Positions 1-27,788 of a stretch of 27,788 bases of DNA are shown piece by piece (positions within the stretch are counted from its first letter, which is position 1; each line of letters begins with the position of its first letter). Position numbers and translations under genes: made by a program. The notes beneath the pieces are model-generated. The model ran no database searches. It worked only from the letters and a program-made list of their open reading frames with translations, and was not told the origin of the DNA. The stretch spans positions 1 through 27,788 of the forward strand of contig JASJBX010000016.1 in the NCBI GenBank assembly GCA_030066295.1, read 5' to 3'. The DNA comes from Crocosphaera sp. (GTDB taxonomy: Bacteria > Cyanobacteriota > Cyanobacteriia > Cyanobacteriales > Microcystaceae).

Positions 1-143
1 TTGGCGAGGATATCCACCACAGGGTTTAACCATTCTTGCCAAGGTTGCTCTCCTATATTGGAATTAGGTGCTTTAGCAAGGGTTCCAGGCACTTCAGCAC
101 TTAAATTTGCGGTTGTGGTTTGTTCTTGAACTTTAGATTCCAT
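1..143 (-). CDS. Hypothetical protein, N-terminal fragment; the gene continues beyond the window edge
   Basis: The reverse complement has an ATG at 141-143, followed by 47 open codons to the window edge (MESKVQEQTTTANLSAEVPGTLAKAPNSNIGEQPWQEWLNPVVDILA...). It is absent from the ORF track, presumably because of a length cutoff. No motif recognised. Confidence 0.35.
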   Translation of the reverse strand, partial: MESKVQEQTTTANLSAEVPGTLAKAPNSNIGEQPWQEWLNPVVDILA

Positions 144-337
144 ATTGACTTAATCCTTTTCAAACGCTAAGAATTGGATACTTGAAACGCAAAGAGACAA
201 TTTACAGACTATCTCATAGTCGCTCACATAATCAAATACCTTTTATATAGGTATCCTCTTTCAGTTTAAAGCTTCCTAAACACCCTTGCGTTAGTTTCAG
301 CCTTTAAAAGACAGTTAAGGCAATAATGTTACATTTC

Positions 338-1201
338 TTAATGAACTGCCATCAGTTGAGGTTCTTGTTGAGAGGGTAGCTTTAAGGAGTCGGCAGCAGA
401 ATTACAATAGATTTCACAAGAATTATTGGGACTTTCAATTAATTTAACTTTTTCCAGTTGGGCCCCTAATTCGCGGATAGGTTGTTGCAACTGTTGCGCA
501 ATATAAAGGGCAATATTTTCAGCAGTGGGGACAACTTCGGCAAAGTAAGGGATATCTATGTTCAAGAAATTATGATCGAAGGGTTCGACAATATATTCAT
601 TGACTATGTTTTGCAAGGCTACTAAATCAACTAGCATTCCTGTACGGGGGTCAATGTCTCCGCTAACGGACACCTCAAGGTGATAATTATGACCGTGGCC
701 GTGGGTGCGAGCGCATTTACCATAAATTTTGGTATTTTCTTCTAAACTGAGGTCTGGACGGGCAAGACGATGGGCTGCACTAAAATGGGTTTGAATGTTT
801 AATGTGGCTTTCATGGCATTTCCTTGATATTCGGCCCAGAGTTGGGGGTGTTCAAATAGTTGTATTTTGACGATGGGTAAATGGGGGGCTAACCGTTTCC
901 AGATAATTCTGGCCAGGTTTTCGGTGGTGGGTAAGGTAGTTTGAAACTCTTCCCAGACATCATTGAGATAAGCGTGGTCAAGTTGAGAAGTGACTTCTCT
1001 TTTAATGACCTGTTTGACAGTAGAAAGGTTCTCTACCATGCCATATTGGTCAATCTCACCCCACAAAGAGACAAAGAGGACATAATTATGACCATGACCC
1101 GGAAAACGGCTACAAGCCCCAAAAACTTGCTGATTTTTGTTGTCGTCCCATTCCGACAACCAGTAACGATGACTGGCACTAAATTGGGCGCGACGGTTAA
1201 G
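338..1201 (-). CDS. Tandem-domain 6-pyruvoyl-tetrahydropterin synthase (PTPS/QueD fold, two fused halves); the 5' boundary is set at the predicted intron 3' splice site
   Basis: ORF track 338..1240. Both halves carry FSA(S/A)HR, C-x5-HGHNY (CSRFPGHGHNY and CARTHGHGHNY) and (L/F)DHx(Y/F)LN motifs. The spacing matches animal-type PTPS. The first ~13 codons of the track ORF, including the ATG at 1238-1240, overlap intron domain VI. After splicing, an in-frame GTG (3464-3466) lies two codons upstream of 1201, preceded by an in-frame TAA. Confidence 0.8.
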   Translation of the reverse strand, partial: LNRRAQFSASHRYWLSEWDDNKNQQVFGACSRFPGHGHNYVLFVSLWGEIDQYGMVENLSTVKQVIKREVTSQLDHAYLNDVWEEFQTTLPTTENLARIIWKRLAPHLPIVKIQLFEHPQLWAEYQGNAMKATLNIQTHFSAAHRLARPDLSLEENTKIYGKCARTHGHGHNYHLEVSVSGDIDPRTGMLVDLVALQNIVNEYIVEPFDHNFLNIDIPYFAEVVPTAENIALYIAQQLQQPIRELGAQLEKVKLIESPNNSCEIYCNSAADSLKLPSQQEPQLMAVH

Positions 1202-1243
1202 GTTGAGTCGAGGAGAGCTATTAGGCTCTGCCCCTCTCATTTA

Positions 1244-1277
1244 GATCCGAACGTGCGTATTTCTACGCATTCGGCTC
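1244..1277 (-). ncRNA. Group II intron domain V (catalytic hairpin)
   Basis: The minus strand reads GAGCCGAATGCGTAGAAATACGCACGTTCGGATC. This is a 34-nt hairpin with the AGC catalytic triad, a 2-nt bulge position and a GAAA-type loop. It closely matches the domain V consensus GAGCCGUAUGCG..GAAA..CGCACGUACGGUUC. Confidence 0.85.
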
Positions 1278-1285
1278 CCGACAAA

Positions 1286-2800
1286 TTAGACTTTTTCAGT
1301 CTTGCCCATGTGGATATAATCATGACAGCTTTCGTGAACCGCTATTAGGTTCTTTAGCTTCCAGTTGTTGTGATTTCCATCAATATGATGGAGGTGTACT
1401 CGTTCCTCGGAGGTGAGTTTGAGTCCACAACATCCACATGAATGGTGTTGCTTTTTCAAGCATTTAGAGGTTGTTCCTTCGTAGAGCTTACTATTACGTT
1501 GGCTCCAATAAACTAAGTCACCGTCGTAGGGTGATTTTACTCCTTTGACAAGAACGTGACGATTTTCTTTATAGGGTATTGCTGGAAATGCCTTCTTGAC
1601 AAGTTCTGTTGCCGTGTGTCGGCTCAGTTTCTTTTCTTTATTAAAGACTTTGAAGGTTCTGTTGTTTAATCTCCATAAGGAGAAACGTGAACCGTCCATG
1701 TAGCAGTATCTGTGGTAGTTTCGCCATCCTCTAACTAAGGGGGCTAATTTATAAGCCTTGACTTTAGCACCATAATTCGAGCAGTTGACAATATCTTTGA
1801 CTTTCTTGCGAAATGCTTTGTAGTTGTCCTCTGATGGAACACACCTAAAGCTTCCGTTGGATTTTACTTTGAAGTGCCATCCGAGAAAATCAAATCCTTC
1901 TGTCGATTTGACTAGCTTAGTTTTACTTTCTTTGACCTTTAGCCCTCTTTCTGCCAAAAATTCTTTTATGTCCTTAAGTATCTTGCTTTCATCGTCTTCT
2001 GGTTTTAGGATGAGAACCATATCGTCTGCATAGCGGACTGATTTGTGGATGTTCTCTATGCCATCGAGAGCGATGTTGGCTAGTAGAGGACTTACCACTC
2101 CCCCTTGGGGGGTTCCTTGTTCTGGAAATTCAGGATTGACTCCTGATTTTAGGCATCTCCATAGTCCAAGTTTGATGGATTTTGGAGCGATAACCTTGTC
2201 CATGATCGAGGTGTGGTTTATCCTGTCGAAGCACTTTTCTATGTCCAGTTCGAGTATCCTTTTTCTATATCCTCTGCCTTGACGATTGAGGTTAGAAAAT
2301 AGAAATTTTTGGGCATCGTGTGCGGAGCGTCCAGGTCTGAACCCGTAACTCCTTTCGTGAAAGACTGCTTCATGTGCTGGTTCTAAGGCGTATTTTACAA
2401 GGCATTGCCATGCTCTGTCTGCCATAGTAGGAACCTTAAGTGTTCTAGTTGTTCCGTCCTTTTTTGGGATGGGTATTTCTCTAAGCTTGGAATGTTTCCA
2501 ATCGTGGGCTTCGAGTAACTTTTCTGCTAAGGCGAACCGTTGTTTGAAGTTTAGAAATTTAATTCCATCGACTCCTGCGGTTTTCTTTCCAGCGTTTAGT
2601 TGAGATATTTGTCGGACTGCGAGTAATCTAGCAGCTTTGGACTTTAGAATCAGTTTCTGTAGATTCCTTGCTCGTCGTGTGTCTTCTGCTTGAATGGCTT
2701 TAAACAATCTTCTTTGGAGACGAAAGAGATTCTTACGGAGTTTTTTCCAGGGAATGCTCTTCCAGAGTTCACTAAAATCTTTGATTTTGTGTCTAACCAT
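1286..2800 (-). CDS. Group II intron-encoded protein: reverse transcriptase / maturase (X domain) / HNH endonuclease
   Basis: RT blocks: IPIPKKDGTTRTL, SYGFRPGRSAHDA, LELDIEKCFDRINH, GTPQGGVVSPLLANIAL, YADD (RYADDMVLIL), FDFLGWHF. X domain: LVRGWRNYHRYC. C-terminal Cys pairs plus HNH: HLHHIDGNHNNW...AVHESCH. I prefer the ATG at 2798-2800 (MVRHKIKDFSELWKSIPWKK...). It has GAGGTGA just upstream and gives the usual IEP N-terminus. The track ORF extends in frame to 2980. Confidence 0.9.
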   Translation of the reverse strand: MVRHKIKDFSELWKSIPWKKLRKNLFRLQRRLFKAIQAEDTRRARNLQKLILKSKAARLLAVRQISQLNAGKKTAGVDGIKFLNFKQRFALAEKLLEAHDWKHSKLREIPIPKKDGTTRTLKVPTMADRAWQCLVKYALEPAHEAVFHERSYGFRPGRSAHDAQKFLFSNLNRQGRGYRKRILELDIEKCFDRINHTSIMDKVIAPKSIKLGLWRCLKSGVNPEFPEQGTPQGGVVSPLLANIALDGIENIHKSVRYADDMVLILKPEDDESKILKDIKEFLAERGLKVKESKTKLVKSTEGFDFLGWHFKVKSNGSFRCVPSEDNYKAFRKKVKDIVNCSNYGAKVKAYKLAPLVRGWRNYHRYCYMDGSRFSLWRLNNRTFKVFNKEKKLSRHTATELVKKAFPAIPYKENRHVLVKGVKSPYDGDLVYWSQRNSKLYEGTTSKCLKKQHHSCGCCGLKLTSEERVHLHHIDGNHNNWKLKNLIAVHESCHDYIHMGKTEKV

Positions 2801-3881
2801 GTTCACCTCGGTTAATCGTTTTCTATTTGCCTCGAAGCAATTACGCTTCGTCCTACCCGAATCTAGAGGTTTCCGCATCTCGTCTTGCCTACTCAGGGGT
2901 TCGACCTTTTCCTGAGACTCTAGATTCGTTTTTATTCGTTCCGTTTGTTCGATTGTTTTGTCCCTATTAGATGTAGCCACTTCGCCTATCAGAAACCCTT
3001 GGCTATGTCACTCTCGTATCAATAAGTTGACGGGTTACATTACTCCGATGGGGTCAGAATCCTTATTGGATGCTGCTTTCTGCCCAGCAATAAGACGCTT
3101 TTCTAGGCTCTGTTTCATCATGGGGACTCCTTATTAACGCCAGTGTCACCTAGCAGTTGGTGTCTGGTTGCGTCCTGATGCCAGCTTCAGCCTCCCGAAT
3201 TCCGAGTCGGGTCACTGTGGCCAGGTCAAGAGTCAATCGTAGCCTTCGACGGGAGGGCTTGCACCTCCATCAAACAAACAGTTATTCAGACTGTAGATTT
3301 TACTTTTGACTTTGTTATTCCTTTGAGGATTGCCTGTGAGGGCTTTGTTTTTCCTCTTGGGTCAATGGGTCATTATTCTACTTTTCTCCTTTTGGGGAGT
3401 GTCTGAACCTTGGCTATACCCCTCTAGTTTCTAGAGGCTCCTGCCAAGAACGAATCGCACTAACACATTGCATAGTTAATTATTGCTAATTGCCTTCTGT
3501 AACATTTCGTAACGTTACTTTCTTTCTAGCATATACGGTTTTGGGGCATTTGAAGAGGCCAGATAAGTTTAAGCGTCTCTATCCCGTCTTCGAGGAGGAT
3601 GATAATTCCCTACCTAATACAGCAAATTAAGCTGAAACAGTCCACTAGATTGTTTAACGAAGAATCTGATGAAATGCGATCGCTTCTTTACATAAGAGTT
3701 TAGTTTGATAACGATAAAATACAAGAACATTCTCTAATTCTTTCTATTTTCTACCCTATTTACATTTCTTTAACTTCTGCAAAAGATTAAGCGTTCTTTA
3801 AATTTTTAGGGTTTATGATTCTATTTTCAAGTATTGTCGTTATCATTACACACATATAACCTTACTCCATAGCAAACAGTC

Positions 3882-4304
3882 ATGAATCTATCAATAAGAA
3901 AGCCATATAATTTATTGGCTTATGTAACAACTGCTACTTTTTTCTTAAGTATGACTCTAAGTTCCTCCGCATCCACTAGCTCGTTGAAAAAGTATGACAA
4001 TATCAATATGAAACAATTCAACGAATGTATAAAACCGCCCAGTTCCAATGGTTCAGAACAAGGTTGGGCTGATTATCACGGCGAAAATCAAGGTAAAGTT
4101 GAGTTAAAAGTTAGGAATCAACCCATGATTTCTGATGGTACAGTTGCAGCTACCTTAAACTACAAATTTGAACCCTCAGAAAAATTATTAACCCTAGAAA
4201 TTAAGGAAAAAACCTCATTTATGTTCGGTATGATTCAAGCATCAGACGAACAAATTTGGGAAGGATTTGATGGGTTAGTTCAACAATGTCGTACCTACGG
4301 CTAG
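3882..4304 (+). CDS. Hypothetical small secreted protein
   Basis: 140-aa ORF with a signal-peptide-like N-terminus (hydrophobic LLAYVTTATFFLSMTLSSSAS). It has two Cys residues (positions 49 and 136). An intrinsic terminator follows. No family recognised. Confidence 0.55.
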   Translation: MNLSIRKPYNLLAYVTTATFFLSMTLSSSASTSSLKKYDNINMKQFNECIKPPSSNGSEQGWADYHGENQGKVELKVRNQPMISDGTVAATLNYKFEPSEKLLTLEIKEKTSFMFGMIQASDEQIWEGFDGLVQQCRTYG

Positions 4305-4351
4305 TTAGAGTTGTATGAATAATTATTAAGATTTTTTACGGTTAACATTAT

Positions 4352-4377
4352 CCCACGGACTCTAACCCGTGGGTTTT
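4352..4377 (+). terminator. Rho-independent terminator after the 3882..4304 gene
   Basis: Stem CCCACGG (4352-4358) pairs with CCGTGGG (4367-4373) around an 8-nt loop, followed by TTTT. Confidence 0.6.
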
Positions 4378-4465
4378 ACTAATTTTAAGAGGGGTCAAAA
4401 TCAGGATAGGATAGGATAAACAAAGAATATTAAATCAATTGAAATTGGATCAATAACTGAGATAA

Positions 4466-7258
4466 ATGCGCTGTTTAAACTGCCACCTTGATAACCTTCC
4501 CGAAACCACCCAACTTTGTCCCCATTGTGGGGCGCAAGTTATCGCTTTGTTACAGGAAGTGTTACCCCAAGGAACTCAACTGCGATCGCATACATATTGT
4601 CTTGATGATGCCATGGGAAAAGGCAGTTTTGGCATTACCTATCGCGCCCATCATACCCTCTTAAAGAATCCTGTCGCTATTAAAGAGTTTTATCCTGTCG
4701 AATATGTCTCCCGAAATATTGAAACCAAACTCTTAATTATTCCTGAAAAACATCGGGACGCATATCAAAGAAATCTCTATCGTTTTTTGGAAGAAGGAAA
4801 AATATTAGCTAAGTTAGATCATCCCAATGTTGTTAAAGTCAGAGACTTGTTTGAAGAACGAGATACAGCTTATATTGTCATGGACTTGGTAGAAGGAAAA
4901 ACCCTATTACAAGAACTAGAAAATCAACCCAATCAAAAACTATCGACCGACAGAATAGAAAACCTAATTGGACAATTAGTTAATGCCTTAACTGCCATTC
5001 ATGAAGCCGGAATATATCATCTGGATTTGAAACCAGAAAATATGCTCTTAACCCCTGAAAATCAATTGATTTTAATTGACTTTGGGGCAGCTACATTAGC
5101 CAGTGATGCTAAACGAAAGAAAACCCGTTCTTTTACCGAATGTTATGCAGCCCCCGAAATAATGTCAGGGGGAGAAATAGGACCCCAAAGCGATCTCTTT
5201 GAAGTCGGAATGATCCTCCATGAACTATTAACAGGAAAATTACCCCCTCCAGCCATGACCCGTGTTTTAGAAACGGATACTTGGCAGCCTCAAGGGTTAG
5301 ATTATCCTTGGGATATGTTAATTGTTGATGCGTTAAGAATTCAGAGGACTTATCGCAGTTCAACAGTAGATCAATGGTGGGAAATGCGAAAAGAAAAAAA
5401 AGAAAATGTTATTAAAATTGAACAAAAAAGTATAGAAAATTTACAAGGAAAATTTGCCTTACCCCTATTACAACAACAAGGAATGGCTCAGAAGTTAGGG
5501 CGTGGTTGTATTAGAAAAGTGATCCCAGTTACTCAAAATCAAGTCTTAGTTTTAGAAGCAGGAGGTGCATCATTATTCAATTTTAAAACTCAAGTTACCC
5601 ATTGGGAAATTGACTGCCCTAATTCCTGTGGAGCTATCAGTGAAAATAAAAATATATTAGCTCTCGTTTGGCAACAAAATATCTACTTATGGGATTTAAC
5701 TCAAGGAACTTTTTTAAGGCAATTACAAGGTCATTCAAAGAAAATTACCGATCTTGCTTTTAATAAAGATGGTTCTTTGTTACTCTCAGGAAGCCTCGAC
5801 GAAACCTTAATTATCTGGGAAATTAAAACAGGGAAAAAACGTCACGAATTATCCGATCCCATGGGACAAATAACCGCCGTTGCCTTTAGTGCAGATAATC
5901 AATTTATTGCCTCGGGTTGCCATACGGGAATAGTAAGAATTTGGGGGGCTATATCTGGACAGGAATGGCGATGCTTAGAAGGTCACAAAATGGCAGTGGA
6001 AAGCTTAATTTTTAGCTCCGATAGTAAAGTATTGGCTTCAGGAAGCCGAGATCAAACCATTCGTTTATGGGATGTTACTTCAGGGAAATTTCAACAAGTA
6101 TTAGAAGGTCATCAAGACTGGGTAACAGGGTTAAGTTTTGATAAAAATGCAGAACATTTAGCCTCTGCATCGGCCATTAATGATAAAACCATTCGTATTT
6201 GGTCCATTGCACAACGACAACCCATTCAACACCTACAAGGACACAATAACAGTATTAAAGCGATCGCCTTTTGTCCCGATGATCGTTATCTGATCTCAGC
6301 AGCATCCGATAATACCATCCGTCTCTGGGATGGAGAAACCGGAACAGCGATCGAACAACTACAACACCATACCAATTGGGTGTATAGTGTGGCCTGTAGT
6401 GCCGATGGTCGGTGGGTGGCGATCGCCTACAGTGATGGGACTGTCCATCTTTGGGATGTCATAAAACAACGGGAAGTCAGTTGTCTCGAAGGTCATGAAA
6501 GTGCAGTTTCTAGTCTGGCTTTTTGTCCGGATAGTCAACATTTGGTATCCGGCAGTTGGGATGGAACCCTCAGAGTTTGGGATATTCACACAGGAAAATG
6601 TAAACGCATTTTACAAGGTCATCAACACTGGGTCAGCAGTGTTGCAGTCAGTCCTAATGGTCAATGGGTTGCTTCGGGAAGTTGGGACAAAACCGTTTGT
6701 CTTTGGGAGATAAGTCACAGTTGGCCTAATTTTAAAGGAAGTAAACCCACTCGTATTTTACTGGGTCATTTAGAAGATATTGAAGGGGTTGCTTTTAGTC
6801 CGGATAATCAATTAATGGCTAGTTGTAGTAATGATAAAACCATTAAAATCTGGGAAGTTGTATCTGGTCAACAAGTCCAACAATTAGGAGGTCATCAATA
6901 TAGCGTTGAAGATGTGGTTTTTAGTCCCGATGGTCAATTTATTGTTTCCGTTAGTCGGGATAAAACGGTGAGAGTTTGGCACATTATTTCGGGTAAGGAA
7001 ATTCATCGTTTTCAAGGTCATACTAATTATGTTAATTGTGTGGCATTTTGTTTAAATGGTCGTTATTTGGCCTCAGGAGGAAAAGATAAAATGATTGCTA
7101 TTTGGGATCTCATTTCAGGGGAATTAACCCAATTAATTCAAGGTCATACTAATAGTATTAATAGTATTGCTTTTACTGGGGATGGTTCCTATTTAGTGTC
7201 TGGGGATAATGATGGTGTGGTGAGACTATGGACGTTACAGCTAGGAAGTGAGGGTTAG
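4466..7258 (+). CDS. Ser/Thr protein kinase with an N-terminal zinc ribbon and about 14 C-terminal WD40 repeats
   Basis: Zinc ribbon: CLNC...CPHC. Hanks kinase motifs: GKGSFGITY, VAIKEF, HLDLKPEN (non-RD, catalytic Asp present), DFG, AAPE. From about residue 375 there are repeated LxGH...(V/I)xxxAFSPDG..(L/I)ASGSxDxT(I/V)R(L/I)W(D/E) units, roughly 14 in number, enough for two propellers. Confidence 0.9.
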   Translation: MRCLNCHLDNLPETTQLCPHCGAQVIALLQEVLPQGTQLRSHTYCLDDAMGKGSFGITYRAHHTLLKNPVAIKEFYPVEYVSRNIETKLLIIPEKHRDAYQRNLYRFLEEGKILAKLDHPNVVKVRDLFEERDTAYIVMDLVEGKTLLQELENQPNQKLSTDRIENLIGQLVNALTAIHEAGIYHLDLKPENMLLTPENQLILIDFGAATLASDAKRKKTRSFTECYAAPEIMSGGEIGPQSDLFEVGMILHELLTGKLPPPAMTRVLETDTWQPQGLDYPWDMLIVDALRIQRTYRSSTVDQWWEMRKEKKENVIKIEQKSIENLQGKFALPLLQQQGMAQKLGRGCIRKVIPVTQNQVLVLEAGGASLFNFKTQVTHWEIDCPNSCGAISENKNILALVWQQNIYLWDLTQGTFLRQLQGHSKKITDLAFNKDGSLLLSGSLDETLIIWEIKTGKKRHELSDPMGQITAVAFSADNQFIASGCHTGIVRIWGAISGQEWRCLEGHKMAVESLIFSSDSKVLASGSRDQTIRLWDVTSGKFQQVLEGHQDWVTGLSFDKNAEHLASASAINDKTIRIWSIAQRQPIQHLQGHNNSIKAIAFCPDDRYLISAASDNTIRLWDGETGTAIEQLQHHTNWVYSVACSADGRWVAIAYSDGTVHLWDVIKQREVSCLEGHESAVSSLAFCPDSQHLVSGSWDGTLRVWDIHTGKCKRILQGHQHWVSSVAVSPNGQWVASGSWDKTVCLWEISHSWPNFKGSKPTRILLGHLEDIEGVAFSPDNQLMASCSNDKTIKIWEVVSGQQVQQLGGHQYSVEDVVFSPDGQFIVSVSRDKTVRVWHIISGKEIHRFQGHTNYVNCVAFCLNGRYLASGGKDKMIAIWDLISGELTQLIQGHTNSINSIAFTGDGSYLVSGDNDGVVRLWTLQLGSEG

Positions 7259-7260
7259 AA

Positions 7261-7295
7261 GGCAGGAGGCAGGAGAAAGGAGGCAGGAGGCAGGA
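7261..7295. repeat. Heptanucleotide tandem repeat (GGCAGGA)2-GAAAGGA-(GGCAGGA)2, STRR-like
   Basis: Direct reading of 7261-7295 shows five 7-nt units, four identical. The repeat starts 3 nt after the kinase stop and ends 2 nt before a perfect TATAAT (7298-7303). Confidence 0.8.
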
Positions 7296-7330
7296 GTTAT
7301 AATAAGTTTACTGGTAAATAGTCAAAAATA

Positions 7331-7756
7331 ATGGAAACTTTTACAACTGCGAAAATTCTAGAGTTTGTGGTAGGTGCAGTGATTACAATGGGGGTAGAAA
7401 ATCTCCCAACTGCCACTAAAAAACTGTATCAAACTATTCGTAACCGCTTGCAAAATAAACCCGTTGCAAGCACAGCAATCAGTGAAATTGAAGAAAATAA
7501 CTCAACTGACCAAATTCCCAATTTAGCCCCTTTCTTGGACGTGGAAATGTTGTCTGATGAGACGTTTAAACAAGAGGTGCAGCAATTAGCAAAAGAAGCC
7601 ATGAATCAAGACAAAGAAACCATTAATATTCATGTTGCTAAAGCTGAAAAAAGTACGGTTGTGGGGAAGCAAAAATCAGACAATCTCAACAATTATAATG
7701 CAGAAGAAATTAACAATATTGGCACACAGAATGTTATTAACGTAAAAAAGGACTAG
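7331..7756 (+). CDS. 141-aa ORF; probable N-terminal module of the downstream STAND protein (zero-frame product)
   Basis: ATG at 7331. N-terminal hydrophobic helix AKILEFVVGAVITMGV, an acidic and helical middle, and an N/Q/G/V/I-rich tail (...NNYNAEEINNIGTQNVINVKKD). It ends GTA AAA AAG GAC TAG, overlapping the open -1 frame of the NB-ARC ORF. Confidence 0.6.
   Translation: METFTTAKILEFVVGAVITMGVENLPTATKKLYQTIRNRLQNKPVASTAISEIEENNSTDQIPNLAPFLDVEMLSDETFKQEVQQLAKEAMNQDKETINIHVAKAEKSTVVGKQKSDNLNNYNAEEINNIGTQNVINVKKD
7744..7750 (+). other. Candidate -1 ribosomal frameshift (slippery) heptamer A_AAA_AAG, or the site of a 1-nt A-tract indel
   Basis: In the zero frame of ORF 7331..7756 the codons are GT[A AAA AAG] GAC TAG. 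The -1 frame from 7750 (GGA CTA GAG...) is the NB-ARC ORF frame, which is open from 7741. Confidence 0.45.
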
Positions 7757-7788
7757 AGGAAAATGATGTACAACGACTCATAGAATTT

Positions 7789-10515
7789 TTGCAGGAAAAA
7801 CCTGATAGAAAAGTAACCTTATCATCCAGTGTCATTACCTCACCTCCTCTCGTTAAACCTTGGGTGGATAGGTTAGAAGAAATGACCACTATTCAAAGTT
7901 GGATTGATGATGCTGACGTTAATTTAATCGGGATTGTTGGGTTAGGTGGAATCGGAAAATCTGCCTTGGTTGCTTATTTTTATAACAATTTTTTTAACAA
8001 AAACGTAGAAACGTTTCATGAAACGTTTCTACAAAACAAATTTTGGGCTGATGTTAGTTTAAATCCTGATTTTGCTGCTTTTGCTGAATCCATCATTAAG
8101 GGGTTATCAGGAACAGTAAATGCGACGGGTGACGTTAATATTTTAATTGCTGATTTATTCAGAATTTTACATAACAATCGTTGTTTATTAGTGGTGGATA
8201 ATATTGAAACTTTATTAGATGAATCAGGAGAATGGCAAAGCGAAAATTATGCTACATTTTTTCAGCGTTGGAAGCAACAAGGACACACCAGTATTTTATT
8301 GTTAACTACAAGGGATAAACCTAATCTCTATCGAGGAGACAATAATTGGTATTCTCTGGGACGTTTTACGGTTGATGAAGGTAAAACACTATTAAAAGGA
8401 TTACAAATTGAAGGAAGCGACCAAGACCTAGAAAATTTAGTTACTCAAATAGATGGTCATGCTTTGACCTTAAGATTAGTAGCATCATACCTCAAAGAAT
8501 ATTGTGATAGTCAACTAAATCAAGTGAAAGAATTGGGTTTAGATGAATTTGAGTTAATTTACAACGAAGCATCAGGACTCCATCGCAATAAAACCGATGC
8601 ACGATTATCATGGATATTAGAACAACATTTAGACCGTTTAAGCGAGAAAAAAAGACAATTTTTAGTTAATTTATCTGTCTATCGTCAACCCTTTGACGTA
8701 ACAGCAGCAACGGGAATGTATATCAATGCTAATTTTGCAGAAGGAGAGACAGAAGAAAACATCAAACCCATAGAAGTAAAAAAAGAATTACAAAATCTGC
8801 TCCATCGTTCCTTATTATCCCGTAGTAATAAAAAAGGTTATGAATGTCCCCTATTACTTAAACCCTATTTACAGAAAAAATATTCGGACTTAACTAACTG
8901 TCATCAAACAGCAATTAATTATTATTTATCTGTTGTTCCCCCCAAACCCTGGAAAACCCTGGATGAGATACAAGGATATTTAGAGATTTTTTATCATTAT
9001 TATCAACTCGGAGAATATGACACAGCGTTTGATTATTTACATGATATTGATCAGTTTATGACTTTCCAGGGATATTATCATCTTCTAGTAGAATATTATT
9101 CAGATTTAATCAGGGGATATAAGAAAAATAAAAAGAAAGATAATAGAAATTATGCACATTCACTTAATAACTTAGGTGATACTTACAATTTACTGGGACA
9201 ATATAAACAGGCCATAGAATACTTTCAACAGTCCTTAGCTATCTTTACAGAAATCGGCGATAGAGAAGGTGAAGCTCGTTCCTATACTAATTTGGGGAAT
9301 GCTTACAATTACTTAAAGAAATATCAACAAGCTATAGAATATTCTCAGCAGTCCTTAACTATTTATAAAGAAATTGGTGAGCATAAAAGCAAAGCGAATT
9401 GCTACAATAATTTAGGCATTACCTATGAATCTCTTAGAGACTATGAACAGTCTATTCAATACTACGAGAAGTCTTTAGCTATTGCAATTGAAACGGATAA
9501 CCCGAATATACAGGAAAAATCTTATAATAATTTGGGTTTAGTTTACAACTCTCTAGGAAAATATCAATCAGCGATAGAATACTATGAGAAGTCTTTAGCT
9601 ATCTGTACAGAATTAGGCGATCGTCCTGGTGAAGCTTCTTCTTATATTAATTTGGGTTCTACTTACTATGAATTGCAACAATATGAACAAGCAATAGAAT
9701 GCTATCAACATTCTTTAGCTATCGATATAGAAATTAACAATCATCTAGGTAAAGGTGATTCTTATCTTGGTTTAGGTAATGCTTATTATTCCCTGAAACA
9801 ATATGAAAAAGCGATACAATACCATCAACAGTATTTAGATATCTCTACAGACATTAGCAATCGCAACGGGGAAGCAATTGTCTATCATAAATTGGGTTCT
9901 GCTTACAATTCCCTGGGACAATATCAACAAGCAATAGAATACTATCAACAATCCTTAGCTATCAAAAAAGAAATCGGCAATAGAAAGGGTGAAGCAATTT
10001 CCTATAATAAATTGGGTTCTGCTTACAATTCCTTGGGACAATATCAACAAGCCATAGAATACCATCAATTTGCATTACAATTATTCCAACAATTAGGGAA
10101 TCCTCATGATATTATTAGCTGTCTTGAAAATTTAGGTAAGACTTATTTCTGCTTAAAACAATACTCCCAAGCAAGAGACTATTATCAAGCAACCCTAGAA
10201 ATTAAACGAAGATTAGAAGACAAAGAAGGAGAAGCAAGAACATTAATAACTCTCAGTAAAATCTATTCTGAAATGGGAAAAGTAAAAGAAGGTTATGCTT
10301 TATGTTTTCAAGGTAGTCAGATATTACAAGAATTAGATTTACCCCTCTCAGAAATGCCATATCCTCAGTGGTTCAAATCTTTGATACAATTTGGACAACA
10401 GAGTAAACTGCAACTGATTTTATGTTTTGTTTTTGGAATCATTGCTTTTCCCTTTGCTTTAGTGGGTTTTATTTTATTATTAATATGGAGAAGGATTAAA
10501 GGAATGATTGATTAG
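7789..10515 (+). CDS. NB-ARC (STAND/AP-ATPase, NLR-like) NTPase with about 10 TPR repeats and a C-terminal transmembrane helix
   Basis: Walker A: GIVGLGGIGKS (7939-7962 covers GLGGIGKS). Walker B-like: CLLVVDNIE. Also LLLTTRD and a GLPL-like IDGHALTL. Then about ten 40-aa TPR units (NLGxxYxxLGxYxxAIEYxxxSLAI...). The last ~30 aa are hydrophobic followed by RRIK. The track start is TTG at 7789. The only ATG before the P-loop is at 7882. The frame is open from 7741, so the true N-terminus may come from 7331 via the frameshift. Confidence 0.9.
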   Translation: MQEKPDRKVTLSSSVITSPPLVKPWVDRLEEMTTIQSWIDDADVNLIGIVGLGGIGKSALVAYFYNNFFNKNVETFHETFLQNKFWADVSLNPDFAAFAESIIKGLSGTVNATGDVNILIADLFRILHNNRCLLVVDNIETLLDESGEWQSENYATFFQRWKQQGHTSILLLTTRDKPNLYRGDNNWYSLGRFTVDEGKTLLKGLQIEGSDQDLENLVTQIDGHALTLRLVASYLKEYCDSQLNQVKELGLDEFELIYNEASGLHRNKTDARLSWILEQHLDRLSEKKRQFLVNLSVYRQPFDVTAATGMYINANFAEGETEENIKPIEVKKELQNLLHRSLLSRSNKKGYECPLLLKPYLQKKYSDLTNCHQTAINYYLSVVPPKPWKTLDEIQGYLEIFYHYYQLGEYDTAFDYLHDIDQFMTFQGYYHLLVEYYSDLIRGYKKNKKKDNRNYAHSLNNLGDTYNLLGQYKQAIEYFQQSLAIFTEIGDREGEARSYTNLGNAYNYLKKYQQAIEYSQQSLTIYKEIGEHKSKANCYNNLGITYESLRDYEQSIQYYEKSLAIAIETDNPNIQEKSYNNLGLVYNSLGKYQSAIEYYEKSLAICTELGDRPGEASSYINLGSTYYELQQYEQAIECYQHSLAIDIEINNHLGKGDSYLGLGNAYYSLKQYEKAIQYHQQYLDISTDISNRNGEAIVYHKLGSAYNSLGQYQQAIEYYQQSLAIKKEIGNRKGEAISYNKLGSAYNSLGQYQQAIEYHQFALQLFQQLGNPHDIISCLENLGKTYFCLKQYSQARDYYQATLEIKRRLEDKEGEARTLITLSKIYSEMGKVKEGYALCFQGSQILQELDLPLSEMPYPQWFKSLIQFGQQSKLQLILCFVFGIIAFPFALVGFILLLIWRRIKGMID
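9151..10354 (+). repeat. Array of about ten 120-nt (40-codon) TPR-encoding units with visible DNA-level periodicity
   Basis: Recurrent ...aatttgggt..gcttacaat..ctgggacaatatcaacaagc.atagaatac.atcaaca.tccttagctat... Units 9841-9960 and 9961-10080 are nearly identical over about 80 nt. Confidence 0.7.
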
Positions 10516-10697
10516 GGTTGAGGAATTTCTAAATCTCGGCAAATTTTGCGGACTAAAAACTCATTAATTTCTCGATGTCTTGGAATGGCTGACACTTTTT
10601 GAACTTTTCGATTAACATACATTGTATGATTTCCTCTTTCTCGAAGAAATTCGCATCTATTGACTTCTAAATGCTTAATTAAATCTCTTCTTTTCAT
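10512..10697 (-). CDS. hicA: HicA-family toxin (mRNA interferase)
   Basis: 61 aa with the pattern MKRRDLIKHLE.N.C.FLRERGNHTMY...S.IPRHREI...L.RKICRDLEIP, typical of cyanobacterial HicA/YcfA proteins. Its start overlaps the upstream hicB-like stop (ATGA). Confidence 0.75.
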   Translation of the reverse strand: MKRRDLIKHLEVNRCEFLRERGNHTMYVNRKVQKVSAIPRHREINEFLVRKICRDLEIPQP

Positions 10698-10912
10698 TAT
10701 CCCGATACAGTTAGGGTTTCTCTAATAACATCCATTCCTTGAATAGATTCTTCTGCTAACATTCGATTAGATTCTAATACTAACTCGATTGCTTCTAATA
10801 AATTACTTCTCGCTTCCTCTAGGGTTTTTCCTTGAGTGTTTGCACCTGGTAATTCTTCAACAAAAGCAATATAACCTTCTGGAACCTTTTGAAAAATTGC
10901 TGTTAACCGCAT
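10697..10912 (-). CDS. hicB: HicB-family antitoxin (short form, no DNA-binding domain)
   Basis: 71 aa, MRLTAIFQKVPEGYIAFVEELPGANTQGKTLEEARSNLLEAIELVLE, a HicB/UPF0150-like N-terminal fold pattern. Translationally coupled to hicA. Confidence 0.7.
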   Translation of the reverse strand: MRLTAIFQKVPEGYIAFVEELPGANTQGKTLEEARSNLLEAIELVLESNRMLAEESIQGMDVIRETLTVSG

Positions 10913-10996
10913 AAATGTACACTTTTATTTTTCTTAACCCATTATATCATAAAAATATATTAACCCACGCTGACTACGACAAGGAGAACTGGAAAA

Positions 10997-11119
10997 ATGA
11001 CCCTTACTTTTAATCGAGACACTTACGCAAATTTACTTGCTAAATATCAACCTAAAATTATCGAAACTGAAGAAGAAAACGAACAAGCGCACCACAAAGC
11101 GGATCTCTTTCTCCAATAA
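10997..11119 (+). pseudogene. Remnant of a HigA/XRE-type antitoxin gene (only about 31 N-terminal codons retained)
   Basis: AAGGAG (10981-10986) precedes the ATG at 10997. MTLTFNRDTYANLLAKYQPKIIETEEENEQA matches the conserved N-terminus I recall for cyanobacterial HigA-like HTH antitoxins. The reading then runs antisense into the hepT remnant and stops after 40 codons, before any HTH. Confidence 0.45.
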
Positions 11120-11255
11120 TAATGATTTGATATAAAACAGATGACTGGGTTTTTTCATCCTCTAAAAAATCATCTTGATTCATTTCTCTTGTAAAAGCTA
11201 AAATCAACCGACAAGCTTTAACTATATCTAAAATAATTTCTTTATCTCTTGACAT
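11058..11255 (-). pseudogene. hepT: Truncated HepT (DUF86/HEPN) toxin gene lacking the Rx4-6H catalytic motif
   Basis: MSRDKEIILDIVKACRLILAFTREMNQDDFLEDEKTQSSVLYQIIIIGE is the DUF86 N-terminal half, up to the conserved IIGE. The following 16 codons (RDPLCGALVRFLLQFR) are unrelated, and no RxxxxH motif is present. The start overlaps the mntA stop, as in intact MntA/HepT pairs. Confidence 0.6.
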
Positions 11256-11595
11256 AAATAACCTCATTATTATCTAAAATATTGTGACGACGAATCCAAT
11301 TATCACTTTTTTCTATGAATTTCTTTGTTACTATATCCACTGATCGATTTAATAACTTTGTAACTTCCTGTTCTAACGTTTCTAAATCTAAAAGACTTAT
11401 ATGATTGTTAGCTTCAAAACTAACCAAAATATCAATATCGCTGTTCAAGTTAAAATCATCCCGTAAAATTGAACCAAATAAAGCTAATTCAACAATTCCC
11501 CATTGATGACAAAATTGTTTAATTATTTCTAATTCAACCCCTAACCGTTCTTTTATTTTAGGATTAACTTCTAGTTGATAATTTACCTTGACCAT
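11242..11595 (-). CDS. mntA: MNT-type nucleotidyltransferase antitoxin (MntA)
   Basis: 117 aa with the nucleotidyltransferase signature LFGSILRDDFNLNSDIDILV (GS...D.D). Located immediately upstream of, and overlapping, the DUF86 gene. Confidence 0.8.
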   Translation of the reverse strand: MVKVNYQLEVNPKIKERLGVELEIIKQFCHQWGIVELALFGSILRDDFNLNSDIDILVSFEANNHISLLDLETLEQEVTKLLNRSVDIVTKKFIEKSDNWIRRHNILDNNEVIYVKR

Positions 11596-11657
11596 AATTT
11601 TTTAGTTCTCAAGATTAACGATTGTAGAAATCTAAGTCTGGATTAAGTTGGTGATAG

Positions 11658-11676
11658 GGCATAATATCATTATGCC
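11658..11676. promoter_or_regulatory. Perfect 8-3-8 palindrome GGCATAAT-ATC-ATTATGCC upstream of hicA; candidate operator
   Basis: Direct reading. The arms are exact reverse complements. The site lies 22 nt upstream of the hicA ATG (11698) and is flanked by -10-like CATAAT/TAGAAT hexamers. Confidence 0.5.
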
Positions 11677-11697
11677 TCCACATAACATAATAGAATA

Positions 11698-11919
11698 ATG
11701 CCGAAAAAAATTAGAGAATTAAAACAAATACTCAAAAAAGCAGGATTTAGCTATCAACCCGCAAAAGGAAGTCATACAAAATGGTCACATCCTCAACTAT
11801 CTAAATCCATTATTATTGCTGGAAAAGATGGAAGTGATGCTAAAATATATCTAGAAAAGCAAGTTATGGAAGCCATTGACATCTTACAAAAAATCAATCA
11901 AGAGGATAATAATCAATGA
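11698..11919 (+). CDS. hicA: HicA-family toxin
   Basis: 73 aa, MPKKIRELKQILKKAGFSYQPAKGSHTKWSHP... (the canonical HicA G-S-H core). Its stop overlaps the hicB start (ATGA at 11916-11919). Confidence 0.8.
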   Translation: MPKKIRELKQILKKAGFSYQPAKGSHTKWSHPQLSKSIIIAGKDGSDAKIYLEKQVMEAIDILQKINQEDNNQ

Positions 11920-12131
11920 AATACACTATTGTTATTCAATGGTCAGAAGAAGATCAATGTTTCGTTGTGTTTTTACCAGAATTTGAAAACGTGATGCAAC
12001 CGGTAACTCACGGAGAAACCTATCAAGAAGCTTTTAAGAATGCACAAGAAGTTTTAGAATTATTAGTAGATTCAGCCATCTCAGAAGGTCAACTATTACC
12101 CGAACCTAAACAACTCTTTGAAGTAGCATAA
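11916..12131 (+). CDS. hicB: HicB-family antitoxin (short form)
   Basis: 71 aa, MKYTIVIQWSEEDQCFVVFLPEF...THGETYQEAFKNAQEVLELLVDS, a typical HicB N-terminal domain. Confidence 0.8.
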   Translation: MKYTIVIQWSEEDQCFVVFLPEFENVMQPVTHGETYQEAFKNAQEVLELLVDSAISEGQLLPEPKQLFEVA

Positions 12132-12273
12132 TATTATTATGTTCCTACATAAGTGATCACTGAAAAAACTGTCACTATTGCCCCTCAAAACATAGCATTC
12201 AACCCCTAACATGGGAACAATCACCCCCTGATTAGCTAGTCTATAGGGTGAAACCATTACTAATATAAACGCT

Positions 12274-14190
12274 ATGACCACTATTCCCGAATATGCTAAC
12301 GTAACCGCCTTACCTGATATTTGGGCGATCGCAGCTAAAAAATTCCCCGATATCCTGGCATTGCACGATCCCCACAGTAAACCAGCCGTTAAACTCACCT
12401 TTACTCAGTTATACCAACAAATCGAACAATTTGCCTCTGGACTCCAAACCCTAGGGGTTGCCCCAGATGATAAAATTAGTTTGATTGCCGATAATAGTCC
12501 CCGTTGGTTCATCGCCGATCAAGGATCGATGTTAGCAGGGGCCGCCAATGCCGTGCGATCGGCACAAGCAGATAAGAACGAATTAGCTTATATTTTAAGA
12601 GATAGTGACAGTAGCACCCTCATCGTCGAAAATCAGAAAACCTTAGATAAACTACGCGCTTTCTGTGACGAAATACCCCTACAATTAATTATCCTACTCA
12701 GCGACGAAACCCCCAAAACAGACGATTCCATCAAAACCTTAAACTATACTCAACTGATGGAACAAGGGGCTAACCATAGCCTACAACCTGTGACCAAAAA
12801 TGATGATGATTTAGCTACCTTAATCTATACATCAGGAACCACCGGACAACCCAAAGGGGCTATGTTGTCTCATGGTAACTTACTGCATCAAATCAAAAAC
12901 TTAGATGCTGTCATCCAACCCCAAGCAGGGGATAGTGTTCTCAGTATCTTACCCTCTTGGCATTCCTACGAACGCAGCGCAGAATATTTTTTACTCTCCC
13001 AAGGATGCACCCTCATTTACACCAATATCCGCAACTTTAAGACCGATCTCAAGCGATTTAAACCTGAACACATGGTGGGAGTTCCTCGTCTGTGGGATTC
13101 CCTTTATGAAGGCATACAGAAGCAACTGAGAGAAAAAAGTCCCACCCAACAAAAAATCGTTCAATTTTTCTTCAACATTTCCCAAAACTGTATCTTGTCC
13201 CGACGCATCGCCAATAATATGAGTTTAGAACACTTCGATGCCTCAGCCATAGATCGGTTCATAGCCAAACTTAAAGCAGCCTTACTCGCCCCGTTGCACA
13301 GTTTAGGGGATAAATTGGTCTACAACAAAATTCGAGAGGGTTTAGGGGGGAATTTTGAAACCCTAGTCAGTGGTGGGGGTTCCCTGGCCAAACACTTAGA
13401 CGACTTCTACGAGATCATTAATGTCCCCGTCTTAGTGGGTTACGGCCTCACCGAAACCTCCCCCGTGGCCAACGCCCGGACCCATACCCATAACCTACGG
13501 GGGTCCTCCGGTCAACCTATTCCCCATACAGAAATTAAAATTGTGGATCTCGATACCGGTGAACCCCTTCCCCAAGGAAAACGAGGGGTGGTTCTCATTC
13601 GCGGCCCCCAAGTCATGCAAGGATACTATAAAAAACCCGAAGCAACGGCCAAAGCCATCGATCCCGAAGGATGGTTTGACAGTGGGGACTTAGGATGGAT
13701 CACCCCGATGAATGATTTAGTGATCACCGGACGGGCCAAAGACACCATCGTGTTGAATAACGGGGAAAATATTGAACCCCAACCCATCGAAGATGCTTGC
13801 ATTAGAAGTCCTTACATCGACCAAATGATGTTAGTGGGACAAGATCAAAAAGCCTTGGGGGCCTTGATTGTACCGAACTTAGACGCATTGCAAACATGGG
13901 GCAAAAACCAACAACTTAACCTTACCTTTCCCCCAGAAGATGCCAACAGAGAAGCGATCGTCAATAGCGATCTCTATGGAAAACCCGTTCAAGACTTATT
14001 TAAACAAGAATTGAACCGAGAAGTGAAAAATCGCCCCGGATACCGCGCAGATGACCAAATTAAAGCCTTTGAACTGATATTAGAACCCTTTTCCGCAGAA
14101 AATGGCATGATGACCCAAACCTTGAAAATCAAACGGCCTGTGGTCACGGAACGATATCGGGGTATGATCGACGGGATGTTTGAATCTTAA
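12274..14190 (+). CDS. aas: Long-chain acyl-ACP synthetase / AMP-dependent acyl-CoA-ligase family
   Basis: 638 aa. AMP-binding motif LIYTSGTTGQPKGAML, GYGLTETSP, GWFDSGDLG and a C-terminal TQTLKIKR. Size and N-terminus resemble cyanobacterial Aas (slr1609-type). The gene symbol is inferred by family resemblance only. Confidence 0.8.
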   Translation: MTTIPEYANVTALPDIWAIAAKKFPDILALHDPHSKPAVKLTFTQLYQQIEQFASGLQTLGVAPDDKISLIADNSPRWFIADQGSMLAGAANAVRSAQADKNELAYILRDSDSSTLIVENQKTLDKLRAFCDEIPLQLIILLSDETPKTDDSIKTLNYTQLMEQGANHSLQPVTKNDDDLATLIYTSGTTGQPKGAMLSHGNLLHQIKNLDAVIQPQAGDSVLSILPSWHSYERSAEYFLLSQGCTLIYTNIRNFKTDLKRFKPEHMVGVPRLWDSLYEGIQKQLREKSPTQQKIVQFFFNISQNCILSRRIANNMSLEHFDASAIDRFIAKLKAALLAPLHSLGDKLVYNKIREGLGGNFETLVSGGGSLAKHLDDFYEIINVPVLVGYGLTETSPVANARTHTHNLRGSSGQPIPHTEIKIVDLDTGEPLPQGKRGVVLIRGPQVMQGYYKKPEATAKAIDPEGWFDSGDLGWITPMNDLVITGRAKDTIVLNNGENIEPQPIEDACIRSPYIDQMMLVGQDQKALGALIVPNLDALQTWGKNQQLNLTFPPEDANREAIVNSDLYGKPVQDLFKQELNREVKNRPGYRADDQIKAFELILEPFSAENGMMTQTLKIKRPVVTERYRGMIDGMFES

Positions 14191-14223
14191 TCATTGAAAA
14201 CATTAACCAACGGAGAGACACTT

Positions 14224-14673
14224 ATGGAAGACGCAAACACCAGCTTATTACTGAAACGGCCAGTCAACTTAAAAGTTATTGTCACCACTCGCTGGAAAGA
14301 AGAAATGCAGCAACAACTGCAAGCACAAATTAACCAGCTTGACAACCAAATGCAACAAATTGAAATGCAAGGACAACGAGCAATTTCTGAGATTCAAAAA
14401 CAAAGTGTATCTCCTCCCGGTCCTGAAACCACCCAACAAATTGATAATATTCAATTACAGGTGAATCAGAAAAAAAGTGAGTTTTTAGAACGAAAAAATC
14501 AATTCTTACAACAAATGCAGCAAGTACAAGTGGTTGAACTCGAACAAGAAGTGGTTCAAGGACAAATGGAAAGCTTTTTCCGTGTGGAAAAAGGAGATAA
14601 CTTAGTGAAAAAATTAAACGTAGAAATTGTCATTCGTGACGGTGTAATTGAAGAAATTCGCGGAGAAATTTAA
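14224..14673 (+). CDS. Conserved Q-rich coiled-coil protein (possibly YlqD-like)
   Basis: The track ORF starts at TTG 14194; I prefer the ATG at 14224 (MEDANTS...). It has a long Q/E-rich heptad-like stretch and a C-terminal VIRDGVIEEIRGEI. It lies 4-34 nt after aas and is followed by a strong terminator, so it is probably co-transcribed. Confidence 0.55.
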   Translation: MEDANTSLLLKRPVNLKVIVTTRWKEEMQQQLQAQINQLDNQMQQIEMQGQRAISEIQKQSVSPPGPETTQQIDNIQLQVNQKKSEFLERKNQFLQQMQQVQVVELEQEVVQGQMESFFRVEKGDNLVKKLNVEIVIRDGVIEEIRGEI

Positions 14674-14678
14674 CCGAG

Positions 14679-14713
14679 ATAGCCACGTTACTTTACAGAC
14701 GTGGCTATTTTTT
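14679..14713 (+). terminator. Rho-independent terminator
   Basis: A perfect 10-bp stem ATAGCCACGT / ACGTGGCTAT with a 10-nt loop, followed by TTTTT. Confidence 0.75.
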
Positions 14714-14804
14714 ATCGATTAATAATAATTGCAACTAAATTGCTTAAAAATGTGACAGTCTGCAAAAAAATGTTACCCTATAGGTAAAGAGATAAAACTC
14801 ACCT

Positions 14805-15476
14805 ATGCCTTTACCGATCCTAATTGCCGACGACGATCCAGGGATTCGTGTTGCCGTTGCAGACTATTTAGAAATGCACGGTTATGCAGTCATGACCGCC
14901 CAAAATGGAGAGGAAGCCCTTTCCTCAATGCAAACCTATCGTCCCTATTTATTAGTATCAGATATTAAGATGCCACGGAAGGACGGTTACACCTTGGTTA
15001 AAGAACTGCGACAACTGCCCCAGTTCCGCTTACTTCCGGTGGTCTTTTTGACCGAGTGTGACACCACAGACAAGCGCATTCAAGGATATCAAGTGGGCTG
15101 TGATGTCTATTTGCCCAAACCCTTTGAAATGGACGAATTAAAAGCAGTTATCCATAATTTATTGGAACGATCGCAAATCATCCAATCAGAATGGCGGCTT
15201 TCTCAAGAACCGTCTCCTACTCAGACAGCCTCCCAACAACAAGCAGCTGCCCAAATTTCCATTCAAGCAGAAACGAAACGGTTAGGATTAACCCCACGAG
15301 AAGGGGAAGTCCTCGACCTTGTAACCACAGGACTCTCCAATAAAGAAATCGCTCAACACCTTCATTTAAGCGAACGCACCATTGAGAAACATGTTAGTAA
15401 GTTGCTAGACAAAACTGAAACCCGTAACCGCGTCGGGTTAGTCCGTTTCGCTTTAGTCCATCATTTAATCAGTTAA
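14805..15476 (+). CDS. Response regulator, REC plus NarL/LuxR-type HTH
   Basis: REC residues: ADDD, VSDIKMP (phospho-Asp), FLT, LPKPF. A Q-rich linker. LuxR HTH: LTPREGEVLDLVTTGLSNKEIAQHLHLSERTIEKHVSKLL. Confidence 0.9.
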   Translation: MPLPILIADDDPGIRVAVADYLEMHGYAVMTAQNGEEALSSMQTYRPYLLVSDIKMPRKDGYTLVKELRQLPQFRLLPVVFLTECDTTDKRIQGYQVGCDVYLPKPFEMDELKAVIHNLLERSQIIQSEWRLSQEPSPTQTASQQQAAAQISIQAETKRLGLTPREGEVLDLVTTGLSNKEIAQHLHLSERTIEKHVSKLLDKTETRNRVGLVRFALVHHLIS

Positions 15477-15569
15477 CGCGATGTTTCTAGAGAAAAATCC
15501 AGATCACCGACAACTTACCCCCAGTTATGGAACAATAAAAAAGTCTAAGGCGATCGCAATGGAAACAAC

Positions 15570-18500
15570 GTGGGACATTATCGTTTAATTACAGGCATAG
15601 CATTACTGATTGGGTCTTATTGTTTACCTAACCTCATCATAGCTAATGTTGCTGAACCGGTGAGATCAACCCCTTCATCCCCCCTCAAAGTTACCGCAGC
15701 CATTCCCCGTTATTCCCCTCCCACCTACTCAGTGGATAGTCAAGGAAACCCCCACGGGTTCGCCATTGATGTCATGGAAGAAGTGGCCAAACGCGCTAAC
15801 CTCCAAGTCACCTATGAAATCAAAGAAACTTGGAGTGACACTATCAAAGCCTTAGAAACCGGGGAAGTTGATCTGGTTCCGAACATGGGGATAACTTCCA
15901 CTTCTTCCCAAATGTTGATTTATAGCAGTCCCATTGAAATTATCAATATTTGTGTGTTTGTTCTAAGGGATAATAGCAAAATTAAGTCCCTTAATGACTT
16001 ATCCGGAGCAACGATTGCTGTCGTTAAGGAAAATGAAGCCGTTAACCTGTTGGAAAAGCACAAAAACGTTAGCATTGAAACCTTTGAGTCCCCTGAACAC
16101 GCTTTATTCCATTTATTATCCCGACAAGTCGATGGCTTAGCCCATCCTCAACCCCCCATTTGGAACTTAGCCCAGGCTATTTCCCTTGACTATCGCCTGA
16201 CAACCCTCAAACCAACCCTCCAAAAAGTTCCACGGGCGATCGCTGTTCATCGAGATCGCCCAGAATTGCGACAACGATTAGATCACGCCCTCACTGAGCT
16301 TCTTCCCTCTTCAGACTATCAACAAATTTATCAACGCTGGTACGAACCCACTCCCCCCATCACCCTTTCTCCCCTCACCTTAAAGCTTTTAGGGTTGTTG
16401 CTTGTATTGACTGTTATCATCATTGTCCTTTGGCGATTCTATTTGTTGCGATCGATGTATCGTCTCAAACAAACTCAAAAAGCTTTAAAAAAAAGCGAAG
16501 CCCAATATCGGGCCATTGTTGAAGATCAAACCGAGTTAATCTGTCGTTTTTTACCCGATGGAACCTTAACTTTCGTTAATGAAGCCTATTGTCGTTATTT
16601 TGGCCAAGCACGAGAAGACATCCTGTATACTTGTTTTTTTGCCTCCATTCCTCCAGAAAATCAAAGCTGTTTACGTCACAATTTAAGTCGTTTGAGTCTG
16701 GAAACCCCTGTGATCAGTCGTCAACATCCTGTGATTAATGGTGAAGGGGAAAAACGCTGGCAATATTGGATTAATCGGGGACTATTTGATGAAACCGGTA
16801 ACTTAGTCGAAATTCAAGGGGTCGGTCGAGATATTACCGAACAAAAACGCATTGAAGAAGAATTGGCTGATAATTTACAACAATCTCAAGGGTTAAATCA
16901 TATTATTGAACACATTCATCAAAGTCTTGACCTCGAAAGTATTTTAACAACAGCAACCGAAAAAGGGCGAAAAATTTTACACAGCGATCGCGTGGCCGTC
17001 TATCAATTTAATGCTGATTGGAGTGGGGAATTTATTGCTGAATCAGTGGATGAAAAATGGCTTAAATTAGTTAGTAATAATAGCAAAAAAGTCTGGGAAG
17101 ATACTTATTTACAAGAAACAAGGGGAGGAAGGTATAAAGATCATCAAAGTTTGAGGGTAGATAATATTTATACCGTCGGTTATCAACAATGTCATATTGA
17201 ATTCTTGGAACAATTACAGGCAAAAGCTTACATGATTGCCCCTCTTTTTGTTCATCATCAGCTATGGGGATTACTCGCTTGTTATCAAAATTCTCATCCT
17301 CGTCATTGGCAGTCTTCAGAACTAAATTTACTGAATCAAATTGCTCAACAATTAGGACTCGCTATCCAACAATCTGAATTATTACAAGAACTCGAAACGT
17401 CTAAAAATTCTGCTGAAGCGGCCAGTCAGGCTAAAAGTAATTTTTTAGCCCATATGAGTCATGAATTAAGAACCCCATTAAATGCGATCTTAGGCTTTAG
17501 TCAACTGCTAAATAATGATCAAAAATTGGACAAAGAACAGAAAGAATATATTGAGATTATTAATGAAAGTGGTGAACATTTATTAACCCTGATTAAAAGT
17601 ATTTTAGATATGGCCAAAATTGAAGCAGGAGAAATCACCCTTTCCTATCAATCTTTCAACTTACATAAGTTGGTTAAAAATTTAGTCCAAATGTTTAAGC
17701 TAAAAGCACAATCGAAAGGAGTTGATTTAATTTTTGATATTGCAGATAATATTCCTGATTTAATTAGGAGTGATAGCGTAAAATTACGGCAAATTCTGAT
17801 TAATTTACTCAATAATGCCATTAAATTCACTGATAAAGGTAAAGTAATTGTAAGGATCAAAAATCATCCAGAACAGAAAGAAAGAGAAAAACTAAACTTA
17901 CTATTTGAGATTGAAGATACGGGACCGGGAATCGATGGGGAAGAGTTTACTTATTTATTTAAACCTTTTTTCCAAACAAAATTAGGTCGAAAAACGCAAG
18001 AAGGGACAGGATTAGGATTAGCCATTAGCCATGAATTTGTTAATCTTATGGGAGGCAAATTACAAGTGAGTTGTCCTCTCCAGGGAGGCACTATTTTTCA
18101 CTTTATTTTATCCGTAGATGTTCCCCAATCTAGCCAAGAGTATCAAATAGATTATCAACAAAAAATTGTCGGTTTAGCCCCCTATCAACCCACCTATCGT
18201 ATTTTAATTATTGAAGATAATTTTGCCAATCGTAAGGTCTTAAGCAACCTCTTACAACCCCTAGGATTTTTGATTAAAGAAGCTAGTAATGGACAAGAAG
18301 GAGTTAATCTCTGGGAAACCTGGCATCCTGACTTAATTTGGATGGACTTAGAAATGCCAGTTATGGATGGTTATCAAGCCACTCGAATGATTCGTTCTAA
18401 AATGAAAGAAATAGGCTCAAAAAAAATAACCAAAATTATTGCCTTGACCGCTAATGTTTTGGCCGAAAATCGAGAGATGATTCTCAACATCGGCTGTGAT

Positions 18501-18830
18501 GACTTTGTTAGTAAACCCTTTTCTGAGTCGATTATTTTTGAAAAACTTGCCCAACATTTAGGAATTTCTTATCGTTATGATGGCAATTCCATTAATACCC
18601 TTTCTCCAGAGAGGAAACAAATAAACCATTTAAACCATCTCAAAACTCAAATACAATCCTTGTCTCCAGCTTGGCGGGATCAACTCCATCAAAAAGCGGC
18701 TGCAGCCGATGGAGATTCCATATTACAATTAGTTCATGAATTATCCCCCCAGTATAGCGATTTATGTCAAGAGATCATACAATTAGTAGAGAGTTACAGT
18801 TTTGATCAGCTAATGGAAATTAGCCATTAA
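15570..18830 (+). CDS. Hybrid sensor histidine kinase: periplasmic solute-binding (SBP family 3-like) domain, TM, PAS, GAF, HisKA, HATPase, REC, and a C-terminal helical tail
   Basis: GTG start. Signal/TM segment, then an SBP-like region and a second TM (LLGLLLVLTVIIIVLW). PAS: YRAIVEDQTELICRF. GAF: SDRVAVYQF...WGLLACYQ. H-box: FLAHMSHELRTPLN. N/G boxes: NLLNNAIKFT, DTGPGI, GTGLGL. REC: ILIIEDN...WMDLEMPVMDG...LTA...KPF. Confidence 0.9.
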   Translation: MGHYRLITGIALLIGSYCLPNLIIANVAEPVRSTPSSPLKVTAAIPRYSPPTYSVDSQGNPHGFAIDVMEEVAKRANLQVTYEIKETWSDTIKALETGEVDLVPNMGITSTSSQMLIYSSPIEIINICVFVLRDNSKIKSLNDLSGATIAVVKENEAVNLLEKHKNVSIETFESPEHALFHLLSRQVDGLAHPQPPIWNLAQAISLDYRLTTLKPTLQKVPRAIAVHRDRPELRQRLDHALTELLPSSDYQQIYQRWYEPTPPITLSPLTLKLLGLLLVLTVIIIVLWRFYLLRSMYRLKQTQKALKKSEAQYRAIVEDQTELICRFLPDGTLTFVNEAYCRYFGQAREDILYTCFFASIPPENQSCLRHNLSRLSLETPVISRQHPVINGEGEKRWQYWINRGLFDETGNLVEIQGVGRDITEQKRIEEELADNLQQSQGLNHIIEHIHQSLDLESILTTATEKGRKILHSDRVAVYQFNADWSGEFIAESVDEKWLKLVSNNSKKVWEDTYLQETRGGRYKDHQSLRVDNIYTVGYQQCHIEFLEQLQAKAYMIAPLFVHHQLWGLLACYQNSHPRHWQSSELNLLNQIAQQLGLAIQQSELLQELETSKNSAEAASQAKSNFLAHMSHELRTPLNAILGFSQLLNNDQKLDKEQKEYIEIINESGEHLLTLIKSILDMAKIEAGEITLSYQSFNLHKLVKNLVQMFKLKAQSKGVDLIFDIADNIPDLIRSDSVKLRQILINLLNNAIKFTDKGKVIVRIKNHPEQKEREKLNLLFEIEDTGPGIDGEEFTYLFKPFFQTKLGRKTQEGTGLGLAISHEFVNLMGGKLQVSCPLQGGTIFHFILSVDVPQSSQEYQIDYQQKIVGLAPYQPTYRILIIEDNFANRKVLSNLLQPLGFLIKEASNGQEGVNLWETWHPDLIWMDLEMPVMDGYQATRMIRSKMKEIGSKKITKIIALTANVLAENREMILNIGCDDFVSKPFSESIIFEKLAQHLGISYRYDGNSINTLSPERKQINHLNHLKTQIQSLSPAWRDQLHQKAAAADGDSILQLVHELSPQYSDLCQEIIQLVESYSFDQLMEISH

Positions 18831-18893
18831 TAAACCATTTTAGACTTTAGTCGTATTATTGCAAAAATATAATAGGAAACATTACTTTTATTC

Positions 18894-20681
18894 ATGATTA
18901 ATCTTCATGCTTCTGAGACTCCCGCTAATATTCTAATTGTTGATGATAAACCCCCTAATCTCCGAATTTTATCCACCATGTTAATCAAAGCAGGGTATAA
19001 AGTACGAGGGGTTACCAGTGGCAAGATGGCACTCATGGCAGCTAAAACCATGCCCCCCGATATCATCCTCCTAGATATCAAAATGCCCGACCTCGATGGT
19101 TATGAGGTGTGCCAACAACTAAAACAGTTCCCCGAAACCGCCGACATTCCGATTATTTTTCTCAGTGCCTTACAAGACGTAGAAGACAAGGTAAAAGCTT
19201 TTGCAGCAGGAGGGGTAGACTACATTATTAAACCCTTTCAGTTTGAAGAAGTTCTCGCTAGAGTGTCCACCCATTTGGCCTTAAAAAAAGCTCGGTTTCA
19301 ACTGCAGGAATTAAACGAAGAATTAGAAAAACGAGTGAGGGAAAGGACTGCAGACTTAGAAGAAGTTAAAGAAAGACTACTGTTTGATGCCCGCCATGAT
19401 ACTTTAACCAATTTAGCCAATCGTTCCTTATTGTTAGAACGGGTCGATTTAGCCCTAAAACGAGTTCACGAAGAAGAGGATTATCTGTTCGCTGTAACCG
19501 TGATTGATCTCGATCGCTTTAAAATGATTAACGATAGTGATGGCCATCTGGTGGGCGATCGCTTATTGGTTGAGATCGGTCGTACCCTAGAAACCTTAGT
19601 GAGTCCTGCTGATACGGTGGCCCGTCTGGGGGGAGATGAATTTGCCATTCTTCTCGATCCCATTGATGATGTTAACGAAGCTCTCAAAATCGCTCAAGAA
19701 ATCAAAACGGCCTTAACCACTTCATTTTTTATCCAAGAACGAGAAATTTTCACCAGTCCCAGTATTGGTTTAACGATTAGTCTTCCCACTTATCAATCGG
19801 CCATGGAAATTTTGCGAGATGCGGATATCGCCATGGGACAAGCGAAAGAAAAAGGACGAGGCAGATACGAAATTTTTAATCAACAAATGCACGCCCAAGC
19901 GTTAAAATTATTGACCTTGGAAACCGATTTACGACACGGCATCGACAAACAAGAATTTGAGGTTTATTATCAACCCATTATGACCTTAAACTCGGTTAAA
20001 TTAGTGGGGTTTGAAGCGTTAATTCGTTGGCAACATCCCCATAAAGGGTTTATTTCCCCTGCAGAGTTTATCCCCGTTGCCGAAAACACCGGGTTAATTA
20101 TTCCCATTGGGAAAATGGTCTTAGAAAAAGTATGTCAGCAGATCCAAACTTGGAAACAAAAGTTTCCTCAAGCCACGGCTTTAAAAGTAGCAGTCAATTT
20201 ATCCAGTAAACAATTTAATCATACCGAACTCATCCAAGAAATTGACGAAATTCTCGAAAAAACAGGACTAACTCCTAACAATTTAAAACTAGAAATTACC
20301 GAAACCTCTTTAATTGAACATTCCCTAGAAACCATCAAGTTATTAAAACAATTAAAAAAACGAAATTTAGAAATTTGTCTCGATGATTTTGGCACGGGTT
20401 ATTCTTCTTTAAGTTATCTTCATCGCTTTCCCGTCGATACCTTAAAAATTGATCGTTCTTTTATTAATTGTATCGGTAAACCTGAAGAAAATTTAGAAAT
20501 TATTCAATCTATTATTCCCCTAGCTCATAACTTAGGAATGGAAGTGGTAGCAGAAGGCATTGAAACAGAAGAACAATTCAATTATTTACAACAATTAAAC
20601 TGCGATTTTGGTCAAGGATACTTTTTTAATCGCCCTTTACCGGCTCAAGAAGTTGAAAAATTATTACAAGGTGACCCCTAA
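18894..20681 (+). CDS. Response regulator with GGDEF and EAL domains (c-di-GMP turnover)
   Basis: REC: ILIVDD...LLDIKMPDLDG...KPF. A coiled-coil linker. GGDEF: RLGGDEFAIL. EAL: FEALIRW, plus LEITE and DDFGTGYSSL. Confidence 0.9.
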   Translation: MINLHASETPANILIVDDKPPNLRILSTMLIKAGYKVRGVTSGKMALMAAKTMPPDIILLDIKMPDLDGYEVCQQLKQFPETADIPIIFLSALQDVEDKVKAFAAGGVDYIIKPFQFEEVLARVSTHLALKKARFQLQELNEELEKRVRERTADLEEVKERLLFDARHDTLTNLANRSLLLERVDLALKRVHEEEDYLFAVTVIDLDRFKMINDSDGHLVGDRLLVEIGRTLETLVSPADTVARLGGDEFAILLDPIDDVNEALKIAQEIKTALTTSFFIQEREIFTSPSIGLTISLPTYQSAMEILRDADIAMGQAKEKGRGRYEIFNQQMHAQALKLLTLETDLRHGIDKQEFEVYYQPIMTLNSVKLVGFEALIRWQHPHKGFISPAEFIPVAENTGLIIPIGKMVLEKVCQQIQTWKQKFPQATALKVAVNLSSKQFNHTELIQEIDEILEKTGLTPNNLKLEITETSLIEHSLETIKLLKQLKKRNLEICLDDFGTGYSSLSYLHRFPVDTLKIDRSFINCIGKPEENLEIIQSIIPLAHNLGMEVVAEGIETEEQFNYLQQLNCDFGQGYFFNRPLPAQEVEKLLQGDP

Positions 20682-20684
20682 ATT

Positions 20685-21821
<1,137 letters not shown>

Positions 21822-21831
21822 TCAAGAAAAC

Positions 21832-21972
21832 TTAACCAACGGTATAGGCCGCTTTGAGCGCCCAGATAATTAAAGCAGTAATGGCACCTAGAACTAAAAA
21901 GGCTGAAATCGCTACCAAGACAGGCTTGTCAGCCCCTTCAAATTTCATAATGCCACGATTTAAGTCTGACAT
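21832..21972 (-). CDS. Unannotated 46-aa single-pass membrane peptide
   Basis: Hand translation of the minus strand gives ATG (21970-21972) MSDLNRGIMKFEGADKPVLVAISAFLVLGAITALIIWALKAAYTVG, with TAA at 21832-21834. It has one clear TM helix, lies 34 nt upstream of the CNNM gene and is too short for the ORF track. Confidence 0.45.
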   Translation of the reverse strand: MSDLNRGIMKFEGADKPVLVAISAFLVLGAITALIIWALKAAYTVG

Positions 21973-22288
21973 AGCATTGATCCTTATTGATGAATGAGGA
22001 AGGCTTCATTAGCCTCTTTCCCTATCTAGGTTAGCGAAAATTTAACGCCTATGAGTCAAAGAAAATCTAATGAAAATCCCTACCTTAACATATCGTCAGA
22101 ATTCATGAACCTTTCAAATCTTGTCATCGTCTAAATAGGTAAGCTAAAATGAAAACAAGTTAAAGTCATACCGACTTCGCTTTGTAACTTTTCTTTCCAG
22201 TCCCTATGTATTAATCAATACCATTTCTGGGAAAGATAAGAATAGCAACAGACTTTATAAGCAGGTTTAAAGGAGTCATATAGTACCA

Positions 22289-23275
22289 ATGCCCACTGCT
22301 AATGTTAATATCAAAACCAAACAGCCTACGTACTCAGCAGATATGGTGCGGACTTATCTGCACGAGATTGGGCGGGTACCTCTGTTAACCCATGAACAAG
22401 AAATCATTTATGGCAAACAAGTCCAGAGAATGATGAGCTTAGGGGAGAAAAAAGAGGAACTAGCTGAGACTTTAGGGAAAGAACCCACGCTCCAAGAATG
22501 GGCAGAAACGGTCAACCTCGAGGAAAAAGCCCTTCAAAAAGCGTTAGAACAGGGAGAACGGGCGAAAAGAAAGATGATTGAGGCTAATTTGCGCCTGGTG
22601 GTTGCCATTGCCAAGAAATATCAAAAACGGAACATGGAATTTCTCGACCTCATCCAAGAAGGGAGTTTAGGACTGGAGAGGGGTGTGGAGAAATTTGACC
22701 CCACCAAAGGCTATAAATTCTCCACCTATGCCTATTGGTGGATTCGTCAAGCCATCACGAGGGCGATCGCACAGCAAGCGCGGACGATCCGTTTACCGAT
22801 CCATATTACCGAAAAACTGAACAAAATCAAGAAAACCCAGAGAGAACTCTCTCAAACTTTGGGAAGAAGTGCCACCCCTGCTGAAATTGCCCAAGAATTA
22901 GAAATCGAACCCGCACAAATTCGGGAGTTTCTCAGTATTGCTCGTCAACCCATTTCCTTAGATGTCAGAGTAGGAGACAACCAAGATACAGAACTCTCAG
23001 AATTATTAGAAGATCAAGGGGTTTCTCCTGACATTTACATTACGCAAGAACTACTGCGCCAAGACTTGAGTAACCTCATGGCTGAATTAACCCCTCAACA
23101 AAGAACCGTCTTAACCCTACGGTTTGGCCTAGAAGACGGCAAAGAACTGTCCCTGGCCAAAATTGGCAAACGATTAAACATCAGTCGGGAACGGGTTCGC
23201 CAACTAGAACATCAAGCTCTCGCCCAACTAAGAAGACGACGGGCCAACGTCAAAGAATATCTAGCCGCTAGTTAG
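22289..23275 (+). CDS. Group-2 sigma-70 family RNA polymerase sigma factor
   Basis: 328 aa. Region 1.2: [15 protein letters not shown]. Region 2: [54 protein letters not shown]. Region 3: IRLPIH. Region 4.2: [21 protein letters not shown]. It lacks the long region 1.1 of the primary sigma factor. Confidence 0.9.
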
Positions 23276-23284
23276 AAATACCGA

Positions 23285-23319
23285 GGATAAGCAAGATTTC
23301 CACGCTTATCCTTTTTTTT
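23285..23319 (+). terminator. Rho-independent terminator after the sigma factor gene
   Basis: Stem GGATAAGC (23285-23292) pairs with GCTTATCC (23304-23311) around an 11-nt loop, followed by T8. Confidence 0.75.
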
Positions 23320-23351
23320 GGATAACCTTTCTGCCTTCTGCGCCCTTCAAC

Positions 23352-24026
23352 CTAATTTTTCAAATATCCATCTTCCATGTGAATAATGCGGTCAGCCATA
23401 TCCAAAATACGGTTATCATGGGTAACAAGAAGGATCGTACATCCCTGTTCCTTGGTTAACCTTTCCATAATATCCACCACATCTCGCCCTGTTTTACTAT
23501 CTAAAGCAGCCGTGGGTTCATCGGCTAAGACTAACTTCGGATGACTCACTAAAGCGCGGGCAATAGCCACCCGTTGCCGTTGTCCCCCTGAAAGTTGGTC
23601 TGGATAATAATTAATTCTTTGCCCCAACCCCACCATGTTTAACATCTCTTCCGATTTAGTAATCGCCTCGTCAGTGCTAATGCGATCATGGAGTTCTAGG
23701 GACATTTGTACGTTTTGCCTAGCGGTCAAAAAAGGCAAGAGATTATGGGCTTGAAAAATATAACCCATAAAACGGCGAACCTGCACCAATTTCTGTTCCG
23801 TTGCTCCATTCAGTTCATAATTAATGGTTTGCAAACTCCCGTGCTGAACCGAGCGCAACGCCCCGATTAAAGAGAGCAAAGTGGTTTTACCCGACCCAGA
23901 CGGCCCGGTCATAATCACAATTTCTCCAGGATTAATGTCTAAATTAATATTAAATAAAACTTGTTTTTTTAACTTATCTTGGCCAAAAAAATGATTGAGA
24001 TGTTTTATAGAAATAACCGGTTTCAT
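23352..24026 (-). CDS. devA: DevA-type ABC transporter ATP-binding protein
   Basis: Walker A: GPSGSGKTT. Q-loop. ABC signature: LSGGQRQRVAIARAL. Walker B: LVLADEP. H-loop: VTHD. Size and neighbours (HlyD-type and FtsX-type genes) fit DevA/MacB-like exporters. Confidence 0.85.
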   Translation of the reverse strand: MKPVISIKHLNHFFGQDKLKKQVLFNINLDINPGEIVIMTGPSGSGKTTLLSLIGALRSVQHGSLQTINYELNGATEQKLVQVRRFMGYIFQAHNLLPFLTARQNVQMSLELHDRISTDEAITKSEEMLNMVGLGQRINYYPDQLSGGQRQRVAIARALVSHPKLVLADEPTAALDSKTGRDVVDIMERLTKEQGCTILLVTHDNRILDMADRIIHMEDGYLKN

Positions 24027-25474
24027 GGCTGTGTGGCTGTGTCAATAATGACATTAACTTGTAGGTGGGTGAGTTGGGCAACTCGTCGACTATCTTCCGG
24101 GGTGAGGCGCACCTTAACTTCTACTACTCTAGCATCCACATCAGCCGTCGGATTCGTCCCCAAAACCCGTTGGCGATCGACTTGTAAGCCAATTTCCTCC
24201 ACCGTTCCTTGTAATTCTTCCGTAATGCCGTCGGTCATGATCGTGGCCGGTTGTCCCTGTTGCACTCGCATGATATCGCTTTCGTAAACCTCTGCGGTTA
24301 CATACATCTGAGCCGTTTCCCCTAAGTCCACAATGCCCCGATTTTGCACCATTTCCCCGGGCCAGGTATGAACTTCGAGGATTTGACCATCCCTAGGGGC
24401 CCTAACATAAGAAAGATCCAGATTAGCCTTGGCCTGTTTTACCATGGCTTCAGCTGCCGACAGTTCGCTTTGAGCCACTTGTACATCCACAGGCCGCACT
24501 TCTGCCACAGCATTGAGTCTTGCTTGGTTTTCAGCAATTTGGCTGTCTAAGGTGGCAATGGTTCGGTTTAAATTGGCCTTAGCGGCCCGAATTTGGTCTT
24601 GAAGGGTGTTAACAATCCGTTCTAAGTTGGCTTGGGCCTCTCTGAGTTGCTGTTGCGTAATTTCTTGTTGTAAACAGATGCGATCGTATTCTTGAGCCGA
24701 AACCGCCCCATTTTCATATAACGTAGCGTAGCGTTGGCACTCAGTGGTCTTATTGGCTAATTCCGCCTTTAACCGTTCAATGGTGGCTTGTTGTGCTGAC
24801 TTTTCTCCGAGGAATTGGGACTCTAAATTAGAGATAGTGGAGCGTTGCATGGCAATTTGTCCTTCTAACTCCGCCTTCGTCCCCAGAAACCGAGCCTTTT
24901 GGGCGTGAATCTCCCCTTGTTTGGCTCCGGCTCGAACCTTAGCCAAGTTAGCTTTGGCAACCGCCACCTGAGTTTCGGCTTGGTCTAGGGCGGCTTTAAG
25001 CCGATAATGGTTATCGAGAATGGCAATAATATCCCGGGCTTGAACGCGATCGCCTCTTCTAACTCGTAATTCCATCACCCTGGCCCCTTCCAGAAACGCA
25101 GGAGCCGACACTTGAATGATATCTCCTTGGGGTTCTAAATAACCCAAAGCAGAAATTCTCGTGGGTAAAGAAGACGTTTCTGGGGTTCCTGGGATGGCAG
25201 CAGGGGGGGATTGACGATTGATGAGTAGGGAACTGTAAACAGCCGTCACACCGAGGCTGAGCAAGCCCACCACGGTCAAAAACAACAATTTTGAACGCCA
25301 GGGTTTTCGCTGGTATTTGTGATCGGGGGGGTTCCCATTGGTGAATTGTCCTTCTAGGGGCGAAGGTTGTGGGAAATCACTTTGCGTCATGGTATCAACT
25401 TGAGAACGATAAGGGTTAGGGTGATCATTACCCTTATTAACGTTCCCAATAATTCCTTCTGAAGTATAGTTCAT
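24023..25474 (-). CDS. devB: DevB-type HlyD-family membrane fusion (periplasmic adaptor) protein
   Basis: N-terminal TM (LLFLTVVGLLSLGVTAVY), a long coiled-coil (AKANLAKVRAG...LREAQANL...) and beta-barrel/lipoyl-like flanks. I prefer the ATG at 25474 (MNYTSEG), with GAGG about 12 nt upstream, over the track's GTG at 25513. Overlaps devA by 4 nt. Confidence 0.8.
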   Translation of the reverse strand: MNYTSEGIIGNVNKGNDHPNPYRSQVDTMTQSDFPQPSPLEGQFTNGNPPDHKYQRKPWRSKLLFLTVVGLLSLGVTAVYSSLLINRQSPPAAIPGTPETSSLPTRISALGYLEPQGDIIQVSAPAFLEGARVMELRVRRGDRVQARDIIAILDNHYRLKAALDQAETQVAVAKANLAKVRAGAKQGEIHAQKARFLGTKAELEGQIAMQRSTISNLESQFLGEKSAQQATIERLKAELANKTTECQRYATLYENGAVSAQEYDRICLQQEITQQQLREAQANLERIVNTLQDQIRAAKANLNRTIATLDSQIAENQARLNAVAEVRPVDVQVAQSELSAAEAMVKQAKANLDLSYVRAPRDGQILEVHTWPGEMVQNRGIVDLGETAQMYVTAEVYESDIMRVQQGQPATIMTDGITEELQGTVEEIGLQVDRQRVLGTNPTADVDARVVEVKVRLTPEDSRRVAQLTHLQVNVIIDTATQP

Positions 25475-25567
25475 TGGATGAAATTTCCTCACTGACACCT
25501 GCTTAAGCCACACAGTACAAGCTTAATGCCAAAATGTTAAAATCTTGTCAGGACTATTTAAAATGGC

Positions 25568-26731
25568 ATGAAACTTAAACACTCTTTAGCCTGGTTGCAA
25601 CTGAAGCGGGAGAAATTACGCTTGATTGTTGCCATATCTGGGGTTGCTTTTTCTAATATTCTGATGTTTATGCAGCTAGGATTTGAAGGAGCGTTATACG
25701 AAAGTAATACTCGTTTACACTCTAGTTTAGATGCGGATTTACTGATGCTGAACCGTCGTTCTAAATCCTTGGCCTATTCTTATGTGTTTTCCCGTCGTCG
25801 TCTTTATCAAGCTTTAAGTTTTGAAGAAGTTGAAGGGGCCAGCGAATTTTATGTGGAATATGGGATCTGGAAAAATGCCCAAACCAATGAGTATCGTCCT
25901 ATTTTTGTCTTTGGGTTTGACCCCGATAAACCCACCTTTACCCTCCCAGAAGTGAACCAACATTTAGAGGATCTCAAAAAGCCAGATCGGATTCTCTTTG
26001 ATCGTCAAGCTAAACCAGATTATGGCCCGATCGCCAGGAATTATTTGCAGAATCAAACCTCGGTTAATGAGTTGAACGATCGTCGCGTGGAAACGGTGGG
26101 TTTATTTACGTTGGGACCTTCTTTTGCTGCAGATGGGAATATTATTACCAGTGATACCAATTTTCAGGAGGTTTTTAAGTTATTTCGACATCATCGTATT
26201 GGTTATATTAATCTTGGCTTAATTCGACTGAAACCCGGGGCTGATGCCAAAACGGTTAAGGCCAATTTACAGGCTTATTTACCCAATGATGTCATTATCT
26301 TAACCAAGCAAGAATTTATTGATTTTGAAAAGACCTATTGGCGCACCACTACCCCCATCGGTTTTATGTTTCGTTTGGGAACTATTGTCGGGTTTGTGGT
26401 GGGAACGGTGATTGTCTATCAAATTATTCAAACCGATGTCAACGACCATTTACCCCAGTACGCCACCCTCAAAGCGATCGGTTATACCAATAATTATTTA
26501 TTAGGGGTTGTGTTTCATGAAACGATTATGTTAGCTGTTTTGGGTTATCTTCCTGGGGTGGGCATTTCCTTTGCTCTCTATCAAGTCTCAAAAGCAGCCA
26601 CCTTACTGCCCATGCAGTTAACCATAACCCGCATGATTGTTGTCTTCTGTTTAACGGTGGCCATGTGTTGTTTGTCGGGTGCGATCGCCATTCGCAAACT
26701 AAAAGAAGCCGATCCGGCTGATATTTTCTGA
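25568..26731 (+). CDS. devC: DevC-type ABC exporter permease (FtsX/MacB-like)
   Basis: 387 aa. N-terminal TM, a large periplasmic domain, then three C-terminal TM helices (FtsX-like, ...LKAIGYTNNYLLGVV...). Divergent from devBA. Confidence 0.8.
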   Translation: MKLKHSLAWLQLKREKLRLIVAISGVAFSNILMFMQLGFEGALYESNTRLHSSLDADLLMLNRRSKSLAYSYVFSRRRLYQALSFEEVEGASEFYVEYGIWKNAQTNEYRPIFVFGFDPDKPTFTLPEVNQHLEDLKKPDRILFDRQAKPDYGPIARNYLQNQTSVNELNDRRVETVGLFTLGPSFAADGNIITSDTNFQEVFKLFRHHRIGYINLGLIRLKPGADAKTVKANLQAYLPNDVIILTKQEFIDFEKTYWRTTTPIGFMFRLGTIVGFVVGTVIVYQIIQTDVNDHLPQYATLKAIGYTNNYLLGVVFHETIMLAVLGYLPGVGISFALYQVSKAATLLPMQLTITRMIVVFCLTVAMCCLSGAIAIRKLKEADPADIF

Positions 26732-26760
26732 TCTTAATTTTGAAAAAAAAAATTTTTTAA

Positions 26761-26788
26761 TTGACGTGGTATTTTTCAACTTTATAGG
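26761..26788 (+). promoter_or_regulatory. Candidate sigma-70-type promoter of the PEP-CTERM gene, with an upstream A/T tract
   Basis: TTGACG (26761-26766), 16-nt spacer, TATAGG (26783-26788). Preceded by A10T6 (26743-26758), which could act as an UP-like element. No experimental support. Confidence 0.3.
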
Positions 26789-26864
26789 TTAGAATTACCT
26801 ACCAAAGACCAAAAACTTTTTTAAGCGTCTTTAAAATCACATAGTTAACATAGGGTAACTACTC

Positions 26865-27788
26865 ATGAAAAATAACATCCTTAAATTATTAGGGGTAGTC
26901 GGTGTCACTGTAGGAATGACTACAATGAGTACTGCTGCTCAAGCCTCACAACTGGGACCCGGTCGTACTGACTTAAGAGCGAATACAGGGGTCTTCTTCA
27001 CCAACAACATCGTCGACTTTTTACAGTCCCCTGTTACTTTTCCTAAAGCACCCTTAGGTCAACCTGGAGACGGGGTAACAACTACGCTTCCTTGTACTTT
27101 TTTCGGTTGTGCCGCTGGTGTTTTTGGAATCATTCCTGAGTCTTTTCCTCCTGCTCCTAATCCTAATGAGAATGAGGCGTTCACTCCTTCTCCTCAGCAA
27201 GAAATTCTCGACAAACTTGGGGCACGTACCTTTGTAGATGCAGATGTCTTACTGAGTGACATCTTTGTAACCCTTCCAGAAGTTGTTGGCCAAAGAACAG
27301 AAGGTAATGCCACCATCACAGAAGTTGAATTAAATGAAGTTATTACTTTTTTACAATTTGATACTGATGGTGATGGTCTATTTGGATCTGACGACAATGT
27401 TGAAGAGTACGACTTCGAGTACTTTCTGAGCTCATTTACCAGAACAGTAACTCCTGGTGAAGATGGTGGATTTAACGTATCCTTCGATCTTGTGGGATAT
27501 TTCAGAGATTACAAAACAGTCAATGGTGGCGCGGGATTCAAAGATACACCTAGTATTATTTCCCTGTTCAATGGAGCCACTGATGTCGATCCTAATACCC
27601 TTCCTTTCTTAACTGAGGAGCAGTATAATGCTCTACCTGGAGAAACTCCTGGTCAAATAGCATTCTTAGCTGGTGCTGATGGTGTTATTACCACTGAAGG
27701 ACGCGTTCCTGAACCTGGTACCATCCTTGGCTTAACTGCTTTAGCCGGACTTGGTTTAGGTAGTCGCTTAAAGCGTAAGAGTAAATAG
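26865..27788 (+). CDS. PEP-CTERM sorting-domain secreted protein
   Basis: Signal peptide: MKNNILKLLGVVGVTVGMTTMSTAAQA. C-terminal VPEPGTILGLTALAGLGLGSRLKRKSK, that is a PEP motif, a TM helix and a basic tail. Internal DTDGDGLFGSDDN acidic loop. The stop TAG is at the window end. Confidence 0.8.
   Translation: MKNNILKLLGVVGVTVGMTTMSTAAQASQLGPGRTDLRANTGVFFTNNIVDFLQSPVTFPKAPLGQPGDGVTTTLPCTFFGCAAGVFGIIPESFPPAPNPNENEAFTPSPQQEILDKLGARTFVDADVLLSDIFVTLPEVVGQRTEGNATITEVELNEVITFLQFDTDGDGLFGSDDNVEEYDFEYFLSSFTRTVTPGEDGGFNVSFDLVGYFRDYKTVNGGAGFKDTPSIISLFNGATDVDPNTLPFLTEEQYNALPGETPGQIAFLAGADGVITTEGRVPEPGTILGLTALAGLGLGSRLKRKSK

Follow-up and report, generated by a model that had tools for sequence, protein, structure and literature searches.

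The 27,788-nt stretch of Crocosphaera sp. DNA analysed here (hereafter the window) contains, on its reverse strand, a mobile IIB-like group II intron that encodes its own reverse transcriptase/maturase and interrupts codon 5 of a 6-pyruvoyl-/6-carboxy-tetrahydropterin synthase (PTPS) gene, from which it would be spliced to give a protein starting with MQCVINRR. We assign to this reading a probability of about 0.8. The element extends from position 3460 to position 1201, the native ATG begins at position 3473, and the removal of 2260 nt recreates an ORF of 291 amino acids that matches the intron-less alleles of related strains. From these sequence comparisons we infer that the intron is spliced in vivo. 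The features of the locus are collected in Table 1.

Table 1. Features of the intron-bearing PTPS locus, in window positions
Feature	Position	Strand	Characteristics and basis
PTPS exon 1, coding part (ATG CAA TGT GTT A)	3461..3473	(-)	native ATG 3473-3471; homologues and intron-less alleles
IBS2, GCAAU	3467..3471	(-)	pairs with EBS2; overlaps TG of the start codon
IBS1, GUGUUA	3461..3466	(-)	last 6 nt of exon 1; register from family covariation
Group II intron, complete, 2260 nt	1201..3460	(-)	GUGCG...CGACUCAACC; empty-site alleles, family alignments, Rfam DV/DVI match
Domain I extra sequence, ~100 nt	3296..3404	(-)	intron positions ~57-165; alignment with six relatives
EBS2, AUUGC	3087..3091	(-)	family covariation; 5 bp with IBS2
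EBS1, UGAUAC	3016..3021	(-)	hairpin loop closed by GUCA...UGAC
EBS3, G in GAAGUGG	2980	(-)	pairs with IBS3 U1200 as G.U
Intron-encoded protein (IEP), 504 aa, intact ORF	1286..2800	(-)	RVT_N, RVT_1, GIIM (maturase X), putative C-terminal Zn-finger/HNH-like region; Pfam
Domain V (DV), 34 nt	1244..1277	(-)	AGC triad 1276-1274; Rfam alignment and fold
Domain VI (DVI) hairpin	1203..1240	(-)	bulged branch-point A at 1208; Rfam and fold, family-conserved
Spurious start codon AUG	1238..1240	(-)	basal helix of DVI; opens the 300-aa PTPS ORF, MRGAEPNSSPRLN + LNRR...
PTPS exon 2 (TT AAC CGT ...)	338..1200	(-)	stop 340-338; first base U1200 = IBS3

Position of the intron in the PTPS gene

The insertion point was located by comparison with alleles devoid of the intron, which read ATGCAATGTGTTA^TTAACCGTCGC at this point and contain the sequence ATGCAATGTGTTAT(T/C)AACCG. 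In the empty sites L003 and L089 (ATGCAATGTGTTA^TTAACC), as in the variants L001 (...CAGTGTGTTA^TTAATC) and L096 (...TGCGTTA^TTAACC), the homology with the window flanks begins exactly at positions 1200 and 3461. The insertion is precise, the sum of exon 1 and exon 2 being the intron-less allele (L001, L003, L005, L089 and L096). More than 60 related cyanobacterial introns terminate by ...CGACUC(A/U)ACC and their sequences diverge right after this motif; the alignments obtained by BLAST between the whole intron and its relatives stop at intron position 2260, which corresponds to window position 1201. At the other extremity, the motif GUGYG is present as GTGCG (positions 3460-3456) and the sequence GUGCG(A/G)NU(C/U)G is kept across 37 relatives. 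The boundaries are thus fixed by the intron-less alleles, by the 3' ends of the relatives and by the covariation of EBS1, EBS2 and EBS3, which maps onto the junctions. The complete intron proposed near the 5' end of PTPS by the original prediction is sustained by the Rfam match, the IEP and the GTGCG at 3460, but its 3' splice site, set at 1202 as in the Rfam alignment, has to be moved by one nucleotide, after 1201. An alternative 5' splice site at AGTGCG, leading to MQCVLNRR, was rejected, being in conflict with the GUGCG end of the family and with the empty sites.

After ligation, the exons read ATG CAA TGT GTT A|TT AAC CGT. Exon 1 encodes Met, Gln, Cys, Val and the first base of Ile5, a codon that is split by the intron (A|TT). 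The insertion, which the intron-less alleles place 13 nt after their native ATG, is therefore intragenic as had been proposed, and not intergenic. The 291-aa product restores the N-terminus MQCVINRRAQFSASHRYW that is common to every 291-aa Crocosphaera homologue; all the 291-aa homologues start with MQCV/IINRRAQFSASHRYW (consensus MQC(V/I)INRRAQFSASHRYW). The host gene is a two-domain PTPS gene: Pfam detects two PF01242 domains (223.6 bits in two stretches), which corresponds to the two-domain cyanobacterial form. The exact spliced 291-aa protein has no entry in a collection of 15 billion proteins, where a spliced transcript and an intron-less allele with the same sequence are thus both missing. 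A scan with consensus promoters gave no sigma-70-like site near exon 1.

In the NCBI annotation, the gene is represented by a 300-aa PTPS ORF with an intron-derived N-terminus. The 13 N-terminal residues of public entries such as WP_437175208.1 and MGK7961877.1 are actually encoded by the domain VI of a ribozyme, and the true start, 2.2 kb upstream, was missed; the gene model has to be corrected accordingly.

Ribozyme domains and exon-binding sites

The Rfam model RF00029 (group II intron DV/DVI; gathering score of 40) matches over its full length the positions 1279..1202 of the reverse strand, with a score of 54.3 bits (E = 3e-08). The structural inspection covered DV, DVI, the EBS loops and the 5' stems. 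The Rfam alignment places DV where it had been recognized by eye; in the AGC triad, the central position has a G facing an A, a non-canonical opposition found in the whole family. The DVI hairpin with its bulged A, also expected, folds with a bulged GA in the minimum free energy structure, and the branch-point A1208 is the 8th nucleotide counted from the 3' end at 1201, in agreement with the distance of 7-8 nt from the 3' splice site expected in group II introns. The ATG of the annotated ORF is included in the basal helix of this hairpin and is intron RNA, as had been claimed. The first 100 nt of the intron were unmatched in BLAST comparisons with the relatives because of the extra sequence of domain I, as resolved by the alignment with six relatives, none of which contains it. 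This sequence of the window copy is situated in a 5' stem of domain I, probably IB, and may affect the folding. A repeat or a MITE was envisaged, but the window and 80 loci contain no further copy of it.

The EBS/IBS pairings had escaped the original prediction and were found by covariation in 38 introns of the family with highly varied flanks. In 92-97% of these introns, pairing links exon positions -12..-8 to intron positions 371-375, -6..-1 to 440-445, and +1 to 481 (95% for the latter, the EBS3 column), the next-best columns being paired in only 58-72%. The pairing is imperfect in the window. EBS1 and IBS1 form 6 bp, two of which are G.U; IBS2 pairs at exon positions -11..-7 and EBS2 displays one mismatch in the family register (-12..-8); EBS3 forms a G.U pair, as likewise seen in the related intron L008. 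An EBS3 separated from EBS1 and pairing with the first base of the 3' exon is characteristic of group IIB, or chloroplast-like, introns, and this arrangement is the one observed here. Since EBS3 G2980 could form a Watson-Crick pair with C1201, some 3' splicing might occur one base upstream.

Intron-encoded protein

The domains RVT_N (100 bits), RVT_1 (133 bits) and GIIM (27.8 bits) of the IEP were each detected above their cut-off, and the family TIGR04416 scores 283.5 bits for a cut-off of 300. The motif YADD is present in the reverse transcriptase domain, the sequence GAGGT is found 5 nt upstream of the ATG, and annotated homologues of 504 aa exist. The match with HNH (PF01844) is under the threshold (15.9 bits, E = 0.015, cut-off of 21.4 bits). 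A motif CxxC...HHIDGNHNN...H was seen by eye in the IEP. Among the PDB relatives, the lowest E-value belongs to a chain named "Maturase reverse transcriptase" of 6ME0 (E = 2.3e-71, residues 12-365), 5G2X being a weaker match; this best match makes the IEP a candidate member of the chloroplast-like (CL) clade. The ORF is intact and identical across several assemblies, and it differs from that of locus L094 by 24 synonymous and 9 non-synonymous codons. This conservation and the mainly synonymous nature of the L094 changes may be taken as signs that the intron is alive.

Distribution of the intron and of its relatives

The same intron occupies the same PTPS site in several metagenome assemblies, and the closest intron-less allele found displays 98% protein identity. 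The intron-bearing allele is encountered on two PTPS backgrounds that are 7.9% apart, mainly by synonymous changes. Further copies, residing at a cognate site perfectly matched to the EBS, were sought, and every contig containing an identical or near-identical IEP corresponds to the same PTPS locus. The sister copies, from Crocosphaera and Nostocales (L006-L085), encode IEPs that are 66-86% identical to that of the window and share with it the 5' end GUGCGAUUCG, the 3' end CGACUCAACC and the EBS positions; their target sites differ, and PTPS is not the host of any fetched copy. Among 37 family copies, 13 are included in ORFs in sense orientation. One sense copy (L013) interrupts an ORF that matches, by eye, an inorganic pyrophosphatase, and two others, from two Nostoc genomes (L042 and L071), share one insertion site in a phosphatase-like ORF. 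The rarity of introns in conserved genes put forward by the original prediction is valid for bacteria in general (PMC4649490), but it does not extend to this family.

In the contig L094 (sample GCA_013332835.1), exon 1 and the first 675 nt of the intron are absent, and DV carries the change U1245G. Compared with the window, its intact 300-aa ORF displays 44 synonymous and 16 non-synonymous codon differences. The 1435 nt upstream have no match among the fetched sequences, and no Pfam family is convincing for the ORF that they contain. As a single contig of 4 kb from a metagenome, L094 could be either a real rearrangement or a chimera. At the intron-less site of L096, the synonymous codon TGC leads to the target GCAATGCGTTA^T instead of the window-type GCAATGTGTTA^T.

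Alternative readings of the locus

In the original prediction, the 3' splice occurred after 1202, exon 2 began with C1201 and translation started at the GTG 3466-3464, giving MLLNRRAQ.... The alignment with the Rfam model indeed stops at 1202, EBS3 G2980 would form a G-C pair with C1201, and the frame is open from this GTG. However, the ligated sequence contains one base too many: the intron-less alleles have no C at this point (GTTATTAACC), and the terminal C stays intron sequence in all relatives. With this additional base, the conserved ATG CAA TGT GTT would run into a stop (MQCVT*), while a start in MLLN is found in no homologue; as for the G.U pair between EBS3 and IBS3, it has its parallel in L008. 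We regard this junction as extremely improbable. As the 3' site is after 1201, the GTG start is wrong and the native start is the ATG 3473-3471.

If the intron were spliced poorly or not at all, unspliced or processed RNA could be translated from the AUG of DVI into a 300-aa enzyme, in which 13 residues encoded by the intron take the place of MQCV. The 300-aa ORF is open and in frame, and L094 keeps it despite the loss of exon 1 and of the 5' 675 nt and the change in DV. Against this, the AUG is engaged in base pairs of the basal helix of DVI, just behind the stable DV hairpin, and is preceded by no Shine-Dalgarno sequence, and L094 is possibly chimeric or may have been truncated recently. Moreover, the same AUG is found in related introns at unrelated sites (L007, L009, L041, L061 and L065) and has therefore not been selected here, the probability of an in-frame phase being one in three. 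We consider this explanation unlikely: the AUG of DVI shares the frame of exon 2 by chance, through an accident of phase, and is not the real start of the gene. There is an equally small chance that it acts as a working back-up start, with which non-splicing alleles such as L094 would still make an active 300-aa enzyme; ribozyme sequence would then have been exapted as coding sequence, and the host gene would survive the decay of its intron. A second N-terminus may nevertheless come from unspliced RNA. It is very unlikely that the insertion inactivated the gene and left a recent PTPS pseudogene, tolerated thanks to another QueD/PTPS paralogue. The transcription of PTPS is presumed in our main model, and close relatives carry intron-less alleles, which would both suit an inactivated gene; but the two exons are undamaged and remain in phase, the allele with the intron is shared by several assemblies and by both divergent backgrounds, and all the features of the ribozyme and of the IEP are intact.

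Proposed splicing pathway

In the reading that we favour, that of an active intron spliced out of codon 5, the element would have arrived by retrohoming or retrotransposition into the PTPS gene of a Crocosphaera-like cyanobacterium. The PTPS pre-mRNA would be transcribed from the promoter of the gene itself, and the IEP, translated from its own ribosome-binding site in domain IV, would assist the folding of the ribozyme. Exon 1 would be held by EBS1 and EBS2, A1208 would attack the 5' splice site, and the exons would be joined as GUUA|UUAAC. The native enzyme would be made from the spliced mRNA only. On unspliced RNA, a ribosome that initiates at the native AUG would produce a peptide of 19 aa (MQCVSAIRSWQEPLETRGV) and would occupy IBS1 and IBS2. 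Because the true start codon is overlapped by IBS2, splicing is probably in competition with the initiation of translation.

Comparison with known group II introns

Literature searches gave nothing specific on this intron, either for Crocosphaera or for PTPS genes. In Trichodesmium, 17 group II introns are spliced in vivo from 10 host genes (PMC4143802), and the introns of Trichodesmium erythraeum are found in apcD, nrdJ, dnaN, thyX and other genes (PMC4143802, PMC4649490). Like these, the intron of the window is cyanobacterial, in sense orientation and inside a conserved protein-coding gene, and in both cases the annotation of the host gene depends on the recognition of the intron (the gene model of Tery_4732, in Trichodesmium, was corrected likewise). 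Splicing was demonstrated in Trichodesmium by split RNA-seq reads, whereas it is deduced for the window; many Trichodesmium introns have no ORF, whereas the window intron has a full IEP. Contrary to the Trichodesmium introns, that of the window follows the start codon by only 13 nt and its IBS2 overlaps the AUG. It is an ordinary new example of a kind already known in cyanobacteria.

The PDB entries 6ME0 and 6MEC presumably represent the group IIB intron T.el4h of Thermosynechococcus, whose IEP is the closest solved relative. The window intron shares with it the IIB-type EBS1, EBS2 and separate EBS3, but belongs to a different lineage. T.el4h copies are mainly situated outside genes and their IEP is not known to have an endonuclease domain, whereas the window IEP may end with an HNH-like region (the sub-threshold Pfam match). 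The entry 5G2X, which we take to be Ll.LtrB of Lactococcus lactis, is a group II intron of another class (IIA) with an RT/maturase/En protein; it interrupts the functional relaxase gene ltrB, the expression of which depends on splicing. Both introns are bacterial and interrupt a gene, but the host of Ll.LtrB is carried by a conjugative element, with the intron not near the start codon, and that of the window is a chromosomal metabolic gene.

The locus adds a documented case of a group II intron in a metabolic gene of the chromosome, with a presence/absence polymorphism among close relatives; the host, Crocosphaera, is a marine nitrogen fixer of ecological importance. A coding exon 1 of 13 nt and the overlap between IBS2 and the AUG constitute a compact natural system for the interference between translation and splicing in bacteria. 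For the family of this intron, the DV/DVI model of Rfam is one base short, which matters when reading frames are deduced from model boundaries.

Intron boundaries and native start codon

The host protein displays two PF01242 domains (223.6 bits), and the proteins nearest to it, at up to 90% identity, are 291-aa Crocosphaera homologues that all begin with MQC(V/I)INRRAQFSASHRYW. In the window, the sequence ATG CAA TGT GTT A (3473-3461, minus strand) adjoins the GTGCG motif of the intron. The comparison with intron-less alleles of this PTPS gene (6-pyruvoyl-/6-carboxy-tetrahydropterin synthase), proposed with the original prediction, revealed both the empty site and the native ATG start. The site reads ATGCAGTGTGTTATTAATCGTCGC in Crocosphaera sp. 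Alani8 (L001), ATGCAATGTGTTATTAACCGTCGC in two metagenomic loci (L003, L089), ATGCAATGTGTTATCAACCGTCGT in Rippkaea PCC 8801 (L005) and ATGCAATGCGTTATTAACCGTCGC in a Crocosphaera MAG (L096). With BLAST, homology of these alleles to the window breaks off exactly at 3461 and restarts exactly at 1200; the flanking bases differ at each junction and the boundaries therefore cannot be slid. Excision of the element yields an 876-nt ORF encoding MQCVINRRAQFSASHRYW... (291 aa), the insertion falling after the first base of codon 5.

The original prediction needs one correction, of a single base, which shifts the start codon and alters the predicted N-terminus. It placed the 3' end at 1202, one base short, since the intron-less alleles resume at 1200. 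With that junction only the frame of the proposed GTG start is open, yet no homologue has the resulting N-terminus MLLNRR; translated from the ligated exons, the conserved ATG frame hits a stop (MQCVT*).

Features of the intron and its surroundings in the window
Feature	Position	Strand	Basis or remark
Inserted element, 2260 nt	3460..1201	-	intron-less alleles
Intron 5' end, GTGCG	starts 3460	-	sequence
Intron-encoded protein (IEP), intact; RVT_N, RVT_1, GIIM	between intron ends	-	domain search
Domain V (DV)	1277-1244	-	Rfam and fold
EBS2 AUUGC / IBS2 GCAAU	3091-3087 / 3471-3467	-	family: exon -12..-8 with intron 375..371, paired 92-97% (next-best columns 58-71%)
EBS1 UGAUAC / IBS1 GUGUUA	3021-3016 / 3466-3461	-	two G.U pairs; family: exon -6..-4 with intron 445..443, paired 97% (next-best columns 61-66%)
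EBS3 G / IBS3 U	2980 / 1200	-	G.U pair, likewise in relative L008; family: exon +1 with intron 481, paired 95% (next-best column 63%)
Extra sequence, ~100 nt, 5' stem of domain I	3296-3404	-	none in relatives
Inverted repeat GTAAC-N10-GTTAC	3499-3518	-	upstream of native ATG
TATATGCT	3528-3535	-	ahead of inverted repeat
Ser/Thr kinase fused to WD40 repeats, 930 aa	4466-7258	+	Pfam labels
NB-ARC/TPR protein, 908 aa	7789-10515	+	Pfam labels

Intron anatomy

The group II intron model (DV and domain VI, DVI) gives the sole match of an Rfam scan of the whole window, at 1279..1202 on the minus strand (54.3 bits for a gathering score of 40, E = 3e-08). This covariance check supports the intron and its DV/DVI, but its 3' end too is one base short of that given by the intron-less alleles. 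From the annotation of public homologues, the IEP starts at the ATG at 2800, preceded by GAGGT, and comprises 504 aa. It contains YADD and a C-terminal CxxC...HHIDGNHNN...H region, whose match to HNH is sub-threshold (E = 0.015), and PDB 6ME0, a maturase/reverse transcriptase, is its nearest solved relative (E = 2.3e-71). The fold of DV and DVI is the expected one and includes a bulged GA (z = -2.9 versus shuffled sequence). The intron is thus real and well above chance, its elements being those originally described. The ATG at 1240-1238, which opens a 300-aa PTPS ORF, lies in DVI as proposed, at the base of the hairpin with its U and G paired in the basal helix.

In the AGC triad of DV (1274-1276 with 1245-1247, minus strand), the middle G faces an A and not the usual U, a pair that is non-canonical according to Rfam. 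The motif CCGGAUC of DV is common to all of the 60-plus family members, and the pair is therefore a lineage trait and not damage. Between GUGCG and the conserved UAACUG...GAUGGAGGUG, relatives have ~75-90 nt and the window ~175 nt; a second copy of the extra domain I sequence was looked for in the window and the 80 loci of the family, and none was found.

Intron family and exon-binding sites

The IEP used as query against species-representative genomes detected relatives at 80 loci, all cyanobacterial (66-86% identical in protein). All whole-intron BLAST alignments to relatives stop at intron position 2260; more than 60 relatives end in ...CGACUC(A/U)ACC and diverge directly after, and many ~2.1-kb collapsed-repeat contigs finish likewise. 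For the 37 relatives with both ends placeable and the window, we sought the best-pairing alignment column for each flanking exon position. This family pairing assigned the exon- and intron-binding sites (EBS/IBS; see table) that could not previously be identified by eye. Exon positions -3..-1 carry on the EBS1 register in columns blurred by alignment gaps (checked by eye in seven introns and in the pairing table), and position -7 is unpaired across the family. An EBS2 plus a separate EBS3 corresponds to the IIB pattern. G2980 could also form a G-C pair with C1201, and occasional use of the 3' site at 1202 is conceivable. The imperfect pairings suggest that the PTPS site is not the original cognate target of the intron; no cognate site was found elsewhere, all near-identical IEPs mapping to the PTPS locus.

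The two Crocosphaera copies most closely related to the intron, L007 (from ~1918) and L009 (from ~2830), are both truncated at the 5' end, homology beginning at intron positions 195 and 496, respectively; truncated copies are therefore common in Crocosphaera. Apparent nested introns occur in three relatives: a new GTGCGGTTCG directly after DV (L047, ~4531 onward), a 5' flank formed by the beginning of an IEP gene from another intron (AGAGCATGATTAGGC; L085, ~540-560) and a 3' flank opening with AGTGCGATTATG (L064, just after 4637).

Splicing and the alternative start codon in DVI

The PTPS promoter would yield a pre-mRNA, from which the IEP would be translated within domain IV and would aid folding. 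The 11 nt at the end of exon 1 would be bound by EBS1 and EBS2; after attack of A1208 on the 5' splice site, the exons would be ligated as GUUA|UUAAC. The start codon contributes its UG to IBS2, and IBS1 spans codons 3-5, so that an initiating ribosome would cover both exon-binding sites. Translation of unspliced RNA from the native AUG is predicted to yield only MQCVSAIRSWQEPLETRGV. From this arrangement, translation initiation and splicing can reasonably be expected to compete. Three intron-less loci (L001, L003, L096) retain the inverted repeat and TATATGCT, and L005 retains them loosely, possibly as an operator and a -10 element in the promoter or 5' UTR of PTPS.

The enzyme could instead be made from the DVI AUG, which shares the frame of exon 2, as 40 nt of intron and TT add up to 14 codons. 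We consider this improbable: this AUG is buried in structure and lacks a Shine-Dalgarno sequence, and the same variant AAUGAGAGG is present in related introns at unrelated sites (L007, L009, L041, L061, L065), so it was not selected as a start codon. The sole supporting observation is a single 4-kb metagenome contig (L094; GCA_013332835.1, JAAUXY010159424.1), which lacks exon 1 and domains I-III and is homologous to the window only from 2785. Its 300-aa ORF is intact despite this 5' loss and a U1245G change in DV opposite the triad A. The contig represents a chimera or a genuinely decayed intron, and is a lead and not evidence for a DVI start. Its positions 1-1436 are unrelated AT-rich cyanobacterial DNA, joined to the cut-off intron and matching none of the other fetched loci.

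Distribution and genomic context

Splicing to the 291-aa frame remains the preferred reading. The public gene model, in which NCBI annotates the 300-aa ORF from the DVI ATG (e.g. WP_437175208.1), includes 13 residues encoded by the intron and misses the true start. At least five other assemblies or metagenomes (L086/L091, L092, L093, L090, L095) carry this intron at this site with 99.9-100% identity. The closest intron-less allele (P0131 on L096) has 98% protein and 96.4% DNA identity, and intron presence thus varies among close relatives; its synonymous TGC codon would place a C/A mismatch in IBS1. On L094, the PTPS allele is 7.9% divergent and the intron part only 2.4%, values that fit a spread of the intron, or of an intron-bearing segment, between lineages.

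The literature places most bacterial group II introns in intergenic DNA, and in Trichodesmium 17 introns splice in vivo from 10 host genes, with the precedent of a gene model corrected around an intron (PMC4143802, PMC4649490). The original statement that gene-interrupting introns are uncommon holds for bacteria at large and not for this family. Ligation of the flanks of 37 copies restored a long sense-strand ORF in 13 (one in the antisense control), so that residence within genes is a habit of this lineage. Among these, the host ORF of L013 resembles by eye an inorganic pyrophosphatase, and two Nostoc genomes (L042, L071) share an insertion site within a phosphatase-like gene. Our literature search found no paper on the PTPS intron, which is a further case of a known phenomenon and not a new type; its main value is the annotation correction and the very short 5' exon overlapping the translation initiation region.

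L090 (GCA_051439585.1) is identical to the window from ~800 to 7240, whole intron included, versus ~19% of positions differing over 1 to ~800 (3' third of PTPS and downstream DNA), so that identity drops at a sharp, recombination-like breakpoint within PTPS. Within window 1-800, several MAG contigs end as well (L086 at 702; L092 and L093 slightly further). Gene order upstream of PTPS is different in every intron-less relative examined, with a pentapeptide protein gene (L001, L096), a toxin-antitoxin pair (L003) or dnaE (L005).

Follow-up and report, generated by a model that had tools for sequence, protein, structure and literature searches.

Three co-oriented, closely spaced genes of Crocosphaera sp. 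raise the question of which functional unit they encode. The original prediction was that they might form a single signalling unit of a kinase with WD40 repeats, a small protein and a repeat-bearing STAND ATPase. We analyzed the genes in the window, i.e. the complete stretch of 27,788 nucleotides, and compared them with related loci. The reading we favor, with a rough probability of 0.75, is that the second and the third open reading frame (ORF2 and ORF3) represent one recoded Bell/NLR gene of the cell-death type, the two parts of which would be joined by programmed −1 frameshifting. The features on which the following argument is built are listed in Table 1.

Table 1. Sequence features of the block, with positions in the window.
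Feature	Position	Strand	Basis or remark
Terminator-like hairpin, upstream limit of the block	4352..4373	+	ends the preceding 140-aa gene
ORF1: Zn-ribbon, Ser/Thr kinase and 13-14 WD40 repeats, 930 aa	4466..7258	+	Pfam, motifs; neighbour gene
Heptanucleotide tandem repeat AGGCAGG x5.3	7260..7296	.	inside the 72-nt spacer between kinase gene and ORF2
ORF2: zero-frame product, 141 aa, Bell domain and C-terminal tail	7331..7756	+	homology, predicted structure
Bell-like all-helical domain, aa 1-110, hydrophobic first helix, Glu at position 2	7331..7660	+	AlphaFold2; dN/dS 0.20
Predicted disordered tail with BASS10-like STVVGKQ (aa 108-114) and second element NIGTQNVINV (aa 129-138)	7652..7744	+	Microcystis alignment
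Candidate −1 slippery heptamer near the ORF2 end, zero-frame A_AAA_AAG, GT[A AAA AAG] GAC TAG	7744..7750	+	sequence; published heptamer efficiencies
ORF2 zero-frame stop, one codon past the heptamer	7754..7756	+	sequence
Linker, 44 codons, −1 frame, GLEENDVQRLIEFLQEKPDRKVTLSSSVITSPPLVKPWVDRLEE, coding, no conserved start	7750..7881	+	dN/dS, in-frame indels
−1-frame part: linker, NB-ARC, TPR array and C-terminal membrane helix, 921 codons	7750..10515	+	ORF, Pfam, motifs
P-loop (Walker A) GLGGIGKS	7939..7962	+	motif search
TPR array, about ten 40-aa units	8905..10340	+	Pfam; tandem repeat
C-terminal hydrophobic helix (tail anchor), ORF3 aa 874-900	10408..10488	+	also in the homologues P0001 and P0008

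The block and its proteins

The three reading frames lie on the + strand (4466-7258, 930 aa; 7331-7756, 141 aa; 7789-10515, 908 aa if counted from a TTG). ORF calls and a hairpin scan agree with their earlier description as co-oriented, with a first gap of 72 nt and no terminator between them: terminator-like hairpins on the + strand were absent from the interior of the block, and the one preceding it confirms that the block follows a terminated gene. The flanks, too, are as described, with a group II intron upstream and two HicA/HicB pairs and MNT with a truncated HepT downstream, and an AT-rich stretch adjoining toxin-antitoxin genes is in keeping with the suggested defence-type setting. The gap of “~0 nt” between ORF2 and ORF3 holds as far as the adjacency is concerned, but it is not an ordinary gene boundary, as the ORF3 frame is already open from position 7741, i.e. 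13 nt ahead of the ORF2 stop.

None of the three proteins matched a system-specific protein model of PADLOC-DB v2. The comparison with PADLOC, which had been proposed earlier, gave generic kinase-domain matches (mad6, PD-T4-6) for ORF1, generic TPR matches for ORF3 and no match for ORF2, which also remained without a Pfam match. To this extent the earlier view that no named defence system is present stands; it does not stand for ORF2 and ORF3, which form a Bell/NLR pair of the type known from bacterial amyloid signalling.

Pfam and motifs support the description of ORF1 as a kinase with a Zn-ribbon and 14 WD40 repeats, with a blade count of 13-14. The Pkinase domain covers aa 47-262 (E 1e-42) with the motifs VAIK, HLDLKPEN, DFG and APE, and a CxxC...CxxC pattern is found at the N-terminus. 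The WD40 array (E 1e-136) was scored by Pfam in 12 stretches. A strict repeat pattern gave 11 repeat ends with a spacing of ~42 aa between aa 490 and 919, and two further repeats are discernible by eye upstream of aa 490, leading to the 13-14 blades.

The hydrophobic N-terminal helix that had been noticed in the 141-aa protein is seen in the translation of ORF2 (METFTTAKILEFVVGAVITMGV), which agrees with Bell proteins in size, helix and acidic residue. The AlphaFold2 model contains six helices over aa 6-113, with pLDDT values >90 up to approximately aa 100 and <50 in the tail (dN/dS 0.37). Matches obtained with phmmer include P0036 (E 2e-7), the BASS10-like tail of which reads ...STVKQVGKIEGDNVSF, and BLASTP relates ORF2 to the Bell protein of locus L046 (E 1e-14). 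L039, L046 and L055 in turn match the bass_10 pair EPF21721.1/EPF21720.1 (Dyrka Table S2), L046 by its tail and its partner NLR. By homology, ORF2 is a Bell-domain protein related to the BASS10-carrying Bell proteins of Microcystis. A Foldseek search of the ORF2 model against the PDB gave no significant match (best E 2.2), and the Bab domain 9H9V was not among the matches. Since Bell folds vary widely in topology (Ibarlosa et al. 2024, bioRxiv 10.1101/2024.11.07.622273), the missing 9H9V match represents weak negative evidence.

As a member of the Bell-domain family, whose related domains are executioners that target membranes, ORF2 is plausibly a membrane-directed effector, as had been suggested for the small protein. 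It might attack membranes, and its tail may form amyloid. The exact ORF2 sequence occurs on 7 contigs from several sources. In the family, 120 of 121 proteins (62-176 aa) are standalone, and 68 out of 107 have ..KK(x) or ..GK(x) as their C-terminus.

For ORF3 the assignment as NB-ARC ATPase with about ten TPR units is confirmed by Pfam (NB-ARC PF00931, 37.3 bits compared to a cut-off of 23.5; TPR_12, E 7e-92), by the TPR array, and by Walker A and B motifs that are conserved in homologues, the Walker B motif LLVVDN starting at position 8185. A tandem repeat with a period of 120 nt is visible in the DNA of the TPR array (9520-10068). The membrane anchor that had been proposed for this protein is found as a strongly hydrophobic helix. 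That the STAND gene could be an inactivated pseudogene is contradicted by its intact frame and by purifying selection. Judged by domains, motifs and selection, ORF3 encodes an intact ATPase of the STAND/NLR type that carries a repeat sensor.

Bell/NLR gene pairs have been described as bacterial amyloid signalling, including BASS10 and the Microcystis pair EPF21721.1/EPF21720.1 (Dyrka et al. 2020, bioRxiv 10.1101/2020.01.06.895854). The present locus shares with the BASS10 pairs a Bell protein of ~130-140 aa whose first helix is hydrophobic and whose second residue is acidic, its homology including the tail motif, and the location of the Bell gene directly upstream of a co-oriented NB-ARC-TPR NLR in cyanobacteria. 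A related helical executioner, Bab of the Bab/Agp system of E. coli, was shown by experiment to act in antiphage abortive infection with relocation to the cell periphery (Ibarlosa et al. 2024, bioRxiv 10.1101/2024.11.07.622273). Like the Bell protein considered here, Bab has a C-terminal amyloid motif, and it is activated by the adjacent sensor; it carries a BASS11 motif, effector and sensor have separate genes, and the ORF2 model is without a match to the Bab structure. The locus further resembles HET-S/NWD2 of Podospora anserina and other fungal amyloid-signalling pairs, which are eukaryotic and consist of separate genes without recoding. It is general knowledge, taken up also in the text of Dyrka and colleagues, that in such systems a prion-like motif at the N-terminus of the NLR templates a neighbouring pore-forming helical effector.

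The junction between ORF2 and ORF3

ORF2 ends in a heptamer of the slippery type, and the same ending is found in related loci. In eight distinct Crocosphaera-like loci a zero-frame A_AAA_AAG (six) or G_GGA_AAG (two) closes ORF2, followed by 0-1 codon and the stop. In seven of these loci the −1 frame opens 7-16 nt before the ORF2 stop, in L003 40 nt before it; all eight frames continue into the NB-ARC domain. If the Bell-family ORFs are clustered at 90% identity, 27 out of 49 clusters carry a terminal heptamer (A_AAA_AAG 17, G_GGA_AAG 9, C_CCA_AAG 1). Counted per ORF, it terminates 29 out of 69 Bell ORFs compared to 1 out of 887 other ORFs (Fisher p = 3e-35), and the −1 frame of this sole non-Bell ORF is closed. 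Nearly all loci with a terminal heptamer have in the −1 frame either a long ORF that includes an NB-ARC P-loop or a frame still open where a short contig stops; only L022 and L065 depart from this, their −1 frames closing after 63 and 88 codons. The codon preceding AAA AAG stands for V, T, E, Q or A and always has A as its third base, and GGA AAG is preceded by TTG, CTG or GTG. By this comparison of codons, conservation of the heptamer extends to its nucleotides, beyond the constraint on the amino acids.

A_AAA_AAG, G_GGA_AAG and C_CCA_AAG are the most shift-prone heptamers in E. coli (PMC4066793, PMC5009743), where they reach an efficiency of ~0.3% without stimulators (PMC4066793). A conserved stimulatory RNA structure 3′ of the heptamer was not found (RNAalifold, 0 pairs; window alone, z = −0.88), and no SD-like element is visible by eye upstream of it; the efficiency of the frameshift may therefore be very low. 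Near the heptamer only the stop of the zero frame, 0-1 codon further downstream, is conserved. Identical heptamers, A_AAA_AAG and related ones, are used in dnaX (tau/gamma), in OrfA-OrfAB of IS3/IS911 and in the phage tail chaperones G/GT. There, as proposed here, the shift site ends a short upstream ORF and leads to two products with a common N-terminus in a set ratio; in contrast to them, the window yielded no hairpin, pseudoknot or SD-like element that could stimulate the shift. Two relatives, L036 and L047, possess the degenerate site TTG GGG GAG and an NLR frame that is nonetheless open in −1, and in a third group of relatives an in-frame UGA-C takes the place of the heptamer.

A further argument comes from the sequence between the heptamer and the first conserved start codon. 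The dN/dS ratio of this linker is mostly 0.2-0.45, length differences among aligned relatives are whole codons only, and its −1 frame is free of stops whereas the other two frames are full of them. By these measures the linker is coding. The ORF3 frame of the window contains no ATG or GTG before 7882, and the sole earlier candidate, TTG 7789, is TGG in relatives. The ATG at 7882 (M of RLEEM), 19 codons ahead of the P-loop, is conserved in the Crocosphaera clade, and some independent initiation may occur there, giving an NLR without a Bell domain. In many loci of the wider family the −1 frame has its first ATG, GTG or TTG approximately seven codons or less before the P-loop, at the P-loop or after it; the distances of first start and P-loop from the stop are 242/263 nt in L013, 251/266 in L018, 200/197 in L011, 323/197 in L019, 221/197 in L030, 185/182 in L056 and L064, and 191/188 in L066. 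The protein P0150, a natural in-frame fusion of Bell domain, linker and NB-ARC, shows the −1-frame linker translated beside a Bell domain.

The predicted trans-frame protein has 1061 aa, composed of ORF2 aa 1-140 and the 921 codons of the −1 frame. From end to end, in the same order and with similar spacing, such trans-frame products align to the leaders at the N-terminus of classical partner NLRs, which start at an ATG of their own, and the Bell-side motif falls at the position of the NLR-side BASS10 motif (L024 compared to L023). In the class B relatives, where both genes have separate starts, the motif is present at the C-terminus of the effector and again at the N-terminus of the adjacent NLR. 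The NLR frame of the window holds no second copy of a STVVGKQ-type motif. Unlike in the BASS10 pairs the NLR has neither a conserved start codon nor an amyloid motif of its own, and the whole Bell protein including the motif would reach it via −1 frameshifting. From these sequences we infer that frameshifting really occurs at the heptamer.

Alternative explanations

Two ordinary genes would be one alternative: a free Bell protein and an NLR starting at ATG 7882 (or TTG 7789), with a functionless heptamer and a functionless open frame upstream. Gene callers do start the NLR at the conserved RLEEM ATG in all Crocosphaera-like loci, the class B pairs of the same family have classical separate starts, and no frameshift-stimulating structure was found. 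We nevertheless regard this explanation as unlikely, as it leaves 44-45 codons before ATG 7882 that are stop-free, under purifying selection, change in length by whole codons and lack a conserved start; as wider relatives have no start more than about seven codons ahead of the P-loop, often none before it; as the nucleotide-conserved heptamer is tied to an open −1 NLR frame; and as an NLR beginning at 7882 would lack the N-terminal amyloid motif of the classical partners. A decayed gene or an assembly error, in which an in-frame Bell-NB-ARC-TPR ancestor lost one nucleotide from the A-run, is very improbable. Homopolymer runs are prone to indels, one A added to the A6 run restores a single ORF, and rare in-frame Bell-NLR fusions are known (P0150; Dyrka et al. 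2020, bioRxiv 10.1101/2020.01.06.895854), yet many assemblies, representing 27 sequence clusters, show the same split and ORF2 is found unchanged on 7 contigs, G_GGA_AAG and C_CCA_AAG are not long homopolymers, purifying selection acts on both halves as well as on the linker, with the 921-codon −1 frame intact, and all but one of the 121 family members are standalone. On the sequences compared, the split Bell/NLR arrangement is the rule and not decay. Equally remote appears a change of frame by slippage of the RNA polymerase instead of the ribosome. The A6-A7 runs of the A_AAA_AAG class would fit polymerase slippage, which is documented for longer A/T runs, but they stay below the lengths reported as efficient, >7 A's or >8 T's (PMC3711429); ten clusters use G_GGA_AAG or C_CCA_AAG with three A's only, and the heptamer keeps a fixed phase to the zero frame, as is characteristic of tRNA re-pairing.

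The single signalling unit of the original prediction, in which the kinase would gate or report the activation of the STAND protein, has little probability in the light of the relatives. Co-orientation, the 72-nt spacer and the lack of an intervening terminator speak for it, as does the kinase beside the pair in L001-L004; these four are close relatives of 85-92% identity, and for this reason their common synteny weighs little. Outside this clade tblastn found the kinase only in L022/L024, a second, unrelated lineage, where the kinase-WD40 gene is located ~1 kb upstream of the Bell/NLR pair and not adjacent to the Bell gene. The pair is kept without the kinase in the Crocosphaera-like relatives L006, which has the downstream genes of the window and a Pyr_redox_2 gene upstream, and L009/L010, as well as in L072, L073, L074 and L075; the genes upstream differ in all of these loci. 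Conservation of a kinase-WD40/NB-ARC-TPR neighbourhood, which had been suggested as a check, is confined to the close clade, and more distant relatives keep the pair without the kinase. Against one unit also stand the exclusively generic kinase-domain matches in PADLOC and the GC content, which is ~0.37-0.42 over the kinase gene and ~0.32-0.35 across most of the NLR gene. The kinase-WD40 gene is a lineage-specific neighbour and probably independent of the Bell/NLR pair.

A possible mechanism and its meaning

For the recoded Bell/NLR gene we propose the following mode of action. Standard translation of ORF2 would yield abundant free 141-aa Bell protein with a BASS10-like tail, and a minority of ribosomes slipping by −1 on A_AAA_AAG would produce a rare 1061-aa protein consisting of Bell domain, tail, linker, NB-ARC, TPR array and anchor. 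The TPR array could sense a cue, upon which the NB-ARC module would oligomerise and cluster the N-terminal Bell and motif parts. This cluster might recruit or template free Bell protein, which would damage the membrane and kill the cell in a manner resembling abortive infection. The Bell/NLR pair may thereby act in defence. As the shift needs decoding of A_AAG by tRNA-Lys, the dosage of the sensor might respond to perturbation of translation or tRNA during infection. The predicted long product resembles the antiphage proteins Avast2 and bNACHT02/11/23, all-in-one NLRs whose N-terminal domain is Bell/HeLo-like, in being an NLR with an N-terminal membrane-targeting helical domain, for which a conserved N-terminal motif was noted (Ibarlosa et al. 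2024, bioRxiv 10.1101/2024.11.07.622273). Each of those proteins is encoded by a single ORF; none of them came up as a homologue here, and PADLOC gave no Avs or bNACHT match for ORF3.

Our literature searches returned no published description of a Bell effector fused to an NLR sensor by frameshifting, and the word “frameshift” is absent from the main text of Dyrka et al. (2020, bioRxiv 10.1101/2020.01.06.895854). As far as these searches show, immune-type NLRs are a gene class new for −1 frameshifting. We tentatively extend the proposal, at slightly less than even odds, to the notion that recoding is a widespread overlooked wiring of NLR sensors to amyloid-activated effectors, by −1 frameshifting or, in sister lineages, by readthrough of UGA-C, such that many free Bell copies and few sensor fusions share an identical motif in a ratio set by the ribosome.

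Work on NLR-type proteins of bacteria and on Bell effectors under amyloid control treats them as ancestors or analogues of the innate immunity of eukaryotes. Should the frameshift prove real, about half of the Bell subfamily (27 out of 49 clusters; 68 out of 107 database proteins by their C-terminal peptide) would be mis-annotated as a hypothetical small protein and an N-terminally truncated “tetratricopeptide repeat protein”. The real sensor would then be the Bell-NLR fusion, kept at a low stoichiometry set by the ribosome, and a chromosomal, non-mobile family of immune type would join the short list of conserved bacterial −1 frameshifts. This would also provide a simple account of how the amyloid motifs of sensor and effector stay matched. 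Separate genes, frameshift and readthrough would be interchangeable solutions, and the family could thus represent a natural experiment on the ratio of sensor to effector.

The junction between ORF2 and ORF3

The gene for the small 141-aa protein (ORF2) ends in GTA AAA AAG GAC TAG, which places the −1 slippery heptamer A_AAA_AAG in the zero frame at positions 7744-7750. The frame of the adjoining NB-ARC-TPR gene (ORF3) is open from position 7741 and contains neither ATG nor GTG before 7882. A −1 slip at the heptamer predicts a product reading ...NVINVKK-GLEENDVQRLIEFLQEKPDRK..., which would have a length of 1061 aa and consist of ORF2 aa 1-140 and 921 further codons.

We read this junction in eight distinct loci, namely the window, C. 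chwakensis CCY0110 (L001/L002), the Crocosphaera MAGs L003 and L004, and the metagenomic contigs L006-L009. All ORF2 ends carry either A_AAA_AAG (six loci) or G_GGA_AAG (two loci), followed by none or one codon and the stop. The −1 frame opens 7-16 nt before the ORF2 stop in seven of the eight loci (40 nt in L003), and in all eight it reaches the NB-ARC domain. The TTG at 7789 of the window is TGG in most relatives, and the sole conserved start codon is the ATG of the RLEEM peptide 44-45 codons downstream of the junction, where gene callers start ORF3. The intervening linker of 44-45 codons behaves as coding sequence in the −1 frame: its dN/dS is mostly 0.2-0.45, aligned linkers differ in length by whole codons only, and the −1 frame is free of stops while the other two frames are full of them. 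ORF2 itself is constrained as well, with a dN/dS of 0.20 for its helical domain and 0.37 for its tail.

The terminal heptamer is found in 29 of 69 Bell ORFs compared to 1 of 887 other ORFs (Fisher p = 3e-35). The single exception (L069, 339-1247) was rejected as a recoding site and is regarded as a chance occurrence with a closed −1 frame; judged by its sequence, this ORF may encode a methyltransferase. Counted over 49 clusters (90% identity), A_AAA_AAG occurs 17 times, G_GGA_AAG nine times and C_CCA_AAG once, with no such site in 22 clusters. In the codon before the Lys-Lys or Gly-Lys pair the amino acid varies and the third base is kept, and of 107 family proteins from a large protein database, 68 have ..KK(x) or ..GK(x) at the C-terminus. 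In E. coli, the three heptamers are reported as the most shift-prone: approximately 0.3% shifting was found when no stimulator was present, and up to 54% when they were combined with the IS3 pseudoknot (PMC4066793; PMC5009743). A structure search found no stimulatory RNA structure for the heptamer. The nearby conserved stop is the sole candidate enhancer, so the efficiency of the frameshift may be low.

From these sequence features we infer a −1 frameshift at the end of ORF2. Two other explanations were considered. A pseudogene or a sequencing error was rejected because a protein identical to the ORF2 product of the window (Crocosphaera sp.) is present on seven contigs, 120 out of the 121 members obtained by a profile search are standalone proteins, the linker is constrained, and the site recurs across clusters. 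A classical amyloid pair, in which the C-terminal motif of ORF2 is repeated at the N-terminus of ORF3, was rejected for the window because the ORF3 frame contains no copy of the motif.

ORF2 as a Bell protein and the architectures of its family

Bell proteins are approximately 120-140 aa long and possess a hydrophobic N-terminal helix with an acidic residue at position 2-3. Their genes adjoin NLR genes, their C-terminal amyloid motif (BASS) is repeated at the N-terminus of the NLR, and rarely the Bell domain is the N-terminal domain of the NLR itself (Dyrka et al. 2020, bioRxiv 10.1101/2020.01.06.895854). Table S2 of these authors contains a Microcystis bass_10 pair, EPF21721.1 (“IAMNATAYDNSTVKMVGKIEADTV”) and EPF21720.1 (“NEINLSATAQDQSKVNLIGKIEAKTVIVS”), which we found to be carried by three loci with a classical pair (L039, L046, L055). 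ORF2 aligns with the Bell protein of L046 (E 1e-14, 34% identity), and the alignment reaches into the motif (STVVGKQKSDNLN vs STVKMVGKIEADTVN). BASS10-like tails also occur among the phmmer matches of ORF2, e.g. in the database protein P0036 (E 2e-7). Neither Pfam nor PADLOC gave a match to ORF2. AlphaFold2, run with 107 sequences, predicts a six-helix domain (aa 6-113, pLDDT above 90 to approximately aa 100) and a disordered tail (aa 111-141). A Foldseek comparison of this model with the PDB yielded no significant match, and the Bab domain 9H9V was not among the matches; a large topological variation among Bell folds was noted by the Bab authors (Ibarlosa et al. 2024, bioRxiv 10.1101/2024.11.07.622273). 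ORF2 is therefore filed as a Bell-family member on sequence and gene context; the structural test is negative.

A word search for ORF2 homologues returned only standalone proteins (116-141 aa, Crocosphaera-like sources), and an exhaustive phmmer search returned 28 representatives, nearly all of them small (95-151 aa). A metagenome scan with an alignment of a subset of the family, the broad alignment of 31 sequences being too divergent, gave 61 loci; a profile scan of genome contigs with a narrow Crocosphaera alignment gave three. The Pfam scan of 107 family members resulted in weak chance matches only, and HetE-N (PF20701) was matched by four of the 107 with E ~0.005-0.008, below the cut-off. 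The family therefore lies outside Pfam.

A scripted classification of all loci resulted in three architectures: frameshift (type A), classical pair (type B) and in-frame stop (type C). In type A the Bell ORF ends in A_AAA_AAG, G_GGA_AAG or C_CCA_AAG, followed by 0-1 codon and the stop (the spacing is seven codons in L066). The −1 frame is open across the site and nearly always forms a long NB-ARC ORF (up to 1603 codons) or stays open to the end of a short contig; it closes after 63 codons in L022 and after 88 codons in L065. In many type A loci a potential start codon (ATG, GTG or TTG) appears in the −1 frame no earlier than approximately seven codons before the P-loop, with some at or beyond it (first start/P-loop in nt after the stop: L013 242/263, L018 251/266, L011 200/197, L019 323/197, L030 221/197, L056 and L064 185/182, L066 191/188). 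It is therefore difficult to see how a functional NTPase could be initiated independently.

The Bell ORF of type B terminates in ...VGKIEADTVNF or a similar sequence, whereas its NLR starts at a separate ATG and repeats the motif at the N-terminus. All ten type C loci (L051, L052, L054, L057, L059, L063, L068, L072, L073, L074) have a Bell ORF with a TGA stop and a C directly after it, and the NLR continues in the same frame; L051 and L057 contain no start codon before the P-loop. Judged by this arrangement, type C looks like programmed UGA-C readthrough, which would be a third route to a Bell protein linked to its NLR. TTTAAAT sites located 18 nt before the stop in L051-type loci have closed −1 frames. 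Among the named genomes in which the junction is of type A or C are Crocosphaera spp., a Prochloraceae MAG (L075), a Leptolyngbyaceae MAG (L072), Argonema antarcticum (L073) and Aerosakkonema funiforme (L074).

Two variants were observed besides. At L036 (5394-5408) and L047 (709-723), TTG GGG GAG GAT TAA replaces TTG GGA AAG GAx TAx, and the −1 NLR frame is still open without an early start codon; either this site has degenerated and is inactive, or shifting proceeds there by another mechanism. L013 (−1 frame after 1153) and L018 (−1 frame after 5435) encode frameshift-type NLRs with WD40 repeats instead of TPR, and their −1 linker contains a β-strand-like G/N-rich stretch (e.g. DAIGNAILSGNGNVVIFQTSR), unlike the Bell tail, which may represent a second motif.

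The predicted trans-frame products of type A align with the N-terminal leaders of type B NLRs, in the same order and up to the P-loop. In this alignment the motif on the Bell side of type A coincides with the BASS10 motif on the NLR side of type B, and the two lie about equally far from the NB-ARC domain. Between L024 (type A) and L023 (type B), for instance, the stretch that runs from ASSKAESVGIKAGDPPKSLA to the P-loop hardly differs. A natural in-frame Bell-linker-NB-ARC fusion exists in P0150 (226 aa, ENA metagenome), which has lost both the amyloid tail and the slippery site by deletion; its linker is that of the −1 frame in type A loci. The family thus seems to provide the NLR with the effector motif in three ways, by a duplicated copy, by frameshift, or, apparently, by readthrough.

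The kinase-WD40 gene and the surroundings of the pair

The three co-oriented ORFs of the original prediction (kinase-WD40, small protein, NB-ARC-TPR) and their domains were found as described. The kinase domain of ORF1 (Pkinase, Pfam E 1e-42) contains the motifs VAIK, HLDLKPEN, DFG and APE behind an N-terminal CxxC...CxxC. In its WD40 array (Pfam E 1e-136) a strict pattern detects 11 repeats spaced by approximately 42 aa; by eye, two further repeats can be recognised upstream, which leads to 13-14 blades compared to the 14 predicted. ORF3 possesses an NB-ARC domain above the Pfam cut-off (P-loop GLGGIGKS, Walker B LLVVDN), a TPR array of approximately ten 40-aa units and, at aa 874-900, a C-terminal helix that is strongly hydrophobic.

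Features of the window and stop codons of type C loci
Sequence	Feature	Positions	Strand	Remarks
Window	ORF1	4466-7258	+	930 aa; Zn-ribbon-type CxxC...CxxC, Hanks kinase, WD40 array
Window	ORF2	7331-7756	+	141 aa
Window	ORF3	7789-10515	+	908 aa counted from TTG
Window	Terminator-like hairpin	4352-4373		closes gene upstream of block
Window	Group II intron RT/maturase ORF	1286-2980	−
Window	Intron_gpII match	1202-1279	−	Rfam, 77-nt model
Window	Predicted 6-pyruvoyl-tetrahydropterin synthase ORF	338-1240	−	first codons overlapped by Intron_gpII match
Window	MNT nucleotidyltransferase, then HepT-like ORF	11058-11595	−	117 aa and 69 aa
L072	TGA	8415-8417
L073	TGA	8415-8417
L074	TGA	4466-4468

The surroundings agree with the original prediction as well. 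The block contains no terminator-like hairpin on the + strand, a group II intron lies upstream, and two HicA/HicB pairs and an MNT gene with a truncated HepT follow downstream. The HepT-like ORF matches only positions 3-39 of the 120-position HepT model and looks like the decayed toxin of an MNT/HepT pair. Toxin-antitoxin genes directly 3′ of the NLR were also observed in L001, L072, L073 and L074. Because of the overlap with the Intron_gpII match, the start of the synthase ORF is probably mis-set, or the intron abuts the gene. GC content is approximately 0.30-0.35 over ~7.5-12 kb (NLR gene and toxin-antitoxin cluster) compared to 0.42-0.47 in the flanking core genes; the low GC over 7500-12000 is consistent with a variable island. 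A heptanucleotide tandem repeat (AGGCAGG, 5.3 copies, 7260-7296) makes up half of the 72-nt spacer between ORF1 and ORF2, and resembles the short tandemly repeated (STRR) sequences of cyanobacteria. Inside the TPR array a DNA tandem repeat with a 120-nt period was observed (4.6 copies, 73% match, 9520-10068), and the ORF3 orthologue of C. chwakensis comprises 595 aa compared to 908 aa in the window. Close relatives therefore differ in their number of sensor repeats, as has been reported for other NLRs.

The proposal that all three genes form one signalling unit was not supported: next to the pair, the kinase-WD40 gene occurs solely in the close clade of the window (L001-L004, 85-92% identity). 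As a conserved partner the kinase was rejected, since the pair is kept without it in L006, L009/L010 and L072-L075. L006 has the downstream neighbours of the window (HicBA, AMP-binding, YlqD, response regulator, histidine kinase), and upstream a divergent Pyr_redox_2 gene directly adjoins the Bell ORF. L009/L010 are arranged in the same way. A pentapeptide-repeat gene lies upstream of the pair in L072-L074, and in L075 a 524-aa ORF, which on reading its sequence resembles a TnpB-type transposon protein. In L022/L024 another kinase-WD40 gene was found by tblastn approximately 1 kb upstream of the pair with another ORF in between. The association of kinase-WD40 and Bell/NLR genes is at most a weak, recurrent neighbourhood. 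We treat the kinase-WD40 gene as independent; it may be co-transcribed with the pair in this strain.

Proposed recoding in Bell/NLR genes and its potential role

Both Bell/NLR amyloid-signalling pairs and −1 frameshifting on these heptamers are known. A literature and full-text search, with subscription journals mostly outside its coverage, did not reveal any description of recoding for NLR, Bell or BASS genes. The word “frameshift” is absent from the main texts of Dyrka 2020 and of the Bab/Agp paper, as are “frameshift” and “readthrough” from the main text of the 2025 motif-detection paper. By term search, no mention of NB-ARC, tetratricopeptide, ATPase or Nostoc was found in the GeneTack survey (Antonov et al. 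2013), and no link of frameshifting to cyanobacterial NLR or STAND genes in the Atkins 2016 review. As literature coverage is incomplete, we regard recoding in Bell/NLR genes as provisionally new. The recurrence of the sites suggests that recoding at ORF2/ORF3-type junctions is conserved and widespread.

A potential mechanism can be extrapolated if the pair works analogously to the antiphage system Bab/Agp and to HET-S/NWD2 of fungi. Most ribosomes would terminate at the ORF2 stop and release free Bell protein, and a small fraction would slip on A_AAA_AAG, leading to a membrane-anchored Bell-NLR protein. The TPR array could sense a cue, upon which oligomerisation of the NB-ARC domain would cluster the N-terminal Bell and motif parts. 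These might then recruit or template the free protein, with membrane damage and cell death as the possible outcome.

Follow-up and report, generated by a model that had tools for sequence, protein, structure and literature searches.

Effector–NLR pairs of the Bell/BASS type, described in cyanobacteria and actinobacteria, consist of a small protein with a helical bundle of ~100 aa, encoded directly 5' of a collinear NB-ARC or NACHT gene with TPR or WD repeats. The small protein starts with a hydrophobic helix that has an acidic residue at position 2–3 and ends in a tail rich in N/Q/G, and a motif of ~25 aa recurs at the effector C-terminus and the NLR N-terminus as the defining feature of such pairs (Dyrka et al. 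2020; bioRxiv 10.1101/2020.01.06.895854). That study describes overlaps between the paired genes; frameshifting, readthrough and recoding are not mentioned in it (bioRxiv 10.1101/2020.01.06.895854). Fungal HET-S/NWD2 and E. coli Bab/Agp likewise combine a free effector with a motif-bearing sensor (bioRxiv 10.1101/2024.11.07.622273), while all-in-one NLRs join effector, NOD and repeat modules in a single protein.

Products of different length can be obtained from one mRNA by programmed −1 frameshifting. In E. coli dnaX (tau/gamma) and in the orfA–orfB fusions of IS3/IS911, tRNA-Lys re-pairs on an A_AAA_AAG heptamer (PMC4066793), and an upstream SD-like element together with a downstream hairpin or pseudoknot accompanies a high-frequency shift. 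In phage lambda gpG/gpGT, a short upstream ORF carries the heptamer close to its 3' terminus, and the short product is the N-terminal part of the fusion. No stimulatory element has been described for this site, and the short product is made in a large fixed excess of about 30:1 over the fusion (PMC5009743). Few chromosomal, non-mobile bacterial genes depend on programmed −1 frameshifting. Retroviral gag-pol, which uses −1 frameshifting in some viruses and stop-codon readthrough in others, yields an abundant short and a rare long product.

Here, we analysed a window of 27,788 nucleotides from Crocosphaera sp. (contig JASJBX010000016.1), in which a 141-aa ORF (ORF1, 7331–7756; all features given here are on the plus strand) lies directly 5' of a collinear NB-ARC/TPR ORF. 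The original prediction had proposed, as one of three readings, that a free N-module and a fused NLR arise here by programmed recoding, and comparison of the orthologous loci favoured this reading. Based on these comparisons, ORF1 and the NB-ARC/TPR gene very probably constitute one recoded translational unit, joined by a conserved programmed −1 slip.

The zero-frame product of ORF1 resembles a Bell-type effector with a tail. Residues 1–109 (7331–7657) form a helical-bundle domain, modelled by AF2 as six helices with pLDDT above 90, which is homologous to Bell domains: hhalign of the ORF1 family against plasmid-encoded Bell/BASS9 proteins, a set that includes proteins bearing the published BASS9 motif, gave a probability of 98.2% (A1 versus A5; E 5.6e-14). 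ORF1 begins with MET..ILEFVVGAVITMGV; its N-terminal helix is hydrophobic and has the acidic residue Glu at position 2. Residues 110–141 (7658–7753) make up a disordered Asn/Ile/Gly/Gln-rich tail (AF2 pLDDT below 50; N+Q+G+V+I 50% versus 33% in the head), which sits where the BASS motif sits in relatives. This makes the tail a candidate amyloid-type signalling motif, and by analogy with these relatives we infer that it may act in amyloid templating. The tail matched no BASS class of the published table. Searches of ORF1 with Pfam, NCBIfam and PADLOC returned nothing. Comparison with the PDB, by Foldseek of the AF2 model and by a sequence profile, yielded no significant hit among solved effector domains, so that a structural relationship to Bab, HeLo or MLKL could not be demonstrated. 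An ORF1 profile scan of genomes and metagenomes retrieved only the Crocosphaera loci already in our set. The 13 stand-alone ORF1 homologues are 131–141 aa long, and ORF1 is under purifying selection (pN/pS 0.34).

The NB-ARC and TPR modules named in the original prediction for the downstream part were recovered by Pfam. They comprise an NB-ARC NTPase domain (7882–8424; PF00931, E 2.3e-9; P-loop GLGGIGKS at 7939) and a TPR array as the sensor part (9142–10344; TPR_12, E 9e-92, and related families). A C-terminal hydrophobic helix is seen in the sequence (LILCFVFGIIAFPFALVGFILLLIW, 10414–10488) and aligns with that of P0047, a distant relative that naturally combines the N-module, NB-ARC domain, TPR array and C-terminal helix in a single ORF. 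The predicted product of the window, 1061 aa in length, is colinear with P0047 over its whole length (E 1e-92). P0047 is the only single-ORF case, and ORF1 and the NLR occupy two frames in 14 of 14 variants; among 5.8 billion sequences, close relatives yielded no fused protein, only stand-alone ORF1s of 131–141 aa. A tblastn search of plasmids with P0024 found nothing.

Re-reading of the sequence and translation bore out the junction anatomy as originally described. The 3' end of ORF1 reads GTA AAA AAG GAC TAG (7742–7756), with a slippery A_AAA_AAG at 7744–7750 whose first base is codon position 3 of ORF1 (X_XXY_YYZ phasing) and with the zero-frame stop TAG (7754–7756) one codon 3' of it. The NB-ARC/TPR frame is −1 relative to ORF1 and open from 7741, after a TAA (7738–7740) that closes it upstream and confines a productive shift to 7741–7756; in one variant, L022, the open stretch of the −1 frame begins at the heptamer itself. 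A −1 slip would give ...NVINVKK-GLEENDVQRLIEFLQEKPDRKV..., with the predicted trans-frame peptide ...INVKKGLEENDVQR, and a product of ORF1 residues 1–140 plus 921 aa from the −1 frame (7750–10515). Upstream of ORF1, a TATAAT (7298–7303) may be the −10 box of an ORF1–NLR transcript, and its context GTTATAATAA (GTTACAATAA in L013) is kept ~28 nt 5' of the ORF1 ATG in the window, L008, L009, L013 and L015. A consensus scan detected no full promoter for this transcript, and a scan of the window found neither a terminator nor a promoter on the plus strand between ORF1 and the NLR ORF. As to the neighbourhood, the upstream kinase–WD40 gene starts at an ATG of its own, and it carries no recoding signal. 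Small ORFs nearby are unrelated to ORF1: from their translations, we take window positions 3882–4304 to encode a secreted protein and the ORFs at 7405–7806 of L008 and 7507–7932 of L013 to encode HigA-type antitoxins.

The heptamer as such does not exceed chance, with 30 copies of AAAAAAG in the window versus 21 ± 4 expected. What goes beyond chance is where it lies, how it is phased and that it is conserved: of the 17 copies inside genes, just 2 have slippery phasing. Each of the 14 distinct junction variants retains an in-phase slippery heptamer (12 from Crocosphaera, L029 and L030), which are related sequences and therefore stand for fewer independent events. Both forms found, A_AAA_AAG in nine variants and G_GGA_AAG in five, rank among the top three −1 heptamers for efficiency in E. 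coli (PMC4066793). In each of the 14, the zero-frame stop follows 0–1 codon after the heptamer and the −1 frame continues into the NLR; a single ORF with A7, one of the arrangements originally considered for orthologs, was never seen. While the residues flanking the heptamer vary (V/L/T/E-K-K, L-G-K), the X base stays, and it is supplied by rare codons (GTA 14%, ACA 16%, CTA 10%, TTG 13%, CTG 8%), so the motif is conserved among homologues with its synonymous positions included. G_GGA_AAG is also the slippery motif of lambda gpG/gpGT. The slipperiness of AAG in E. coli rests on the lack of a tRNA-Lys(CUU), a lack that Crocosphaera may or may not share; no tRNA genes were found in the window.

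The two stimulatory elements of dnaX and IS3/IS911 were not found here, in line with the caveat that accompanied the original prediction. RNAalifold gave 0 conserved pairs for a hairpin or pseudoknot 3' of the heptamer, single-sequence folding z-scores ranged from −1.4 to +2.1, and inspection of the upstream region revealed no SD-like motif. Such elements are usual at −1 frameshift sites without being obligatory; as none is detectable, the slip is probably inefficient, in the percent range or below. An SD-like GAGGAAAATG at 7757–7766 with a 7-codon mini-ORF was considered separately and attributed to conserved overlapping codons of the NLR frame (ENDVQRLIE).

Between the heptamer and the NB-ARC domain lies a linker of 44 codons (7750–7881), which is constrained in the NLR frame. 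Its pN/pS is 0.42 in this frame versus 1.39 in the other two, equalling the constraint on ORF1 and on the NLR body (0.34–0.50); it contains 0 stops in the NLR frame versus 3–7 per sequence in the other frames, and its indels are of 3 and 30 nt, both multiples of three; across variants it is 44–54 codons long. A conserved start is absent from it. The annotated start, a TTG at 7789–7791, recurs in no other variant (TGG in L008, L009 and L013; L015 aligns differently), a GTG at 7864 is present between this TTG and the first ATG of the frame, and in 4 of the 12 fully analysed variants (L009, L015, L023 and L024) the linker lacks ATG, GTG and TTG altogether. The divergent relative L030 has no start before the P-loop, and the gene caller began inside its GGVGKS. 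Likewise, comparison of the orthologs showed neither a start nor an RBS of the NB-ARC ORF to be conserved 5' of the linker, which is itself conserved. At the level of comparative sequence analysis, the linker is thereby shown to be an overlapping −1 ORF which is constrained as coding sequence and translated, and which lacks its own start codon.

These data bear directly on the possibility of two ordinary adjacent genes, in which the NLR would be initiated at ATG 7882 or TTG 7789 and the heptamer and open frame would be incidental. Such an arrangement would fit the separate genes annotated by gene callers, the missing stimulatory structure and the frequency of AAAAAAG in the AT-rich DNA of this region. 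In addition, ATG 7882 (7882–7884), placed 19 codons 5' of the P-loop as originally noted, is kept in 12 of 12 Crocosphaera variants, the aligned residue being Ile in L030 and Ala in P0047. Incidental overlap nevertheless leaves unexplained why the codons before this ATG are under frame-specific purifying selection, why the TTG is limited to the lineage of the window, and why rare codons preserve the heptamer at synonymous positions while the site swaps between two top-ranked slippery forms. We therefore consider two independently initiated genes improbable. ATG 7882 could still serve as a secondary internal start within the recoded unit, and an NLR with a bare N-terminus would then be an additional or even the predominant product.

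A slip of RNA polymerase, which would drop one A from the A6 tract so that some mRNAs encode the fusion directly, has in its favour that 7744–7749 is a homopolymer and that such realignment is known in some bacterial genes and IS elements (PMC5009743). In five variants, the same place and phase are occupied by GGGAAAG, with three G and three A in place of the homopolymer. A tract of six A is also shorter than those known to slip efficiently. Moreover, the conserved X_XXY_YYZ phasing matters for tRNA re-pairing and not for polymerase slippage, and we regard a transcriptional origin of the fusion as very unlikely.

Inactivation of an all-in-one NLR by a frameshift, a phase-variable A-tract or an assembly error, each considered for this site before, can be dismissed as highly implausible even though the single-ORF relative P0047 exists and some copies have decayed (L030 is truncated after the NB-ARC domain and L037 is fragmented), since the identical A6 junction recurs without change in three MAG assemblies and four independent read sets, the same arrangement, with the non-homopolymeric GGGAAAG, is present in the isolate C. 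chwakensis CCY0110 and in an independent re-assembly of it, no A7 or A5 variant occurs at any locus, no fused protein was found in the sequences searched, and the NLR ORFs are intact (877–926 aa from the conserved ATG) and under purifying selection (pN/pS 0.34–0.50) in lineages 66–87% identical.

Under programmed −1 frameshifting, most ribosomes would stop at TAG 7754–7756 and release the free 141-aa Bell-type effector with its disordered Asn-rich tail. A minority would slip by −1 on A_AAA_AAG, tRNA-Lys re-pairing from AAG to AAA, and would read through the linker into the NB-ARC–TPR–TM sensor to produce the 1061-aa effector–sensor fusion. The frameshift may thereby hold free effector at a fixed excess relative to the sensor, and may also provide the sensor with the tail motif of the effector, which canonical Bell/BASS–NLR pairs encode once more at the N-terminus of the NLR. 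Ligand-driven oligomerisation of the fusion could then nucleate or recruit free effector, and the cell would be killed or arrested.

In its layout and its lack of a detectable stimulator, the locus resembles lambda gpG/gpGT. As there, the short product and the N-terminus of the fusion would be the same polypeptide, so that both would bind the same partners; unlike the viral assembly chaperone, the fusion here would contain a putative cellular NTPase sensor, ~920 aa of NB-ARC–TPR. Heptamer, phasing and the predicted tRNA-Lys re-pairing are as in dnaX and IS3/IS911; in dnaX the shift shortens the product, whereas here it would extend it. With gag-pol, the locus would share the logic of a single mRNA yielding an abundant short product and a rare long fusion, and it has no homology to it. 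The Bell-homologous domain and the adjacent collinear NB-ARC/TPR gene agree with Bell/BASS–NLR pairs, from which the locus differs in the slippery site that links the ORFs, in the lack of a conserved NLR start and in the lack of a duplicated motif. Local alignments of the tail with the N-terminal 80 aa of the NLR frame scored 15–24, within the range of shuffles, compared to 46–48 (z > 5) for the positive controls L038 and L040. A search with a profile of '...VNF' tails for NLRs that match it at the N-terminus retrieved nothing but C-terminal fragments of these small proteins themselves. In relatives with an independently started NLR, the tail motif is present a second time (z > 5), whereas in the window and in recoding-type relatives it is not. 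The predicted fusion has the effector–NOD–repeat order of all-in-one NLRs such as P0047. In contrast to these and to HET-S/NWD2 and Bab/Agp, both architectures are predicted to arise from one locus by recoding.

In Nostoc and Acaryochloris relatives, the NLR lies in frame behind a UGA stop that is followed by a hairpin, and we infer that they use leaky UGA readthrough. Selenocysteine insertion at this UGA seems unlikely because Sec decoding is generally not known from cyanobacteria. Whether recoding is a family-wide strategy of cyanobacterial Bell–NLR systems appears evenly balanced to us. If so, a sensor with neither its own start nor its own motif would be produced solely by extending the effector. 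Crocosphaera and its relatives would do this through −1 frameshifting, Nostoc PCC 7120 and Acaryochloris plasmids through leaky UGA readthrough with the help of a conserved hairpin; the effector-to-sensor ratio would be fixed as in gag-pol, and the rare fusion would be the nucleus for polymerisation of free effector after the TPR array senses its trigger.

Our literature search found no earlier description of programmed −1 frameshifting in bacterial STAND/NLR immune or cell-death sensors, in agreement with what had been supposed at the outset. If the proposed recoding is true, it would explain the odd or non-canonical starts of many annotated cyanobacterial NLR genes (the PGAP start is TTG here; in relatives it is ATT, ATA or ATC), and annotation would systematically miss the true N-terminus of such sensors. 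Synonymous mutations in the heptamer would offer a handle on how effector:sensor stoichiometry controls activation. Finally, the locus would add to the two-gene amyloid pairs and the all-in-one proteins a third NLR architecture, with a single mRNA as the source of both.

Rechecking of the window sequence showed that the small upstream gene ORF1 (7331-7756, plus strand; 141 aa) ends in GTA AAA AAG GAC TAG, as the original prediction had read it, and that the first base of the heptamer AAAAAAG (7744-7750) is the third position of an ORF1 codon, giving the X_XXY_YYZ phasing for a -1 slip. The NB-ARC/TPR sensor gene (NLR) lies in the -1 frame relative to ORF1, open from 7741 and preceded by a TAA at 7738-7740. 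This frame contains a TTG at 7789 and a GTG at 7864, and has no ATG until position 7882, 19 codons upstream of the P-loop GLGGIGKS. A -1 slip is predicted to yield a product of 1061 aa, in which ...NVINVKK is joined to GLEENDVQRL.... Pfam confirmed the NB-ARC domain and a long TPR array in the NLR and returned no match for ORF1. AAAAAAG occurs 30 times in the window (40% G+C; 21 ± 4 expected), and by itself the heptamer means little in DNA of this composition; however, of the 17 copies inside ORFs, only 2 are in the slippery phase. The only other in-phase A_AAA_AAG inside a window ORF lies at 2459-2465 (minus strand), at codon 171 of 565 of the ORF at 1286-2980 (minus strand).

Alignment of orthologous loci, the check that the original prediction had proposed, revealed that the two-frame layout and the heptamer are kept in all 12 distinct junction variants. 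These were obtained by fetching the DNA around ORF1 homologues (ORF1 identity down to 65%) and represent a modest number of independent evolutionary events. All 13 ORF1 homologues are stand-alone proteins of 131-141 aa, and no protein spanning the ORF1-NLR junction was found among 5.8 billion sequences. In every variant, the NLR frame is -1 with an overlap of 10-43 nt with the ORF1 stop, an in-phase heptamer lies 0-1 codon upstream of this stop (A_AAA_AAG in seven, G_GGA_AAG in five), and the -1 frame continues into the NLR. The residues at the site vary (VKKD, LKKD, VKKE, TKKD, EKK, VKK, LGKE), with the heptamer-completing base invariably retained. This base comes from rare codons, namely GTA (14% of Val codons), ACA (16% of Thr) and, in the Leu variants, CTA, TTG and CTG (10%, 13% and 8% of Leu), and the A-site codon is always AAG (20% of Lys codons). 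Among -1 heptamers tested in E. coli, the highest efficiencies belong to C_CCA_AAG, G_GGA_AAG and A_AAA_AAG (Sharma et al. 2014, PMC4066793).

For distant family members with tails ending in K-K or G-K, DNA came from two loci. In L029 (protein P0024), the ORF closes with GAA AAA AAG TAA and the -1 frame is open over the 10 codons present on the contig, while in L030 (P0015, 42% identical) it closes with CTG GGA AAG TAG and the -1 frame enters NB-ARC. The tails of P0016, P0024, P0025, P0027, P0028, P0032, P0074 and P0023 read ...EKK, EKKS, EKKL, EKKP, EKKK or ...VGKD, as would be expected if A_AAA_AAG or G_GGA_AAG closed their ORFs; P0024, the sole member among them with DNA, fits. Other family members have the tail ...VNF, which resembles a motif in Table S2 of Dyrka et al.

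The linker (44-54 codons from the heptamer to the conserved ATG) had a pN/pS of 0.42 in the NLR frame versus 1.39 in each other frame across the 12 variants, a constraint comparable to those of ORF1 (0.34) and the NLR body (0.34-0.50). Its NLR frame is free of stops in all 12 sequences, whereas the other frames contain 3-7 per sequence, and its length differences are 3 and 30 nt. At the position of the window TTG (7789), the close relatives L008, L009 and L013 carry TGG, and TTG is found there in none of the other variants. The linkers of four of the 12 variants (L009, L015, L023 and L024) are devoid of ATG, GTG and TTG, and L030 has no canonical start upstream of the P-loop, the gene caller having placed its start within GGVGKS. 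Because canonical starts are lacking in these loci, the linker, and in L030 also the NTPase, is reachable only from ORF1. Independent initiation at ATG 7882 may provide an additional route to the NLR, and its Met is retained in 12 of 12 Crocosphaera variants (Ile in L030, Ala in the homologue P0047), but such a start leaves the constraint upstream of the ATG unexplained. In L030 (5865-6700; Crocosphaera-associated MAG GCA_029979845.1), the NLR behind G_GGA_AAG ends after NB-ARC, at 320 codons. The short ORF that comes next has a CxxC...C motif (KQYHTCKNCGRVF) and looks like what is left of a transposase, and this NLR copy is probably in decay.

Transcriptional slippage at the junction would not need the observed codon phasing; it is unlikely at an A6 run and could hardly occur at GGGAAAG. 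The original prediction had also considered a phase-variable A-tract or a pseudogene. Both are contradicted, the former by the absence of tract-length variants among the loci compared and by the non-homopolymeric GGGAAAG form, the latter by NLR ORFs that are intact (877-926 aa) and under constraint in lineages 66-87% identical. A sequencing error at the A-tract, its third alternative, conflicts with the same A6 junction recurring across three MAG assemblies and four independent read sets. It also conflicts with the GGGAAAG form, which is carried by C. chwakensis CCY0110, an isolate, and by its independent re-assembly.

As already noted in the original prediction, neither a conserved downstream RNA structure (RNAalifold, 0 pairs; z-scores -1.4 to +2.1) nor an SD-like element upstream of the heptamer was found. 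Because no stimulators were found, the site resembles the lambda G/GT shift, which is unstimulated, operates at a low level and gives its products at ~30:1 (PMC5009743). No plus-strand terminator or promoter was found between ORF1 and the NLR. A conserved TATAAT, a candidate -10 box, precedes ORF1 by ~28 nt, and both genes likely form one transcription unit.

In an AF2 model, ORF1 residues 1-109 form a six-helix bundle (pLDDT above 90) and residues 110-141 are disordered, with N, I, G, Q and V making up 50% of the tail versus 33% of the head. A profile search of 1.84 billion representatives with a cut-off of E <= 0.001 gave 61 matches, almost all 71-181 aa in length. One much longer match, P0047 (658 aa), carries the N-module in frame with NB-ARC, TPR and a C-terminal hydrophobic helix in a single protein; the predicted trans-frame product aligns colinearly with it (E 1e-92), and the fusion is therefore a natural architecture. 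A partial protein from a 2.4-kb contig of a Crocosphaera MAG (P0013, 266 aa) runs in frame from N-module residues 1-102 straight into the NLR TPR (...QTVIPKPWTNRDEIQGYLEIF...), without tail, slip site or NB-ARC, and reflects either a deletion that arose naturally or a chimeric assembly.

In a tblastn search of plasmids, the finished genomes of Nostoc PCC 7120, Pseudanabaena and Acaryochloris yielded relatives, and these matched the Crocosphaera family in profile-profile comparison (98.2% probability, E 5.6e-14). Several of the relatives have the tail MTQNxSDNAKGWQTKVEGGTAYI, which is motif class bass_09; in Table S2 of Dyrka et al. 2020 (bioRxiv 10.1101/2020.01.06.895854), proteins of this class are Bell-domain effectors with an NLR partner. 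Based on this match to bass_09-bearing relatives, ORF1 is identified as a Bell-type effector. Canonical Bell/BASS pairs are defined by duplication of the motif on the NLR, as in the relatives L038 and L040 (scores 46-48, z > 5), whose NLRs have their own GTG or ATG start. In contrast, the NLRs of the window and of the relatives with the putative recoding arrangement lack a second copy (scores 15-24, within shuffles). Another family architecture is seen in L039 (3495-4451, A. marina pREB4; WP_012167821.1, 318 aa), where a Bell domain and most of a BASS9-type motif (...NAKGWQTKVEGGVAYIGEIH) run in frame into an unrelated C-terminal region of ~180 aa.

In five finished plasmid loci, L031 (4415-4470; Nostoc PCC 7120 pCC7120gamma, NC_003267.1) and L032, L033, L036 and L041 (Acaryochloris plasmids), ORF1 ends with TGA CTA, with the NLR continuing in frame right behind the TGA. 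All five lack ATG, GTG and TTG upstream of the P-loop; in four of them, PGAP assigned ATT, ATA or ATC as the start. L035 (3909-3914; A. marina S15 plasmid, NZ_CP064925.1) shares the in-frame layout with TGAGTG instead, and could use termination-reinitiation in place of or besides readthrough. A 5-bp hairpin 8 nt downstream of the UGA keeps standard pairing (Watson-Crick or G-U) in each of the six sequences and includes one compensatory pair (C-G in three, U-A in three). No tail motif was found on the NLR side of these loci. Leaky, programmed UGA readthrough is the simplest reading suggested by these few, partly related loci.

Within NB-ARC, a hypervariable insertion spot (7985-8035) lies between ...FYNNF and KFWADVS, at a position matched in L008, L009, L013, L015, L024, L025 and L030. 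In the window, a perfect 13-bp palindrome (8004-8033) encodes the insert, NKNVETFHETFLQN, and in addition scores terminator-like on the minus strand; relatives carry Pro/Thr/Ser-rich repeats (SPPTLPTPPTLPTL, SPTSPASPASPTSPASPS) or almost nothing (STHQ). Upstream, 72 nt before ORF1, a 930-aa protein with zinc-ribbon, Ser/Thr kinase domain and WD40 repeats (4466-7258) is syntenic in most Crocosphaera loci (L001-L014); it is absent in L015 and L030 and therefore not an obligatory partner. Between this gene and ORF1 lies a tandem heptamer repeat (AGGCAGG, 5.3 copies; 7260-7296), with related GGAGTCA-type repeats at the equivalent place in L009 and L013; these resemble cyanobacterial short tandem repeated sequences. 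The NLR is situated within a toxin-antitoxin-rich island (10512-10912 and 11058-11595, minus strand): its stop overlaps by 4 nt an opposite-strand HicA/HicB-like toxin-antitoxin pair, and a nucleotidyltransferase/HEPN-like pair comes next.

These comparisons show a conserved slippery site at the end of ORF1 and a -1 continuation that is translated without a start codon. From this we infer that a low, fixed share of ribosomes would produce a Bell-tail-linker-NB-ARC-TPR-TM protein, with free Bell-tail protein in excess over this fusion. Recoding would stand in for the duplicated motif of canonical pairs, so the sensor would bear the effector's own tail, and on activation and oligomerisation the sensor could nucleate or recruit free effector. 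The data agree equally well with a model in which free ORF1 inhibits the fusion or serves as its decoy. The Bell/BASS paper reports short gene distances and overlaps and does not mention frameshift, readthrough, recoding or start codons (bioRxiv 10.1101/2020.01.06.895854), and a full-text literature search for frameshifting with NLR, NB-ARC, STAND, antiphage or cyanobacteria returned nothing relevant. X_XXY_YYZ slippage and the Bell-NLR system have each been described before; what appears new is that the two are combined, and that frameshifting and readthrough apparently take each other's place. UGA readthrough, if real, would give the plasmid-borne relatives the same product pair as the Crocosphaera frameshift.
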